A stretch of DNA of 64,000 nucleotides from a virus (IMGVR_UViG_3300028805_000046:96001-160000), one strand, 5' to 3'; positions 1-64,000 are shown, numbered from the stretch's first letter. The notes: generated by a model not told the origin, from the sequence alone. Made by a program: numbers and translations.

Positions 1-135
1 GCATATAAGTGGTACCTTGAACAGTGGAGAGATCGTTCAAGAATGATGGAAAGTATGCTTAATGACACTGAACGCCGCTTTGATATGGACGACTATCTTG
101 CGGAAGAAGGCTGGCGCGAACCTGATGAGGAGTAA
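1..135 (+). CDS. 3' end of a small acidic hypothetical protein (partial)
   Basis: Frame 1 is open from the window edge to TAA at 133-135 (…RSRMMESMLNDTERRFDMDDYLAEEGWREPDEE). It contains the GAGGAG SD of the next gene. Confidence 0.6.
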   Translation, partial: AYKWYLEQWRDRSRMMESMLNDTERRFDMDDYLAEEGWREPDEE

Positions 136-140
136 GACTA

Positions 141-365
141 ATGGGCATTGAACAAGCAATAGACTTTTGTGAGCATCTCGCTAAGACAAAGAAGTATGAA
201 GGCGATGGAACTGAATTTGTTCAGTTAGCAGAATTGCTTCGCTTTCTAGCAGATGACCAGGATAACATTGCTCGCAATGAATACATCGTTGACCACATGA
301 GCCGTGAAGATTACCTGGCTCTTAGTGAAGAATATGATGAACTTGAAGAAGATGAGGCCGACTAA
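141..365 (+). CDS. Small acidic hypothetical protein, paralog of 1323..1574
   Basis: SD upstream. Shares QAIxFCExLAK…EY/F I.D.MS…Y..L..EY with 1323..1574. Confidence 0.8.
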   Translation: MGIEQAIDFCEHLAKTKKYEGDGTEFVQLAELLRFLADDQDNIARNEYIVDHMSREDYLALSEEYDELEEDEAD

Positions 366-523
366 TGGCTAAGTATACGATTGACTATTCAGATAGCGTA
401 GAAGTTGATGCAGATTCTGAAGATGAAGCAATTTCAAAGGCATGGGACAGAATGTTCTGCGACGGCCCTAAAGATTATTGCTTTTCTTGCACTGATGTAG
501 AAGAAGAGGAAGAAGATGCCTAA
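365..523 (+). CDS. 52-aa acidic protein (MxKYxV…VxAxSExEA type, DpnD/PcfM-like)
   Basis: Not in the ORF track; translated by hand: MAKYTIDYSDSVEVDADSEDEAISKAWDRMF… TAATG coupling to the previous gene. Confidence 0.75.
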   Translation: MAKYTIDYSDSVEVDADSEDEAISKAWDRMFCDGPKDYCFSCTDVEEEEEDA

Positions 524-680
524 GTACGAAGTCTATGGCTACACAAAAACCAAATGGCGAACGGTAGTTGAAGCGGAAGATTCAGATGCAGCAGAAGAAA
601 TTGCCCGAGATAACTGGGAAAGCGCCACCTGGCTTGATGGCGACATTGAAGTCGTTGATGTTGAAGAACTAAAGGAGTAA
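516..680 (+). CDS. 54-aa acidic protein, same family as 365..523
   Basis: Translated by hand: MPKYEVYGYTKTKWRTVVEAEDSDAAEEIARDNW… GAGGA SD. Confidence 0.75.
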   Translation: MPKYEVYGYTKTKWRTVVEAEDSDAAEEIARDNWESATWLDGDIEVVDVEELKE

Positions 681-686
681 AAACTT

Positions 687-1172
687 ATGAACATTAAAGA
701 CAAGTTCACAATTAAAGACAACAAAAAGAAGAAGTATAAACCTCACTATATCATTCGTTACAGTATGGACGCTAACGATGGTGACTACATTAAAGATGAA
801 AGCACATGGGATAAAGATGAATGGGATAAAATGCCTGATTTCTTCTTCTTGATGCTTGCCTACCTTGCTAAAGGCTATTCTGGTAAGTTCTCGCATGGTG
901 AATCTTGGGGTAACTACTACGGTCATCATTGGGCTAGCAACAAGCACGGCCTTTATGATGAGATCTGCGCTTTCCAAGAATACTACGGCATCGTCTGTTC
1001 TAGCGAATGGGATACATGTCATTCATACTCTAACTTTGAAATCGAGTACTACGATGAAGAAAACAGAAAGCATGAAGTAGCTATTCCGAACATTGACAAT
1101 CTTTTTAAGACTGAAGAAGAAATGATAAACGCAATCAGAGACGCTTATCAGAAAGTATATGAGGAAGGATAA
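687..1172 (+). CDS. Hypothetical protein
   Basis: AAGGAG SD; part of a tightly packed operon. Confidence 0.8.
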   Translation: MNIKDKFTIKDNKKKKYKPHYIIRYSMDANDGDYIKDESTWDKDEWDKMPDFFFLMLAYLAKGYSGKFSHGESWGNYYGHHWASNKHGLYDEICAFQEYYGIVCSSEWDTCHSYSNFEIEYYDEENRKHEVAIPNIDNLFKTEEEMINAIRDAYQKVYEEG

Positions 1173-1321
1173 TGGCAGTATATAAAGTAAAACTTATTCA
1201 AGAAATGAAAATTCATTCTGACTCGGAAGATCATGCTTATGAGCTAGCGATGGAACGAGTTTATGAAGACGGTTTTGAACCAACTGATTCAGAAGTAACT
1301 AAAATAGAAGACAAGGATTAA
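1172..1321 (+). CDS. 49-aa acidic protein, same family as 365..523
   Basis: Translated by hand: MAVYKVKLIQEMKIHSDSEDHAYELAMERVYEDG… TAATG coupling. Confidence 0.7.
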   Translation: MAVYKVKLIQEMKIHSDSEDHAYELAMERVYEDGFEPTDSEVTKIEDKD

Positions 1322-1322
1322 G

Positions 1323-1574
1323 ATGACTGACGTAAACCAAGCTATTAAATTTTGCGAAAGACTCGCAAAAGATCCTGAGTTCAATAAGCAGTTCACAAAT
1401 GATGGCGAATTTAATATGCAAGACATCGTTAACATGCTTAATGACTATAACTATATGAAAGACGACTATGGCAAGTATGAATTCATTTGTGACAGAATGT
1501 CCAGTGATGAATACTATGAACTTGAAAGTGAGTATGAAGCAGAATGTGGCGAAGACGAAGATGAACAGGAGTAA
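1323..1574 (+). CDS. Small acidic hypothetical protein, paralog of 141..365
   Basis: Visible sequence similarity to 141..365; SD present. Confidence 0.8.
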   Translation: MTDVNQAIKFCERLAKDPEFNKQFTNDGEFNMQDIVNMLNDYNYMKDDYGKYEFICDRMSSDEYYELESEYEAECGEDEDEQE

Positions 1575-1576
1575 GA

Positions 1577-1858
1577 ATGTTTAAGATAATTTTCGTTCTT
1601 ATCATAAACGCCCATCATGGTGGCTTGGCGACATTAGATTTCACTACTCGTCAGCAATGTGAAGCAGCAAAAGAAAAGGTTGTTGTAATGAAAGGATCTG
1701 CTATTGGCGCTATTTGCATTGAAAAGCAGATTCCTTTGAAAAAGACAAAATGCAAAGTCATTAATGACTACAGCTATCAGAATTCATATAGTCGTGTAAA
1801 TGCTGGAAATATGAATGGCTACCCATATCCGGTAGCGCTTGAATGCATTGAGGAGTAG
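1577..1858 (+). CDS. Small hypothetical protein with hydrophobic N-terminus and Cys pairs
   Basis: AGGAG SD. MFKIIFVLIINA N-terminus; F…QQCEAAK…AICI motif. Confidence 0.7.
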   Translation: MFKIIFVLIINAHHGGLATLDFTTRQQCEAAKEKVVVMKGSAIGAICIEKQIPLKKTKCKVINDYSYQNSYSRVNAGNMNGYPYPVALECIEE

Positions 1859-1860
1859 AT

Positions 1861-2130
1861 ATGATTAAAGCAAGTGAACTTAGAGAAAAGTACTTCAATG
1901 AAGAAAATTTCAATGTTCTATTTGAGCAATTAAAAGCATTATGCGAAAATAGTATCATTTCTGCTGCAGAAAAAGGTGAAGAGAGCACAACAGTAAACAT
2001 ACCATTAATGTGTAAAAAGAGAATTGCTGAATGGTTGGAAGATAATGAATACACAGTTCTTGGTGTTAATGGCTCATTAGATGAAATTCAAATATTTTGG
2101 TCTAAAGACTTAGTTGAACAAATGATTTAA
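1861..2130 (+). CDS. Hypothetical protein
   Basis: GAGGAG SD; operon packing. Confidence 0.7.
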   Translation: MIKASELREKYFNEENFNVLFEQLKALCENSIISAAEKGEESTTVNIPLMCKKRIAEWLEDNEYTVLGVNGSLDEIQIFWSKDLVEQMI

Positions 2131-2142
2131 GGAGAAACAACT

Positions 2143-2733
2143 ATGGACGCAAAACTTAAAAAGATGATTGATGACTTCTTTAAGAAGCATGAAGGCAACG
2201 CCATCTGCCTAGAAATGTTTGGCAACATTGACTACGGTGACAGAGCAAGGCAATGCCATTGGGAAGAACGCATTGAAGAATTCTCCCATGCGATGTCACT
2301 TGAACAGACATACGGTGAAAAGGGACTTCCCAAGAAACTTATCTTCGCTAATCTTGGTGTTGATAACGATGACATTACAAGTGAAAATGTTTATGAAGTC
2401 GGCTACATCGCTGATGCTGTCGCTGACATTCTTCCATGGGATGTTCATGACTTTGATGGCGATGTAAATCAGTACTGGTTTGGCTTGGTCATTGTCACTT
2501 CCGACTATAAGGTACTTCGTGTCACCTCAGCCGGCGATGACTGTATCTACCGCTCTACTATCGGCGACTTGACCAAATTCGGTTCAGCAGATGAAGAACT
2601 TGAAAAGAGAAACATCAAGAGCATTCAATCATCTATCGGAAACATCAAGAGCAAGTTCAAAGAATTGACTACCGACGAAGGCAAGGCAAAAGTTAAAGAA
2701 CTTATCAAAAAGCTCTCAGAGGCTATAAAGTAA
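2143..2733 (+). CDS. Hypothetical protein
   Basis: AAGGAG SD; TAATG coupling to the helicase. Confidence 0.8.
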   Translation: MDAKLKKMIDDFFKKHEGNAICLEMFGNIDYGDRARQCHWEERIEEFSHAMSLEQTYGEKGLPKKLIFANLGVDNDDITSENVYEVGYIADAVADILPWDVHDFDGDVNQYWFGLVIVTSDYKVLRVTSAGDDCIYRSTIGDLTKFGSADEELEKRNIKSIQSSIGNIKSKFKELTTDEGKAKVKELIKKLSEAIK

Positions 2734-4493
2734 TGGCAGACAGAAACACACTTATTCAGCAGGCGACTGATTGGGCCAAGAAACACCTTGACCCAAACTT
2801 TGAATTTAGAAAGTATCAGATCGAGTCAATCGTGATGATAATTGAGCGTGTTCTTGACAATGTTAAGACTCAGGTCATGAATGCGCCTACTGGTTCTGGC
2901 AAGTCGCTTACTGCAATCATTTCAGCAGGCACGCTATGGGAGTACTACAAGAAAACGACTTACATTCTTGTATCTGACCTTAGTTTGTTTGAACAGTATG
3001 AAAATGACCTTAAGCGCTATAACTTGAACTGGGGTCACTTGAAAGGCAAGGACAACTACGTTTGCCAACGAAACGGCAATATTGTGTCCTGTGGTGAATG
3101 CGCTTTGAATATGGTCAGTACGAAGACTTTAGAAGATCCTGAAAAGGCTGAAAAGTCAGGATATTCTTGCGCTAAGGAATGTGAATATGTCAAGATGCGA
3201 AATCTTGCAATGAAGTCGCCTGTAACTGTGATGACGTACCAGCTTTACTTAATTCAACGCAACTACGTCAATGATATGATGGGCGGTGAAGGATCTACTC
3301 CATTTCCAGAGCGTGATTTTGTCATTTGTGACGAAGCGCATAAGCTAAATGACATTATTCAGTCTCACTACGCACCAAGAATTCCGTTTGCGGTGCCTGA
3401 GTACATGAAGACACTGAATGCTTATGCCAAAAAGCACCGTATGAAAGTGCCGGAATCAGACAGAGTCACAATGTATGCAAATAAGTTGAATAAAGCTGAG
3501 TCGCATACTGAAATTCTGTCTTACATGCAGAAATTCTCAAGCCTTCTTTCCGAATACATGGACATCAATGAAGCAGTCCGTGCTGAGGCTCAGAAAACCC
3601 GTCAGTTTAGAAAGCTTAGAAGTGAACTTGCTGCGGGCAACATGGCTCGTGAATGCAACTGCAAGTTTGGCGACTTTATCACGCTTGCACAAGAACTTGG
3701 CCCTCAGATCGCCGTAAAGACTCCAGGTGAAGACGAGATTGTCATCAACTGTACTTACGAAGGCGATATGATTCAGAAGTACTTCCATAATGTCAGCAAG
3801 TGTGAACTGTTCATGTCAGCGACTTTGGGCAACTTGAAGCTCTATAAGGAGTTCATTGGCCTTAAAGATGCTCCTGCTGGACAGTATAAAGGACTTGATG
3901 TTCCAAGCACGTTTGACTACAGTAAGTCGCCTATCTATTTCAGCGAAAAGAACCCGATGTCTTACAAAGAAAAGGCAAAGTCCATTGGTCCTATCTGTAG
4001 ACAAATTACTGAAATAGCCAAGATATTCGCAAATCAGCGTGGAATCATTCAGACAGGCAACTACGAGAATACATCTAAGCTGCTCGACTATGCTCCGCCT
4101 GAATTGAAGTCTCGTCTGATTAAGTACTCTAACGCTCGTGAAAAGATGTACGCTATCACGCAGTTCCAGAAGAGCACTAACGGCATTCTTGTTGGACCTA
4201 CTTTGCTTGAAGGCTTGAACTTTGACGGCGATAAGTGCAGATTCTCTATCTGCATGAAACTTCCTTATCCTAACTTGTCTAACAATCTTGTCGCTGCAAA
4301 GAAAGACCTTATTCCTAACTGGTACGCATCAGCATGTATTGCCTCACTTGAGCAAGGCTTTGGTAGAGGCGTTCGTTTTGATGGCGACTGGTGTGTGAAC
4401 TACATTCTTGACGGCTGCATCGCTAACTTGATTAGATTCAATGGCGACCTGTTCTCAAGAAACACTCAAAACCGTCTAAAAGCACTCGGATAG
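2733..4493 (+). CDS. DinG/XPD/YoaA-family SF2 helicase
   Basis: Q motif FRKYQ, Walker A APTGSGKS, GKDNYVC plus Cys cluster, DEAH, SAT, EGLNF, KLPYP, QGFGRGVR. Confidence 0.92.
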   Translation: MADRNTLIQQATDWAKKHLDPNFEFRKYQIESIVMIIERVLDNVKTQVMNAPTGSGKSLTAIISAGTLWEYYKKTTYILVSDLSLFEQYENDLKRYNLNWGHLKGKDNYVCQRNGNIVSCGECALNMVSTKTLEDPEKAEKSGYSCAKECEYVKMRNLAMKSPVTVMTYQLYLIQRNYVNDMMGGEGSTPFPERDFVICDEAHKLNDIIQSHYAPRIPFAVPEYMKTLNAYAKKHRMKVPESDRVTMYANKLNKAESHTEILSYMQKFSSLLSEYMDINEAVRAEAQKTRQFRKLRSELAAGNMARECNCKFGDFITLAQELGPQIAVKTPGEDEIVINCTYEGDMIQKYFHNVSKCELFMSATLGNLKLYKEFIGLKDAPAGQYKGLDVPSTFDYSKSPIYFSEKNPMSYKEKAKSIGPICRQITEIAKIFANQRGIIQTGNYENTSKLLDYAPPELKSRLIKYSNAREKMYAITQFQKSTNGILVGPTLLEGLNFDGDKCRFSICMKLPYPNLSNNLVAAKKDLIPNWYASACIASLEQGFGRGVRFDGDWCVNYILDGCIANLIRFNGDLFSRNTQNRLKALG

Positions 4494-4552
4494 TTCTTGC
4501 CATCTGCCTCTATTTCTATTCTTGAATAAATAGAATAATAGAGGCATGAAAA

Positions 4553-5413
4553 ATGGCAGAATTGAATTTTAAAGATCCGCAAGTTGAAGGAAATAAAGTC
4601 CAAAAGCAGCCAGACCCAAAACCTGGGAACTTCTGCGCTGCTAGAGACGGTTTTCTTAGAGCTACATCTATCCAGAATGTATCTCAACTCATAGATTATG
4701 TAAAAAGAAAATTGGGCGCCCCACGCATTTGCGTTGAAATTGATGATGAGACCATTCTTTACACTATTAAAGACATCGTTGATTGGTTCCATAAGTACTA
4801 TCTTCAATACGGCTCCTATAAAGATTATCTTGTAATGGACCTTGTGCCAGGAACTACTCACTACAAGCTCTGCCAGGAGCTTGTTTCAGTAGTTGACTTC
4901 AAGACATCAAACTGGTTCGGCAGCATTAACGAACTCTTTACGGTTCCGCATGCTTTGCTTTATGACCAAGTGATGAATATGAATACTTGGCACGGTAACT
5001 GCTATGGCAACACTGCTGCTTATGGCGATGTTCTTGGCAGCTGGACAGCGACCCTTACATGGTTGGCGGAAGCAGACCAGATGTTTGGCGAAAAGTACCA
5101 AGTCAGTTACAATCCGCTTGAACAAGAACTTGAAGTACTGCCTGTTCCACAAAGACATGTGAAAGGCATTATGCAAGTCTATAAGAAGCAAAGAACCGAA
5201 AAGCTCTTTAACGATCCACTCTTCCGTAAGATGCTAGTCGCTGAATGCGGTAAGATCTGGACTAACTCGTTAAGAAAGTATAACCTGCAGATTGCCGGTG
5301 GTGGTTCTCTTAACGCTGACTCACTTTACTCCAGCTATGAAAAGGATTATGACTGGTGTGTTGAGCGTGTTGATAACGAATCACCGAACGGACACGTATT
5401 TGCTATAGCTTAA
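4553..5413 (+). CDS. Neck protein, T4 gp13-like
   Basis: LIDYVKRKLGAPRICVEI and C-terminal W…LRKY…GGGSLNAD pattern of gp13; late promoter at 4525-4532. Confidence 0.85.
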   Translation: MAELNFKDPQVEGNKVQKQPDPKPGNFCAARDGFLRATSIQNVSQLIDYVKRKLGAPRICVEIDDETILYTIKDIVDWFHKYYLQYGSYKDYLVMDLVPGTTHYKLCQELVSVVDFKTSNWFGSINELFTVPHALLYDQVMNMNTWHGNCYGNTAAYGDVLGSWTATLTWLAEADQMFGEKYQVSYNPLEQELEVLPVPQRHVKGIMQVYKKQRTEKLFNDPLFRKMLVAECGKIWTNSLRKYNLQIAGGGSLNADSLYSSYEKDYDWCVERVDNESPNGHVFAIA

Positions 5414-5419
5414 TTAACT

Positions 5420-5533
5420 TATTTGTAAAGGGACAAAATAGCACCACTCCGCTATTGACCGGGCTGCCACCCGGTCTTACCTTTATAAATACTATAGTAT
5501 TTGGCAGATACTTTTACATTTTAGGAGTGGTTT
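5420..5533 (+). promoter_or_regulatory. Structured RNA leader (copy A): three-way junction, kissing loop, anti-SD loop and embedded late promoter TATAAATA (5484-5491)
   Basis: P1 5420-31/5480-91. P2 AATAGC/GCTATT with loop ACCACTCC. P3 GACCGGG/CCCGGTC with loop CTGCCA. P4 AGTAT/ATACT with loop TTGGCAG. SD region GGAGTGGT. Confidence 0.85.
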
Positions 5534-6553
5534 ATGGGTAAACGAGTAAAGTTTACAGTCTATGCTGACTCACAGTCAGATCTTGATAGAATAAGAAAAA
5601 CATACGCAAATGATACAAGAGTCTTGATGCACTGTCAAGGCTGCGGCATACCTGTCTCCAAAGTATTGAAAAAGATCATTGGACGAGACTTTAATGATCT
5701 ATATTGTAGGTCTTGCGGTATTAAAGTCGCTACGTTTAATAAGTATGGCGTGATAAATGTTTTTCAGTTGGAAAGCACAAAAGAAACAATGAAGAAAACG
5801 TGTTTAGAAAAATACGGAGTTGAATATGTTTCACAAGATAGCGCTTTTAGAAAGAAAGTGGAAAATATCATTAAAGAAAGATACGGCGTAAGTAATATAA
5901 CACAAGTTGAGATGTTTAAGCAAAAAGCAAAGAAAACACGCTATGAAAAATATGATGGAAAATATCGGTCTGATGAAACAACAAATAAAATAAAAGAAAC
6001 TTGCTTAAAACGTTATGGATATGAAGTTCCATGTACTTCTCCAGAAAATTTAGAAAAATCTAAAGAAAGCATGAAGGAAAAGTATGGTTCTGAATACTTT
6101 TTTCATACAGCTGCATATAAACAACGAATGACAGAACTTTATGGTGGTGAAAATCCTGACTATTGTCCTTCTATACTTTCAAAGATGAAAAGAAAGTATA
6201 CTTTTGAAAATCTGCATTTTGATAGTACATGGGAAATTGCTTACTATATTTGGTTAAAAGATAACTGTAAAAACTTTACCGTTCATCCTAAAGAATACTT
6301 TTCATATACTTTTGATTCTAAAAAGCACAGATATCATCCAGATTTTCTTGTAGATGGAAAGTATGTAGAAATAAAAGGACCACATCTACTCAATGAAATG
6401 ATGAAAGAAAATACAATAAGTAATGCAAAATATAAATGCATGATTGAAAATGATGTAAAAGTCATTTCTGACCTGTCGCCTTATTTTATATTCCTTAAAA
6501 ATAAATATAATATAAGACCGGCAGATCTTCATCAGTATAAGAACTGCCAGTAG
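5534..6553 (+). CDS. Free-standing putative homing endonuclease (Zn-ribbon, KYG repeats, C-terminal PD-(D/E)XK domain)
   Basis: CxxC…CxxC; repeated K.T…KYGV units; FDSTWE…YHPDF…VEIKG. More AT-rich than its neighbours. Confidence 0.8.
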   Translation: MGKRVKFTVYADSQSDLDRIRKTYANDTRVLMHCQGCGIPVSKVLKKIIGRDFNDLYCRSCGIKVATFNKYGVINVFQLESTKETMKKTCLEKYGVEYVSQDSAFRKKVENIIKERYGVSNITQVEMFKQKAKKTRYEKYDGKYRSDETTNKIKETCLKRYGYEVPCTSPENLEKSKESMKEKYGSEYFFHTAAYKQRMTELYGGENPDYCPSILSKMKRKYTFENLHFDSTWEIAYYIWLKDNCKNFTVHPKEYFSYTFDSKKHRYHPDFLVDGKYVEIKGPHLLNEMMKENTISNAKYKCMIENDVKVISDLSPYFIFLKNKYNIRPADLHQYKNCQ

Positions 6554-6562
6554 GAGATTAAA

Positions 6563-7072
6563 ATGGAATTAAATGAAGCAGTACAGAAACTTAAAGACGC
6601 TGGCGCGGATGTGCAAGATTTCAAGTACACGCTTAAAAACGGCGTCTTTAATTATGTTATCTTCCCTACTTTGGAAGATTTCTTGAAATGCTATGGTCTT
6701 GACCCAAATGGACCTTATGCTTATGACCCGCCTTCAGAAGGCTATACTGGTTGCGTTTATGATACTACTAAAGGCTACCATGGCGTAGTTAAAGCCGTTG
6801 AAAACAAAACCGCAGCAGGCTATTGGTTTAAATGCGACGATTTCATTAAACCAGATAAGTACAGTGTAGAGAAAACACGCTTTGGTGGTGCACAAATTCC
6901 GATGATTTCACGGAAAAATGGCACTTGGCTTTCATTCGAGACTTATTTGAAAAGACGAGATGCAATTCTAGCACAGCAGAAGGCTTACGATGATTATAGA
7001 GATAAAATTCAGAAATTCGTGCAGAGCATTCGTGCTGACTTTGCAGAAATAGCTGACGCCTTTAATAAATAA
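6563..7072 (+). CDS. Hypothetical late protein with MELNEA…L..AG N-terminal motif
   Basis: AGGAG SD; late promoter AATAAATA at 6500-6507. Confidence 0.8.
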   Translation: MELNEAVQKLKDAGADVQDFKYTLKNGVFNYVIFPTLEDFLKCYGLDPNGPYAYDPPSEGYTGCVYDTTKGYHGVVKAVENKTAAGYWFKCDDFIKPDKYSVEKTRFGGAQIPMISRKNGTWLSFETYLKRRDAILAQQKAYDDYRDKIQKFVQSIRADFAEIADAFNK

Positions 7073-7089
7073 TCTAGAGGAAAATAAAG

Positions 7090-7737
7090 ATGAACCCATC
7101 ATATCTTTTAAATGAAGACTGTCTGGCAGAGCAGAAAATTGATGAAAGCGCTGCTGACAAGTTTATGTATATTTCTGGACCATTTATGGGCGCTGAAAAG
7201 CGTAACCGTAATGGACGTATCTACAAGAGAGACATTATTGCCCGTGAAGTAAACAAGTTGCAGAAAGCTATCGCTAGCCATGAAGCAGTTGGTGAACTTG
7301 AACACCCAGATACACAGAAGATTTCTTCTGACCGTGCTGCAATCTTGATTACCGACCTTCACATGGACGGTGACTTCGCTATGGGTCGCGCTCGTGTTTT
7401 GCCTACTCCTTGTGGTAAGATCCTTGAAGGACTTATCCGTGGTGGCGTTCACATGGGCGTATCTTCAAGAGGTACTGGTTCTCTTGGAAATGACAACATC
7501 GTTTGCGAAGACTTTAACCTTATCACCATTGATGCAGTGTTCATGCCATCTTGCCCAGACGCATACGTTGAGGCAGTGAATGAATCTTCTAAATGGGTGC
7601 TTGATGAATCTACTAACCTTTACATTGAGAAGAAGGTTTCTATTGATGAAGCTCGTCAGGCATTTAAGAAGAAGTTGGACACTTACGGCTCTAAGGCTGT
7701 AGTCGCTGCATTCAAGGAATATCTTAAGGCAATTTAG
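7090..7737 (+). CDS. Prohead core protease, T4 gp21-like
   Basis: NRNGRIY, GELEHP, GVSSRGTGSL, D.V..PS.PDAY motifs. Confidence 0.95.
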   Translation: MNPSYLLNEDCLAEQKIDESAADKFMYISGPFMGAEKRNRNGRIYKRDIIAREVNKLQKAIASHEAVGELEHPDTQKISSDRAAILITDLHMDGDFAMGRARVLPTPCGKILEGLIRGGVHMGVSSRGTGSLGNDNIVCEDFNLITIDAVFMPSCPDAYVEAVNESSKWVLDESTNLYIEKKVSIDEARQAFKKKLDTYGSKAVVAAFKEYLKAI

Positions 7738-7748
7738 GGGCTGCTAAT

Positions 7749-8111
7749 ATGGAATTATGCGAAGCATTCAATCGTCTGAATAAAGGCGGAGCGAAGTTCT
7801 TCAAAAGACGTGATAACTTCAAACGTCCTATTAACGATAGAAACCCCGCAGCAGAAGCAGAACTAAAGAACGAAATTCTTGACTTCTTGTCAGATAGACA
7901 AGTAAACATTGGTAAGATCAGAGTATTCGGCAATGGATACTCTTACCATCTCAAGAAAGGCGCTGCTGATATTGACATTTTCTGGAACTCCAAGAGCGGA
8001 GCATTTCAGGTGTTCGTAAATGGCACTGTCTACAAGTTTGGTAAAGCAAGTACGCTTTCTGATTTTGCGGAAGAAACGACTGATTATTTGAAAGACGAAA
8101 ATTTGGTTTAA
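7749..8111 (+). CDS. Hypothetical protein with MELCEA…L.KGG N-terminal motif
   Basis: Follows the protease gene; N-terminus similar to 6563. Confidence 0.75.
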   Translation: MELCEAFNRLNKGGAKFFKRRDNFKRPINDRNPAAEAELKNEILDFLSDRQVNIGKIRVFGNGYSYHLKKGAADIDIFWNSKSGAFQVFVNGTVYKFGKASTLSDFAEETTDYLKDENLV

Positions 8112-8144
8112 TAAATACTATACATTTGTAAAGGAGATAGTGAT

Positions 8145-8555
8145 ATGAATAAAGAAGATGAACTCTTTTTGGCTAAAAAGACTGCTGAAGAAGCAGGTTA
8201 CACAGTTATCATGCCCAACGAACGCAGAGGCGGCGCTCAGGCACCACAGGCTCCGGCTGCTCCGGCAGCACCTCGTCGTGCTCCGTCCATTGCCGACCAG
8301 CTTGAACAGCTCGCTCAGGCAGCTCGTACTGCAGAAGCAGCTGGTTACCGCATTCGTAAAGCACCACGTCAAGTTCCGCAAGGAGCTGCACCTGCTGCAC
8401 CAGCTCCCGCAGCTGCTCCCGCAACACCAGCGCCAGCCGCACCTGCTAAGCCGGCTACACCGCAGGACATTGAACAGAAGCCAGCGAAGAACTCAAATCC
8501 ATACCTTCAGGCCGCTGCTCGTTTCGCCCAGAAGTTGAACGACAACGACAGATAA
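8145..8555 (+). CDS. Ala/Pro-rich late protein with an internal duplication
   Basis: AAGGAG SD and late promoter. AKKTAEEAGYTV / AARTAEAAGYRI repeats separated by PAAP linkers. Confidence 0.8.
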   Translation: MNKEDELFLAKKTAEEAGYTVIMPNERRGGAQAPQAPAAPAAPRRAPSIADQLEQLAQAARTAEAAGYRIRKAPRQVPQGAAPAAPAPAAAPATPAPAAPAKPATPQDIEQKPAKNSNPYLQAAARFAQKLNDNDR

Positions 8556-8577
8556 TCTGAAAACGATTTGAAGAAAC

Positions 8578-8606
8578 AAGACCGAGAGTAAAATCTCGGT
8601 CTTTTT
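8578..8606 (+). terminator. Intrinsic terminator
   Basis: AAGACCGAGA/TCTCGGTCTT stem followed by a T run. Confidence 0.85.
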
Positions 8607-8640
8607 GTTTGACTGTACTTAAGTAAATTTTTGTGCACCT

Positions 8641-8685
8641 TTGACATTTTCATAAACTTTGTTATTTTTAGTACTGTTATAAATA
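8641..8685 (+). promoter_or_regulatory. Tandem sigma70-like (TTGACA-N16-TATTTT) and late (TATAAATA, 8678-8685) promoters for nrdD
   Basis: Motif matches; the same -35/-10 style recurs at 12729, 17581 and 60251. Confidence 0.6.
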
Positions 8686-8889
8686 CTACAACCTTTGAGG
8701 GAAAAATTTAAATTTGAAGTGAAATTATTAGAAAAGAGGCAAACTGAAATGGAACGTTATTTTGAGTTAGATTGCTGACATTTTTATCTGGACGGTAGTA
8801 GGTTATGTAGAACCCTGCCGTTTTTATTTTCTTTTTATTGATGTAGCTTAACTCGGTAGCCGAAATAACAGTTTAGAATAGAGGAAAAA

Positions 8890-10440
8890 ATGATAACAAA
8901 CATTATTAAGCGAGACGGCAGAAAGAAGAAATTTTCTATCACCAAGATCTCAAACGCAATTACCGCTGCATTTAACGAATCTGGGGAGAAATTTGATTCT
9001 GATGTCATTGATGGACTTGTAGACGCTGTTGTTGACCAACTTGAAAAGAAAGGTAGCAAGACAGTAAAGGTTGAAGAAGTACAGAATGTGATTGAAAACA
9101 CAATCATGGAATCTGGCTATCAGCAGACCGCAAAACGTTACATTCTCTATCGTGATGAAAGAAACCGTGTTCGTGACACAAACTCCGCGATTATCTCGAC
9201 CATTCGTGAAATCACTGAATCTGACATCAAGTCATCAAATATCTTGCGTGACAATGCAAACGAATCTGGCGCTACTCCTGCTGGTGCATTTGGTAAGATT
9301 GCATCTGAAACCAACAAGATGTACAATCTCTTGAACAAGATCAACAGAAAGTATGCTCAAGAACATAAAGATGGCTACATTCATATTCACGACTTGAACC
9401 AGTATAACTTGACATTCAACTGCTTGTTCGCTCCTGTAAAGAAGCTTCTTCTTTCTGGCTTTGACTCAGGCACTGGATATCTTCGTTCTCCATCTAGCAT
9501 TGAGACCGCTGCTGCCCTTACTGCTGTAATTTTGCAGTTGCAGTCAAATCAGCAGTTTGGTGGAATTGCTGATGACAACCTTGACTTCGATCTTGCACCG
9601 TTCGTTGACCGTTCATTCCGCGAGAACCTCGCTCATGAACTTAACAGGATTGCTAATCGTTCAACAACTGGCGAATATACAGAATTTAAGGGTAACTGGA
9701 AACAAGACCACAAGACGTTCGTGAAGATTCTAGAGAATAGAGGCATTTCAATGAATAGCCCGACTGCAGTTCTCTATAAGTACTTCCCGACTTACGCAGT
9801 TGATGATGCGATAGACCAGACTGATATGGACACTCATCAGGCCATGGAAGGTCTTATTGGTAACCTTAACTCCTTGCAGTCTCGCTCAGGAAACCAAGTT
9901 CCGTTCTCGTCATTGAACTTTGGTCTTGACACTTCTAACTGTGGACGAATGGTCTCCAAGAACCTTATTCGTTCTCAAATGGAAGGTCTCGGCGATGGAT
10001 TGACTGCAATCTTCCCAATCTTGATTTTCAAGTTAATGAAAGGCTACACTAAGAATCCTGAAGATCCTAACTATGACCTTTACCTTGACTCTATCAAGTG
10101 CTTGGCAAGAAGATTCTATCCGAACTTCATTTCAGTAGACAGCTCGTTCAATAAGCCTTATGTAAAGTATAGAACTACTGACATCAACTTGTCTAATTTC
10201 CCGGCTATCTTCGCAAAGGTCCGTGGAAAGGACGAAACGAAGGATTTGCCTACTTCCGTAAATCAGGACTTTGGAACTCCGATTTATGAATTTGAACTCA
10301 AGCCTGGCGAATGGTGGGAAATTACAAGAATTGAGAATAGCGTCCTTTATCTCCGTCGTTTGATTGAGAACACTACTGTTTCTGCTATGGGATGCGCCGA
10401 TGGCGAGGAAACTGTAAAAATCAGAGTAAACGGCAAGTAA
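8890..10440 (+). CDS. nrdD: Class III anaerobic ribonucleotide reductase, N-terminal half (ATP cone), fused to a 15-aa split-intein N-fragment
   Basis: IIKRDGR ATP cone, NANE, GYIHIHDL, FNC, QFGG, SRSGNQVPFSS, IFPI, RRFYPNF. Ends SAMG-CADGEETVKIRVNGK-stop. Confidence 0.95.
   Translation: MITNIIKRDGRKKKFSITKISNAITAAFNESGEKFDSDVIDGLVDAVVDQLEKKGSKTVKVEEVQNVIENTIMESGYQQTAKRYILYRDERNRVRDTNSAIISTIREITESDIKSSNILRDNANESGATPAGAFGKIASETNKMYNLLNKINRKYAQEHKDGYIHIHDLNQYNLTFNCLFAPVKKLLLSGFDSGTGYLRSPSSIETAAALTAVILQLQSNQQFGGIADDNLDFDLAPFVDRSFRENLAHELNRIANRSTTGEYTEFKGNWKQDHKTFVKILENRGISMNSPTAVLYKYFPTYAVDDAIDQTDMDTHQAMEGLIGNLNSLQSRSGNQVPFSSLNFGLDTSNCGRMVSKNLIRSQMEGLGDGLTAIFPILIFKLMKGYTKNPEDPNYDLYLDSIKCLARRFYPNFISVDSSFNKPYVKYRTTDINLSNFPAIFAKVRGKDETKDLPTSVNQDFGTPIYEFELKPGEWWEITRIENSVLYLRRLIENTTVSAMGCADGEETVKIRVNGK
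10393..10437 (+). mobile_element. Split intein N-fragment (IntN, 15 aa) in NrdD
   Basis: Block A-like CADGEETVKI starts exactly where the conserved MG|CRT Cys is expected. Confidence 0.85.
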
Positions 10441-10443
10441 TTC

Positions 10444-10567
10444 ATTTATGCAGGGACAGACTAATATGCTTTCCATAAGTTTGACGCATTTTCCGGATGC
10501 GTCTAACCTGCATTTTATAAATAATCTGAGAACCGGAAATTCTCTTTTTATTTTAAAGGAAAGCACA
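10444..10567 (+). promoter_or_regulatory. Structured RNA leader (copy B), same architecture as 5420..5533, late promoter at 10516-10523
   Basis: P1 ATGCAGG/CCTGCAT. P2 loop GCTTTCC versus SD region GGAAAGC. P3 GACGCAT/ATGCGTC with loop TTTCCGG. P4 GAGAA/TTCTC with loop CCGGAAA. Confidence 0.85.
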
Positions 10568-11233
10568 ATGAATTATCAGCATTTATACGATATGCTTTGT
10601 GAAAAGGCATATAATCGTTTTTCTGATTTTTATATTAGATCTTCTAGTTTAAGAATCGTCAAATCAATCATTTACAGAGAAACAGACTACAAATATCTTG
10701 AAGCTCATCATAAGTTACCTAAATGTGATGGTGGTTTAGATGAACTTTCAAATTTAGTGTTTTTTACTCCTAAAGAACATATAGTTGCTCATCATTTACT
10801 TTTTAAAGCACAGCCTACACCAAAACATGCACAAGCCTGGCATTTACAATCGCATTCTTCAAAATCCGGTTTACAGATTAAACTTACTGCTAAAGAATTT
10901 GAAGAAACAAGAAAAATAAACGCGGAAAATGCAAGAAAACAAATTTATGAAACAAATAGAAAAATGCGTGAAAGCGGTCGCAGATTTGGTGAAGGCAATT
11001 CTATGTATGGACGAATCTGGTACACAAATGGAATTAAAAACATTATATTAAAACCTTCTGATATTGTTCCAGATGGATTCTATAAAGGTAGATTGAATGT
11101 TGTTCCAAAAGATAAACATAAATCAACAACTGGAATGTGTTGGTATAATGATGGTACTATAAATAAAATGTTCAAAGAAACTGATAACATACCGTTAAAT
11201 TTTCAAAAAGGAATGCTAAAATGCAAGAAATAA
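10568..11233 (+). CDS. Free-standing HNH homing endonuclease with NUMOD-type DNA-binding repeats
   Basis: MNYQHLY…EAHHKLPKCDGG.D..SNLV..TPKEH..AH.LL; GEGNSMYG; two WY.N/DG repeats. Start placed at 10568 after the AAAGGA SD. Confidence 0.9.
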   Translation: MNYQHLYDMLCEKAYNRFSDFYIRSSSLRIVKSIIYRETDYKYLEAHHKLPKCDGGLDELSNLVFFTPKEHIVAHHLLFKAQPTPKHAQAWHLQSHSSKSGLQIKLTAKEFEETRKINAENARKQIYETNRKMRESGRRFGEGNSMYGRIWYTNGIKNIILKPSDIVPDGFYKGRLNVVPKDKHKSTTGMCWYNDGTINKMFKETDNIPLNFQKGMLKCKK

Positions 11234-11634
11234 AATTCAAAGACATGTGGGATCAATTTAGTCAAGAATATGAAGTTCAGCGATATTCTGAAATTTCTGA
11301 ATTCATTGACCTTGAGCCTTATGATGTTGAAATCTTTGATAATGCACTTCAGGATTATGTAAAGTGCAAGAAACTTATAAAGAATCATCAGGTCACCAAT
11401 TGGACAGAAGTATCATTCTCTAATGGTAAAGTTCTTCGCTTGACCGATGACCATCCTCTTTACCTTGAACGCGGAAGAACTTATGTTCGTGACGTTGAGG
11501 AAGGCGACAAAATCAGATATCTTGACACAATCGTTGAAGTTACTGAAGTTCGTTATGTAGAACGAGTTGCTGACTCTTATGACGTGGAGACTGTTTCTGA
11601 CCGTTTTGAACTATCTGGCTTTAACTCTGGAAAC
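11221..11634 (+). mobile_element. Split intein C-fragment (IntC, 138 aa)
   Basis: Block B TxxH, block F YDVET, terminal Asn followed by Cys+1; has its own AAAGGA SD. Confidence 0.88.
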
Positions 11635-12651
11635 TGCCGCACAAGAGTCCTTGGTAACGTCAATGGCACTGAGCAGACCACGGGTAGGGGAAACCTTGCT
11701 TTCCACACCATCAACTTGCCAAGACTTGCTATTGAAGCACATATCAAGGAAACTGATGAAGAAGCTAGAAAGGAATTCTTCTTCAAGCGTCTTGACGAAA
11801 TTCTTGAAGATGTAAAGGGTTCATTGATTGACAGATTCATTCTTATCAGCAAGAAGACCTTTGAAAATTATCCGTTTACTATGCAGCAAGGTCTTTACCT
11901 TACTTCTGATGATACTAAACATCAGATTACTGATACTGTTGCAGAAATCCTTAAGCAGGGTACTTTGTCAATCGGATATGTTGGTCTTGCAGAAACAATG
12001 ACCCTTTTGACTGGAAAGACTTATGGCGTGGATCACGACATTGATAAGTTGGCGTTCTCCGTCGTTAAGCGCATTCGTGATTTCTGCGACAAGACACAGA
12101 AAGAAACCAAGCTTAACTGGTCATGCTTTGCTACTCCTGCTGAAGCGACCGCCGGAAGATTCGCAAATATTGACAAGAATAAGTTCCAGCATGAAAAGAA
12201 ACTAAAGGATGTTGACCTTCAGCGCATTTTCGGTAAAGGCTACTATACTAACTCGCACATGATTGACTTCTCTTTGCCTACTTCATTGCAGAATAAGATC
12301 GCTACTGAAGCGCCGTTCCACAAGATCACAAACGCTGGACATATTTTCTACTATAAAATGAACGGTGACCTTACACAGAACCCTGAAGCAGTGAAGAAGG
12401 TCATTGACACAATGTATGACGGCGACCTTGGATATTTCACTATCACGATGGATTCTGACGACTGCCTTGAATGTGGTTACCACGGAATCATCAATGACGG
12501 TGGCTGTCCAAAATGTGGAAACAAGAATGAAGACAAGATTGTTCGAGTTCGTCGCATTACTGGATATTTGACAGGTTCGCCACGTAAATCTATAACTAAA
12601 TCATGGAATGACGGCAAACTTGCTGAACTTAGAGATAGACAGAACACCTAA
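11221..12651 (+). CDS. nrdD: Split-intein C-fragment fused to the NrdD C-terminal half (glycyl-radical domain)
   Basis: Intein blocks LTDDHPL and SYDVET…SGN, then CRTRV, GRGNL, TINLPR, TPAE, YYTNS, CxxC…CPKCG, RRITGYL. Confidence 0.95.
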   Translation: MQEIKFKDMWDQFSQEYEVQRYSEISEFIDLEPYDVEIFDNALQDYVKCKKLIKNHQVTNWTEVSFSNGKVLRLTDDHPLYLERGRTYVRDVEEGDKIRYLDTIVEVTEVRYVERVADSYDVETVSDRFELSGFNSGNCRTRVLGNVNGTEQTTGRGNLAFHTINLPRLAIEAHIKETDEEARKEFFFKRLDEILEDVKGSLIDRFILISKKTFENYPFTMQQGLYLTSDDTKHQITDTVAEILKQGTLSIGYVGLAETMTLLTGKTYGVDHDIDKLAFSVVKRIRDFCDKTQKETKLNWSCFATPAEATAGRFANIDKNKFQHEKKLKDVDLQRIFGKGYYTNSHMIDFSLPTSLQNKIATEAPFHKITNAGHIFYYKMNGDLTQNPEAVKKVIDTMYDGDLGYFTITMDSDDCLECGYHGIINDGGCPKCGNKNEDKIVRVRRITGYLTGSPRKSITKSWNDGKLAELRDRQNT

Positions 12652-12672
12652 TTGATTACTTTGTTTTAAACT

Positions 12673-12698
12673 GGAGCCGTGGAAACGGCTCCTTTTTT
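12673..12698 (+). terminator. Intrinsic terminator after nrdD
   Basis: GGAGCCGT-GGAA-ACGGCTCC followed by T6. Confidence 0.9.
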
Positions 12699-12728
12699 AG
12701 TCTTTAGAAAAAATGTAAAAATTGCCCA

Positions 12729-12757
12729 TTGACATTTGCTTTCAATTATTTTATTTT
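12729..12757 (+). promoter_or_regulatory. Sigma70-like promoter
   Basis: TTGACA-N17-TATTTT. Confidence 0.65.
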
Positions 12758-12807
12758 TTCGCCTGAAGAAAAAAGACAAGAATAAATAACTCAGAAAGGA
12801 GAAAAAA

Positions 12808-15800
12808 ATGAAAAGACTAATGATTCTTGTTATGGCTTTCATCTTAGCTGCGGTAGGCGCACCAGTGGAGCCTTTCAGCTACGGCGACGTAGTAGACAAT
12901 CAAAAGCAGTATGAATACATGCTTCAATATAAGTTGTTCGGTGAAGATTATCTCAAGATTGGTAAGAACGACAACATCACCGACAAGTCAGGATGGAATG
13001 GTTCAGCGAACTACATTTCCATCAAAGATGAAGTTACTCTCGGTGGTCCAATTCTTGCAGGAACGACTATTTCAGCAGGCAACGGTCTCAAATCACTTAC
13101 TGGACCGATTATCGCAAAGTCATTTACGATGGGAAATGACAATGGCTCATATTTGCCTGGCACAATGTGCCTTGAAGACGTAAATGTATCGTCTACTGTC
13201 GAGACAATCGTAAAACGCTCTGAAGGCGTCATTGTAGACGCATGTCCACTAGAAGCAGATCCGCCCGTTGACTTGTCTATTCCGACTATTTCATGGCCTG
13301 ACACAATTACGCAGTCTATCATAATTCAAGATAGAGAGAAAAAGATCATTGACATTCCAGATACTGACTATTATGACATCTATCTAAACAAAATCAGTAC
13401 TGGAACTGAAGATACTTTGTTTGTCAGAATGAAAGATGGTGGAACTATCACTAGATTCTTTGTCAAGGACGGAATTACTTTAGGAAACCATACGGTCATT
13501 AAAGTAATGTACCGAACTGCTGATGGCGACTCCATTCTTTCACAGGATAGATACCGCGGCAACCTCATGTTCTATACTACTAGCGATTTTACCTTAAAGA
13601 ACTCTGACAACAAGCAGGGCGCTTTACAAGGAACCTTCATATCTACGGCTAAAATCAGTCTTATCTCGAACATCAACTTCGCTGGACAGTTGATTGCGAA
13701 GGAACTTGAGATTGGTGACGATTTTGATGGTAAGAATTTCCGCTTCGTAAAGTTTGACCCTGACACAATTGATGTAAGACTTGATAAGTACGGCGGACTT
13801 CGTGAAAATGACACTACTGTAATTATCCCGATTGAGCTCTCTGACACAACTAACATCAATGTATTCTTCAACTACTGCTTTGACCTTAAGGACGGGGTGA
13901 CTGTCACTGACTTTAACATTCCGCCTGAGCTTCCGCTCTGTAACAATGGCGAGACAAAGGAAGCAGTAATTGCGATTGGCAGCAAAGTGCCTACTGAGCA
14001 GATTAAGATTAATGTCAAGAAAGACACTATCATTGAAAATGAATACTTGACAATGCGCATTGACAGTATCTCAGGCGCTATCCTGCCAAATGGTAAGACT
14101 GCCGGCGAATTGAGAATTAAGATCATTGATGCAGACTTCAGCAAAAAGCTTGGATTTGACTCCACAGCGGTTTACACATTCCCTGAGAATAAGCTCGGAA
14201 TTGTTGATACATTGAAGATCGTCAATTTCACAGATTCAGTAAGATTCCATCTTGACTCGGCATATACTGACCGATACAAGCTAGATTCAGTGACTGGTGT
14301 TTTGGAACTCGTCAAATATCCGCTTGACTTCGAGAAGAAACAGCTAGACTACATCGCAGTTTCTTTGACAGATACGAATGGATTGGTGGTTTATGACACA
14401 TTGAAGATTCACGTCATTGATGAAAATGAAAAACCAATCGTAAATGACCAGAATTTCGAGTTCTATGAGAACACAAAGCCTGGCTCTACTGTTGGTATCA
14501 TCAAATGGGAAGATCTTGACAACTTTGACGATTTCAGAAACAACGTAATCTTGCCGGTTGACTTGCCTGAAGAATTTAAGCTCCTTTCATCTGGCGCTGT
14601 ACAAGTAACCAAATGGCTAGACTTTGAGAAGGACCCACACGAGTTCACCTTTCGTGTTATCGTTAAAGATGGACTTGAAGATGCTCTGGCAGACACAGCC
14701 TCAATCACAATATCCTTGCTTAACCTTAATGAAGCACCTGTTTCTAAAGATACTACATTTAAGTTCCCTGAGAACAAAATTGGAACGGTGGGACAGATTG
14801 TTGCTTCCGATCCTGAAGGTAAGGATTTGACATATTCTATTGAAGAAGATGTGCCGTTTAAGATTGACGCAGATGGCAAGATCACGAATACGAAGGAGTT
14901 TGACTACGAAGACACAACTTCTTATACATTCACTGTTAATGTAAGTGATGATTCATACATTACTCCTGTCACAGTGACTGTTCAGATTACGAATGTCAAT
15001 GAGCCTGTTCATGCAAATGACACTACGTTCACTGTGCCTGAATACAAGAAAGGCGACATTGGTAAAGTGACTGCCTGGGATGAAGACAAGACTCCTGTTC
15101 AGTTCTCGGTAACCGATACTTCTAAGTACTCGATTGATAAGACTGGCAACTTGTTCTTGAAAGAGCCTTATGACTATACGAAGACAAAAGCAGACACTGT
15201 GGAAGTCATCGCTACTGATGGAACATTCAGTGATACTGCTAAGGTGATTGTTAAAGTAACCAATGTGAATGATCCTCCAGCGCTTCAACCAAACGATACT
15301 TTGGCCGTTCCTGAAAACTGCAAGAACTGTCAAGTAGGCGTGATTGTGGCGACTGACAAGGATGGTGACCCTATTAAGTACAGTGTTATTGAGAAAGGAT
15401 TCACAATAGATTCCGCTGGCGTGCTTAAGGTGACTGAACCACTTGATTTTGAGAAGACCAAGAAAGTCTTGATTACAGTGACCGCAACAGATCCTTCTGG
15501 TGCTGCTGACACTGCGACTTACGTCGTAAAGGTCACTGACTTAAATGAAAAGGCTTGGGTCAAAGACACTACATTTACAGTCCCTGAAAATGACACTACC
15601 AGCTGGAAGGTCACAGGAGGTGACGAGGATGGAGACCATCTTAAATATTCTATCTCTGATAGTCTTACTTACGGTATCACTGATGTTGGCGTTATTACAA
15701 TAAAGAAACCGTTTGACTATGAGAAGAAAAACAAAGACACAGTGACTGTATATGTTGATGATGGAAGAGGATCTCGTGATTCTGCTAAGATTGTCATCAA

Positions 15801-17547
15801 TGTTAAAGATGTGCCTGAAAATCTTGAAATAACTGATATTGATGATAAGCCTAGACAGGATACTATCAGAACCAATAAGCCAGATCACAAGATTGACTAT
15901 AAAGAATGCGAAGGAGCTAAATGCAAGTACGAAGAAAAGCCAGTTGAAACTCATCACGACACAACTGTGACTATCTGTACTGTCAAAGGCACTTCCTGCG
16001 ATTCAGTCTTTATCTTGTTTAATGACAAGCCGCCGGTAGTTACTTTGTCAAAGCCAGACAACACAACTGACTACATTGACTACATCACTATTGAGGAAGA
16101 AAAGGACGACAAGATCTACATCAATAAAGCAGTAAATGAATTAACTGTTACTGTGGCTGACACTGTGCATCGCACAAAGGAGACGTTCCCAGTAACCGTA
16201 AATCTTGACACTGTGAAGAATGTAGCTAAGGAGATTAAAGATTACGATTACGTCATCAATGAAAAGCTAGCACAGTCCACTGACATTGGTGGAGGTCTAA
16301 TTGAAATGACTGAAGAAATCAATGGTGTGAAAGTGACTGTCTATCTTGATGCAAAGACAAATAAGAGAAAGGACACTACTCAGACAATTTCTTACACCAA
16401 GAAAATTGGTGGAAAGGAAGTAACTATCTCTTACATCACTGATGATTTCGGTCAGCGAGTATCTAACTACTTTGTTTCATACAAGACTGACGATGCGACT
16501 ACTGTAACTTACGCCCTTGATGACAAGAAGAAGATCATTAAGAATAAAGACAACAACATCGCATACGAAATCAAGTATGAATATCTTGATGCCTTCGGCA
16601 ATAAGGCAGCTGCCCAAATAGATGTAGTCTTTGACAACATTCCGCCGGTAGTCGAGATTCTTAAACCTACGAAAGATGAAACAGTCAACAGAAATTCAGT
16701 CGCGGTAAAGTGGACAGTAAATGGAGAAGTTCAAGATACTTTGACATTGCAGCGACTTGAGCGTGGACTCAACAAAGTCATTAGACGATATGTTGATAAA
16801 GCCGGCAACGCTGCTGCTGACACGGTATTCGTATTCATGAAGGAAGCAAAGGACATTGACATTGAACTCATCAATCCTGTAACAAGAATAGACCAAGACA
16901 AAGTTGATGAATACTATAAAGATCATAAGTACGATAGAAAGAATCCAGCGACTGTTCAGACAGTAGGTGAAAATGACACTATTCCTGAACCAATCGGAAT
17001 TGGATTTAAGGTTGACATTCGTCTTCCTTCTGCATCGCCTACTGGCGGTCTAGCTACTCTTGATGACATCGTCCGAAATGGTCAGATTCCAGTTGATGAC
17101 AATGGAAATGTAGTAGGCGCTTCTACTATCACCATTCCAGTTTCACAATACGTTGATGAACACTGCACTGATGATTTCAAGAAGGACTATAAGAAGAATG
17201 GTCTGAATGTTCCATTGTATGATGTAACTTACAGCCTTCACTTGTGGGTCTATACAACTACTGCAAACTTCGTAAATGACTTCAAAGTTGATTACAAGTT
17301 GAATGATGAAACGAATGTAACTTCTGCTGGCACCGTTCAGATGGTTATTGACTGGATGTCAGATACTGATGGACACGTCAAGGCAAAGAATGGACATGCC
17401 CTTGGAACTGGTTCTTACATAACTAAGCTTTTCAGTACTTCTGATGCAAGACATCGCTGCGACTTCCAGAATACAAAGAAAGGCAAAAGAACAGTTCGGA
17501 AAGACGAATCTACTAAAGTATTCGGATATAAGAGACCTAACAAGTAA
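12808..17547 (+). CDS. Secreted cadherin-repeat surface protein (Fibrobacter-like adhesin)
   Basis: Signal peptide MKRLMILVMAFILAAVG; about 6 cadherin repeats (PEN…A.D.D…LDFE…V.D.NE.P); Ig-like domains; C-terminus …GTGSYI.K…FGYKRP. Confidence 0.85.
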   Translation: MKRLMILVMAFILAAVGAPVEPFSYGDVVDNQKQYEYMLQYKLFGEDYLKIGKNDNITDKSGWNGSANYISIKDEVTLGGPILAGTTISAGNGLKSLTGPIIAKSFTMGNDNGSYLPGTMCLEDVNVSSTVETIVKRSEGVIVDACPLEADPPVDLSIPTISWPDTITQSIIIQDREKKIIDIPDTDYYDIYLNKISTGTEDTLFVRMKDGGTITRFFVKDGITLGNHTVIKVMYRTADGDSILSQDRYRGNLMFYTTSDFTLKNSDNKQGALQGTFISTAKISLISNINFAGQLIAKELEIGDDFDGKNFRFVKFDPDTIDVRLDKYGGLRENDTTVIIPIELSDTTNINVFFNYCFDLKDGVTVTDFNIPPELPLCNNGETKEAVIAIGSKVPTEQIKINVKKDTIIENEYLTMRIDSISGAILPNGKTAGELRIKIIDADFSKKLGFDSTAVYTFPENKLGIVDTLKIVNFTDSVRFHLDSAYTDRYKLDSVTGVLELVKYPLDFEKKQLDYIAVSLTDTNGLVVYDTLKIHVIDENEKPIVNDQNFEFYENTKPGSTVGIIKWEDLDNFDDFRNNVILPVDLPEEFKLLSSGAVQVTKWLDFEKDPHEFTFRVIVKDGLEDALADTASITISLLNLNEAPVSKDTTFKFPENKIGTVGQIVASDPEGKDLTYSIEEDVPFKIDADGKITNTKEFDYEDTTSYTFTVNVSDDSYITPVTVTVQITNVNEPVHANDTTFTVPEYKKGDIGKVTAWDEDKTPVQFSVTDTSKYSIDKTGNLFLKEPYDYTKTKADTVEVIATDGTFSDTAKVIVKVTNVNDPPALQPNDTLAVPENCKNCQVGVIVATDKDGDPIKYSVIEKGFTIDSAGVLKVTEPLDFEKTKKVLITVTATDPSGAADTATYVVKVTDLNEKAWVKDTTFTVPENDTTSWKVTGGDEDGDHLKYSISDSLTYGITDVGVITIKKPFDYEKKNKDTVTVYVDDGRGSRDSAKIVINVKDVPENLEITDIDDKPRQDTIRTNKPDHKIDYKECEGAKCKYEEKPVETHHDTTVTICTVKGTSCDSVFILFNDKPPVVTLSKPDNTTDYIDYITIEEEKDDKIYINKAVNELTVTVADTVHRTKETFPVTVNLDTVKNVAKEIKDYDYVINEKLAQSTDIGGGLIEMTEEINGVKVTVYLDAKTNKRKDTTQTISYTKKIGGKEVTISYITDDFGQRVSNYFVSYKTDDATTVTYALDDKKKIIKNKDNNIAYEIKYEYLDAFGNKAAAQIDVVFDNIPPVVEILKPTKDETVNRNSVAVKWTVNGEVQDTLTLQRLERGLNKVIRRYVDKAGNAAADTVFVFMKEAKDIDIELINPVTRIDQDKVDEYYKDHKYDRKNPATVQTVGENDTIPEPIGIGFKVDIRLPSASPTGGLATLDDIVRNGQIPVDDNGNVVGASTITIPVSQYVDEHCTDDFKKDYKKNGLNVPLYDVTYSLHLWVYTTTANFVNDFKVDYKLNDETNVTSAGTVQMVIDWMSDTDGHVKAKNGHALGTGSYITKLFSTSDARHRCDFQNTKKGKRTVRKDESTKVFGYKRPNK

Positions 17548-17569
17548 AGAAAGAAAATCATAAATTTTG

Positions 17570-17609
17570 AAAAGGTGGGGTTTACAAGACTCCGCCTTTT
17601 TATTATTTT
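17570..17609 (+). terminator. Intrinsic terminator overlapping a sigma70-like promoter (TTTACA-N17-TATTTT)
   Basis: AAAAGGTGGGGT/ACTCCGCCTTTT stem with the -35 hexamer at the loop. Confidence 0.75.
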
Positions 17610-17632
17610 TGAACTAACAAGGAGTTTAACCA

Positions 17633-18130
17633 ATGAACACTGATTTACAAAAAAGAATTTACGAAGCAACTGGAACTTTGATTAGAAAGGCAGCTTGCGG
17701 AGGCGGTCATCTTGACTGTTACACAAAAGACGGACGATGGGTTCGTTTCCGGCCTTTTGATTTTGACAAGAATAGGTTCAATGTAGAAATCTATAACATG
17801 GAAAGATGCTACCTTGAATGTCAAGTGCCTCTTACTGAGTCGGAACTTTGTGAGTGCATTAAAGACAATAAGATTCCCCGTCATGCTTTTATTGGTCAGA
17901 AAATCTCAATCAGTGAAAAATATTGGAAAGATGAACATCCAACCTTTTTGACTAAAGTCAGACGAGCATTCTTTCCTAGAAAAGATGAACATTGGCGTCC
18001 GGGCGATGTAACAACTATCCAATACCGCGGCATGACATTTAATGCCAAATGCGTTTATGTCTCTGAAGGATATGATGACTTGCTTTGCGGAAGTTCAGCA
18101 GCCGGAAGTGATTGGGAAATTTTAAGTTAA
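17633..18130 (+). CDS. Hypothetical protein
   Basis: AAGGAG SD after the promoter. Confidence 0.75.
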   Translation: MNTDLQKRIYEATGTLIRKAACGGGHLDCYTKDGRWVRFRPFDFDKNRFNVEIYNMERCYLECQVPLTESELCECIKDNKIPRHAFIGQKISISEKYWKDEHPTFLTKVRRAFFPRKDEHWRPGDVTTIQYRGMTFNAKCVYVSEGYDDLLCGSSAAGSDWEILS

Positions 18131-18158
18131 AGAAAAACACAGAAAATAGGAGAAACCT

Positions 18159-18359
18159 ATGAAGTTCAGAATTAACATCACTTACACAAGGGAATTTGAA
18201 ATCCCAGCAAATGCAACCGACGAAGAGTACGATGAAGCCAAGGCCATCGCTATGCTCGGTATGCGAAACGTTGACGTCACGAAGTTCACAAAAGTTGAAC
18301 GCATTGACACACCGGCTGCGCCGCTGCCTAAGTATGAAATCAACAAGGACTGCGACTAA
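18159..18359 (+). CDS. Small hypothetical protein
   Basis: AGGAG SD; TAATG coupling to the next gene. Confidence 0.75.
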   Translation: MKFRINITYTREFEIPANATDEEYDEAKAIAMLGMRNVDVTKFTKVERIDTPAAPLPKYEINKDCD

Positions 18360-18967
18360 TGAAATATCTTGCTGCTATTAATGCACAGTGCTATTACGGC
18401 ACAGACTCACATTATGGTAAGATTGTCTTTGTTAAAGCATGCGACACGCCTGCAGAAGCAAAGACTATCATTGAAGAGACCTTGAAGAACTACAAGGTTG
18501 AAGAAGAACAGTTCACTGATAATATCACAGGCTGGAAAGACAATGAACTTCGTTACGTCTATCCAGAAGAATATGATGAAGTCAAAGTTTCTGACACAGA
18601 AGAATCTTGCGCCTTTGCTGCTAGCATTCTTGAATTTGACGAAAAGAACGGCGACTACTTGCTTCTTGCGCATTCATGCTTTGATGGTCCTGCAACTCCT
18701 ATCATTAAAGCACAAGGCGCTGCTTTACAGTGCAGAATTCATTCTGACCTTTACCTCAAGAAAATGCGTGAAGAAATGGATAGCTACCGCGATCTTGATG
18801 AAGCACAGTCTGACTCGCCTATTCTTGAAGCAGACCAATATGACAAGGCTTGGGAAATTGGTTATGCCTGGGTAAAGAATCCAACTGGCATTAACTTGAT
18901 TGACGGTTGCGAAGGCGTAGCTCTTTCCACTTCCATCGTTAACTGGAAAGAAGGCAAAGTTCTTTAA
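18359..18967 (+). CDS. Hypothetical protein
   Basis: Coupled ORF followed by a terminator. Confidence 0.8.
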   Translation: MKYLAAINAQCYYGTDSHYGKIVFVKACDTPAEAKTIIEETLKNYKVEEEQFTDNITGWKDNELRYVYPEEYDEVKVSDTEESCAFAASILEFDEKNGDYLLLAHSCFDGPATPIIKAQGAALQCRIHSDLYLKKMREEMDSYRDLDEAQSDSPILEADQYDKAWEIGYAWVKNPTGINLIDGCEGVALSTSIVNWKEGKVL

Positions 18968-18990
18968 TTTTTGTCAATTTTTATCTAACA

Positions 18991-19019
18991 GAGAGGGACA
19001 CTGATGTGTCCCTCTTTTT
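18991..19019 (+). terminator. Intrinsic terminator
   Basis: AGAGGGACAC/GTGTCCCTCT stem followed by a T run. Confidence 0.85.
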
Positions 19020-19058
19020 AGTGTATATTTCAGGCAAAGTCCTAATTTTCCATTCTTA

Positions 19059-19171
19059 AATTTCGTCAAAAAACGTCATTTTATTACACATTTTTGTGTA
19101 ATTCGTCCGAGATTCTTACGAAATTCGTAAATACGGTCAATTATACGGAAATCGTCAATATTACACAAAAA
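19059..19171. repeat. Nested inverted repeats and short direct repeats in a convergent intergenic region
   Basis: ATTACACA at 19083 and 19160, TGTGTAAT at 19095; TTACGAA-A-TTCGTAA palindrome; AAWTCGTC-like unit 4-5 times. Confidence 0.65.
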
Positions 19172-19193
19172 GCGGGTTTTTCGCCCGCTTTTT
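19167..19193. terminator. Bidirectional intrinsic terminator
   Basis: AAAAAGCGGG/CCCGCTTTTT. Confidence 0.85.
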
Positions 19194-19215
19194 CTTGTTT
19201 TGATTTCTGTGTATT

Positions 19216-20514
19216 TTATTCGTTAATTTCTTCGCCTTTAAGAAGTTTTGAAACTGCCTCTGAAGCCATGATTGCTTCATTGATGATATTGATGACTTCG
19301 GCGAGTGTCTTTACTTTAAAGTACTTCTGATTGACTGCATTATAGATTGCTCTAATCTTGTACTCAAAGCCTTGGTTATAAATGAGGTAACGGCAGTTAG
19401 GAGTATTGACAGTCACGCAGTCAGGCGAAACTCCGATAGGAGCATTTATCTTCTTTTCAAGAACCTTTGCGATATTCTGATATTCCTGAAGTGCAGACTG
19501 TCTTGCTGCCTTCAAGTCGCTTTCAGTAGATGGGTTCTTGTACCCAGGTTCTGTAACTCTTCGCATTGCGAGTTCAGAAGGATCGTTTGAGGTTCTACGT
19601 ACTTGACGTGGTCCAAGCTCAGTGACCTTCTTTGCCCAAGCAGGCTTACGGCCTTGGTTCAACATTCTGATGTCACGTGAACTTGGTGTCCAGTCATTTG
19701 CTTCATCGAGATTAAGATCGTTTACATTCATTGTGCTCTCCAATTTTATTCCATCAAATTCTTTAAGGTTTTTTGCTTTTCGTATAAGTGCCTTTATTGG
19801 GTCAACTTCTTTCTTTTTCTTTTTCTTTGGACGCCATTCTTCTTTCCATTCATAATCAAAGTCTTCACGTTCAACTTTTGTAATGAACTGAGGCGGAATG
19901 TTGTTTACAAGAAATGCGCCATCAAGCGTAGTTGGGTCAGGATAAAGTTTATATCCTTTAGGAATAAGAATCTTATAAAGATAAGTATGACCAGTTGGGC
20001 TATCATGCTCGTTAGAGACCATTGTGTTGGCGTGGTCAATAGAATCTTCATCAAACATTACATAAATTCGTCCGTGGTAAATGTCAAAGTCAGGATCTTT
20101 TTCCCTGCTTCTGCAACGAATGCCTTTGACATCAAGGTCGCCAATTGGACTGACGTGCCAAGCAACTCTAAGTCCAGACTTTTCATCAAATACGAAATTG
20201 TCATCATGTAATGAATCTTCTGGCGAAAAGTTATCAGGAGTTATCCATACATCGCTTTTATGGAAGCTAGCAAGAAATCCACAAGCAGCACAAATTTCAG
20301 CCAATCGTTCTTTCTTGATGTAACGATAAATGCTTCTTCTAAAGATGATAATGTCATCGCCCATATTTGACGATGGATCTTCAAATTCCTCTGACGACTT
20401 ATCAAAAGGCTCTAGCTCGTGGTCAATCATTCGGTAAAACTTGTAACGATTGCCGTACAATGACTCGACTAGGCTTCCTTTAGCGTATTCTGTAAATGTC
20501 TGATTGTCTAACAT
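19216..20514 (-). CDS. Late protein with a putative ADP-ribosyltransferase-fold domain and a separate C-terminal domain
   Basis: AWHVSP…KGI…GRIYV…LYKI.IP…PDP…NNIPPQFI resembles the Tpt1/KptA/Arr-type ART fold. In-frame internal SD+ATG at 19731. Confidence 0.6.
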   Translation of the reverse strand: MLDNQTFTEYAKGSLVESLYGNRYKFYRMIDHELEPFDKSSEEFEDPSSNMGDDIIIFRRSIYRYIKKERLAEICAACGFLASFHKSDVWITPDNFSPEDSLHDDNFVFDEKSGLRVAWHVSPIGDLDVKGIRCRSREKDPDFDIYHGRIYVMFDEDSIDHANTMVSNEHDSPTGHTYLYKILIPKGYKLYPDPTTLDGAFLVNNIPPQFITKVEREDFDYEWKEEWRPKKKKKKEVDPIKALIRKAKNLKEFDGIKLESTMNVNDLNLDEANDWTPSSRDIRMLNQGRKPAWAKKVTELGPRQVRRTSNDPSELAMRRVTEPGYKNPSTESDLKAARQSALQEYQNIAKVLEKKINAPIGVSPDCVTVNTPNCRYLIYNQGFEYKIRAIYNAVNQKYFKVKTLAEVINIINEAIMASEAVSKLLKGEEINE

Positions 20515-20520
20515 ACAATT

Positions 20521-20532
20521 TATTTATAAATA
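20521..20532. promoter_or_regulatory. Palindromic bidirectional late promoter TATTTATAAATA
   Basis: Contains TATAAATA on both strands, between divergent genes. Confidence 0.75.
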
Positions 20533-20555
20533 GTTTGTATTAAGAGGTGATTTGA

Positions 20556-21458
20556 ATGTTTAAGAGAAACGAAAATTTGCGTGGCGGTGGTGAACGAATC
20601 CCGATGACGCCAGAACAACTTCAGGAGTACTTGAAATGCAAGCACTCGATCTTCCACTTTGCGAAGTACTTTACTATTATCGCAGCCGATGGTGAACACC
20701 CAATTAAATTGCGTGAATATCAGGAACGATTGGTAAAAGCGATTACGATGAAAGTTCCTGAAAAGAACAACCGAATCATTATGATGGGTCGTCAGTCAGG
20801 TAAGACTACTATAGCTACCCTCTATCTTACATGGTTCGCACTGTTCAATAAGTCAAAGACGATTGCGATTCTTGCAAACAAGGCAGAACAGGCAAACGAA
20901 ATTATGCTCCGTATTCAGCAGGCGTACATGAACCTTCCGCTTTGGCTGCAGCAAGGCATTATGAAGTGGAACCAAGGCGAGATCATTCTTGAAAATAAGT
21001 GCCGAATGTTCTCTGCTGCATCTTCATCTTCATCAATCCGTGGTAAGACCGTTGACCTTGAACTAGTGGACGAGTTTGCTCACCTTGATGACAACGTTGC
21101 TGACGCATTCATGCTTTCAGTTTTCCCGACGCAGTCTTCGCGTCCTGACTCGATGTTGTTGCTTATTTCAACGCCTAAGGGTATGAACCACTTCTACGAC
21201 ATCTGGCAAAAGGCCAAGGCTGGTAGAAATTCATTCATTCCTTGTAAAGTTCAGTGGTACGAAATTGAAGGCCGTGATGAAGCTTGGAAGGAAAGAGTTA
21301 TCCGAGATAACGGTAAGCGATTCTTCGAGCAGGAATTTAACTGCCTTACTGGTGACCAGCTTGTAACTGTTCAAGACGACGATGGCCACGTCAAGACTGT
21401 TCCTATCGCTGACATTTACGAATGGTACAATGATCTAGCTGATTTGCAGCGTGAATAA
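20556..21458 (+). CDS. terL: Terminase large subunit ATPase half (T4 gp17-like) fused to a 38-aa split-intein N-fragment
   Basis: LREYQ, GRQSGKTT, ILANK, IRG, VDEFAH, ISTPKGMNHFY, FEQEFN, then CLTGDQLVTV… and stop. No nuclease domain. Confidence 0.92.
   Translation: MFKRNENLRGGGERIPMTPEQLQEYLKCKHSIFHFAKYFTIIAADGEHPIKLREYQERLVKAITMKVPEKNNRIIMMGRQSGKTTIATLYLTWFALFNKSKTIAILANKAEQANEIMLRIQQAYMNLPLWLQQGIMKWNQGEIILENKCRMFSAASSSSSIRGKTVDLELVDEFAHLDDNVADAFMLSVFPTQSSRPDSMLLLISTPKGMNHFYDIWQKAKAGRNSFIPCKVQWYEIEGRDEAWKERVIRDNGKRFFEQEFNCLTGDQLVTVQDDDGHVKTVPIADIYEWYNDLADLQRE
21342..21455 (+). mobile_element. Split intein N-fragment (IntN, 38 aa) in TerL
   Basis: CLTGDQLVTVQDDDGHVKTVPIADIYE is an intein block A/N2 pattern, at the QEFx|C site. 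Confidence 0.85.
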
Positions 21459-21465
21459 ATAAAAC

Positions 21466-21783
21466 ATGGAAAATATCACATATAGAACAAGTTTGCTTAA
21501 GACTGAAACGGTTGATGGTATAGTCCAGAAGGATCTTGGGTCTATGAACTTCGGCGATTTTGATTTCGGCGAAGATCGTTGGTACAGATGTTCTTGGATG
21601 GACGTCGGGAGACCAGATAGAATTTCAAAGATCATTTACGGGACTACCAACTACTGGCACTTTCTTATGTGGTACAACGGCATTAGTGATGTTTGGAATG
21701 ATATTCGTGAAGACATGCTTATCAAATATCCAAACATCAATCTTGTGCGTGAAGCATTTAAGAATTATGGAGTAAAAGAATAA
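21466..21783 (+). CDS. Baseplate wedge protein, T4 gp53-like (LysM-like)
   Basis: GRPDRISKIIYGTTNYWHFLMWYNGI motif. Confidence 0.8.
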   Translation: MENITYRTSLLKTETVDGIVQKDLGSMNFGDFDFGEDRWYRCSWMDVGRPDRISKIIYGTTNYWHFLMWYNGISDVWNDIREDMLIKYPNINLVREAFKNYGVKE

Positions 21784-22172
21784 TGGACGTAAAGAAGGCA
21801 GTTGATTTACTCATAAAAGAAGGCGCTATCGTAGAGCGTCCTTTAAGTGAAACCGTTGATTTCTTGAAAAAGAACGGCTGTGAAGTTCTTAATGAAAATG
21901 AAATGGCAAAATATCTTATGGACAGAGTCTATCAAGTAGCGACTGAGATTTACGCACGAGAGATTGACGAAAACGTGCCCGATTTGGATGGTTCTAACCA
22001 GCCTTCTCGTGAATATTTGGAGCGATTTGATTATCTATCTGACAATTTAAAAAATGCGGTCAAAAGGGCGTCTGTGGCCTTACAAAACGATTTGAAATCT
22101 CAGGGTATTGACATCAACATTCAGAATATCCAAAACGAAATCTATGGCGCATTGAAACTTTACAGTAAATAA
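21783..22172 (+). CDS. Hypothetical protein with a duplicated A/T-V-D-x-L-x-K-x-G N-terminal motif
   Basis: TAATG coupling. Confidence 0.75.
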   Translation: MDVKKAVDLLIKEGAIVERPLSETVDFLKKNGCEVLNENEMAKYLMDRVYQVATEIYAREIDENVPDLDGSNQPSREYLERFDYLSDNLKNAVKRASVALQNDLKSQGIDINIQNIQNEIYGALKLYSK

Positions 22173-22196
22173 ATATTTTAACAAAGGAGAAATAAT

Positions 22197-22673
22197 ATGG
22201 AATGCCGTGTTAGCGATGAATACATCAGAAATGCAGTACGTTTTCTTAAGGAAGACTACGATGAAGAAACACCAGCTTCTGTTGATGACAATCCAGGCGT
22301 CCCAGGCGTGGCAGACGAATTTGAGCTTGATGATCTAAACCTCGAAGAACCCGAAGGTGAAGAAACAGAAACTTGCGTTGACTGTCCTGACTGTGGCGGA
22401 ACTGGAAAGGTCACCGATGAAGATGGCAACGAAGTTGACTGTGAAACTTGCGGAGGCGAAGGATGCGTTGCAGTTGAAGACGCAGAATTTGACTTTGACC
22501 CATCTACTGGCGTTTGCCCGTGCTGTGGTTGCAAGTTGAATGTCATTGACCCATCCGCTGAAAGTCTTGCAGGCGAGGAAGAAGTCCCACCTGCCGGAGA
22601 GGAAGTTCCTCCCGAAGACGGACTTGAAGACGGTTTGGAATCAGATGATCTAAACTTCGAAGAAGATCAGTAA
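22197..22673 (+). CDS. Highly acidic protein with DnaJ-type CxxCxGxG zinc-finger motifs
   Basis: CPDCGGTG…CETCGGEG plus CPCCG; AAGGAG SD; late promoter. Confidence 0.8.
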   Translation: MECRVSDEYIRNAVRFLKEDYDEETPASVDDNPGVPGVADEFELDDLNLEEPEGEETETCVDCPDCGGTGKVTDEDGNEVDCETCGGEGCVAVEDAEFDFDPSTGVCPCCGCKLNVIDPSAESLAGEEEVPPAGEEVPPEDGLEDGLESDDLNFEEDQ

Positions 22674-22693
22674 TAAAGAAAAATCATTCTTAT

Positions 22694-22721
22694 AAAACCG
22701 CGGACAAAATCTGCGGTTTTT
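22694..22721 (+). terminator. Intrinsic terminator
   Basis: AAAACCGCGGA/TCTGCGGTTTT. Confidence 0.85.
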
Positions 22722-22751
22722 CTTTTTTCAGAAAACATTATTATATTTTTA

Positions 22752-23095
22752 CCCGTTCAATAAAAGCCGTTTCCTCGGAACGAACAGCAACCCAATGCGA
22801 GTATCGGTAGAGGGACGCCATTGGAGTTGTGATGTAGGCAACTTCCGTAAAATGAATGGGTAGAAAGTTTCCAGTTTATCTGATGTATGCTTGTCACCAT
22901 TAATGAATTTCTACAAGCGAAGAGAGGAATCACAAATCTCTCATACAGCCGCCAATAGCACTCAAGGATGTAGTCGGAATACAGGTTGACCGCTCCGTAA
23001 GCCTTGATGGTAAGTCTACTTAAGTCATGCAGTTACACAGTTATAAGAAAAAAAGCATGATGACAGTAAGTTCCTGAATAGGCTTACTGTCTTCA
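22752..23095 (+). ncRNA. Candidate structured non-coding RNA of unknown family
   Basis: No ORF of 60 aa or more; TATATT -10 at 22742; at least 7 helices, including a long-range one; strong terminal hairpin 23062-23091. Confidence 0.55.
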
Positions 23096-23175
23096 GTTTC
23101 CAGTTTCAGAAAAAAAGGATAGAACTTTTAAAAAGGACAACCAGCTTGAATAAATATCATAGAGGTATTTAGAAG

Positions 23176-23808
23176 ATGGTTGGAATTAAAAGCGTTTGGA
23201 ACAATCCTTTTTATAAAAACTTCAAGCCTATTCCGAAGTGGGCTTATGTAGTTGATTTTAACGGATTCATTCTTCACAATGATCCGGCTATTCAGCATGA
23301 AATGATTGACTCTTACGCTGATCTTCTTAGCCAAGCTATCATTAAGCACAAGTTTGGCAAGCGCGAGATCTCAATCGTCAAGTCATACTATGCTGGCATT
23401 GAGTCAAATAATCCTGGTCGTGTCCAGAACTGTGGCGAGCTTGACCTTATGTTCAATGAAGACCAAGAAATGCGAGTTAGCAAGTGCCTTGATGAAATCT
23501 TCAATGGCGAGTGCAGCAACGATGAGTACTTTGAAGGAAAAGGCGCTTACATCGGTAATGTCAAGAGTGGTTTCAATAAGACAGATAGATCTATCACTTT
23601 GACTATTCTTAAGCCTCGTCCACAGATGTCTTCGGAAATTTCAGAGCCACAGTATCAAGTCGCTGGACAGTATACCTTCCACAACTGCATCTTGACTATC
23701 ATCAATGAAGAAGAGATGGACTATGATGACAAGGAAGGCATCGTCACACGAACAGCAAGAATTTCATACGACTGGATGTACGACCACCGTGCAAGAAAGA
23801 GGGTCTAG
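23176..23808 (+). CDS. Tail tube-fold protein (gp19/gp54-like)
   Basis: W.Y.V.F…G.LDLMFNED…YTFHNC…ISYDW pattern; late promoter. Confidence 0.6.
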   Translation: MVGIKSVWNNPFYKNFKPIPKWAYVVDFNGFILHNDPAIQHEMIDSYADLLSQAIIKHKFGKREISIVKSYYAGIESNNPGRVQNCGELDLMFNEDQEMRVSKCLDEIFNGECSNDEYFEGKGAYIGNVKSGFNKTDRSITLTILKPRPQMSSEISEPQYQVAGQYTFHNCILTIINEEEMDYDDKEGIVTRTARISYDWMYDHRARKRV

Positions 23809-23811
23809 TAA

Positions 23812-24381
23812 ATGAGCGGAATACAGAAAGTACAGAATTACATGAGAAGAGGACACGCAAATCCTGTTCCGACTTGGCTCTTTGATGTCCAGTTCTTTTT
23901 CGCTGAAGAATTTAAGACTGTTTACGGCATTCCAAATGATGTCAGCAACATGGACTCATTTACTTGCATTAAAGCAGATCTTCCGCAATATGAAAACACG
24001 CAGAAAGAAGTAAACTTCCTTGGAACTGGAAAGACAGTGAATGTCTGCCGACAGACAAAGGGCGAGACTGTTCTTCAGTTCTGGTGCCGTGAGAATGAAA
24101 AGACATATTCTTACCGTGGGAGCAACGTGAACTTCCTTGATACGATAGTTCCTCGTGGAGGTGGACGAATTGAAGATGACTGGATTCATGCCGAATTCAT
24201 TCAGGTGCTTGATGAACTTCAAGTCACAGTCTACAATTCAGATGGTAGCGTGTTTAGAAAGTTTAGATACTTAAATCCACAAGTAAAGGCGTTCAACTTT
24301 ATTGGCGAAATGGCTTATGAAGGAGAAGCTGGACTGAAGTGGGAACTGAAAATACATTATGACGCTTGGGAAGAACTATAA
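23812..24381 (+). CDS. Tail tube-fold protein (gp19/gp54-like)
   Basis: WLFDVQF…ADLP…FLG…FRYLNP…IHYDAW; paralog-like to the previous gene. Confidence 0.6.
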   Translation: MSGIQKVQNYMRRGHANPVPTWLFDVQFFFAEEFKTVYGIPNDVSNMDSFTCIKADLPQYENTQKEVNFLGTGKTVNVCRQTKGETVLQFWCRENEKTYSYRGSNVNFLDTIVPRGGGRIEDDWIHAEFIQVLDELQVTVYNSDGSVFRKFRYLNPQVKAFNFIGEMAYEGEAGLKWELKIHYDAWEEL

Positions 24382-25781
24382 TGAACGCAGCAGATATTTT
24401 ATGTGAATACATTTACGCATCATTCTTAACAGTAGAAGCAGCTCTTGAAGTAGCAGTCTCTGCGGCTCAAGGCGTATTGCGTACTATCACTGCGTTCTTT
24501 GACGCTGTCATTTCATTGCTTGAGTTTACGATAGATCCAGCGATGAACATCATACTGGACGGCGTCCGAGTCATACAGAAAAAATTAGTAGACCTCATCT
24601 GGGACGGGTATAAGACAGACCCACAGACAGGCAAGAAGAAAAGCAAGTTCTGTCAGAATCTCTTTAAATGCAATATCTTCGTTGAAGAGCTTACTGACCG
24701 AAATTCATTGACTTGTTCAGTGTTAAGAAAGCTTGGCGTACTCGATGAGACAAAGATTGATTTTCTTAACAGCGTCATTCAAGATTACGAACAGTTCCAG
24801 TCAACTATCTGTAACTTCGGATTTACTTTCAATTTTGGTCTTTCTGCATTGAAGAAAATCTTGATGACATACGTCGAGACGATTTCAGGATTTATCAAGA
24901 TTCTTGAAAGCAAGAAGAAAGGCATGAAACGCCTTTTGCAGTCATACATTGACCGCTTGATGGACTTGGGAATATTTGACTTGCTTCTAAAGCTCAGAAA
25001 GTTCTTTAGCTGCGTGCTTTCAAATTCTGATACTTGCGCTAACATCGCAACAGCAGCGAACTACTATGCAGATGTTCTTGGTAAGTTGCATATTCAAGAA
25101 AACGGCCTTGGCGGCTACATGCTTAATAGCGATGACTTGAACAAGTACAACAATGTATTTGACTCTCGTCTTAATAAGATAGGCGAAGCAAAGCAAGAAC
25201 TGCTTGGTATCATTGACTCGCTTGTAAACCCGTCAGAAGTAGTCGCTGCTAACAAGGCGTTCAATCTTTCAACGAATATCTTCCCAGGTGGAATGAGCTG
25301 GTCTGACATTAAGAATGGCGACTGGCGAAATAACAGAATGACGAAGTACTTGAAAGTTAAAGCAGATGCATTTTTGAACGCATTTGTCACAAAGCACGAA
25401 AAAGATCTTGGCGAAAGCTATGAAAGTGTCTCGACTGAGTACTTGATTTCTGGAATGACTATCAATGACCATACTGGCGAAATCCGAATGCAAGTCAATA
25501 AGATTGATGAAACGATAAATCCAGAAACTGGTTTAAATATGGATGGGTATGATTACAATCTGTTTGAAGTTGTAAACTGCGACATCGAGTACAACATCGC
25601 AGCAGATGAAAACCCAGATGCTCCTGAACCAATCCTTTGGAACGGTGAACTTATTTCCGGACTACGTGCAGCAATCATGGCTAGCGTAGAAAACGATAAG
25701 AAGATGCAGGAGTACATAACAAGTGTTCATACGAAAACCGCTGATATGTTCAGCGAAGGTGAATTAGTGACAGAATGGTAA
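24381..25781 (+). CDS. Hypothetical helical protein
   Basis: TAATG-coupled start at 24381; long ORF. Confidence 0.8.
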   Translation: MNAADILCEYIYASFLTVEAALEVAVSAAQGVLRTITAFFDAVISLLEFTIDPAMNIILDGVRVIQKKLVDLIWDGYKTDPQTGKKKSKFCQNLFKCNIFVEELTDRNSLTCSVLRKLGVLDETKIDFLNSVIQDYEQFQSTICNFGFTFNFGLSALKKILMTYVETISGFIKILESKKKGMKRLLQSYIDRLMDLGIFDLLLKLRKFFSCVLSNSDTCANIATAANYYADVLGKLHIQENGLGGYMLNSDDLNKYNNVFDSRLNKIGEAKQELLGIIDSLVNPSEVVAANKAFNLSTNIFPGGMSWSDIKNGDWRNNRMTKYLKVKADAFLNAFVTKHEKDLGESYESVSTEYLISGMTINDHTGEIRMQVNKIDETINPETGLNMDGYDYNLFEVVNCDIEYNIAADENPDAPEPILWNGELISGLRAAIMASVENDKKMQEYITSVHTKTADMFSEGELVTEW

Positions 25782-25790
25782 GGTGAATTT

Positions 25791-26192
25791 ATGAGTATAG
25801 AAAAAGAACAAAGAGACATTCTATTTGAGGCTTGCAGACAGATAGCGACAAACAAGAGAACTCCGCCCTGGATTCAAGGCTATTTGACTCAAGCAGTAAT
25901 CAAGGCAAAATCAGTAGCTGAAAACGGCGGCGCATTTCCTGAGTCGCTTGATGCCGGAACGAAAAACAATATTGAAGAAAAGCCTGCTGCAGAACCTCTT
26001 GCTGTCGGCGATGATGTCTCGACGAAAATGTTTGATAAGACAACTTACTTAGCAAAGATAGTAAGAGATGATGGAATTTGCGATGGCGTTCAACTATTCA
26101 GCATTGGAGAATTGAGAGGAAACGGTCCTCGTGGAGAAATTGCTGGATATGTCATTCCAAACGTTCCAGCGCATTGGCTAAAGAAGGAATAA
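25791..26192 (+). CDS. Hypothetical protein
   Basis: AAGGTG SD. Confidence 0.75.
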   Translation: MSIEKEQRDILFEACRQIATNKRTPPWIQGYLTQAVIKAKSVAENGGAFPESLDAGTKNNIEEKPAAEPLAVGDDVSTKMFDKTTYLAKIVRDDGICDGVQLFSIGELRGNGPRGEIAGYVIPNVPAHWLKKE

Positions 26193-26194
26193 AG

Positions 26195-26611
26195 ATGTTT
26201 AGATTAGACCAGAATCCAGATTTTAAGAATCAAGGCGAACTCTATAAGCCAAGTAACTATCTTGACCTTAATGGAGACGATCTTTCACAACAGGTCGTTA
26301 TTCATGGTACTGATGCGATTGACCAAGCCATTGAAGCAGTAATCGTAACTGAACCTTGGGAACGCCTTTTCAACATTGATTTTTGGTCTCCATTCTATAA
26401 GCTTCTTTTCAGTACAGCAAATAACGTAGATAGCATAGTAAGTGAAACTTTTGACATGATTGAGCGTTGGACAGGCGTCATCATTGAACGCAGCAAGGCC
26501 AATGTAGTCGTTGACTCCGACAATCATGAAGTAGCGCTTAGCATTCCGTATCTTTATGTAGACAACGGCACTACTTATTCACATACTTTCTCACGTGTTA
26601 TTAGCAAATAA
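26195..26611 (+). CDS. Baseplate wedge subunit, T4 gp25-like
   Basis: DAIDQAIEAVIVTEPWERLFNIDFWS…IERW; start reassigned to the ATG after AAGGA. Confidence 0.8.
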   Translation: MFRLDQNPDFKNQGELYKPSNYLDLNGDDLSQQVVIHGTDAIDQAIEAVIVTEPWERLFNIDFWSPFYKLLFSTANNVDSIVSETFDMIERWTGVIIERSKANVVVDSDNHEVALSIPYLYVDNGTTYSHTFSRVISK

Positions 26612-26637
26612 AGCAAATAAATATACTGAAGGTAAAC

Positions 26638-27078
26638 ATGGACTCAAAATTTACATTTAGCGATTACGTAGCGATGGTGATGAATAAGGCGTATAACCGT
26701 GAGGACATCAACGACACGCCTGCGGTTAGCGATGATTCGGGTCCAAGTCGTGAAATGTTCAATGCAGATCCAAAGAAATGGACTGCTAAGATCATTGACG
26801 GCGAAAAGATGCTTTTCTTCAATAATCGTTTCTTGAACATAACGAAATTGAAAGATGCACTTCAGAAAGTCTATAATGACAACGGATATCCACACTACGG
26901 ATTCAGCAAACTTGGCGAATCTGAGCTTGTACGATACAAGACGCTTCGTGATATCTTGATGAACGAATTTTTGGACGATATGGGTGAAGATGAACTTGAC
27001 CCTGAAGAAACTGCCCAGACAATTTTTGATAATGAGGCAAAGGACTTTAACTGGAAGCCAGAACAGTTGACAATGTAG
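26638..27078 (+). CDS. Hypothetical late protein
   Basis: Late promoter and AAGGT SD. Confidence 0.75.
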   Translation: MDSKFTFSDYVAMVMNKAYNREDINDTPAVSDDSGPSREMFNADPKKWTAKIIDGEKMLFFNNRFLNITKLKDALQKVYNDNGYPHYGFSKLGESELVRYKTLRDILMNEFLDDMGEDELDPEETAQTIFDNEAKDFNWKPEQLTM

Positions 27079-27085
27079 GTAGAAA

Positions 27086-27493
27086 ATGGCGCAGATTACA
27101 AATAAGTTACTTGAAGTAAGATTGAAAGTAGATGCTTGGATCATTGAAGAGACTTTGACACGAATGGGTATTCCCGACATCAAGAACAAAGTCTTATATC
27201 AGTCTTGTCATCTTTTGAAGCAGTTTGGTTCATACTATATTGCTCACTTCAAGCAGCTGTTTGTACTTAGCCGTGGTAAAGACGGCTACCCAGGTTTTGG
27301 CAACGTTTCGCTAGAAGACATTGAGCGTAGAAATTCCATTGCTTACTGTCTTATCAAATGGAATATGATTGAAGTAGTCAATCCCGAAGAAATTTCTGAA
27401 CATGCTACTCGCATATTCGTTTTGCCACATGCTGAAAAACATAAATGGCAGCTTATTAAGAAATTTAATGTCAAGAACATTAGCGAAGAATAG
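27086..27493 (+). CDS. regA: Translational repressor RegA
   Basis: ETLTRMGI…KVLYQSCH…YYIAHFK…RRNSIA..L..W matches T4 RegA. Confidence 0.95.
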   Translation: MAQITNKLLEVRLKVDAWIIEETLTRMGIPDIKNKVLYQSCHLLKQFGSYYIAHFKQLFVLSRGKDGYPGFGNVSLEDIERRNSIAYCLIKWNMIEVVNPEEISEHATRIFVLPHAEKHKWQLIKKFNVKNISEE

Positions 27494-27501
27494 AGGTTTA
27501 A

Positions 27502-28971
27502 ATGGCTGAACCACAGAAACAACAGAAAACAAAGACAGTAACTGGCAGAAAGAAGAATGCATTTGTCGCCAATGATTTTGCCAAGAATCTTGGTACTTGC
27601 GCTGCCATTCGTGCTACATTCAATTTAGGAAATTTCGTTGGAAAGGGAAATTCCGCAAAGGAACTTGCTGCAAATACGAAAATTCCTAACATGGAAGACG
27701 TTTATGAAATTGCTTGTGTAAATTTGCCTGAAGAAGCTTGGAAAGGCAAATCTGTTGATGCTATTTTCAGTTATCTTGCAGCAAAGAAGGTATTGAACGT
27801 TTATAAGGAAGCAGAGAAAAAAGTAGTCACTCAGAAAGGTGAAGAAATCACTGATGAAGCAGTTCTTAAAAACCCAGCTGTAATGAAAGACAGTAGCGGA
27901 AAGGCTTACTATCAAAAATTTAAGCGTGAAATGTTTGCTGAATTTGAATCTGGCATTGATGCAGCACGTACTGAACTTATGCAGGGCAAGCCTATTACAG
28001 ATCCTTACACCAAAGAAAAAGTTGACGCATCTAAAGCATCAAAGATTCTTAATGGCGTTGGAAAGGCTGTAAATGCTGCTGGTTCACAGATTGGCTATAT
28101 TCTTGGTTTAGACAAGTCAAATAAAGACATCTATTCAAAGATGCTGTTTTCAGTAATTGGTGGTGGTTCTAAACTTTGGGCTGCTGCAAAGAAGGCCGCT
28201 GCAACTGCAAAAGCAAAGAATCAGGAGCAAGGCAAAGAAAAGCCTGATGAAACAAAGCCTGAAGAACCGAAGAAAGAAATACCTGCGGAAGAACCGAAGA
28301 AAGAACCTGAAGGACAGGCAAACAATCCTGAGGGTGAAGAAGCACAGAAACCACAGCAGAAAGCAAATCCTGAACATCAGAAAATGGCTAATGAAATCAA
28401 AGATGATATTAGTGCATTAGCAGACAATCCAAACCCAGGTAGTTTGAAGACATTAGCTGGTAAAATCAAAAAATTTATAGCTACAAGTGGCAAAAAAGAA
28501 AATGTAAAAGCAACAATTCCACAATATAGAAATGCAGTTAAAGCATTACATGTAGAATCATTCACGGGTAAGTCTAAGTCTGAAACCTATTTTGAGATGA
28601 TACTTGCTGAAGATATGATTGACATGCTTGAAGATGAACAACCATCGCAAGCTACGCAGCAACAGCAGCCGTCAGTCAAATCGGAAATTGCTGCACTTAT
28701 AAATAAAATTAAAGAACTTGTTTTGATTAAAGACGATAATGAATTCAAGACAGAGTACGATAGATGGATAAAATCAGCAAAAGCATTGGTTGATAAAGCC
28801 ATAAAAGACAAAGAACTTAAAAAGAAACTGATAAATGAAACAAATCCATTAGATGCTCTTTGTCAGCTACCTGGATATATTCAACAGCAGAAACTTAATG
28901 CTAGTTTTGATGCAGAAATTGCAGATGTCGCTAACAAGTTCTTGAACATGCTTCGCGAAAAGTATAAGTAA
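27502..28971 (+). CDS. Hypothetical Lys/Glu-rich protein with a low-complexity linker (possible internal head protein)
   Basis: Long ORF with EEPKKE repeats. Confidence 0.8.
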   Translation: MAEPQKQQKTKTVTGRKKNAFVANDFAKNLGTCAAIRATFNLGNFVGKGNSAKELAANTKIPNMEDVYEIACVNLPEEAWKGKSVDAIFSYLAAKKVLNVYKEAEKKVVTQKGEEITDEAVLKNPAVMKDSSGKAYYQKFKREMFAEFESGIDAARTELMQGKPITDPYTKEKVDASKASKILNGVGKAVNAAGSQIGYILGLDKSNKDIYSKMLFSVIGGGSKLWAAAKKAAATAKAKNQEQGKEKPDETKPEEPKKEIPAEEPKKEPEGQANNPEGEEAQKPQQKANPEHQKMANEIKDDISALADNPNPGSLKTLAGKIKKFIATSGKKENVKATIPQYRNAVKALHVESFTGKSKSETYFEMILAEDMIDMLEDEQPSQATQQQQPSVKSEIAALINKIKELVLIKDDNEFKTEYDRWIKSAKALVDKAIKDKELKKKLINETNPLDALCQLPGYIQQQKLNASFDAEIADVANKFLNMLREKYK

Positions 28972-28992
28972 TACAAGAAACCACATTCACTC

Positions 28993-29027
28993 AATGCACG
29001 GAAATAAAATCCGTGCATTTCTTTTTT
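28993..29027 (+). terminator. Intrinsic terminator
   Basis: AATGCACGGA/TCCGTGCATT followed by a T run. Confidence 0.85.
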
Positions 29028-29064
29028 CTTCTAAAAATAGTTATATTTTAACTAGAGGTAGAAT

Positions 29065-29394
29065 ATGAAAAAGCGAGAATTAAAGCAATCAATTACAGAG
29101 ATGATAGCGCTGTTTAACTCAAAAGATCCTGACGCAATAATGAATAACCTTCACATGACATGGTCACAGTTATTTTCAGTCAATGTCAACAAGCAAGTGC
29201 TTTCGTGCTTGTTTTACTGGAACATCGTCAAAAAGCGAGATGATTTGCTGGAGTTGATTGTTGATGTAAAAGAAGACGAAAATTTTGACTACATTTACGA
29301 CAGAGTAGCAGACATTTGGGAGAAAAGGGCTAGAAAAGAGATAGACGAAGCAATCAAGGAGATTGAGTCCATACCTATTGAAGATCTCAAATAA
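29065..29394 (+). CDS. Hypothetical protein
   Basis: GAGGT SD; TATATT -10 upstream. Confidence 0.75.
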   Translation: MKKRELKQSITEMIALFNSKDPDAIMNNLHMTWSQLFSVNVNKQVLSCLFYWNIVKKRDDLLELIVDVKEDENFDYIYDRVADIWEKRARKEIDEAIKEIESIPIEDLK

Positions 29395-29419
29395 ATAAAA
29401 TAAACAATAGGTATTGAGT

Positions 29420-30469
29420 ATGGTTAACATGAGTCCAGAATATTTTGGTAAGCCGGGTTTGATTCCGCCAGGTGACTATTGTCACCCGCACCACCGTATA
29501 CCCAATGATGTGGAACATGCTTTTGTCGTTCCACCTGGACATGAGTGCTGTCCAGATGATGAGCCTGAATGCGTTTGTGTTACTTCAGGCGATGTAGCTA
29601 ACTGGAACCAAGCCTATGAAACAGTTTCAGGCATTTCTCCTGAAGACTGGGCTAAATTTGCGTCAGGCGCAAGTGCCTATGGAGAAATTGCTTCCAGTGC
29701 AGATAAGTGGAATGAAACATACGGATTAGTTCAGGAAGGCAAGCCTCAATGGGATCAGATTTCCGCCTTTGAAATGGCGCTTACTTCTGCATGTGACGAA
29801 TTGACTTCTGCTATCAATAGAAAGGCCGACAGTTTTTACGTAGATGAAAATTCTATTGAAGGCGATGGCACCAGCGCTAAGCCTTATGGCGTTCGTAACT
29901 ATCAGCAGTTGTTCATGAGTCGTGAACTTCTTAATTCAATCATCAGACACTTTAAGCAAGTAAATGACGAGAATTATCCACAGGTTATTACACTTGCAGA
30001 AAGCAGTGCATATTCTGGATATAATGTTCCGTTCCCAGCAAAAGAAAAAGATCCTCCTTGGATTTCCGATGCGATGGCTTGGTGGGTAAATGCCTTTGAT
30101 TATCGTTTTAATGACAATGATTTGACTGATGCTTCGCAGTGGGCAAGCATTGAGCATAACTGGTCAGCAATTCAAGAGCTTTGGAAACGCATTGGAGGTT
30201 ACGGTTCTGCGATAGCAGTTATTGAAGAACTCGTCAAGGAAAGCGTTAAGTATCAGAGCGGTGATTACATTAAAGTATCACAACTTTCAGATGATGTTTA
30301 TCAGATTGACCTTGACCAAAGCGCCGTTGATAAAATGGACAAAGGCGTTTCTGCATATAATGAGGTCAACGCTCTTAAGAACAAGATTGTAGAATACAAG
30401 TGGTCAACATCAGGAGCAGATCCTGCTGCTTGTGTAGGCAATAACATTATTTGGTTTAATGAGGACTAA
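29420..30469 (+). CDS. Putative fibre/whisker-like virion protein with a His/Cys-rich N-terminus
   Basis: Late promoter; WNxxY repeats, SIEGDGTSAKPYGV fibre-type motif, coiled segments. Confidence 0.55.
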   Translation: MVNMSPEYFGKPGLIPPGDYCHPHHRIPNDVEHAFVVPPGHECCPDDEPECVCVTSGDVANWNQAYETVSGISPEDWAKFASGASAYGEIASSADKWNETYGLVQEGKPQWDQISAFEMALTSACDELTSAINRKADSFYVDENSIEGDGTSAKPYGVRNYQQLFMSRELLNSIIRHFKQVNDENYPQVITLAESSAYSGYNVPFPAKEKDPPWISDAMAWWVNAFDYRFNDNDLTDASQWASIEHNWSAIQELWKRIGGYGSAIAVIEELVKESVKYQSGDYIKVSQLSDDVYQIDLDQSAVDKMDKGVSAYNEVNALKNKIVEYKWSTSGADPAACVGNNIIWFNED

Positions 30470-30793
30470 ATGGAAGCTATCTTGACGACAATTTTGAATA
30501 GTGGTAATGTTGTGGCAATCGTTTGCTTTATCATTTGCTATCTTGTGATATACTTTCAGCGTAAGAATACCGCTGCAGCTCGAGACGCGGCGATTATGGC
30601 GCTGGAGCAAGAAATTGCCAAACTTAAGACGGAGAAAGAGCTCATGAAAAAAGATATAGAAAATCTAAAGAACGAACACTCCGATATTAAAGAAGACGTT
30701 AAGGAGATTAAGACAACACTTCAAACTATGGCTTTGGCACTTGAGCGTCTCGCTACTACGTCTGAATTGTCTAATAAGAAAGGAGCTAAATAA
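30470..30793 (+). CDS. Single-TM coiled-coil protein, possible holin (BhlA/XhlA-like)
   Basis: N-terminal TM helix VVAIVCFIICYLVIYF followed by heptad repeats. Confidence 0.5.
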   Translation: MEAILTTILNSGNVVAIVCFIICYLVIYFQRKNTAAARDAAIMALEQEIAKLKTEKELMKKDIENLKNEHSDIKEDVKEIKTTLQTMALALERLATTSELSNKKGAK

Positions 30794-31188
30794 TGTTTAG
30801 AGATTTTGTGAATGAAAGCAAAGAGTTCAGTAAGTTAGAGGACAATCCTCTCATCTACACGCTTGTTATCGCAAAGCTTGCGAATAACTGCCCTGATGAA
30901 ACAAAGAAGGACGAAGTTCTTAAGAAGGTGATTGAAAAGGCTGAAACTGTCGCAAAGCAGTTTGACACAAAGGCACTTAAATCAATCTACTCACCGATTG
31001 GTCTGTTCGGCGTATTTGAAAAGGCAAACAAAGCAGATCTTAAGACGTACATTTCACAGTACTATGAATCATTTGAAACTGAAATCGCAAATGCAGAAAA
31101 ATCGTTTGCGGAGGCTTTTAAGATTCATCAAGCCTTCAAAGAGTTAAAAGACAGTGATGAATTTAAAGATTTTCTAAAGAGTTTATAA
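30793..31188 (+). CDS. Hypothetical protein with capsid-targeting-like N-terminus MFRDFVNE
   Basis: TAATG coupling; AAGGAG SD. Confidence 0.75.
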   Translation: MFRDFVNESKEFSKLEDNPLIYTLVIAKLANNCPDETKKDEVLKKVIEKAETVAKQFDTKALKSIYSPIGLFGVFEKANKADLKTYISQYYESFETEIANAEKSFAEAFKIHQAFKELKDSDEFKDFLKSL

Positions 31189-31220
31189 ATAATTTAGAAA
31201 AAGGTTTTAGGAGATAGAAC

Positions 31221-32012
31221 ATGGGAAAAACAGTAACAAAGAAGAATCGTAAAAAGTTGAGCCTTTCTGAAGGATTCCTTGACGGAGAGGAAGCGCCAAT
31301 CCAGTCACCAGAAAACACTGAGCCGGAACTTCCAGAAGAAGGCGTTCCTGCTAATGACGATCCTGATAATGATCCCGCTGAAGAACCAGTAGAAGGTGGC
31401 GAGCCTGCTCCGGAAGAAGGCACACCGGAAGAGTCACATGCAGAAGAAACCGGTGTTGAAGGCGCAAGCGATGATGACGTTCAACGTGACCAGCTTGACG
31501 CATTGCAGACATTGACTACTGCAGTTCAGGAACTTACCCAACAGATTAAGGATATGCAAGCAAATCAGGAACAGTCTGCAGAACCTGCTGCTGAACCTGC
31601 ACCAGCTGAGCCTGCATTGGAAGAACCTGCCGCTGAACCTGAAGGAGAGCCTGAAGGTGGTGAACCTGAGGGAGAACCAGAAGGCGAACCTGAATCAGAA
31701 GACGGAGAAGAAAAGCCAGCTAAGTCACACGACGATTTTGATGGCGAAGAAGAAAATTCCGAAGAAGATGAAAATGAATTGCCGCCAGAAAGTGCAACAG
31801 TTGAATCTGTAATGAAGGAACTTTGCGAACCAGGAAAGATCTTGAATGAAAACAGCAAATACATGACTGGAAAGATTTATCAGCATCGTTTTGATAAACT
31901 CGAACCAATTATCATGGCACTTGTTAAAGCCAAGATTAAGAACCGCGTTGATGGAGCACGTAAAGAATTCCGTGCTCAAGTATTCAAGCAGCAGTACGGC
32001 GACGGCGAATAA
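31221..32012 (+). CDS. Very acidic Pro/Glu-rich late protein (possible prohead core component)
   Basis: TATAAATA at 31184-31191, AGGAG SD, EPEG repeats. Confidence 0.75.
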   Translation: MGKTVTKKNRKKLSLSEGFLDGEEAPIQSPENTEPELPEEGVPANDDPDNDPAEEPVEGGEPAPEEGTPEESHAEETGVEGASDDDVQRDQLDALQTLTTAVQELTQQIKDMQANQEQSAEPAAEPAPAEPALEEPAAEPEGEPEGGEPEGEPEGEPESEDGEEKPAKSHDDFDGEEENSEEDENELPPESATVESVMKELCEPGKILNENSKYMTGKIYQHRFDKLEPIIMALVKAKIKNRVDGARKEFRAQVFKQQYGDGE

Positions 32013-32035
32013 TTCATAAAGTTCTAAAACCTGAG

Positions 32036-32062
32036 AGCGGTAGCGTTTTGCTACCGCTTTTT
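32036..32062 (+). terminator. Intrinsic terminator
   Basis: AGCGGTAGC/GCTACCGCT followed by a T run. Confidence 0.85.
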
Positions 32063-32082
32063 CCAGCCTAATAAATATTTTT

Positions 32083-32679
32083 ATGGAAGAACAGTTCAAA
32101 ACATTGTGCGATACATTTAACATCAAGCCTACCTCTGAAGAGAAGGTTAAAGAAGAACTTACCCCGCAAGTAGTTCAAGATTTGCGTGCTGAACGAGAAC
32201 AAGAAGAAAACGATGACGAAAAGAAAATCGTTACTTGGAAAGGTCAGAAGTATACGCTAAAGCATCTGAAACTACTTGAGACAATGTGGCAAGAGAAGAT
32301 ACACGCCGACGGCGATGTTCTTGAGACTCTTCGCCAGATGTGTAAAGTTGGCGCTGCCCCTCGTTACTTTGAAGTCTATTCTTCATTGTCTAGCACACAG
32401 GCATCGCACTTGAAGGAACTGGAACAGTTAAACAAGATCATCACTGATTATCAGGTTCAAGAAACACGTGAAGAACTGCAGCGTGCTAACATGGAACAGA
32501 AAGAACGCCTTATGCAGCTTAGAGCTGACCAAGGCGCTAACGGCGAAGGCGGTGGCGATACTTACATTCAGAACAATATGATCTTCACTTCATCGCAGCT
32601 CCTTGACATGGCTGAAAAGGCAGAGAAGGAAGCGATTGAAATTGAAAGTCAAATAGAACCAAAATTTAACTTAGAGTAG
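32083..32679 (+). CDS. Terminase small subunit, T4 gp16-like
   Basis: APRYFEVYSSL…LKEL…NNMIFTSSQLLDM resembles gp16 (SPRHMEVF…F.GS..EL). Confidence 0.65.
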   Translation: MEEQFKTLCDTFNIKPTSEEKVKEELTPQVVQDLRAEREQEENDDEKKIVTWKGQKYTLKHLKLLETMWQEKIHADGDVLETLRQMCKVGAAPRYFEVYSSLSSTQASHLKELEQLNKIITDYQVQETREELQRANMEQKERLMQLRADQGANGEGGGDTYIQNNMIFTSSQLLDMAEKAEKEAIEIESQIEPKFNLE

Positions 32680-32682
32680 GTA

Positions 32683-33720
32683 ATGCTTTATTCAGTTTTT
32701 TATAAGATAGAAAATCGTGATAAGTTCTTTTCGCGTTTCTGTAAGAGATATATAAAAACAACAGATGAGTCGCTTTACGAAAGTATAGTAGACACAAATG
32801 AAGAACTTATGGAATTGATTGTCAAGATGATTCTTGACGAAGACGAAGAAAATTTAATGTGTCTACTGGCAAAGCAAAACTCAAAGAATGCACGAATTTT
32901 CTTTGACTACTTTACTGGTTCTAAAACAAAGCACTTGAAGAAATTGGATATTGTAAAGGCAGTAGCTGCCTATTTTAAAAAGGAGAAACGAATGAAAGAC
33001 ATTTCTGAATTTATGTGTGAAAGGGTCAAGCCTATTAAGCTCACAGAATTTAAGTATGTTCCATTCAAGTTGACAGAAGCTGATGATGAACCGGATTTCG
33101 GCGAAACAGACACTGGAGACGCTGCATTCGGTGATGATGCACCAGCCGATGACGCCGCATTCGGTGATGATGGCGGATTTGGAGGCGATGACGGCGGTTT
33201 CGGAGGCGACGGCGGAGATCCGTTCGCTGAAGAAGGTGATGAAAACATTGATGGCAGCCAGAATAACGATGAACCGAATGAAGACGATCCTTATGATCTA
33301 GCAAATCATGAAGACGATCCTGACTTCGCTAACAACCAGAAGAAAGGCGAACTTGGCGAACCCGAGCCAAATGGCGCATGCGTCCTTGACGTAGACGGAA
33401 TCATGAAGTCGCTTAACGCTGTCATTGAAGCACTTCCTGACATTGAACTTGCTGAGATTGATGCAGTTAAGAAGGTCATCACAATCGTTTTCAACGGTAA
33501 GTTGCTTAAGGACGAAGATGTAATCTTCCAGAATCCGAAGAACGCTACTTATTTGCTTAAGAAAGTCGGTGAAAATGTTGATGAACGTACTTATCGTTAC
33601 TTGGTATTGAAGATCAAGCAAGCACTTACTAAGCTCCGTGATGCTCGCAAGGAAGAACTTGCCAAGATGAAGAACGATACTCAGAACGTTCGCAATACTC
33701 TTGCTGATATGGATAAATAA
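32683..33720 (+). CDS. Hypothetical protein with acidic Gly/Asp repeats; probable second in-frame start at 32992
   Basis: AAGGAG SD before the internal MKDISEFMCE; FGDD/FGGD repeats. Confidence 0.7.
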   Translation: MLYSVFYKIENRDKFFSRFCKRYIKTTDESLYESIVDTNEELMELIVKMILDEDEENLMCLLAKQNSKNARIFFDYFTGSKTKHLKKLDIVKAVAAYFKKEKRMKDISEFMCERVKPIKLTEFKYVPFKLTEADDEPDFGETDTGDAAFGDDAPADDAAFGDDGGFGGDDGGFGGDGGDPFAEEGDENIDGSQNNDEPNEDDPYDLANHEDDPDFANNQKKGELGEPEPNGACVLDVDGIMKSLNAVIEALPDIELAEIDAVKKVITIVFNGKLLKDEDVIFQNPKNATYLLKKVGENVDERTYRYLVLKIKQALTKLRDARKEELAKMKNDTQNVRNTLADMDK

Positions 33721-33749
33721 GTTAGAATTTGAGTTGATGTGAGGTTATT

Positions 33750-34907
33750 ATGCTAAGTGCCAGAACGAACGATGGCAAAGACTTAGTTCTTATCATTGCG
33801 GCTGACAGATCAGGATGCAGTCATTATCGCCTTAGATGGAACTCTTTGTTCTTGGGCGCTTATGAGCATCTTGGCTTCACGCCTATCGTATTGCCTTATC
33901 CGATGTTTGACGCATTCTACTTGTCAAGGGCTAAGGCAATTATTTTTCAGCGACCTGTTCATGATGACAAGATAGAATTTGTTCGCCGTTACAAGACTAT
34001 TCAGCCTAAGTACGGCTATAAGATGATCTTTGAAACAGATGACCAGGTTTTCTCTATTGATGGCGAAGTTCTGCCAGAATACAACACAGCAAGCCGTGGT
34101 TTCAATAAAGATGAAGTAGACAAGAACTGTGCTACTATTCTTCCGTGGTTTGATGAAATCGTTGTCTCGACAGAATATCTTAAAGAACAGATTGAAAAGA
34201 AGTTTGATGTTCATAACGTCACCGTGATTAAGAATGTAATTCCACGCTTCATGTGGAGTTTCCCTCGTAAAAAGGACATCACTGAGGATCTTAAGAAACC
34301 GACGATTCTTTATTCTGGTTCTCCTTGCCATTACCAGAACCCAGTCCCAAAATGCCAGATGTTCCCAAATGGTCTGCCTCCTCTTAAAGGCGACTTTGAC
34401 AACGTCTGGCTCGACTGGGTAATTAAGAATGTCAGAGAACACAAAATCAACTTTGTCGTAATGGGTGGTTTGCCTTGGTTCTTTGAACCTATCAAGGATG
34501 AAATCTATATCTGTCCTTGGGTAGATACGAACTCGTTCCCACGTCAGGTGATGGACTTGAACGCTGACTTCTGTATTGCCCCTCTTGTAGAGAATTCATT
34601 CAACAAGTGCAAGTCAAGCCTTCGTTTCTATGAATCTTGCGCTTCTGGAATGGTCTTTATGGGAACGGTCTTCAAGGACTCGCCATATCGTGATGCACAT
34701 CCAGATTCTCAAGTAAAGTTGAACTGTACATACACTGAGCTTGACGAACAGTTCTGGAAACTTTGCAAGAAGGAGAACTATAACAAGGTTCTTAACTGGC
34801 AGTATTCATTTATCAACACAAGCGGAACTTGGCTTGAAAGTGACAAGCATGTCAATCAGTGGCTAAATATGATTGACAATCAGTCAACAAGAAAAGATCT
34901 GATTTAA
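33750..34907 (+). CDS. Glycosyltransferase (GT-B fold)
   Basis: SGCSHYRL, FQRP, ETDD, VSTEYL, IAPLVENSFNKCKS.LRFYE. Confidence 0.85.
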   Translation: MLSARTNDGKDLVLIIAADRSGCSHYRLRWNSLFLGAYEHLGFTPIVLPYPMFDAFYLSRAKAIIFQRPVHDDKIEFVRRYKTIQPKYGYKMIFETDDQVFSIDGEVLPEYNTASRGFNKDEVDKNCATILPWFDEIVVSTEYLKEQIEKKFDVHNVTVIKNVIPRFMWSFPRKKDITEDLKKPTILYSGSPCHYQNPVPKCQMFPNGLPPLKGDFDNVWLDWVIKNVREHKINFVVMGGLPWFFEPIKDEIYICPWVDTNSFPRQVMDLNADFCIAPLVENSFNKCKSSLRFYESCASGMVFMGTVFKDSPYRDAHPDSQVKLNCTYTELDEQFWKLCKKENYNKVLNWQYSFINTSGTWLESDKHVNQWLNMIDNQSTRKDLI

Positions 34908-34919
34908 GATAAATAATAC

Positions 34920-35693
34920 ATGGAGAATTTAGAAGACTACGCATTGAATGAAGCACTACGTGTCAAGTGGGTAGTGCGTAACGGCAAACGAGTAAAGAAG
35001 TGGGTCACTACTAAGAAAGGTCGTTATCGTGTTGCTTTTGATAAAGACGGTAACCCTAAGGAAGTAAGAATCACTGCTACTGAAAGACGTAAACGCAAAA
35101 TTGGTCAGCGCCGTGGTAAACTCAAGAGAAAGTCAAGAATCGGTCTTATTGAGTTGAAACGTCGCAGATCTTTTATTGCTCGTCGTAATGTTGGTCTTCA
35201 GCACTATAACAAGAAATTGCCGGACATCGTTTTTTCTCGTGGTCCAGATGGACATCTTCCAAAGTTACAAGGACCAGATGAAGAAAGAACGATTCATCCA
35301 AATATGAAGGAGAGCCTTTTACTCGAGGCTCCTCATTCGTATCTTTTCACTGATGAAAATGGTAATGACTGGTGTTTTGATTTCTTCTCAGAATTAGTGA
35401 ACGATTCATCTTGGCTTGAACAGGTCATTGACATCTACACAAAGAATGAACTTGTTTCAATCAATCCAGACTACAGAGAGCAGGGCGGCGAGATTTACGA
35501 AATTGATGATGACATCAAAGCCCAGATAACTGACAATCTTATGGACAACATTGAGTTCATCAACATGGCAGCGCATGACTTTGTGCTTGCTGATGACGCA
35601 TTGAAGATAAGATTCAGAAATTCAGTTCCTGCTAAGCTTTATGCAAAAATGTTGCCAATGATAAACGTCTTCACTGCAAAATTGAATAAATAA
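34920..35693 (+). CDS. Prohead core protein gp68-like basic domain plus an acidic C-terminal domain
   Basis: LNEA…VRNGK…ERRKRKIGQRRGKLKRK…KRRRS..RR..GL pattern. Confidence 0.6.
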   Translation: MENLEDYALNEALRVKWVVRNGKRVKKWVTTKKGRYRVAFDKDGNPKEVRITATERRKRKIGQRRGKLKRKSRIGLIELKRRRSFIARRNVGLQHYNKKLPDIVFSRGPDGHLPKLQGPDEERTIHPNMKESLLLEAPHSYLFTDENGNDWCFDFFSELVNDSSWLEQVIDIYTKNELVSINPDYREQGGEIYEIDDDIKAQITDNLMDNIEFINMAAHDFVLADDALKIRFRNSVPAKLYAKMLPMINVFTAKLNK

Positions 35694-35707
35694 GGTAGAG
35701 GCAATAA

Positions 35708-37312
35708 ATGAATTTCAGTCTTTTTAACCCGCTATCACCAAAGTTCTTACAGGTACTTCCTGACAAAGTACAGACTCGTGAGATGACCGCCAAGCTGAAC
35801 TCTTACGGCGTTGGCGAAGACACACTTGATTTAAGCAAGTACATTAGAGGCATTACGGGTCAGGCGGCTCCGGCCTACCCTTTCGAGCAAAACAACATAA
35901 TCTTTGATACTGTCTTTTCTTCTAAGAGACAGCGTATCAACTTCTATCGTAACATGGCTTTGTACGCCTTCGTTAAGAAGATGTTGAATATCATTGTTGG
36001 CGAATGCTGCTCAAGAACAGTGACTGGCGAAGTCGCTAAGTTTGACATTGTAGAGTCACAGAAGAAGTATTTTACGAACTCCGAATTTGACTCATTGAAG
36101 AAAGAATTTGACTGGGTTATCAACAGTGTAATTAAGAAGTCAGAAGTAAAGTCACTTTTCCGCAAGTGGCTTATTGACGGTGAAATCTTCCTTGAAATCT
36201 GTCTTAATGATGAAAAGAACTGTGTCGCTGGCATTAAGGTACTTCCACCATACTGCACATTGTGTGTATATGAAGAAGGAGTTCTTACTGGCTTCGTTCA
36301 GGATCCATCACTTGTTGACCCGAGCTTCGCAAAGAAGGAACTTAAAACGTTCACCCGTAATGAGATTGCGTACGCAAATTACGGTAAATATTATGGCAAC
36401 AACCTTAACGATGTTAGAGGACATCTAGAGGCTGCTATTAAGCCTATAAACCAGCTTCGCGCTATTCAAGATGCACAGACTGTGTATTTCATTGTTCGTG
36501 CTCCTGAAAAGAGAATCTGGAAGATCTACGGTGGTCAGATGGCAACCTCTCGCCAGCCTGAATACTTGCAGCAGATTATCAGCCAGTATCGTAGAGACTT
36601 GAATCTTGACCCGACAACTGGTCTTGTAGTTGGTTCTGCTAATACACAAGCAATGACTCAGGATATCTGGTTCATGCAAGACAGAAACGGACAAGGTTCT
36701 TCTGTTGAAACATTGAAAGGATCTACCGAGTTCAATGGCGCTCAGGACGCTATCAGCAGTTTCAAAGAAGATGTCGCTGACGCTCTTGAAGTTCCGGGTA
36801 CTCGCTGGAAAGGAGAAGCTGGTTCTTCTCAGTACGTTCAAGGCTTAGATGGTTTGAGCCTTGATGAAAGCCAGTTCCAGAAACGTTGTCAAGAATTCTC
36901 TGAACGTTTCGCTGATGTTATCATGCAGATTTTCATGGTTCAGTTGCAAGTCGCTGGCTATGAAGAAAAGTACCTTGACTCCGCTCTTTATGAAATTTCC
37001 CTTATCCCTGCTACTGACACTGTTCAGTTCAGAGCTTTGGCTATGGCAGAAAAGAGAACAGGTATTCTTGGAACTGTTTCTACTATGCTTCCAACCCGTG
37101 CTAACATTAAGGACGATTCAGATGAAGCACCTCCGATCTTCGCAAAGCAGTTCGTATTTGAAAACATGCTTGGTTATAAGACTGATGAATGGAAGAAGAA
37201 CGAAGAAATGCTCGCAAGAGAAATTGCCGAACTGAAGAAGAAAGTTGAGGCTGCTAAGGCAGAAGGTGGTGATGAAAGCGAGGAAGTGGAAGAGGGAGAC
37301 ATGGATTATTAA
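35708..37312 (+). CDS. Portal protein, T4 gp20-like
   Basis: FRKWLIDG, LEAAIKPINQLR, VRAPEKR, DIWF…GSSVETL.G, AL.VP.TR. Confidence 0.95.
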   Translation: MNFSLFNPLSPKFLQVLPDKVQTREMTAKLNSYGVGEDTLDLSKYIRGITGQAAPAYPFEQNNIIFDTVFSSKRQRINFYRNMALYAFVKKMLNIIVGECCSRTVTGEVAKFDIVESQKKYFTNSEFDSLKKEFDWVINSVIKKSEVKSLFRKWLIDGEIFLEICLNDEKNCVAGIKVLPPYCTLCVYEEGVLTGFVQDPSLVDPSFAKKELKTFTRNEIAYANYGKYYGNNLNDVRGHLEAAIKPINQLRAIQDAQTVYFIVRAPEKRIWKIYGGQMATSRQPEYLQQIISQYRRDLNLDPTTGLVVGSANTQAMTQDIWFMQDRNGQGSSVETLKGSTEFNGAQDAISSFKEDVADALEVPGTRWKGEAGSSQYVQGLDGLSLDESQFQKRCQEFSERFADVIMQIFMVQLQVAGYEEKYLDSALYEISLIPATDTVQFRALAMAEKRTGILGTVSTMLPTRANIKDDSDEAPPIFAKQFVFENMLGYKTDEWKKNEEMLAREIAELKKKVEAAKAEGGDESEEVEEGDMDY

Positions 37313-37352
37313 CTCCATGTATAAATAATAAAAAGTATAAGGAGAATTTTTC

Positions 37353-37934
37353 ATGGCTGTACAAAACATGTCGGTATTCACTACCAAGTTGAAGAATAAG
37401 CCAGACCTTGTCAAGTCTTGGCTATTCCTTGTGAATTTCAAATTTGACAATAAAGACCTTGAGGATGTTCTTGAACCAGAAGACATGCTTTTGCAGGCAC
37501 GTACTGGATCTATTCCTGGTAAGACTTTTGGTGAACTTGCTACCGAGTTCATGGGCTCAAAGCTCGTCTACCCAGGCAAGGCAACCGTTGATGGTACTTT
37601 GACTATTCGTTTTGATGAGTTCCAGGATATGAAGATTGGTAAGATTCTTCACAGATGGTCCAACCTTCTTTATAACCACACTCAGGAAGATGACGTTGAT
37701 GCAAACGGCTCAACTGGTGGTGCAGTTTCTAACTATATGCAAGACTATGCTGCTACAATCACCATTGACATCTATGACTCGACTCTCGAGAACAAGCTCC
37801 CGATTTCTTACAAGTTCAAGTTCTGCTGGCCGAAGGAAATCTCTCCTGCTGAACTTGATATGGAATCTGAAACCAAGCTTGCTCGTTCTGTCCAGTTTAG
37901 ATATTCAACATTCAGCGTTATCGGTAATGACTAA
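37353..37934 (+). CDS. Tail tube protein, T4 gp19-like
   Basis: SIPG…FMG..L.YPG…F..CWP.EIS..ELD…V.F.YS; TATAAATA at 37320-37327. Confidence 0.88.
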   Translation: MAVQNMSVFTTKLKNKPDLVKSWLFLVNFKFDNKDLEDVLEPEDMLLQARTGSIPGKTFGELATEFMGSKLVYPGKATVDGTLTIRFDEFQDMKIGKILHRWSNLLYNHTQEDDVDANGSTGGAVSNYMQDYAATITIDIYDSTLENKLPISYKFKFCWPKEISPAELDMESETKLARSVQFRYSTFSVIGND

Positions 37935-37944
37935 GAGGCAATAA

Positions 37945-38298
37945 ATGGCACAGAATCTAGATGAATTTCTTAAGAACACAGTGGAATCAGTGCACGATTT
38001 GAATGAAAGCACTGTTTCCATTGGACAGACTGATAGCATGAAAGGCAATCAGTGTTGCGGACCGCATCATCACGATTACATTCTTTGGGATCCTGCACAG
38101 GGTTGGGGCAAGACTGGTCCTGCTCTCGATGAACCAAAGAAGGATTCTATTCATGCCGCAATGCATGAACATATGATCGTTGATGGCAAGGTTCTTGAAT
38201 CTTGCGGACATACTCATGAACTTCTTAAGCCTATCTACACAGGCGAGCATTCTGCATTTACTCCACAGGCGGTGCAGGTTAAAGAGGTTGAAGACTAA
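37945..38298 (+). CDS. His-rich putative metal-binding protein (YmaF-like)
   Basis: HHHDY…G.T…HEH.I…GHTH.L motifs. Confidence 0.6.
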   Translation: MAQNLDEFLKNTVESVHDLNESTVSIGQTDSMKGNQCCGPHHHDYILWDPAQGWGKTGPALDEPKKDSIHAAMHEHMIVDGKVLESCGHTHELLKPIYTGEHSAFTPQAVQVKEVED

Positions 38299-38774
38299 TG
38301 GAAGGCGAAGCAATTTCACAACCAGTAGCACAGAATCCTGAGAATCAGAAGCTTGCTGATGATTTCCTCAGTTTTCTTGCGAGCACGATGGACAATGAGT
38401 GCGAAAAGCTCTATACTTTCGCACTTGATGCGCTTACATTCGCAAACAAAGTTCAGATCTGGCATTGGACTTGTGGAAGCGGATTCCATCATACGCACTT
38501 TGAAGAAATCTATGATGCAATCCGAGACTTCGCTGACAAGCTAGTTGAAACGGTCTTGTCTATGGGATATGAATTTAAACTTCAGTCTAAGTCATATCTC
38601 ATCAATGATGAAAAGTATGAATTGTCTGCTGCTCTTCGTAAGTTGCAGGCATTCCGTGATGAACTTGAACAGTATAAGAAACAGTATTCTTCAAAGATCT
38701 CGCTAGAAAATCTCTTTGCAGACACTATCGAGAAACTTGATAGAGAACTTGGTCTTATTAAGAATTTCTCGTAA
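38298..38774 (+). CDS. Ferritin/Dps-like four-helix protein
   Basis: QIWHW…HTHFEEIYD…D.LVE motif. Confidence 0.75.
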   Translation: MEGEAISQPVAQNPENQKLADDFLSFLASTMDNECEKLYTFALDALTFANKVQIWHWTCGSGFHHTHFEEIYDAIRDFADKLVETVLSMGYEFKLQSKSYLINDEKYELSAALRKLQAFRDELEQYKKQYSSKISLENLFADTIEKLDRELGLIKNFS

Positions 38775-38795
38775 AGTTAGGTCTACGTCAATAAA

Positions 38796-38822
38796 ACCGG
38801 AGGTTCGTCCTCCGGTATTTTT
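38796..38822 (+). terminator. Intrinsic terminator
   Basis: ACCGGAGG/CCTCCGGT. Confidence 0.8.
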
Positions 38823-38927
38823 ATGACTTTAAAAACAAGAATTTTTGCCTACCGCATTGAGATAAATAAAATAAGAGAAGGATTTTAAACGCCTCTCGTT
38901 GTTGAAAAGTAAATTGGAGGAAATAGA

Positions 38928-39893
38928 ATGGAAAAGATTTATGAAAAACTTTCTGGTGTCCTTTCTCCAGAGGACTTGAATGAAGTAAAGGAATCATTCG
39001 AGAAAGCTGTGGACGAAAGAGTACAAGTAAAACTTACAGAAGAAACAAAGAATCTTGCCAAGAAAGCTGACGAATTCTGTCAGAAGAAAATCCAAGAAGC
39101 AGTTGATAAGAAAACCGCTGAGTTGGAAGCTCTAGCCAATAAGTACTGTGAAATGCGTTGCACCAGTATCGCTGAAAAGGCACAGAAGAAGATTGATGCC
39201 CAACAGAAGAAACTTGAGGAAGCAGCAAAGCAGTATATCTTCGAGAAGTCTGAAGAAAACTTCAAGGCTCGTGTTGGCGAAGAGATTGAAAACTTCGAGC
39301 AGGAAATGCTTGAATGCTTGGATCTTTGGCTTGAAAAGACTATTTCCGAAAAGATCAGTCCAGATCTTATCAAGAAACAAGCTGTTAACGAAACCTACGA
39401 ACCGATCATCAACGTTATCAAGAACGCATTCCAAGATCAGTTCGTACCGCTTGACACTAGTGGATCTGCAAAGATTCGTGAAGCCAAGAAAGAGCTTGCT
39501 GAATTGAAGGAATCTCTCAGACTTCAGGTTGAGTCTGGTATGAGCCTTTCAAAGAGATTGGACGAAGCTGAAAAGAAGGCACTTATTGCTGAAAAGACTC
39601 GTGGACTTAATGACCAGCAGACTGCTCGCGTTAAGAACATGTTTGAAAGCAAGTCATACGCAAACACTAAGAAAGATATTGATTCCTACATCACTATTCT
39701 TAACGAACGTGCTCCTGCTATGAAGCGCCCTGCTGCACAGCGTCTTTCGGAAAATCACAGACTTAATTCTCATGCATTGCATGTAGAAGATGAAACACAG
39801 GACATTTTGACCGAAAAGTTCCATCCGAAGCAGCAAATGAGCGCAAATGATTTCTTGTTGAAGTCAGCTGCCGCTTTTACAAGAGAAAATTAA
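38928..39893 (+). CDS. Prohead scaffolding protein, T4 gp22-like
   Basis: Coiled-coil, FE.AV, T.GL…Q; directly upstream of the MCP gene. Confidence 0.85.
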   Translation: MEKIYEKLSGVLSPEDLNEVKESFEKAVDERVQVKLTEETKNLAKKADEFCQKKIQEAVDKKTAELEALANKYCEMRCTSIAEKAQKKIDAQQKKLEEAAKQYIFEKSEENFKARVGEEIENFEQEMLECLDLWLEKTISEKISPDLIKKQAVNETYEPIINVIKNAFQDQFVPLDTSGSAKIREAKKELAELKESLRLQVESGMSLSKRLDEAEKKALIAEKTRGLNDQQTARVKNMFESKSYANTKKDIDSYITILNERAPAMKRPAAQRLSENHRLNSHALHVEDETQDILTEKFHPKQQMSANDFLLKSAAAFTREN

Positions 39894-39975
39894 AAAAGAA
39901 ACAAATAAATAAAATAAAATGATAAAGCAATTTATCAGTTTTGATTTTTAACACTCATTTGGAGGAAATCAGAAA

Positions 39976-41265
39976 ATGGCAAAGATCAGAAAAGAAGTTG
40001 TTGACTACTGGTCTCAAGTAGACGAAGGTCTATCAGTAGCTGACATCAAGAACCGTTATATTAAGGAAAACGTTGCACAGTTGATGGAAAACCAGTGCAC
40101 ACAGGATATCTATTCTGGCGCATTGCTAGAAGACTTTGGTATCGGTGTTGGCGCTCCAACTGGTGCTGACCAGGGTATCCCACATGGCGGTGACGCTAAG
40201 GCAGTTTTTGCTCCAGTTTCACTTGCACTCGTTCGCCGTGTTTATCCGCAGTTGTTTGCTAACGTTCTTGTTGGCGTTCAGGCAATGCAGGGACCTGTAG
40301 GCTTGGCATACGCAATGCGTACTGTTTACAAGGACGAACTCGATAAGGGCCGCGTCGTTGAAGCAGCATGGAAGGACGTGCCGGAATATTCTGGCTTCAC
40401 TGGTTCTCAGCATGGTACTCATGGTCCAGCTGACAGCGGCCTCGGTGTAGAAACTCAGGAAGCTGAAAAGTGGTCAGTTAACAACCACGACGGATACGGC
40501 AAGATTCCAGAATTGGCAATCATGTTCAGCCGTCAGCCAATCGTAGCCCGCACTCGTAAGATTGCATCAAGCTTCTCTCTTGAATCTATTGACGATATCA
40601 AGAAGATGCAGGGCGTTGACATGGTGAACGACATGGTTAACACTCTCCAGTATGAACTTACTGCAGAAATTGACCGTGAAACCATCGCACGTTGTAAGGC
40701 ATTGACTAAGGTCAAGACTCTCCGTCCGAAGGAAGAAAACAAGGACGTACAGGATGATTGGTCTGGCCGTTGGTCTCAGGAAAGAATCTCTAACATCATC
40801 ACCCACATCATCGCAGCATCTAACGATATTGCTATCGCAACTCGTAAGGCTCCGGGTAACATTGCTGTTGTATCTCCGGCTGTTGCTACTGCATTGCAGT
40901 CTTCAACCCAGTTCTTCAACAAGATTGCCACTGATGTAACTGGTTCTACCGCAACTGCTGAAGTTGGTACTTTGAACGGCGGTTCAATCAAGGTATACCG
41001 CGATGCTTACGCAGTCAACCACGGTGTTGATAACTGTGAAGTTCTTATCGCATACAAGGGCGCATCTAACGATGATGCTGGCGTGGTATTCTGCCCGTAC
41101 GTAACCGGTGTAGTTAACCAGGCTATTGACCCGAACACCTTCTCACCAAGAATCGGTATCATGACCCGTTACGCATTTGCGAATAACCTTTTGGGCGCAG
41201 ATAACTACTATCGCACCTTGAAGTTCGAAGGTCTTGACAGAAAGATTGCTGGTGACGTATACTAA
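39976..41265 (+). CDS. Major capsid protein, T4 gp23-like
   Basis: LVRRVYP, VGVQAMQGPVG, ARTRK, EIDRE, FCPY, DPNTFSP.IG..TRY. Confidence 0.97.
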   Translation: MAKIRKEVVDYWSQVDEGLSVADIKNRYIKENVAQLMENQCTQDIYSGALLEDFGIGVGAPTGADQGIPHGGDAKAVFAPVSLALVRRVYPQLFANVLVGVQAMQGPVGLAYAMRTVYKDELDKGRVVEAAWKDVPEYSGFTGSQHGTHGPADSGLGVETQEAEKWSVNNHDGYGKIPELAIMFSRQPIVARTRKIASSFSLESIDDIKKMQGVDMVNDMVNTLQYELTAEIDRETIARCKALTKVKTLRPKEENKDVQDDWSGRWSQERISNIITHIIAASNDIAIATRKAPGNIAVVSPAVATALQSSTQFFNKIATDVTGSTATAEVGTLNGGSIKVYRDAYAVNHGVDNCEVLIAYKGASNDDAGVVFCPYVTGVVNQAIDPNTFSPRIGIMTRYAFANNLLGADNYYRTLKFEGLDRKIAGDVY

Positions 41266-41294
41266 TCTTTAACCGATAAAGGAGAAAATTAGAA

Positions 41295-41669
41295 ATGAAA
41301 CCTACAGTTCAAGCACCAGAATTTTATCAGGTTGGTAACGATTACGTTCAGGCACCTCTCGACAAGTTCTATTCTTCTGCATTCAGCGGAATTGGACCTG
41401 ACGGAAAGGCCTACGTAACCGATTCCTACCAGGACGGCATTTACCGTCAGTTGTCAGATGAGTTGGTTAACGGCGCATACTCAGCAGATCCGTTCAAGGA
41501 TCCGTCTGGCTTCAACAAGCGCACCGTCCTTGTTGACCCAATGGCTCCGATCCCAACTTACACTTCTGGGGACACTGCATACTCTGTCGCAGACGTTGTC
41601 TACGGCATTGGACCAGCCGATGAAGCTGGCTCTGCAGTTAAGCCGAACAAGAAGGAATTTGACGCTTAA
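41295..41669 (+). CDS. Hypothetical protein, possible head decoration protein
   Basis: Strong SD; lies between the MCP gene and its terminator. Confidence 0.65.
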   Translation: MKPTVQAPEFYQVGNDYVQAPLDKFYSSAFSGIGPDGKAYVTDSYQDGIYRQLSDELVNGAYSADPFKDPSGFNKRTVLVDPMAPIPTYTSGDTAYSVADVVYGIGPADEAGSAVKPNKKEFDA

Positions 41670-41689
41670 TCTGGCGAGTTAAAATTCCC

Positions 41690-41720
41690 AAGCCGTGAGG
41701 TTCTGCCTCACGGCTTTTTT
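41690..41720 (+). terminator. Intrinsic terminator of the capsid operon
   Basis: AAGCCGTGAGG/CCTCACGGCTT followed by a T run. Confidence 0.9.
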
Positions 41721-41757
41721 GTGTAATAAATATAGAAAATCAATTTGAGGTGAATTT

Positions 41758-42609
41758 ATGCAAAGTACAAAACTTCCTGCTGGTGGCGATCTTAACGCAA
41801 TGACCGCACAGCTTTTAGCACAAGAAGAAGCAATTAAGAATGAAGCAGCTGCAGAACTTGGAACTCCAAAACAGGCAGTAATTCCAAAGAATGCAGTAAT
41901 GGTGAACACTGACATGCTTCCTTCAAAGGGCCGTGAGTACAAGTGTCCGATGTACGTATCTCCGCTTGACCCAATTGACCTTAAGAATCTTAACACCATG
42001 AAACCTGAAAACGCACAAGCCAGAATCAATGGCGTGCTTTTTAACAGAGTACATGGCGTGCCTTATAAGGACATTCTGCAGGGCGATAAACTTTGGCTGT
42101 TGTTTTATATCAGATCCGTCACGTATGACGATTTTCCGATCTTTATTAAGTACAAATGCAAGGACTGCGGCAAGGCAGGCATTTATAAAGCAACTATCAA
42201 TAAGTTGAATGTCGCGTACTTGAACGATGACTTCAACAAGACTCTTGAACTTCCACATTCAAAAGACGTATTGACTTTGCGTCTTCCAACTATCCGTTCT
42301 GAAGACCGTGCTAATTCAGTTAAGAACAATCAGCAGATTAAGATTCCGCTTGACCCAGATATGATTGACTTGACTGTCTATCTTGAAGAAATCAATGGCG
42401 AACGAGTCAATACTTTGGACGCATACAACTATCTAAAGAAACTTGACGCCTATGACTTCTCAGTCTATACGAACTATCTCCTTGAAAACAACTTCGGTAT
42501 TTTGCCTAACATCAAGATTCCTTGTGATTGCGGCAATACCGTTGTTGAAGAAATTGGATTTACTCCTGATTTCTTCCTTCCAAACTTCAGCAAGTACAAA
42601 GACTTGTAA
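41758..42609 (+). CDS. Baseplate hub assembly protein, T4 gp26-like
   Basis: LPSKG..Y, D..L.GD…IRS, CxxCG, LP.S…LRLP, CDCG…DFF.P. Confidence 0.75.
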   Translation: MQSTKLPAGGDLNAMTAQLLAQEEAIKNEAAAELGTPKQAVIPKNAVMVNTDMLPSKGREYKCPMYVSPLDPIDLKNLNTMKPENAQARINGVLFNRVHGVPYKDILQGDKLWLLFYIRSVTYDDFPIFIKYKCKDCGKAGIYKATINKLNVAYLNDDFNKTLELPHSKDVLTLRLPTIRSEDRANSVKNNQQIKIPLDPDMIDLTVYLEEINGERVNTLDAYNYLKKLDAYDFSVYTNYLLENNFGILPNIKIPCDCGNTVVEEIGFTPDFFLPNFSKYKDL

Positions 42610-42617
42610 TAGCGACT

Positions 42618-42644
42618 GCCGGTGGTTCTCCCACCGGCCTTTTT
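42618..42644 (+). terminator. Intrinsic terminator
   Basis: GCCGGTGG/CCACCGGC followed by a T run; TATAAATA follows at 42648. Confidence 0.85.
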
Positions 42645-42676
42645 GTGTATAAATATAAAAAGATAAAGGAATCTTT

Positions 42677-45406
42677 ATGGCTTTTAATACACATTACACA
42701 CGCTTTACATATCAGCAGATGATTGAGGACTTTACCAATCGTCTTCGTTCTGATGAGAAATTTAAGAAGTTGTCAGCAGCATCTATCTACCAAATGTTTA
42801 TGGAGATGCTTACTGGCACTATTGACATGACGAACTTCTACATGCAGCGCGTGGCAGAAGAAAGTTTCATGCATACCGCAAAGCTAGATTCTAGCATTAT
42901 CAAGCATGCAGCTACTTTGGGCTATTCACCAAAGAAACCTACTCCTGCAGAAGTTGAAGTAGCAATCGTTCTTAGAGGACCTCTCCCTGCAGAACTTCAA
43001 GCAGGTGCTACTGTTTATTTCTCTCAAGAAGACGTTAAGTTGTCTTTCAACGGCAACCCTTACATTCTAGCGACTGACTATTCATATACGTTCACTGCTG
43101 AGGACATTAATGATGGACGCGATAATTCATCGTGGTCAAAGACTATCGTTATGTCTAAGAAAGCAGAAAACATGAAGTGGTTGCCGCTTGCAGGAATCAA
43201 GTATTACAAAGCCGGAGATGTCCAACCAATCAAGGCTTACCAAGCTGAATTTGCTGATGTAGAAATTAAAGGCGTTTCAAATCTTCGTAAGCTCGGAAAG
43301 AATTATCAGTTCTATGACATTAACGATCTTGAGTTCTCAAACTGGTTTGGTAGACGAGATCCTAGCTCATACAACTATGGACGTTATGTAAAGCATTCTG
43401 GCTATACCAAGATTGGCATTGGTAAGACTAAGGACGAAGCGTTCAATTCAGATGGTTCTAATCTTTATGACATTGAAGACTATTCTATCTTCTTGAACCC
43501 AGATGTTCTTGCTCAAGATATGCCTAAGAGCCCATTGAAGGTCTGTGCTGTAACGACTAACAGCGACAAGACTACTCGCATTCAGTTCGGCGACGGCATT
43601 CTTGTTGATAACGGTCTAAGTGTCAATTCAGACAACATCTACGTTCGTTACTTGAAGACTCGTGGCGCTACTGCAAATACTGTCGGTACCACAGGCAGCA
43701 TGTTCCAGTGTTCAACTGATTTCTTCGCTACCCAAGCTGGATCTATCGTTGACATTTCTTCAAACGTCCAGATCCTTTTGAACAGCGACATTACTGCTGG
43801 CGCTGATTTTGAATCTGCTTTGAGCATCAAGAATCATGCACCGCTTTACTATGCTGCTGCAGGTCGTCTAATCACCAAGAACGACTTTGAGTCATACTTC
43901 ACTTCTTTGACTACTCCGATTAAGGTAAAGAACGCATCTGCTTGGGGTCAAGATGAAGTTGAAGCTCTTGGCACAAATGGCACAGTTACATACAAGTATC
44001 TTCAGAACGTCGTTCTTTACTGCTTAGCTGCAAGTACTTACAACATCAACGGAAAGTTGAACTCTGTCCGTAATGTTCTTGATGACGAAGACGAAACCTT
44101 TGGCGCATTCACTGTTTATGGCTCTGGAACGAAATATCTTGAGCATTTGACTGACTACATCAAGTTGCTTCTTAGCACTAAGTCTTTTGACACACAGCAG
44201 TATGCAAAGAACCCGTCACAACAATGGCAGAAGAACGTAAAGAAGATCCGTGATAACGTTCAAGACAAGATGCTCATCGGAACTAAGCTTTACTCTATGC
44301 CGCCATTTGTACAGTACTTTGATGTAGTTGGAACTGTAGAGGTTGACTCGCTTTCTAAGTTGCAGCAGTACAAGATTGATGTTGAAAACAAGATTTATGA
44401 ATGGCTTGACGAAAACACTACCTTTAGAAAATCAATCTATAAGGCAGACATTATCAAGTTCTTCAATGAACGCCCTGAGACTAAGTCAGTGAACCTTGAC
44501 ATTAAGGTTTCAGAACTTATCATGAGCGACAAGTCTACGTTCTCATTTGCAGTTGGACCAAATTCTGGTCTTTACTCAATCAACCGTAACTTGCCGGGTG
44601 CTCCTGACAGAGATTACATTGATAAAGATGAAGTTCATTATCAGAACTATAACACAATCACCATCCCGAAGACTGACGCCAACAATGCGTCTATCAGCGT
44701 TGATGCGTTTAAGAATAAGAACATCATCGTTTCATTGAATAATGGTGGTACTGAAGTAAACAAGTTCCAATTCACTCCTTATGAAGTGTCTGAAACTTCA
44801 ACTAACTTCATTCTTTCAATGTACGGATATCAGACAAGTCAAGTTCAACAGATCGCTGATAATGCAGTATTCTACATCAGTGTTGCTGGTAGTGCAGATT
44901 TTGCTTCTACTTCAAACTTGTCAGTTTCTAATGCTACTGCTTATGGACTTGACGCTACACAAACCAGAGCAGTTATTGCTGATGTAAAAGAATGGATGAA
45001 TGCATGCAAGCCTGCACTTACGCAAGCAGATCGCCCAATTCATTTGCCTTACACAATTGAGACAATGGACGAAGTAACCCGTGATGAAACAATCTATCGT
45101 CTTGGTTCTGTTCAGCAAGGCGACCTTGAAAAGGAATTGACTGAAAAGTCATTCTGGCAGCATTTCGTTCCATATCTTATCAACAAGTACTATGGACATG
45201 ACAGCCTTAAGGGAGAACTTCTTGAGCAGTCAGTCAATGGTGACCTTTGGAATGGAATCACAAATCTTGTGCTTGACATTTACAGACAGATGAAGGTTGT
45301 TTTCTGTGACTCAATCCTTGATGACAATAACAACATCATTGACTACTCAATGGATAATGAACTTCCAGTGGTTCGTCTAAACATAACCTATAAGTACAGA
45401 GCATAA
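42677..45406 (+). CDS. Baseplate wedge protein, T4 gp6-like
   Basis: ESF..TA…A..LGY.P, I.FGDG, Y..T.G..AN, GADFES…IK..AP…R..T..D, AWG. Confidence 0.92.
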   Translation: MAFNTHYTRFTYQQMIEDFTNRLRSDEKFKKLSAASIYQMFMEMLTGTIDMTNFYMQRVAEESFMHTAKLDSSIIKHAATLGYSPKKPTPAEVEVAIVLRGPLPAELQAGATVYFSQEDVKLSFNGNPYILATDYSYTFTAEDINDGRDNSSWSKTIVMSKKAENMKWLPLAGIKYYKAGDVQPIKAYQAEFADVEIKGVSNLRKLGKNYQFYDINDLEFSNWFGRRDPSSYNYGRYVKHSGYTKIGIGKTKDEAFNSDGSNLYDIEDYSIFLNPDVLAQDMPKSPLKVCAVTTNSDKTTRIQFGDGILVDNGLSVNSDNIYVRYLKTRGATANTVGTTGSMFQCSTDFFATQAGSIVDISSNVQILLNSDITAGADFESALSIKNHAPLYYAAAGRLITKNDFESYFTSLTTPIKVKNASAWGQDEVEALGTNGTVTYKYLQNVVLYCLAASTYNINGKLNSVRNVLDDEDETFGAFTVYGSGTKYLEHLTDYIKLLLSTKSFDTQQYAKNPSQQWQKNVKKIRDNVQDKMLIGTKLYSMPPFVQYFDVVGTVEVDSLSKLQQYKIDVENKIYEWLDENTTFRKSIYKADIIKFFNERPETKSVNLDIKVSELIMSDKSTFSFAVGPNSGLYSINRNLPGAPDRDYIDKDEVHYQNYNTITIPKTDANNASISVDAFKNKNIIVSLNNGGTEVNKFQFTPYEVSETSTNFILSMYGYQTSQVQQIADNAVFYISVAGSADFASTSNLSVSNATAYGLDATQTRAVIADVKEWMNACKPALTQADRPIHLPYTIETMDEVTRDETIYRLGSVQQGDLEKELTEKSFWQHFVPYLINKYYGHDSLKGELLEQSVNGDLWNGITNLVLDIYRQMKVVFCDSILDDNNNIIDYSMDNELPVVRLNITYKYRA

Positions 45407-45407
45407 T

Positions 45408-46265
45408 ATGTTGCAAGTAAAAACAGACTATACTGAATACATCGTAAAGGTCACCGTCACGTCTGAGGACAAGGCGATTGACCTTACGTCGCCTGAGTTC
45501 AGAATAGACATCGGCGACTATCTTTATTCATATCTTCATAGAGGCGAAATCAGAAATAAGAATGAAGCAGTCATTACTGAGGCGTCTGAGCCACTCGCCT
45601 TTGTTACGAAGGACAATGTCGCTACTTACTGCAACACTGATGAAGAAAGTCTTATCAGAAACGGTTTTCAGTTCTGGGTCAGCGAAGATCATAAGACAAT
45701 GGAAATGCGTTTCGTTCCGAAGAATAGTGTAGAGGACAAGCCGGATCATCACTGGTACGTCTTGCTTGTCGTCGTTGCGTTTGATTTCGAGAATACCGCT
45801 CGTTTTGACCTTTGCTTAATGCCAAGACTTATGCCTGGTGAAATCAAGAAAAAGTACCCAAATGAACTGGATAAGGTTTTGCCTACTTCTGCCTATCGTC
45901 CTGATTACATCTTCAGCGATGAAAATGATAATGATAAGTTGTTCATCAACAACTACAGCAGTAGAACTGAGGATGGAACTGCTACATACGCTGCAACTTA
46001 TTCAGCATTCATACCAAATGATCTTGCAACTGATTTAGGAATTGATGTTTCTAGTCCAAGTGATTGGACTCATAAGTCAGCATTCTGTCAGCCAGGAACC
46101 AACGAAGGCCTTGAACTTGATGGGTATGAAACAGTAGGCAGCCAGACAACAGAAGACATTATGGGATGTTCTGGCATAAATGTTGTGACTATAACTCAAG
46201 ATATAAATCCAGTAGACAAAGTTGATTACTACAAAGACCATGTGATGGTCGAGTATGAATTTTAG
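45408..46265 (+). CDS. Hypothetical (probable baseplate) protein
   Basis: ORF directly after gp6. Confidence 0.7.
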   Translation: MLQVKTDYTEYIVKVTVTSEDKAIDLTSPEFRIDIGDYLYSYLHRGEIRNKNEAVITEASEPLAFVTKDNVATYCNTDEESLIRNGFQFWVSEDHKTMEMRFVPKNSVEDKPDHHWYVLLVVVAFDFENTARFDLCLMPRLMPGEIKKKYPNELDKVLPTSAYRPDYIFSDENDNDKLFINNYSSRTEDGTATYAATYSAFIPNDLATDLGIDVSSPSDWTHKSAFCQPGTNEGLELDGYETVGSQTTEDIMGCSGINVVTITQDINPVDKVDYYKDHVMVEYEF

Positions 46266-46273
46266 GAGATCTT

Positions 46274-46846
46274 ATGTCAGGAATTAACCGTGAGATAAAT
46301 GATTATAACACCAACCATTGGGAGATGCACTTCAGCAACTTCCCAAATTTTACTGGACGAAAGGATCTTCCATTGGAGATTTTCAGCGGTAAGGTAAAGG
46401 ACTTTAACGTTCCTGACTGTTCTATTCCAATGCTTTCAACTGTTCTTGGACATGCTATCGCATACCATCCAGCTACTACTGGTGATAGACATTATGGAAC
46501 TATTAACATCGAGTTCTCGATTGATGAAAGAGCTTTCAACTGGTACGCTCTTTATACATGGATGTACCACACTTTGCATGGAGATGCTGAAAGAACAAAC
46601 ATTTATGGCGAAAAGTGCGTGCATGAAAACTGCATTGATGCGATTGAACTTCACATGCTTAATAACGAACATGAGCCTGTCTCGAAGATTCTTTTCAAGC
46701 GCTGCCATCTGAATAACCTTTCTGGCTTGCGCCTTACCTATACTGCTTCTGAAATTGGAACTATCATTGCGACATTCCAAGTAGAAGAACTTGACTTTAA
46801 ATTGATGGATGAAGAAGATGAAATTGAAAATCAAGACGCAATGTAA
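46274..46846 (+). CDS. Tail completion/sheath stabiliser, T4 gp3-like
   Basis: N.P…I.F.IDE…NW…Y.WM…L..LNN…F..C…LSGL…ATF. Confidence 0.7.
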   Translation: MSGINREINDYNTNHWEMHFSNFPNFTGRKDLPLEIFSGKVKDFNVPDCSIPMLSTVLGHAIAYHPATTGDRHYGTINIEFSIDERAFNWYALYTWMYHTLHGDAERTNIYGEKCVHENCIDAIELHMLNNEHEPVSKILFKRCHLNNLSGLRLTYTASEIGTIIATFQVEELDFKLMDEEDEIENQDAM

Positions 46847-47549
46847 AGAATGTGGAAAGATGTTTGAAGACAGTATGGAGTTTACCTCCCATCTGTCTGG
46901 CGAACACGATATGAATGCCCGTGAGTACTATGATAAGTACTTACGTGATGAAAGCACAGGAAAGTGCCTTAACTGTGGAAGCACAGATATCAAGTGGCGA
47001 AATATTGTCGTTGGCTATGATAGATTCTGTTCTGCAAAATGCTCAAGACAGTTCCAAGAAAAGAACGCCACTGGCGCTACTATCAAGTGCCCTATCTGTC
47101 AGACGGAAGTAACAGGCGCTAACAACAACCGTGCATCGCAAGCATTCACCAAGCACTTAAAAGATGTTCACGAATTGACTCCGCAGGAGTACTACGACGA
47201 ATACTTGAAACGTGACGATGAAGGTATCTGCGCTGAATGTGGAAAACCAACGCCGTTCTTGAAGATTTCAGCTGGTTATCAGAAGTTCTGCTGCAAGAGC
47301 TGTTGCGTTACTTTTACTCAACGCTTAAAGAGACAGCAGTACGAAGACGCAAAAGACATCAAAGATGAAAAGAAATTAAGGGAAGAAGCAAAGGCGAAGG
47401 AACAGGAAGAATGGCAGGAAGAAATGAAACGTCGTCTTGCTGAATTTGAAGGCGATAGATATTCCTTGACTTACACAGACTTTGCTTTTGAGAGAACCTT
47501 CTCGCCTCAGATTGACTTCTATGAAGCCTTGACTTGTGGAATGGAATAA
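46809..47549 (+). CDS. Tandem zinc-finger protein (two C2H2 + C4 modules)
   Basis: Two repeats of CxxC…HL…H…EYYD.YL…CxxCG…GY..FC…C. The start may be the ATG at 46818. Confidence 0.8.
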   Translation: MKKMKLKIKTQCKECGKMFEDSMEFTSHLSGEHDMNAREYYDKYLRDESTGKCLNCGSTDIKWRNIVVGYDRFCSAKCSRQFQEKNATGATIKCPICQTEVTGANNNRASQAFTKHLKDVHELTPQEYYDEYLKRDDEGICAECGKPTPFLKISAGYQKFCCKSCCVTFTQRLKRQQYEDAKDIKDEKKLREEAKAKEQEEWQEEMKRRLAEFEGDRYSLTYTDFAFERTFSPQIDFYEALTCGME

Positions 47550-47569
47550 ATACTATTGGAGAATAGTAT

Positions 47570-49057
47570 ATGGCAGATGCAATGCAAAATTATCTTGATA
47601 GAATGGCGAACGGCGTTCAAGCAGCGAACACCGTAAAGCAGGTTGCGGAGAAACTTAATCCGCTTAACCTTTTCTTCAGGAACACCAGAAAAAACATTGA
47701 CGAGATGGCTGCCAATATTCATTACATTACTGGCACGATTGAATCTATGCTGAAGCTTGGTACAGATACTGCCAATGATACACGAGATAATTTGCTTGGT
47801 CTCAATAAGCTAGTTTCAAACATCTATAAGTTATTGCTTGAAGACAAGAAGAAGGTCGAGACAAACGTCATTAAGAACGATGGCGTTGCTCAGCTTGTAA
47901 ACGGCCCTGCAGCAAAAGAACCAGCACTTGACTCTGCGATGATTGCTGCAAAGATGGCGGATAGCCTTACGAAAGTGCTTAATCCTGTCGCTCTTGTATC
48001 TGCATTCTTTGACAAGTTCTTGCCTATTATCATTGTCGGCGGTCTTCTTCTTTATGGATTTGTCGTTGGATGGTTGAACGGTTCAGTAATGGACTTCGTG
48101 GTCGCATTGGGCGCTGCCGTCATAGGACTCTTTGTGGCATTCGTGGCTTTCCAGATAAGTAAGACAATGATCTTACTCGGAATACAGATAGCTTGTGAAT
48201 GGTTAAAGGTGGCTATCGCTTCACAACCTGCTGCTGTCGCTTTGATAGGAATAGGCGTTATCGTCGCTGCATTCCTTGTTGTCGCTGCTGTTATTGCGGT
48301 AGCCGTTGTAGGTGCAGTTCTTGTTACTTTGGCAGCCACTTACTTAATTACGAAAGCGATGAAAGGAATGGTGGACAACATGGTGCAGAACATCACTGAC
48401 GCCTTCGCTGCCCAGCTTTCAAAGACTGAAGAAATGGTCAAAGATACGATTACTGTCATTGGAAATGTAATTCCGATGATGACTTCTAGCATGCTTGCGA
48501 TGTCAGAGACTTTGAGTCATGGACTTGATGCAGTTATCAGCCATCTTGGCGATTCGTTCTTGAGAATGGAACATACTATGGACGGTCTTGCTAGCGAGAT
48601 GTCAAAGATCTTCAACGGCCTTGCTGCTTCAATCGTTTCATCTGCTTTGTTCAAGTCAGTTGAAAAGGCTAAAGAAGAAGGCATTGACTTGAAGACCAGA
48701 CTCCAGCCTATTCACGACACTTTGCATCATATTGACACAATGATTACTCAGATGGCAAGCAACCGTGTACAGCAACAGGCAAGAATTGCAAGATCTTCAT
48801 ATCAGAACGAAGAATACCTTAACAGTTACTCTAATACATATAACAGTTTTGACGCAAAGGATGGCAATAAGTTCTTGCACGATACTGCTGTCATTGGAGC
48901 TCCTGAAGACAAGGTTACCGGTGAGACTCTTGCTGCTATGCAGAACGCTATCATCACTGAGCTTCGTGCTTTGACTGCTGCACTTCAAGGATTGAATCTT
49001 CAAGTCACTGTTCGTGAACCATCAAGACCGTACAGCATTTTTGATAATGAAGGCTAG
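47570..49057 (+). CDS. Tape-measure-like protein (gp29-like) with a central multi-TM segment
   Basis: Helical Ala/Met-rich ORF with a ~120-aa hydrophobic stretch, in the tail module. Confidence 0.55.
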   Translation: MADAMQNYLDRMANGVQAANTVKQVAEKLNPLNLFFRNTRKNIDEMAANIHYITGTIESMLKLGTDTANDTRDNLLGLNKLVSNIYKLLLEDKKKVETNVIKNDGVAQLVNGPAAKEPALDSAMIAAKMADSLTKVLNPVALVSAFFDKFLPIIIVGGLLLYGFVVGWLNGSVMDFVVALGAAVIGLFVAFVAFQISKTMILLGIQIACEWLKVAIASQPAAVALIGIGVIVAAFLVVAAVIAVAVVGAVLVTLAATYLITKAMKGMVDNMVQNITDAFAAQLSKTEEMVKDTITVIGNVIPMMTSSMLAMSETLSHGLDAVISHLGDSFLRMEHTMDGLASEMSKIFNGLAASIVSSALFKSVEKAKEEGIDLKTRLQPIHDTLHHIDTMITQMASNRVQQQARIARSSYQNEEYLNSYSNTYNSFDAKDGNKFLHDTAVIGAPEDKVTGETLAAMQNAIITELRALTAALQGLNLQVTVREPSRPYSIFDNEG

Positions 49058-49060
49058 TAA

Positions 49061-50026
49061 ATGGCATTAAAGATTAGAAGACCGGATAAACGCCCTGATG
49101 TAGAAACACAAATGACTCCATACCAAAAGTCTATGGAGGTCATTTTTCATCTTGCCAAGCAGGGACTTCCTCCAGGTGAAAACAGCTATGACATCAATCT
49201 TAGCGGTACTAAATATGATCTTAACTATGCCATTACTTTGATGGAGCCTGTCTCATTCAACATCTCCACTAAATGGAAAGCAAGTGGTGGCGCATCAATA
49301 GCAAATAAAGTAAATGAAGTCTTTAACTCGAACTTGCTTAAGATGCTTTCTGGCAACATGGCTAAAAACGGTACGCCTACTGATGCGTGGACTCAGAAGT
49401 TGACTGAAGTTGGCAGCCCAATTGGAATGAAGTTGAAGTTCCGAATCTACCATAGAAACGCAAAGGAAATGAACAACTATGCTCACGTCGTTGATAAGGA
49501 CGATATCGTAACTTCTCAAGACGAGATCATTGACTATAACCGTTTGATTAAGTTCTTTACTATCGTCTGTGCTCCTTCGCAGAAATTCTCAATTTCGTCA
49601 AATACGATTGGCGCAGCTGCAGACGCTGCAAGAGCTGTCGCTGGCGACATAAGAGAAGCAAAAGAGGCTTATGACAATTCAAGAAAAAGCGGTAGCAATA
49701 TGATTACTGCTGGCGCTGCTTCATTGGGTGTTCTTTGGGATAAGATAAAGGAAAATTCTGGACTTGTTGACATTGCAGCTGGTCCTCGTCTTAACTATAC
49801 TTTGGCATTCTCAAAAGTTGGTTCATTTACTTTTCCTGAAGAAATAGACTGGATTGTCAATTCATTTGAGTGGAGACCAAGTCAGCAGATGACTATCAAC
49901 GCGAAGACTGGACTTCCAGAACCTTTGTGGGTAGATTTTGATGTATCGGTAGAAACGAACTTCTCACCGTCAAACGTCTTTATTTCGAGAATGTTCTGTT
50001 CAGAAGTTTCAAAGATAAGCTTCTAA
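49061..50026 (+). CDS. Baseplate/tube-initiator-like protein, paralog of 50023..51399
   Basis: PVSFNISTKW…KLKFRIY…W.PS; tail module context. Confidence 0.55.
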   Translation: MALKIRRPDKRPDVETQMTPYQKSMEVIFHLAKQGLPPGENSYDINLSGTKYDLNYAITLMEPVSFNISTKWKASGGASIANKVNEVFNSNLLKMLSGNMAKNGTPTDAWTQKLTEVGSPIGMKLKFRIYHRNAKEMNNYAHVVDKDDIVTSQDEIIDYNRLIKFFTIVCAPSQKFSISSNTIGAAADAARAVAGDIREAKEAYDNSRKSGSNMITAGAASLGVLWDKIKENSGLVDIAAGPRLNYTLAFSKVGSFTFPEEIDWIVNSFEWRPSQQMTINAKTGLPEPLWVDFDVSVETNFSPSNVFISRMFCSEVSKISF

Positions 50027-51399
50027 AATCCAGTATCCTTAAGTATTTCCTTAGCCCAGGTGTTCGCACTGGGCTTTTGGTCTAATTCGCAGTTAAGTGT
50101 GAAATCATAGAAGTAATGATCATTGACAGTCTCATTCCATTCCTTTGATGGTTCTACTGACCAGTCGCTGATATAGACAGTCAACGCCTGCTTGAAAATC
50201 CAAGGATAGATTCGTAATCCAAATACACAGGCGCCGAATACGTTTGCGTTCGCAATTCTTGCTGCTGCATTCTGGAATGAATAAAGCGAGTCAACAGTCG
50301 TGCTTGAACCAAGCTGTGCTTTAAGAACAGTAGCTACATTAGGGTCAACATCATCATTACTTTTGTCGCCGCTGATATAGTCCTTAAGTTCTGCAAAGGC
50401 GTTGGCAATACCGTCAGCAGTCTTAATGATGTTGCCAAATGTATTGCTTACTGAAAATGAACAGGCAGCGTTGATTGGAGTAGTAAGGCTCAAGAACAAG
50501 AGCCATTCTTTTACGTTTGTCATTTGACGGTTACCAATCTTCTGTCCTGGGTAAATTCTGAACTTCACTTGGAACTTCATTTCACCAGCATCTTTATAGA
50601 CACGGGTAGTCAATGCATCTTTTCTACGCATAACAGGAGTGCTTGCATCAGCAGCTCTCATTCCAAGAAATTCAATGAAGTCATTATTCAATGTTTCGTC
50701 TAGCTTTTCACCAACAGACGCTGCAGGAGAGTTTGCCCATTCAGTAGAGAATGAGACAGGAGGCAATTCAGTCATTACGCCGTCAGCAACGAATGGGATC
50801 TTTTCATCTTGACCTGGAATGTAAGTGAAAAGGCTGAAGTAGTTGTTTCCGTACTCCATGAATTTTCTGATTTCAAGTTCATCGTATGTTTCGCCGTGGA
50901 ATGATCCTTGAACGCCTTCTTTCATTGCGTCAAAGTAGTGCTGGTCAGTAGTGACAATTCCGTCAGGACCAAAGATATGAGCACTATATCCAAGGTCAGC
51001 CATGTCTTGTGCGATAGTGTACATGTTTTCAGATGTACCTTCATTTTCTATTCTATCACGTGCTCTAGATATGCCAAGGTCTACATAATCAGTTTTATTG
51101 TCTTCTTGCTGTTGCTTTTGAGCAATATTTGCTCTTGCATAACGAAGAACATAATCATCAGACAATTTGCCTTCAGTAAGAAGTTGTTCATCTTGCTGCA
51201 AACTTGCATAAGTTTCATTTTGACTAAGAATCTTATTTACACGATTTGCATTTGACTGACCGCCATTCGCAGCAGCGTCATTCATAGTAGCACGTTGCTC
51301 AGCTTCACGCATCTTGTTCTTGATGTATTGACGCGCTTGTTCTCTTTCGTAATCGCCTTTAGCGTTTTCTGCTGTCTGTAAAATTGTTCTTTCTGCCAT
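50023..51399 (-). CDS. Baseplate/tube-initiator-like protein, paralog of 49061..50026
   Basis: PVSFSTEW…QVKFRIY…WS.EPS; start reassigned to MAERT after a minus-strand late promoter. Confidence 0.55.
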   Translation of the reverse strand: MAERTILQTAENAKGDYEREQARQYIKNKMREAEQRATMNDAAANGGQSNANRVNKILSQNETYASLQQDEQLLTEGKLSDDYVLRYARANIAQKQQQEDNKTDYVDLGISRARDRIENEGTSENMYTIAQDMADLGYSAHIFGPDGIVTTDQHYFDAMKEGVQGSFHGETYDELEIRKFMEYGNNYFSLFTYIPGQDEKIPFVADGVMTELPPVSFSTEWANSPAASVGEKLDETLNNDFIEFLGMRAADASTPVMRRKDALTTRVYKDAGEMKFQVKFRIYPGQKIGNRQMTNVKEWLLFLSLTTPINAACSFSVSNTFGNIIKTADGIANAFAELKDYISGDKSNDDVDPNVATVLKAQLGSSTTVDSLYSFQNAAARIANANVFGACVFGLRIYPWIFKQALTVYISDWSVEPSKEWNETVNDHYFYDFTLNCELDQKPSANTWAKEILKDTGF

Positions 51400-51440
51400 G
51401 TTATATTTATCCCAAATAAATAAAATAAAGAGTTTAGAGT

Positions 51441-52235
51441 ATGTTAAATTACCGTGACATTTTTGATATTTCCAAGACAACGATGCCGTTGAGCAAACAA
51501 GATCTTTCAAAGATACTTGCTAAGAAGTCATTCATGGGCTTTGTTCAGTGCCCTTACAGCAGACTTATTCAGACGTTGAAGGAAATCTGCGAAGCAGAAC
51601 AGTATCAAGTTTCAGTCAACCCAAACCAGCTGTATCAAGATGGCAGCAATCCGTTTACTCACGCTGACTGCGTCATTCAAGTTGAAGGCTTGAGATCATT
51701 TGATGAATTTACGAACAAGATCATTTCTTCTGAAGATGGAAAAGAATGGTCTGATTTCATGACTTATTCTGAAACCTTCAAGGACGAAGTAAGAAACTAC
51801 AAGTTGGCGACTATCAAGAAGTATCTTTGGAACGCTCATAACATTAACAACTGGTTTTCTGAAGGCGGCATTTCTTTGCCGCCAAATCGTAAGTCTGAAA
51901 TCATTGATGACTTTGAAGAGTTCAAACGAATCATTCTTCAATCTGACGACTTGCATCGTTTCATTGACGCTTGTGATGAAGGAACATTGCAGCAAGCAAC
52001 TCAAGTGTTGACCGCGTCATTGGTAAAGATGCTAGACAAGTATCGTCCAGAACTTAATCATCACGTAGACAACAACACTAGGCGTGAACCGCAAATTATC
52101 GTTAAGAACCCAGTCGTCAATCGTATCTTTGTCATTTCCAATTACGCAAGACAGTGTGAAAAGGACTGGCCGAAATTGAAATTTACAGCTCTTGACAGAA
52201 GAAGCTTTGAAAGCATAAGCTTGTGGAGTGCATAA
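51441..52235 (+). CDS. Hypothetical late protein
   Basis: Late promoter near 51415; coupled to the next gene. Confidence 0.75.
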   Translation: MLNYRDIFDISKTTMPLSKQDLSKILAKKSFMGFVQCPYSRLIQTLKEICEAEQYQVSVNPNQLYQDGSNPFTHADCVIQVEGLRSFDEFTNKIISSEDGKEWSDFMTYSETFKDEVRNYKLATIKKYLWNAHNINNWFSEGGISLPPNRKSEIIDDFEEFKRIILQSDDLHRFIDACDEGTLQQATQVLTASLVKMLDKYRPELNHHVDNNTRREPQIIVKNPVVNRIFVISNYARQCEKDWPKLKFTALDRRSFESISLWSA

Positions 52236-54448
52236 TGATTAAACACAGCGATGTTGAGTTTAATTACCAAGACCTTAGATTTGATACCACTTGGAAGTTT
52301 GAGTGGGACGTTGGACAAGACAACGGTGTAAAGTTCTATCCTATCACGAAGGATGTTTCAGGTTCTGGACCTGTTGAAGACTGGTGGACTCTCTGTGCTT
52401 CTGGTAGTGGAACTCCAGACCCAGATAGATGGGAACCTGACAATCCGTTCTTGCAGTATTCTGGTGGTGACTGGAATACCCAACATCCTGAAAACCCAAT
52501 GCGTTATCTTGGACCAACAATAGTCCCAGGTGAAACAAGCGGATCATTCGTCAAGTTAAGAAGCTCTTTTGAAACGGTCGTAATGGACACGAAACCGCCA
52601 GAACTTGTTTCTGACGCTGGCACTGAATACATTTTAATAAATGATGGCTCTGTTTCTGCTCGTCATTGTGAATTTGTCTTTCGTGACGACTGCGGCCTTG
52701 ACTATAAGAACTTTACTATCACACGCGGCGAAGAAACACTTTATGATTATAGCAGAAAGACAGGCGCTGAAGTAAATGAACTTCAGAATCTTCGTGTCTT
52801 TTCAAATGGCGCTGATACTTATAAAGTTGAGTTTGACATACCCGATAGTTTTGATAGTCCTACTTGTTCAGGAAAGACACTATCTCTGACTGTTTATGAC
52901 AAGGCAACTAATTCGTCTGGGTTCAATTCTCAAGAATTTAAGTATGTAAACATTAAACAAGACGAGTTGTTACCATTGGAGATTACGTTTGACGTTCCAA
53001 ACCCGCCAAATATGACTTTAGATGCCGGAATTGAGGGTGAGGTATATTGTACCATATTCAACCCAAATAAAGGCTTGTGGGTCCTTGGCGCTGACTCCAT
53101 CATAGAGCAACTTTCCGCGGATTCCGTAGGTTGGATTGACCCAAGTACGATTTCTGACAAGGTTGACAATTCATGCTATGAAGAGAACGGACTTATAAGA
53201 TTCAAGATCACAAACATCAACTCAGCAGGTTCTGTAATAGTTCAGGCATGGGTAAAGATTGGAAGTGCCCAGCTTGATGATTATGTTAAGAACGCAACTT
53301 ATGCCGAAGCAGAACTTGGACCTTGGATTGTGATGGATCCTGATGGCAGACGTTACAACTTGAAACAGTTTGTGCCAAAGTATTTGAGACAGACTGACTA
53401 TTACGATTTCGTAAAGTTCTTTGAACTGTTCTTGAACACCATGTACACCAATGTCACTAGAGGAACTAACATTTCTGGTCTTGAAAAGATTGCTGAAATT
53501 TCAGACTTCCTTGACATTGATAAGATCGAGAATTATCTTGTCGCTGACTATGCAAAGCACAGAGGAATGGAGTGGAACGTTGACCTTGAAACTTTGGTCA
53601 AGATGAACAGCGGTTTCTTCAATCCTGACGCATTCACCAATTATTCTGAAACAGAAGTGATGAACATGGTGAAATACGCCTTGAAGAACCTTCCACTTTA
53701 CAACCAGCTTAAAGGCACTGAAAAGGGAATTACTCTTGCTTTGAAGATGTTCTCATTCAGCGCAAAGTTGATTCCGCTTTGGGTAAAGATGGAAAATCCT
53801 ATTGAGGAAAATCCAACATTCATTGAAGAAGACACTCTTCGTGATTTTACGAACATGTTCATGACTTCACGCTTCAATGTAAAGATTACTTCAAAGGCAG
53901 ACTTTGAGACATTCAACGAAAACATTGAAGGACTCATTCGTCTAATCAGAAGCATTAAGCCTATCACCAAGATCCTGAACTTGATTAAGTACAACACTGT
54001 TCCTGATGAAGAAAGTGTCACTACTGTCAAGATCTCAAGCGGTTATAAGGAAAATTCTGAAACTGTTGTGCCTTACAAAATTGAATATGATGATGACATC
54101 AATAAAAAGATTCGTGAGAAGACTGTGAAAGATCGTTCAATACGTCATATCACTAAGCTTTGGATAAACTATTACGGAAGCAACGGCAATTGGTATACAG
54201 TACTTTCAAATCTCGCTATCAAATGTAAGTCAAACATTACATTGGCGCAAGATGATACGTCAATCACTGTTGACTGCAGTAAGGTAAAGTTTGAACTTCT
54301 TGACAGCGGTATGTATCTTATTCCTACTGATGGTAAGACAAAGACTGACCTGTTCAATTTCGTTCATAACGGAGACATTGAAAAAACATCGTACATTAAA
54401 AAGATAACATTCACACATGTTCCAGGGACAAGTATCTATTCCGAATAA
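52235..54448 (+). CDS. Baseplate wedge protein with a gp7/P2 gpI-like domain
   Basis: FVPKYL…DID.I…L..Y…KGT..G…L..F…IKP. Confidence 0.7.
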   Translation: MIKHSDVEFNYQDLRFDTTWKFEWDVGQDNGVKFYPITKDVSGSGPVEDWWTLCASGSGTPDPDRWEPDNPFLQYSGGDWNTQHPENPMRYLGPTIVPGETSGSFVKLRSSFETVVMDTKPPELVSDAGTEYILINDGSVSARHCEFVFRDDCGLDYKNFTITRGEETLYDYSRKTGAEVNELQNLRVFSNGADTYKVEFDIPDSFDSPTCSGKTLSLTVYDKATNSSGFNSQEFKYVNIKQDELLPLEITFDVPNPPNMTLDAGIEGEVYCTIFNPNKGLWVLGADSIIEQLSADSVGWIDPSTISDKVDNSCYEENGLIRFKITNINSAGSVIVQAWVKIGSAQLDDYVKNATYAEAELGPWIVMDPDGRRYNLKQFVPKYLRQTDYYDFVKFFELFLNTMYTNVTRGTNISGLEKIAEISDFLDIDKIENYLVADYAKHRGMEWNVDLETLVKMNSGFFNPDAFTNYSETEVMNMVKYALKNLPLYNQLKGTEKGITLALKMFSFSAKLIPLWVKMENPIEENPTFIEEDTLRDFTNMFMTSRFNVKITSKADFETFNENIEGLIRLIRSIKPITKILNLIKYNTVPDEESVTTVKISSGYKENSETVVPYKIEYDDDINKKIREKTVKDRSIRHITKLWINYYGSNGNWYTVLSNLAIKCKSNITLAQDDTSITVDCSKVKFELLDSGMYLIPTDGKTKTDLFNFVHNGDIEKTSYIKKITFTHVPGTSIYSE

Positions 54449-54469
54449 ATATAGAAAGGAATAGATGAA

Positions 54470-55186
54470 ATGGATCCGAACAAGTTTGAATTAACAGTAA
54501 CCGATGAAGGCAAAGCAACCATTTTCAAACAAGGAACTGGTTTTAAGTTTGCCAACATCGGTTTTGCTTTAGTGAAAGATTCTAGAGACCACCTTGCCAG
54601 CGCCCGTTATGCTGGCAAGCTTTCAAAGCTATCTACCGAATGGATTTTGAATAACTGTACTATCATTCTTAAGAATACAGTTTACAAGTATACAAATGGC
54701 GCTATCGTTCCTACTGATAGCCGCTATACATACAATTTGACAAAGAAGCTAGATGAACATCTTTATCCGCTTGACTTTTCGTTGAGCAAAGATGATGAAG
54801 AAACTGACATTCTTTACGCTTCATATAATGCTCTGATTAAGCCAGATATGTTCAACATTACGAACGTGACTGGCGATATGCAATTTGATGCAATCTTGTT
54901 CTTCGCATTACCGTTTAAGCCAGAATACAAGAATAGACTTGAAGGAGATCCGCAAAAGCCGTTAGTCTTCGCTATCGCTTACTATCCTAACAAGTTGAAG
55001 GTATTGAAGAAACAATCAGAAAATCTTGTATTCAATGCTGAGATCAGATATGAAATGGAAACAGATGGAGAAGTAACGATAGATGATAATCTTGACCACA
55101 TTCATATCGTCAATGATGGCACAGCAAGTAAAGAAATGCCAAATGTGATTACGCTTGGTACAACTGACAATCTTTTAATCGTATAG
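54470..55186 (+). CDS. Tail-fibre attachment/baseplate-associated protein
   Basis: LTVTDEG N-terminal motif typical of fibre-collar domains; context. Confidence 0.5.
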   Translation: MDPNKFELTVTDEGKATIFKQGTGFKFANIGFALVKDSRDHLASARYAGKLSKLSTEWILNNCTIILKNTVYKYTNGAIVPTDSRYTYNLTKKLDEHLYPLDFSLSKDDEETDILYASYNALIKPDMFNITNVTGDMQFDAILFFALPFKPEYKNRLEGDPQKPLVFAIAYYPNKLKVLKKQSENLVFNAEIRYEMETDGEVTIDDNLDHIHIVNDGTASKEMPNVITLGTTDNLLIV

Positions 55187-55194
55187 GTGATGAA

Positions 55195-56556
55195 ATGGCA
55201 AATACATACGAAACATTAGCAAAAGTGAATATTATGTCACCTGTCGCTGACAACTATTCAGATACTCAGCCGCAGTTGATGCTCTCTATCTTGAACAACG
55301 ATGCTGCAAAGACATGGGCTGGTCAGCGTGCTTTCTTCAGTTACAATAAAGACGGAAAAGGCACTCCGCTTTTCAGACTTGCTGAACGTAAGTCAAGCAC
55401 CAATCGTTCTAACTTTGACTTGTTTGGCAAGGACAACATTTACAGAAATGTCAAAGGCGCTTACGGCAACGCATTCATCTTTTCACAGGAAAACGAAATT
55501 GGACAAGGAAGTGAAGACAATGCGTTCTTGTTCTCTGACCAAAACGAAGTGAACGGAAATACGAATGCTTTGTTCATTGCTTCTAACAAGAACAAAATTA
55601 GAAAAGGCGTTAACCACGATGTGTCTAACGCTTTGTTCATGCATACTGATAGTGCTGATGTTAACGGTGTGAAAGGTACCATTCATAATCCTACTTTGAT
55701 TGGTTCTTCATACACGCAAGTAGAAGGCGTTACGCCAAAGTCATTCAGAGGTACTTGGATTTCATCGCCTTGCGGCTATCATAACATGGTTAAAGACACT
55801 GCCTATGACATTGAAATAGGCAACTACCTTGGTTACACAAGTAACATCAAGGGCGGTATCATAATGCTTGGTACTGGCTTGCTTCACACTGGCTTCCCAG
55901 GAGATTCAAGCAGAACTATCATTGGTGCATGGAACAAAGACGATTCTGACCCAGATAACGTCTTTATCGTTGGTGATGGTTTTATGCACAACGACGTAAT
56001 TCCAGAAGGTCATAACATCAATGAACATACTAAATACTATGGAGAAGGCGGAATAAATGAAGAATGGTACCGTCATAACTTGTTCGTTGTCAACCGTCAA
56101 GGATGGGCAGGACTTTATAGCTACGACAATCCTACTGCTAACAATGTAAGATACAGCTATGATGGCATTTACGCTACTGTCAATGGACAGGAAATCAACA
56201 TCAACTTTTATGAATTGAAGTCAAAGATGGCTACTTCTGACTTCGTCAACCAATGCGAAGCAAAAGTCAATCAACTTCAAGAAGATGTTCAGCGTGTTCA
56301 TGCTACTACTCCAGGCGCAGCGCAGTTTATTCTCAAGGACAATTATACTGAAATTGACCTTGACGCAGAAAATATTCCTACTGGCACCGTAGTAACTGTT
56401 ATGAACATTGCTTCAGAATCTGGATATGTATCATTTACTGAGATTAACGGTACACGCGTATTTAGAGACAATATCAGTCCAGTAGAATCCCATTCATACA
56501 TTCGTATTGATGACGCTGATACAGGCGTTCATGGTTTTGCTCAGATAAATAATTAA
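55195..56556 (+). CDS. Putative tail fibre protein
   Basis: NAFIFS.EN beta-repeats, IGAWN…F.VGDG…R.N.F.V trimeric-adhesin-like motif, coiled neck. Confidence 0.65.
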   Translation: MANTYETLAKVNIMSPVADNYSDTQPQLMLSILNNDAAKTWAGQRAFFSYNKDGKGTPLFRLAERKSSTNRSNFDLFGKDNIYRNVKGAYGNAFIFSQENEIGQGSEDNAFLFSDQNEVNGNTNALFIASNKNKIRKGVNHDVSNALFMHTDSADVNGVKGTIHNPTLIGSSYTQVEGVTPKSFRGTWISSPCGYHNMVKDTAYDIEIGNYLGYTSNIKGGIIMLGTGLLHTGFPGDSSRTIIGAWNKDDSDPDNVFIVGDGFMHNDVIPEGHNINEHTKYYGEGGINEEWYRHNLFVVNRQGWAGLYSYDNPTANNVRYSYDGIYATVNGQEININFYELKSKMATSDFVNQCEAKVNQLQEDVQRVHATTPGAAQFILKDNYTEIDLDAENIPTGTVVTVMNIASESGYVSFTEINGTRVFRDNISPVESHSYIRIDDADTGVHGFAQINN

Positions 56557-56560
56557 GAAT

Positions 56561-58732
56561 ATGAAAATAGAGTTCACACAAGATTTTAAAGACAAAGTAC
56601 TTAGAGCTGAGGGCGGCGTAAAGTTTGTCCTCAAAGGCTTTGTACTTGCGTCTTCTGCAGATAGCGTAGAAACGCTTGATGATGTTCGTAAGTTGAACTT
56701 GATTACAAACGGCAATGATCCTGACAAGGATTTTATTGAGCAGCTCTTCAATGTTGCATATACGCCTGCACTTGAAATAGGAAAGTTTGGCACATACAAG
56801 TTGTTCTTGCCAAAACTTACACATGACGTAACCGCTATTCTTATTGGTGAGTGCTATAATGAAAGTAAGATTGCTGTTACATCAACCGGTGAATATTTCG
56901 TTGCTGGAACTGTTGCTATTTCAGCTGGTACTACAGACGTCAACGTTGCGTTGACCATTACATTTAACGATGAAGAAGTTTCTTATACTGCTCGGAACAG
57001 TGACCGTCATGATGCTGGCACTGTTGAGTATAATACTGATAATGCACTTTGGCTTATTCCTTCCATGAGTGACCAGCAGAAGTTTGGTCTTGAAGAAGAA
57101 ATTAAAGACACTATTGGCGCGGAAGTTCCTACATCCGCAAATGCAATCAACGTTCTGCCAATAACCGAACGCAATGACGCTCCTTGGAATGAGCCTGTTC
57201 AGTTCAGCGTCTGGGACGAAAACATCCCAGGCAAACCGCAGATGCTCCTTTCTTATGGAGATAGAACAAGTGCCTGTTCAGAATTTGGATTTGAACGTGG
57301 CACTGATTATTTCGCAATGAACGCTAAGACAGATGAACCTGTCAACTATTCATTGCTTGATAATGACGCTACTTTTACCTCTGGAGGCATTGACGGATCA
57401 TGCCGTATTCTTGGTGAAAACGATGAACTTATCGTTGGTTCAAATGACATGCTTTTAAAGACCAAGAATGTTACTGTTGGCGGCGTGTCTTCCTCTGGTT
57501 CTTGCAACGATTTCTTGATGAAAGCAAACGATGTCCATGTAGTAGACAGCTCATTGCTTAACTTCTATGGAGTCAGTCTCGGAAATCTTAATCACATTGC
57601 TAATAGCAGCGACGTTTCAGTTGTCAACTCGCAAGACATTAATGTTAATGCTTCTGAAAATGGTCTTATCATCAATAGTACAGGAATTGATGCCGAAGCA
57701 AAGAACTTCATCGCTTTAGGTGCGAATGATTCTGTTGTTAAAGATGACAATACGTTCGTTGCGGGTGGTCCTGGATTGAAAGCAAATTATGGCACAAAGG
57801 ATAATTCATTCTATTTTGGTCAGCACAATGCAGTCAATGAAAATGTAGATTCACACTTCCGTTGGACAGTATCTGACGGCTATTACATTCCTGAAGCACA
57901 TCCGATTAACCCGTCAACTGGTCAGCCTATTGATGTTTCAACAGTAACGCCTACTGACAATGCAAAGACTGAATATGCCCGTTTCATGAAGCGCATTGAT
58001 ACATTCTCTGTGGAAAGAGGAAGTCTTCCAGGTGGTTCCGGCTATACTGAATACTTTGCTATTCGTAAGGCATTTGCTGGTGGAGAAATTAAAGGTCAAG
58101 GTGTTAAGCCAGGACAGTTGTGGAACGTAAGCGACACGCTTTTCTTGACAGATAAAATCTTGTTCACTAAGCCTAATGACAACAGCTCTGATGGTCTTGC
58201 AGAAATAAAGATTGCTGACATGCGTCGTTTCATCAATGGCGAGTTTGATAATGTGCCTGCTGTTCAAGTTGATACATCAGTCGCAGAATCAGAAGTTTAC
58301 GCTACTTATGGCGCTCGCACTTCAGAGATCATTCTTAGAGAACCAATCTATACTTTAACTAATGAAAACGGCCAAATTGTTTCTGTCACGAATGGACACC
58401 TTGGTGATTTGAGAAAGGCACAAGAAGAACATCCTGACTCTGTCATCGCTAATGTGAACACCGTCATTCCGTATGAACTTGTACAATGGGAAATGGCACA
58501 GTTATTCCCTCAGGGAGTAAGTTCTTGGGACTACTCAAAGCCGTTCACGTTCTACGTTGTCAATGCATCTAACGTTGATATGCAGTATCAGGCGTATCTT
58601 GAAAAGCTTGGTCCATTCCACGCTTTGTACTCAAAGATGATTCCTGTTCGTGCAGGCGAATGCGTAATGTTACGATTTGCTTCAACTTCAGAAGTAAGAG
58701 GCGTAATAAATGTAAGTTATGACGCCCAATAA
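56561..58732 (+). CDS. Putative tail fibre protein
   Basis: Beta-helix-like Asn/Ser repeats; PQMLLS and GQHN…V.DG motifs shared with the previous gene. Confidence 0.65.
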   Translation: MKIEFTQDFKDKVLRAEGGVKFVLKGFVLASSADSVETLDDVRKLNLITNGNDPDKDFIEQLFNVAYTPALEIGKFGTYKLFLPKLTHDVTAILIGECYNESKIAVTSTGEYFVAGTVAISAGTTDVNVALTITFNDEEVSYTARNSDRHDAGTVEYNTDNALWLIPSMSDQQKFGLEEEIKDTIGAEVPTSANAINVLPITERNDAPWNEPVQFSVWDENIPGKPQMLLSYGDRTSACSEFGFERGTDYFAMNAKTDEPVNYSLLDNDATFTSGGIDGSCRILGENDELIVGSNDMLLKTKNVTVGGVSSSGSCNDFLMKANDVHVVDSSLLNFYGVSLGNLNHIANSSDVSVVNSQDINVNASENGLIINSTGIDAEAKNFIALGANDSVVKDDNTFVAGGPGLKANYGTKDNSFYFGQHNAVNENVDSHFRWTVSDGYYIPEAHPINPSTGQPIDVSTVTPTDNAKTEYARFMKRIDTFSVERGSLPGGSGYTEYFAIRKAFAGGEIKGQGVKPGQLWNVSDTLFLTDKILFTKPNDNSSDGLAEIKIADMRRFINGEFDNVPAVQVDTSVAESEVYATYGARTSEIILREPIYTLTNENGQIVSVTNGHLGDLRKAQEEHPDSVIANVNTVIPYELVQWEMAQLFPQGVSSWDYSKPFTFYVVNASNVDMQYQAYLEKLGPFHALYSKMIPVRAGECVMLRFASTSEVRGVINVSYDAQ

Positions 58733-58739
58733 ATAAAAC

Positions 58740-59336
58740 ATGAGTTTTAAGGCGTACATGCATAAGTATCTAAATCCGGCTGGCGAAGTAAAGCCGGATT
58801 TTTACATAACCGCTACATTGAATGCACTGAATAAGTACATGCAGGAAATTGAGCGTATGCATTCAGCTCCGCAGTATCAAGTAAGCGGAACTATCACTTA
58901 CCCAGGTACGCCGCCTGTCGTTGTTTCTTATTCAGGACCAACAGGCTATTGGGTACCAAAGAAAAAACGTTTTACATACAGTGAAGTGAAGAATGCACTG
59001 TGGTGCGGAGATCCAAAACAGTGCTTTATAAATCTGTTCAATCTTATAGGTAAAAAACTTGCTGATAATTTCTGCGTCATGAAAGGCGGAGCGGTTATCG
59101 GACAAGCAAGAGTAAACCTCAGTGTATCTCATTTTGCTGCAGTCGCTGCAATGTTCTATGCCAAGCTTAAAGTCATTGGAAAGGCGATGACACCTGAGTT
59201 ATTTCTGGACACTGAAAGCGAGTACATCACAAAAGCAATAAAGATGATTCCTCCTGCATTTGGATCGTTGGCAGGTCCTATGACTGGTGGAATCTTCACA
59301 GGTACAGTTGGAGGAAACCTTGGAAACACTCTTTAA
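58740..59336 (+). CDS. Hypothetical late protein
   Basis: Late promoter at 58728. Confidence 0.7.
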   Translation: MSFKAYMHKYLNPAGEVKPDFYITATLNALNKYMQEIERMHSAPQYQVSGTITYPGTPPVVVSYSGPTGYWVPKKKRFTYSEVKNALWCGDPKQCFINLFNLIGKKLADNFCVMKGGAVIGQARVNLSVSHFAAVAAMFYAKLKVIGKAMTPELFLDTESEYITKAIKMIPPAFGSLAGPMTGGIFTGTVGGNLGNTL

Positions 59337-60219
59337 TTATCTCGAAATTCCGTTAAAGGATTTGCCATCACAAGGCAAGTTCTATTCAAGTCAAGCAAAG
59401 ATTGAAGGACGATTCCTTACAGTCGGCGATGTAAAGTTCTTATCTTTGCTTATGCCTGAAAATGCTGAAGAAATCATCAACTCAATTCTCAAGAACTGTT
59501 TCAGATTCACGTTCTTGGCATTTGATGGTCTGCTTCTTTGCGACCGTGAGTATCTTATCTTCTGGCTCCGTGCTAACTCTTATACGAATGAAAGCGGTTA
59601 CAGCCTTAAGGTTGGTAAGTGTCATTCTTGCGGCAATTCGTACACGCATGCAGTTGACCTTGAAGAAGTCCAGACTAATCAGCTTGATGACTTTGACCCC
59701 GTCGTTATTCTTCCACAATCACAGCGAGCAGTTCGCATTAAACTGCCTAACGTCGCATCAATGAAAATCAAAGATGATGATAAAGACTTCCAGCTAGTTG
59801 CTAGAATGATTGACTGTGGGACTGTTGACCCGAAGCAGTACTTGTCTGAATTTTCAACATACGACTTGGCTTTCTTGATTGACCATTGCAAGTCCATCAA
59901 GGTTGGATTTGATACGCACTTTAATACAGTCTGTCCGAAGTGTCATGCTACTAATGAAATTGAAGCAGAGCTTTCAGACGAGAATATGTTCACTATTCAT
60001 GAAATGCACGACATTATCCGAATGACAACTCTCATCACGCATAACGTTGGCGTTCAGATTCCAGACACATATTCATGGCCTGAACTTGAAACCTTGCAGC
60101 AAGTCGCAAGTGAAATCATTAAGAACGAGAACGATGAAAACTCAAAGGCAGAAGCCAAGGCTAAAGCACAAGCAGCAAGCATGGCTGCTAAGCATAATGT
60201 CAAGAACGTTCACGTCTAA
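59320..60219 (+). CDS. Second gp26-like baseplate hub assembly protein with a C-terminal gp51-like extension
   Basis: LPSQGKFY, D…L.FWLR, CxxCG, LP.S…LP, CPKC; TTG start after GGAGGA. Confidence 0.7.
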   Translation: METLFNYLEIPLKDLPSQGKFYSSQAKIEGRFLTVGDVKFLSLLMPENAEEIINSILKNCFRFTFLAFDGLLLCDREYLIFWLRANSYTNESGYSLKVGKCHSCGNSYTHAVDLEEVQTNQLDDFDPVVILPQSQRAVRIKLPNVASMKIKDDDKDFQLVARMIDCGTVDPKQYLSEFSTYDLAFLIDHCKSIKVGFDTHFNTVCPKCHATNEIEAELSDENMFTIHEMHDIIRMTTLITHNVGVQIPDTYSWPELETLQQVASEIIKNENDENSKAEAKAKAQAASMAAKHNVKNVHV

Positions 60220-60235
60220 TTCCTACTTCTTAGAG

Positions 60236-60279
60236 AAAAAAATTAGGGTCTTTCAATGATCCTAATTTTTTATTATATT
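60236..60279 (+). terminator. Terminator hairpin overlapping a sigma70-like promoter (TTTCAA-N17-TATATT)
   Basis: AAAAAATTAGGGTC/GATCCTAATTTTTT with the -35 hexamer in the loop. Confidence 0.7.
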
Positions 60280-60309
60280 TTCTAATGGAAAAATTATAAA
60301 GAGGAGAAT

Positions 60310-60912
60310 ATGGGAAAATATGTAGACAACAAAAGACTAAAGGAAGTGGTATCACTTTACAATTCACTTAATGCTTATGATACTGGTGATTGGTGCCCGA
60401 AGTACCTTGAGAACCAAGAAAAACGTCTAAAGTCTGGCAAGATCACGAAAGATGACTATATGAAGTGTAAGGAATTCATTCATAGAAAGGTCAAGCAGAT
60501 TGAAGATCTTCAAGACAAGTATCAGAAATTGACGCTTGAAGAACGCCGAAAGTATGATTACGAATTTGACAAGTTGAAGGATGAGTTCTGTGATATGATC
60601 ATCAAGATTGCGAATGGCCGAGTCAATTCGTTCAAGCTCAGATCTCAGCCAAATCTCGTCAACCACATTGATGACATTATGCAAGACGCAGTCATTCAAG
60701 TATTTCGTTACATCAACCGATTTGACGAATCACGAGGCACAAGTGCTTTTTCTTACGTCACTGAACAGTGCTCAAACGCCATTAAGCAGGATCTTAAGAA
60801 GATTCAGGAACACGATAAGACATACGTCAGCGGCATTGATTTCTTTGACAACATCAACACTATTGACAACCCGCATGACGGCGTTAGCGGTCTTGCTAAT
60901 TTCATGGAGTAA
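60310..60912 (+). CDS. Late-transcription sigma factor, T4 gp55-like
   Basis: YVDNK.L…KIA…D…DA….RY…FD……AFSY.T….NA….KK. Confidence 0.88.
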   Translation: MGKYVDNKRLKEVVSLYNSLNAYDTGDWCPKYLENQEKRLKSGKITKDDYMKCKEFIHRKVKQIEDLQDKYQKLTLEERRKYDYEFDKLKDEFCDMIIKIANGRVNSFKLRSQPNLVNHIDDIMQDAVIQVFRYINRFDESRGTSAFSYVTEQCSNAIKQDLKKIQEHDKTYVSGIDFFDNINTIDNPHDGVSGLANFME

Positions 60913-60914
60913 AT

Positions 60915-61418
60915 ATGATTACAAAAGTAACTAGAGAAATCCAGCGTTTTGAAATAAAGAACGTTTACGAATGGATGCAGAACAATATTTCTAATGCTGA
61001 GTTCTTTACAGAAGTAGCATTGCTCATCTATAACAACATTACACAGATGGCTCCTTATTACAAGGAGATCATTACTGGCTGCTATGATGAAAATCAGGAC
61101 AAGGAGTATCACGAATATGTTTCTGCTGTTCGTAAGCTTTACATGCAGTATGTTGACCGCAACGAGCAAGGCGAACCGAAACTTGATGAGCGTGGCAATC
61201 CTGTCGTAACTGAACAGATTGTCGAGTTCACTGAAGCTAAGAAGAAGCTAGACTCTGAACATACTGACTTGATTAAGCGAGTACAGAACAAAGATGCAAC
61301 AAACGCAAAGTTCCTTCAGGAAAAAATGAATGTGGAGTACTTTACGCTTGAATACGAAGAAGCCAAGTATGATAAGCTCTCGCTTCCGCCGTTTGTAGTT
61401 GGATTCTTGTTTAGATAA
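60915..61418 (+). CDS. Hypothetical protein
   Basis: GGAG SD, follows gp55. Confidence 0.75.
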   Translation: MITKVTREIQRFEIKNVYEWMQNNISNAEFFTEVALLIYNNITQMAPYYKEIITGCYDENQDKEYHEYVSAVRKLYMQYVDRNEQGEPKLDERGNPVVTEQIVEFTEAKKKLDSEHTDLIKRVQNKDATNAKFLQEKMNVEYFTLEYEEAKYDKLSLPPFVVGFLFR

Positions 61419-61420
61419 GA

Positions 61421-62689
61421 TTAACGAATTTGTTCATGCTGATGGGTGGCGCTGTTATAGTAGCCACCTTTCTTTGTCCATCGAGTCATTTCCTGGTCAG
61501 CGATGTACTGACCAGTCTTACTAATGCTGCTTGCTTTCTTCAATGAGAAGTCGCCCCATGTTGAAGTAGATGGGTCACCATTTGCTTCCCAGTTAGAAAC
61601 AAGTCCAGACTTATTAGCAGCGTCTTCAATGGTCTTGCGCTGTTCGTCACTCATGTTCTGCAATGTAATCTTATTGTGTCTTGCGTCATAGAACGTCAAG
61701 TCAATCTTTTGACCAAGAGTATGCGAACCACTCTTAGTTCCAAGACCAACTTCGTGACCAGTGTCATTATAGGCGTTTACTTCAACAGTGACACCTTTCT
61801 TTCTGAGTTCATTTCTCAAGTTGAATAAGCTGACGTCCATTTTCTCAGCATTGTCTTTAAGAACTTTGTCAAGAACTTGGCGATTTACGTTTACATGAGT
61901 AGCTGTCAATATTTTATGATGAAGAGCTTCTGATTCTTCTTCAGTGACATTAAAGTCCTTAGTTCCTTCTGCAACGCCGTGTCTTGTATTGACGCCTTTA
62001 GTTCCATAAATGTCGGCATTCACAAGACCTTCAAGATGCATCTCGCCATCATATTGAACTTTATTTGCAAGATTGATAAGTTTTTCCATCTGGTCAGTAC
62101 GTTCTTGTTCTGGTGTATTGATGACATTAAGTCCAGATGCGATAGCACCAGCTGTTCTGGAAAGAACTGCGTCATCAACATCAAAGTTCTCACTGATTGT
62201 TCTTACAACGAACTGCATTGAAAGCTGGACAGGTGAAACACCACCAGTTCTTGAAAACTGTCCATCGTCATAATCTTGCAGCATGCACCAGAAGCAGCGT
62301 CCACGAAGTACCTTATACATCATGTTGTCGTATTCTCTGACAATGATAGCGATAACCTTCGGCGTGCCTGAATAACTGTACTGGTGCATTCCTTTGTTGA
62401 CTACGCCTGCAAGTTTGTCAATGTACTTCGTCACATCCATGTTATCAGTTTCTTCAAAGCTGATATTCAATCCACGAGCAGACAAGTCCCAGATAGGAAT
62501 AGTGAAGTAACCGCCTCCACCGTAAAACACTGCACCCGCTGAAGTATCGCCGTCTGCGTCTGTAAACTTCACAGAACGGATTGCATACTTTAACTTTTCT
62601 TGGATTCCGTTTTCATCAATAATATCCACAACGAAACGAAAAGGAAGTTGCGGCATAGTTTGAAAGAATTTCTTTACTGCTAACGGCAT
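61421..62689 (-). CDS. Tube-fold baseplate protein fused to a peptidase M15-like domain
   Basis: N-terminal L.ISFEET tube-like domain; C-terminal SGSHTLGQKIDL matches SxHxxGxxxD. Confidence 0.55.
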   Translation of the reverse strand: MPLAVKKFFQTMPQLPFRFVVDIIDENGIQEKLKYAIRSVKFTDADGDTSAGAVFYGGGGYFTIPIWDLSARGLNISFEETDNMDVTKYIDKLAGVVNKGMHQYSYSGTPKVIAIIVREYDNMMYKVLRGRCFWCMLQDYDDGQFSRTGGVSPVQLSMQFVVRTISENFDVDDAVLSRTAGAIASGLNVINTPEQERTDQMEKLINLANKVQYDGEMHLEGLVNADIYGTKGVNTRHGVAEGTKDFNVTEEESEALHHKILTATHVNVNRQVLDKVLKDNAEKMDVSLFNLRNELRKKGVTVEVNAYNDTGHEVGLGTKSGSHTLGQKIDLTFYDARHNKITLQNMSDEQRKTIEDAANKSGLVSNWEANGDPSTSTWGDFSLKKASSISKTGQYIADQEMTRWTKKGGYYNSATHQHEQIR

Positions 62690-62690
62690 C

Positions 62691-63311
62691 TTATCCTCTC
62701 TTGTATTCGTTGAAGGTGAATGTTACTGTCCATTTGCAGAGCGACTCGCCTTGATAGTCAAATTCATAAGGCACGACTTTCGCTATTCTGCATTGTGTAA
62801 ATGAATGCGTGTAAACGACTCGATTTAACTTATTGTTTAGAATGTCAATCTGAATCTTGTCAAAGTCAATGTCATCTGGAGCAATATGATAGTCAGCGGC
62901 TGCTGCGCCACCAGTATGTCCATCATAATTCTCGACGATCTCAAAGCCTTTGCCGTATCGTCCATGTCTTGTAAGCCAGCTATGAATGCCAAGTCTAAAG
63001 GCAGTATTACCAGTATGTCCATGAACATTGACAGTCGCATTGCTATCAGCAGCTGCGCGGCCGGTATCAAGCGACTCGAAGAAATCAATCGTAAATTCTC
63101 TAACGCTGTCTGATTTCGGGATAAGGAACTTCTGTGCCATGTTTCCGTACTTATAGACAGCGGTCTCATATTGGAGAATCTTAGGAGGAGTAAATCCGAT
63201 ACACTGAACGACTTCAATAGGCTCATTTGCTCCATCAGCAAAGATAGAACAAGTGTAGCTGTCGCTTAGCTTAACGGTCTTCTCTCTAAAATAATTTCCA
63301 ATCCTTAACAT
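62691..63311 (-). CDS. Tail tube-fold protein
   Basis: F.PP…YG…FTIDFFES…F..C.I…FDY…W.VTF.F; start reassigned after a minus-strand late promoter. Confidence 0.55.
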   Translation of the reverse strand: MLRIGNYFREKTVKLSDSYTCSIFADGANEPIEVVQCIGFTPPKILQYETAVYKYGNMAQKFLIPKSDSVREFTIDFFESLDTGRAAADSNATVNVHGHTGNTAFRLGIHSWLTRHGRYGKGFEIVENYDGHTGGAAAADYHIAPDDIDFDKIQIDILNNKLNRVVYTHSFTQCRIAKVVPYEFDYQGESLCKWTVTFTFNEYKRG

Positions 63312-63322
63312 ATAATATTTAT

Positions 63323-64000
63323 CTATGCACGGACATTTGTGTTGCCGACATGAAGCATAGCGCCGCAGATATAGCACTGCTCAACATTAGCGACCAAGTG
63401 CTTTAGCTGATTGCTTCCGAGGTCAACATAGCCTGCTGCGTCTATCTTAGCATCACCACCTGCAAAGATCTCGCAGTTACCATCTGTGCTAATCTTTGAA
63501 TTGCCGTAAACCTTGACATTCAAGTTGCCTTTTGGGTTCATCTGATTGCCAGTATAGATTTCAATGTCGCCGTTCTTATTAATGCAAGTCATAGCACCAG
63601 TTCTGTGAGTAAATACAAGTTCACCAGACTTTCTATTCAATGTCAAGAAGTCGCCTTGGTCAGTTTCCATCAAGACCATCTTGTGCGGATATTCAGACTT
63701 ATTCTGTCTGCCAGTAAGACCCATTCGTGAGTAGCTGTTATACTGGTTAAATGCAATTCCGTTGAATACTGGACGCTGAACGTCGCCTTTCTCAAAATAG
63801 CCACGGACCATCGTTCCTACTTCTGGAATGACTTGAGAACCGCATTTACCACCGATAAATGACATATCAGGAATTGCCCACGGAAGCCATTCATCTTCCA
63901 GGTTTTCATAATAGCCAATGACACGAATCTTTACTCGGCCCAATCTTTCGGGGTCATCGTTATCAACCACTTTACCAGTCCACTTTTCGTAATTTGGAGT
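63323..64000 (-). CDS. Baseplate central spike, gp5/VgrG OB-fold (5' partial)
   Basis: WTGKVVDNDDPERLGRVKIRV..LPWA.P…P.VG..V…F..GD…P; open to the window edge. Confidence 0.9.
   Translation of the reverse strand, partial: TPNYEKWTGKVVDNDDPERLGRVKIRVIGYYENLEDEWLPWAIPDMSFIGGKCGSQVIPEVGTMVRGYFEKGDVQRPVFNGIAFNQYNSYSRMGLTGRQNKSEYPHKMVLMETDQGDFLTLNRKSGELVFTHRTGAMTCINKNGDIEIYTGNQMNPKGNLNVKVYGNSKISTDGNCEIFAGGDAKIDAAGYVDLGSNQLKHLVANVEQCYICGAMLHVGNTNVRA

Follow-up and report, generated by a model that had tools for sequence, protein, structure and literature searches.

How might a selfish nuclease gene be kept quiet while it lies inside the transcription unit of its host, and why should two homing endonuclease genes (HEGs), whose proteins have no detectable similarity to each other, be preceded by one and the same RNA motif? 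Both questions are raised by a stretch of 64,000 nucleotides of viral DNA (hereafter, the window), in which the original prediction, made from the nucleotide sequence, had recognised two related leaders, copy A at 5420-5533 and copy B at 10444-10567. The string on which their relationship was based, AGGGACA..TTGAC..GTCTWACCT, has exactly two matches in the window, at 5429-5482 and 10452-10509 on the + strand, and matched none of 100 dinucleotide shuffles of the window. Two is also the total number of copies in the 184.7-kb virus record that contains the window, and other large phage records carry from zero to two copies of the motif.

The two leaders share their fold as well as their fixed nucleotides (Table 1). 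In particular, P1 closes a three-way junction in which P2 and P3 abut with no linker between them, and the junction is followed by the hairpin P4, a U-rich linker and the Shine-Dalgarno (SD) sequence. The cores obtained with ViennaRNA have z = -3.7 (A) and -3.0 (B), and the relatives described below lend comparative support to this architecture. A covariance model composed of P1, P3 and the base of P2 (R1) scores the three-way junction of copy A (5420-5491) at 51.5 bits (E 2e-14) and that of copy B (10448-10513) at 53.6 bits (E 5e-15).

Table 1. Elements of the two leaders, the genes and cassette associated with them, and the late-promoter-like boxes, numbered from the first nucleotide of the window.
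Feature	Position	Strand	Remarks
Copy A P1	5420-5431/5480-5491	+	12 bp; ViennaRNA folding
Copy A J1/2	5432-5434	+	GAC
Copy A P2	5437-5442/5451-5456	+	L2 ACCACUCC at 5443-5450
Copy A P3	5457-5463/5470-5476	+	L3 CUGCCA at 5464-5469
Copy A J3/1	5477-5479	+	UUA
Copy A TATAAATA late-promoter-like box	5484-5491	+	within P1 3' strand
Copy A P4 hairpin	5496-5500/5508-5512	+	AGUAU-UUGGCAG-AUACU; loop bases 5502-5507 complementary to L3
Copy A SD region	5524-5531	+	GGAGUGGU; complement of L2; start codon 5534-5536
Homing endonuclease gene A	5534-6553	+	339 aa; DUF7487 (Pfam, E 7e-24); PHROG 'homing endonuclease'
Copy B P1	10448-10454/10507-10513	+	ViennaRNA folding
Copy B J1/2	10455-10457	+	GAC
Copy B P2	10458-10482	+	L2 GCUUUCC at 10468-10474
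Copy B P3	10483-10489/10497-10503	+	L3 UUUCCGG at 10490-10496
Copy B J3/1	10504-10506	+	UAA
Copy B TATAAATA late-promoter-like box	10516-10523	+	3 nt past P1
Copy B P4 hairpin	10528-10532/10540-10544	+	GAGAA-CCGGAAA-UUCUC; loop CCGGAAA complementary to L3
Copy B SD region	10558-10565	+	GGAAAGCA; complement of L2; start codon 10568-10570
HNH homing endonuclease gene B	10568-11233	+	221 aa; MobB-like; phrog_655, E 3e-25
Mobile cassette B, whole	10434-11225	+	exact absence from relative L164
TATAAATA boxes	5484, 8678, 10516, 11158, 20525, 28698, 31184, 37320, 42648	+	

The two-copy comparison of the original prediction could be extended, as a covariance model, once built and searched, returned further homologs and significant helix covariation. 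Pattern scans over viral, genome and metagenome collections gave 169 loci, most of them chance matches, and R1 gave 39 matches, 36 of which are distinct, in uncultured phages. Among the 36 structured members, 34 score 34-64 bits, as opposed to 17-30 bits for chance pattern matches. Two members, L185 (26.7 bits) and L164b (23.8 bits), score within the chance range and are retained on account of the perfect downstream complements of their two loops. Three others, which the counts given here on 36 distinct members include, are of doubtful membership: L196 (28.7 bits), L194 (21.3 bits) and L203 (37.3 bits) lack a downstream loop complement, and no nuclease gene was detected behind them. On this set, paired cells amount to 88.9% (70.9% in shuffles) and double-sided changes occur in 11 of the 16 pairs. 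The P1/P3 covariation score is 0.471 against 0.143 when shuffled, a value reached by none of 500 shuffles, and shifting the partners by 1-3 columns cuts pairing to 35-55%. Moreover, the mid-region folds on its own as two abutting hairpins that span it entirely in 32 of the 36 members. A protein-guided search with the product of gene A gave 4 loci, and one with that of gene B found nothing in viral contigs.

The nucleotides shared by the two copies recur across these relatives, with one correction: the GAC of TTGAC and the GTC of GTCT, which had been taken for fixed junction residues, are the basal pairs of P3 and covary, appearing as GAC/GUC, GAA/UUC or GGG/CCC. What is invariant is the set AGG, GAC, A-G..(P2)..U-U, G..(P3)..C, UWA and CCU, that is, about 17 nucleotides that persist in phages ranging from 32% to 68% GC. 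A G-U wobble at the base of P2 is conserved in 31 of the 36 members, which suggests that the conserved entity is a sense-strand RNA and not DNA.

The two long-range pairings expected from the original prediction are exact in both copies. Specifically, L3 is complementary to the P4 loop (L4) over 6 nt in copy A (CTGCCA/TGGCAG) and over 7 nt in copy B (TTTCCGG/CCGGAAA), and L2 is complementary over 8 nt to the gene's own SD region, as ACCACTCC/GGAGTGGT in copy A (SD side at 5524-5531) and TGCTTTCC/GGAAAGCA in copy B (SD side at 10558-10565). The corresponding L2/SD duplexes are computed at -15.0 kcal/mol for copy A, against a null mean of -7.6, and at -12.5 kcal/mol for copy B, against a null minimum of -9.1. 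Both contacts covary across relatives, including L184, L185 and L164b, and thus have comparative support. The closest view of this process is offered by copy A (WA) and its ortholog L184, which are syntenic and share 71% nucleotide identity. Between them, compensatory changes have occurred in P3 (CCGGG/CCCGG to CUGAG/CUCAG), in the loop-loop kiss (CUGCCA/UGGCAG to CUGACA/UGUCAG) and in the anti-SD helix (ACCACUCC/GGAGUGGU to UUAGCUCC/GGAGCUAA).

At the level of the family, the pairings were tabulated as exact Watson-Crick complements of at least 6 nt lying within 110 nt downstream in 34 leaders, because the columns of a MAFFT alignment of whole leaders were structurally inconsistent. Such a complement exists for L2 in 16 of the 34 leaders (8% with shuffled loops), for L3 in 23 of the 34 (17% with shuffled loops) and for both loops in 14. 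In 12 distinct leaders (WA, WB, L184, L185, L164b, L081, L114, L189, L192, L188a, L188b and L005) the P4 loop is a perfect complement, 6-8 nt long, of one of the junction loops, on a P4 stem that is different each time. In 11 of these 12 the other loop finds its complement at the SD or start codon; in L005, where the L2-P4 kiss alone is clear, the second loop has a match of just 3-4 nt. The loops are not tied to one role: in the lineage of the window L3 kisses P4 and L2 is complementary to the SD, and the roles are swapped in L081, L189, L192, L188a/b and L114, where L2 kisses P4 and L3 faces the SD or AUG.

A second group of leaders (L144, L004, L007a/b, L195a/b, L190, L191, L198 and L193) adopts a short form, with neither P4 nor promoter box, in which L3 pairs with an SD located 10-20 nt past P1. 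As these relatives have no internal promoter, a bypass of the kind discussed below is not possible there. In a survey of L144, L004, L007, L195, L190, L191, L198, L193 and L116, most short-form L2 loops hold a self-complementary stretch (UGAUCA, GUAAUUAC, GUAGCUAC, AGCU, GGCC or AUUAAU), L195b being the exception. This suggests that two such leader RNAs could dimerise by loop-loop contact, a feature absent from the window copies. Open reading frames behind short-form leaders (L007:4176-4300, L007:10956-11050 and L195:930-1000) are broken by in-frame TGA codons, for example MKQCTKCKE*KE..., which reflects either decay of the endonuclease gene or recoding of TGA. In addition, endonuclease reading frames cut to about 45 codons are found behind intact leaders at L004:6984-7121, L005:755-889 and L005:5279-5416, as if the RNA leader outlasted the nuclease gene.

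The element that would permit a bypass in the window is the TATAAATA box, which occurs 10 times there against 2.2 expected (about 4.5-fold), nine times on the + strand. A distance of 22-56 nt separates seven of these nine from the start of a reading frame downstream. This enrichment and strand bias are consistent with late promoters of the T4 type in the phage of the window. The box had been placed at the 3' strand of P1, which is correct for copy A, where it lies inside P1, but not for copy B, where it follows P1; in both it stands between the junction and P4, and exactly 4 nt separate its end from P4. The same layout, that is, the box, 1-6 nt and then P4, is found in L184, L185, L164b, L081 and L005b. 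If the geometry of T4 late promoters applies, as we assume, transcripts would start at about 5496-5498 in copy A and about 10529 in copy B, on the first bases of P4. Late RNAs starting at P4 would therefore lack the junction and its two loops.

The extent of the mobile unit is given by a relative, L164, which is 93-96% identical to the window and lacks exactly 10434-11225. There, position 10433 is joined straight to 11226, in frame (...KIRVNG/EIKFKD...), and nrdD, the gene for anaerobic ribonucleotide reductase, is intact; it follows that nrdD is split by a mobile cassette whose 5' end is the RNA. In the window nrdD consists of two reading frames, 8890-10440 and 11221-12651, with cassette B between them. 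In order, the cassette supplies a Lys codon and a stop codon for NrdD-N, the three-way junction, the TATAAATA box, P4, the SD and the HNH gene. Embedded in the 3' end of the latter are a second TATAAATA (11158-11165), an SD and the ATG (11221; ATG-CAA) that restarts NrdD-C. In other words, one insertion brings all the signals for a working nrdD gene-in-pieces: stop codon, putative lock, promoter, SD and start codon. The interruption recalls the nrdD intron of T4, but a group I intron carrying an intron-encoded endonuclease can be rejected here, as Intron_gpI has no match at E up to 10 in 10380-11700 and the stop codon together with the cassette's own SD/ATG yields two NrdD polypeptides. In place of cassette B, L164 has an insert of 2 kb (3409-5461, - strand) that the window lacks. 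It follows the nrdD stop codon directly, opens with a divergent copy of the motif (L164b) and codes for a DUF7487 protein of 673 aa; a diverged 44-bp duplicate of the nrdD 3' end flanks it.

The genes behind the leaders were originally assigned to two nuclease superfamilies. For gene B this stands: its HNH motif aligns with that of the HNH protein of L081, and its homologs in 351 phage records are annotated as mobile or homing endonucleases. The PD-(D/E)XK label of gene A, on the other hand, found no support in PDB or NCBIfam. Across the relatives, the genes downstream encode several Pfam HNH types, GIY-YIG, DUF7487, DUF559 and zinc-finger (CapR/DUF4379) nuclease-like proteins, so that the idea of a portable leader of unrelated selfish nucleases holds across nucleases. 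It does not hold as an exclusive association, because three P2-like prophages of high GC carry the motif without an endonuclease (L002:7191-7264, L010:3031-3096 and L148:89-152, all on the - strand). Each time it fills a spacer of about 120 nt that follows the major capsid gene; the next gene in L002 and L010 encodes a P2-type small terminase. In the cultured phages P2, Smp131, vB_CB1 and RS-AB1, genes N and M abut and no motif is present. The P2-like members have an L3 of tetraloop or triloop size and no loop-SD complement, which implies that the conserved core has some role independent of SD masking. Likewise, five cultured phages that possess MobB-like homologs of gene B have no leader and no motif. 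A further setting is that of L114:57-279, where two tRNA genes (57-127 and 138-210) are followed, 2 nt past the second, by the motif and then by a NUMOD3/DUF7487 endonuclease; an endonuclease cassette in a tRNA cluster is also known from segB of T4.

The statement that the motif belongs to no named family was borne out, as no Rfam 15 family, riboswitches and self-cleaving ribozymes included, matches the two leaders at E up to 10 or the motif in 16 homologous loci at E up to 1. No description of the leader motif was found in the literature searched. The sole Rfam match in the window lies away from the motif: it is a full-length cow-rumen-2 RNA (RF02947) at 22916-23022 (+), with 87.8 bits over a gathering score of 66, and points to a rumen or gut origin of the phage.

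A likeness to one known family, int-alpA (RF02996), is nevertheless visible by eye. Both consist of a three-way junction placed directly before the SD in genes of phages or mobile elements, and int-alpA has an anti-SD-like CCUU loop, in its P3. The linear order of int-alpA in the model alignment, P1-UA-P2-GAAAA-P3-CU-P1, is not that of the window motif; if, however, P3, P1 and P2 of the motif are laid onto P1, P2 and P3 of int-alpA, UWA corresponds to UA, GAC(A) to GAAAA and UU to CU. The same permuted mapping aligns the flanking C/G closers and puts the anti-SD loop L2 of the window on int-alpA P3. Unlike the window motif, the int-alpA model has no P4 kiss. Profile searches gave no match in either direction: the int-alpA model (gathering 35.8 bits) found nothing in the leaders (E up to 10), the 16 loci (E up to 1) or 5 phage records searched in full (E up to 0.01), and R1 found nothing in ten int-alpA loci. 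That the motif is a circular permutation of int-alpA is therefore plausible but unproven.

Taken as a whole, the arrangement of these leaders suggests that each of them is probably a translational lock, acting in cis on read-through RNA and bypassed by the internal late promoter. According to this model, the lock travels as the 5' end of a homing endonuclease cassette. In transcripts that read in from the upstream host gene, the three-way junction would fold first; one of its loops would then kiss the P4 loop, and the other would pair with the SD or start-codon region. This compact double pseudoknot would hold the ribosome-binding site (RBS) closed, so that no nuclease would be made. Late transcripts from TATAAATA, which are predicted to begin at the base of P4, would retain P4, the U-rich linker and the RBS while being devoid of both masking loops, and should be translatable. 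Nested folding gives a similar SD accessibility for late and read-through RNA, a result that is uninformative because pseudoknots lie outside such models. Copy A could also form a weak alternative hairpin, UACUUUUA/UAGGAGUG, by which the SD would be hidden on late RNA as well.

A broader conception, which we consider rather unlikely, is that the junction docks a factor, a ligand or a second RNA, making the lock switchable or able to act in trans, and that it forms with int-alpA a single permuted superfamily of RBS clamps carried between genomes by mobile phage cassettes (endonucleases, morons and terminase modules).

An intercistronic role has to be weighed next. That is, the junction might block ribosome coupling from the upstream gene, protect the 3' end of the upstream mRNA or undergo cleavage, autocatalytic or by an RNase, that sets the cassette mRNA apart, with SD masking as a secondary effect. 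The position of the motif would suit such an insulator, stability element or processing site, as in A, B and L164b it lies 7-16 nt past the stop codon of the preceding gene, in the P2-like prophages it stands where N and M usually overlap, and in L114 it directly follows tRNA genes. This explanation, however, leaves the perfect and covarying loop complements to P4 and to the SD without a reason, finds no counterpart among known ribozyme families and appears to us improbable.

Decidedly improbable, in our judgement, is a function in trans, in which a junction RNA derived from read-through transcripts or processed from them would bind late endonuclease mRNAs as an antisense and titrate nuclease synthesis; as with plasmid copy-control RNAs, binding would begin with the kiss at P4 and reach completion at the SD. 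CopA/CopT and RNA I/RNA II first kiss through their loops over 6-8 nt and then block an RBS by a second contact, and a two-contact design made of a kiss and a second helix is typical of these systems. Both target sites are kept in the predicted late transcripts, the possibly related int-alpA is typed as sRNA in Rfam, and P3 of copy A scores as terminator-like and could release a short RNA. Junction and targets are nonetheless present on one read-through RNA, so that pairing in cis is kinetically favoured. Moreover, P3 of copy B and of most relatives precedes the conserved CUAACCU and no U-tract, and no separate promoter is seen before the junction.

We attach equally little probability to a regulated switch, whose invariant junction would bind a host or phage protein or a small ligand and thereby open or close the lock. 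The persistence of the invariant nucleotides over so wide a range of GC contents and the retention of the core in P2-like members devoid of loop-SD pairing would be in keeping with a binding site. Yet no conserved alternative, mutually exclusive fold exists, no riboswitch family matches, and the invariant residues fit a purely structural signature. The UAA/GAN motif has the signature ccUAAg/uGAagg (more generally cUAAg/uGAng), in which a U:A trans pair stacks on a Watson-Crick pair, and 'UA_h 3WJ' motifs carry a helix inserted at its bulge (PMC2615604). At the level of sequence resemblance, the strands C-UAA-C / G-GA-C[P2]-G of the motif match this UAA/GAN (UA_handle) signature, with P2 at the bulge; UAA is found in 28 of the 36 members and UUA in 8. 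The match offers a structural reason for the invariance of the junction (C-UWA-C / G-GA-C[P2]-G), which is most likely a UA_handle core of the UAA/GAN type and seems better explained in this way than as a catalytic or ligand site. By holding the arms in place, such a core would turn both loops towards the RBS region.

Finally, a DNA-level signal is very improbable, since a sigma-70 promoter made of TTGAC (-35) and TWACCT (-10), suggested by the -35-like TTGAC, is rejected by a spacing that varies from 12 to 22 nt and by the covariation of these bases as pairs (GAC/GTC), a terminator by the fact that P3 is flagged in copy A alone and is followed by the conserved CUWACCU, and any signal of the DNA by the strand-specific G-U wobble, the group I intron having been dealt with above.

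The lock that we favour bears on a general problem, as HEG cassettes insert into essential genes of a phage that must survive the insertion, and their self-limitation is known for few cases, the simple hairpins of T-even phages. Here, instead, a conserved and portable RNA module is found in at least 36 distinct leaders and before four or more unrelated nuclease families, and is a well-defined candidate for a new Rfam family. It represents a natural pseudoknot design with two contacts, kiss and anti-SD, that is open to testing with compensatory mutants, and possibly a case of circular permutation among natural regulatory RNAs. What is new here comprises the exact boundary of the cassette with its gene-in-pieces signals and the UAA/GAN reading of the junction, together with the findings that both tertiary contacts covary between orthologs, that the two loops exchange roles from one lineage to another, that P2-like prophages carry the motif with no endonuclease gene and that nine cultured phages lack it.

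With respect to known control systems, CopA/CopT and RNA I/RNA II act in trans between transcripts, whereas the partners of the window motif are on one RNA. A nearer parallel is provided by the homing endonucleases of T-even phages. Sequestration of the RBS by a simple hairpin, with bypass by a late promoter, is established for I-TevI, I-TevII, I-TevIII, segB and Aeh1 mobE (PMC2988022). As in the T-even HEGs, the endonuclease gene of the window is embedded in a host transcription unit, its SD or start codon is complementary to leader sequence further upstream, with which it would pair on read-through RNA, and a late box is placed so that the predicted late RNA lacks the inhibitory strand. In addition, like Aeh1 mobE in nrdA, cassette B splits a ribonucleotide reductase gene (PMC2988022). 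The differences are equally clear: instead of a single local stem-loop, the partner of the SD is a loop of a three-way junction located about 75-90 nt upstream, with the P4 kiss in addition, and the same junction sequence recurs with unrelated nuclease families and in different phage groups. By analogy, the regulatory principle would be the known one of I-TevI and mobE, built in this case with a conserved junction and two loop contacts.
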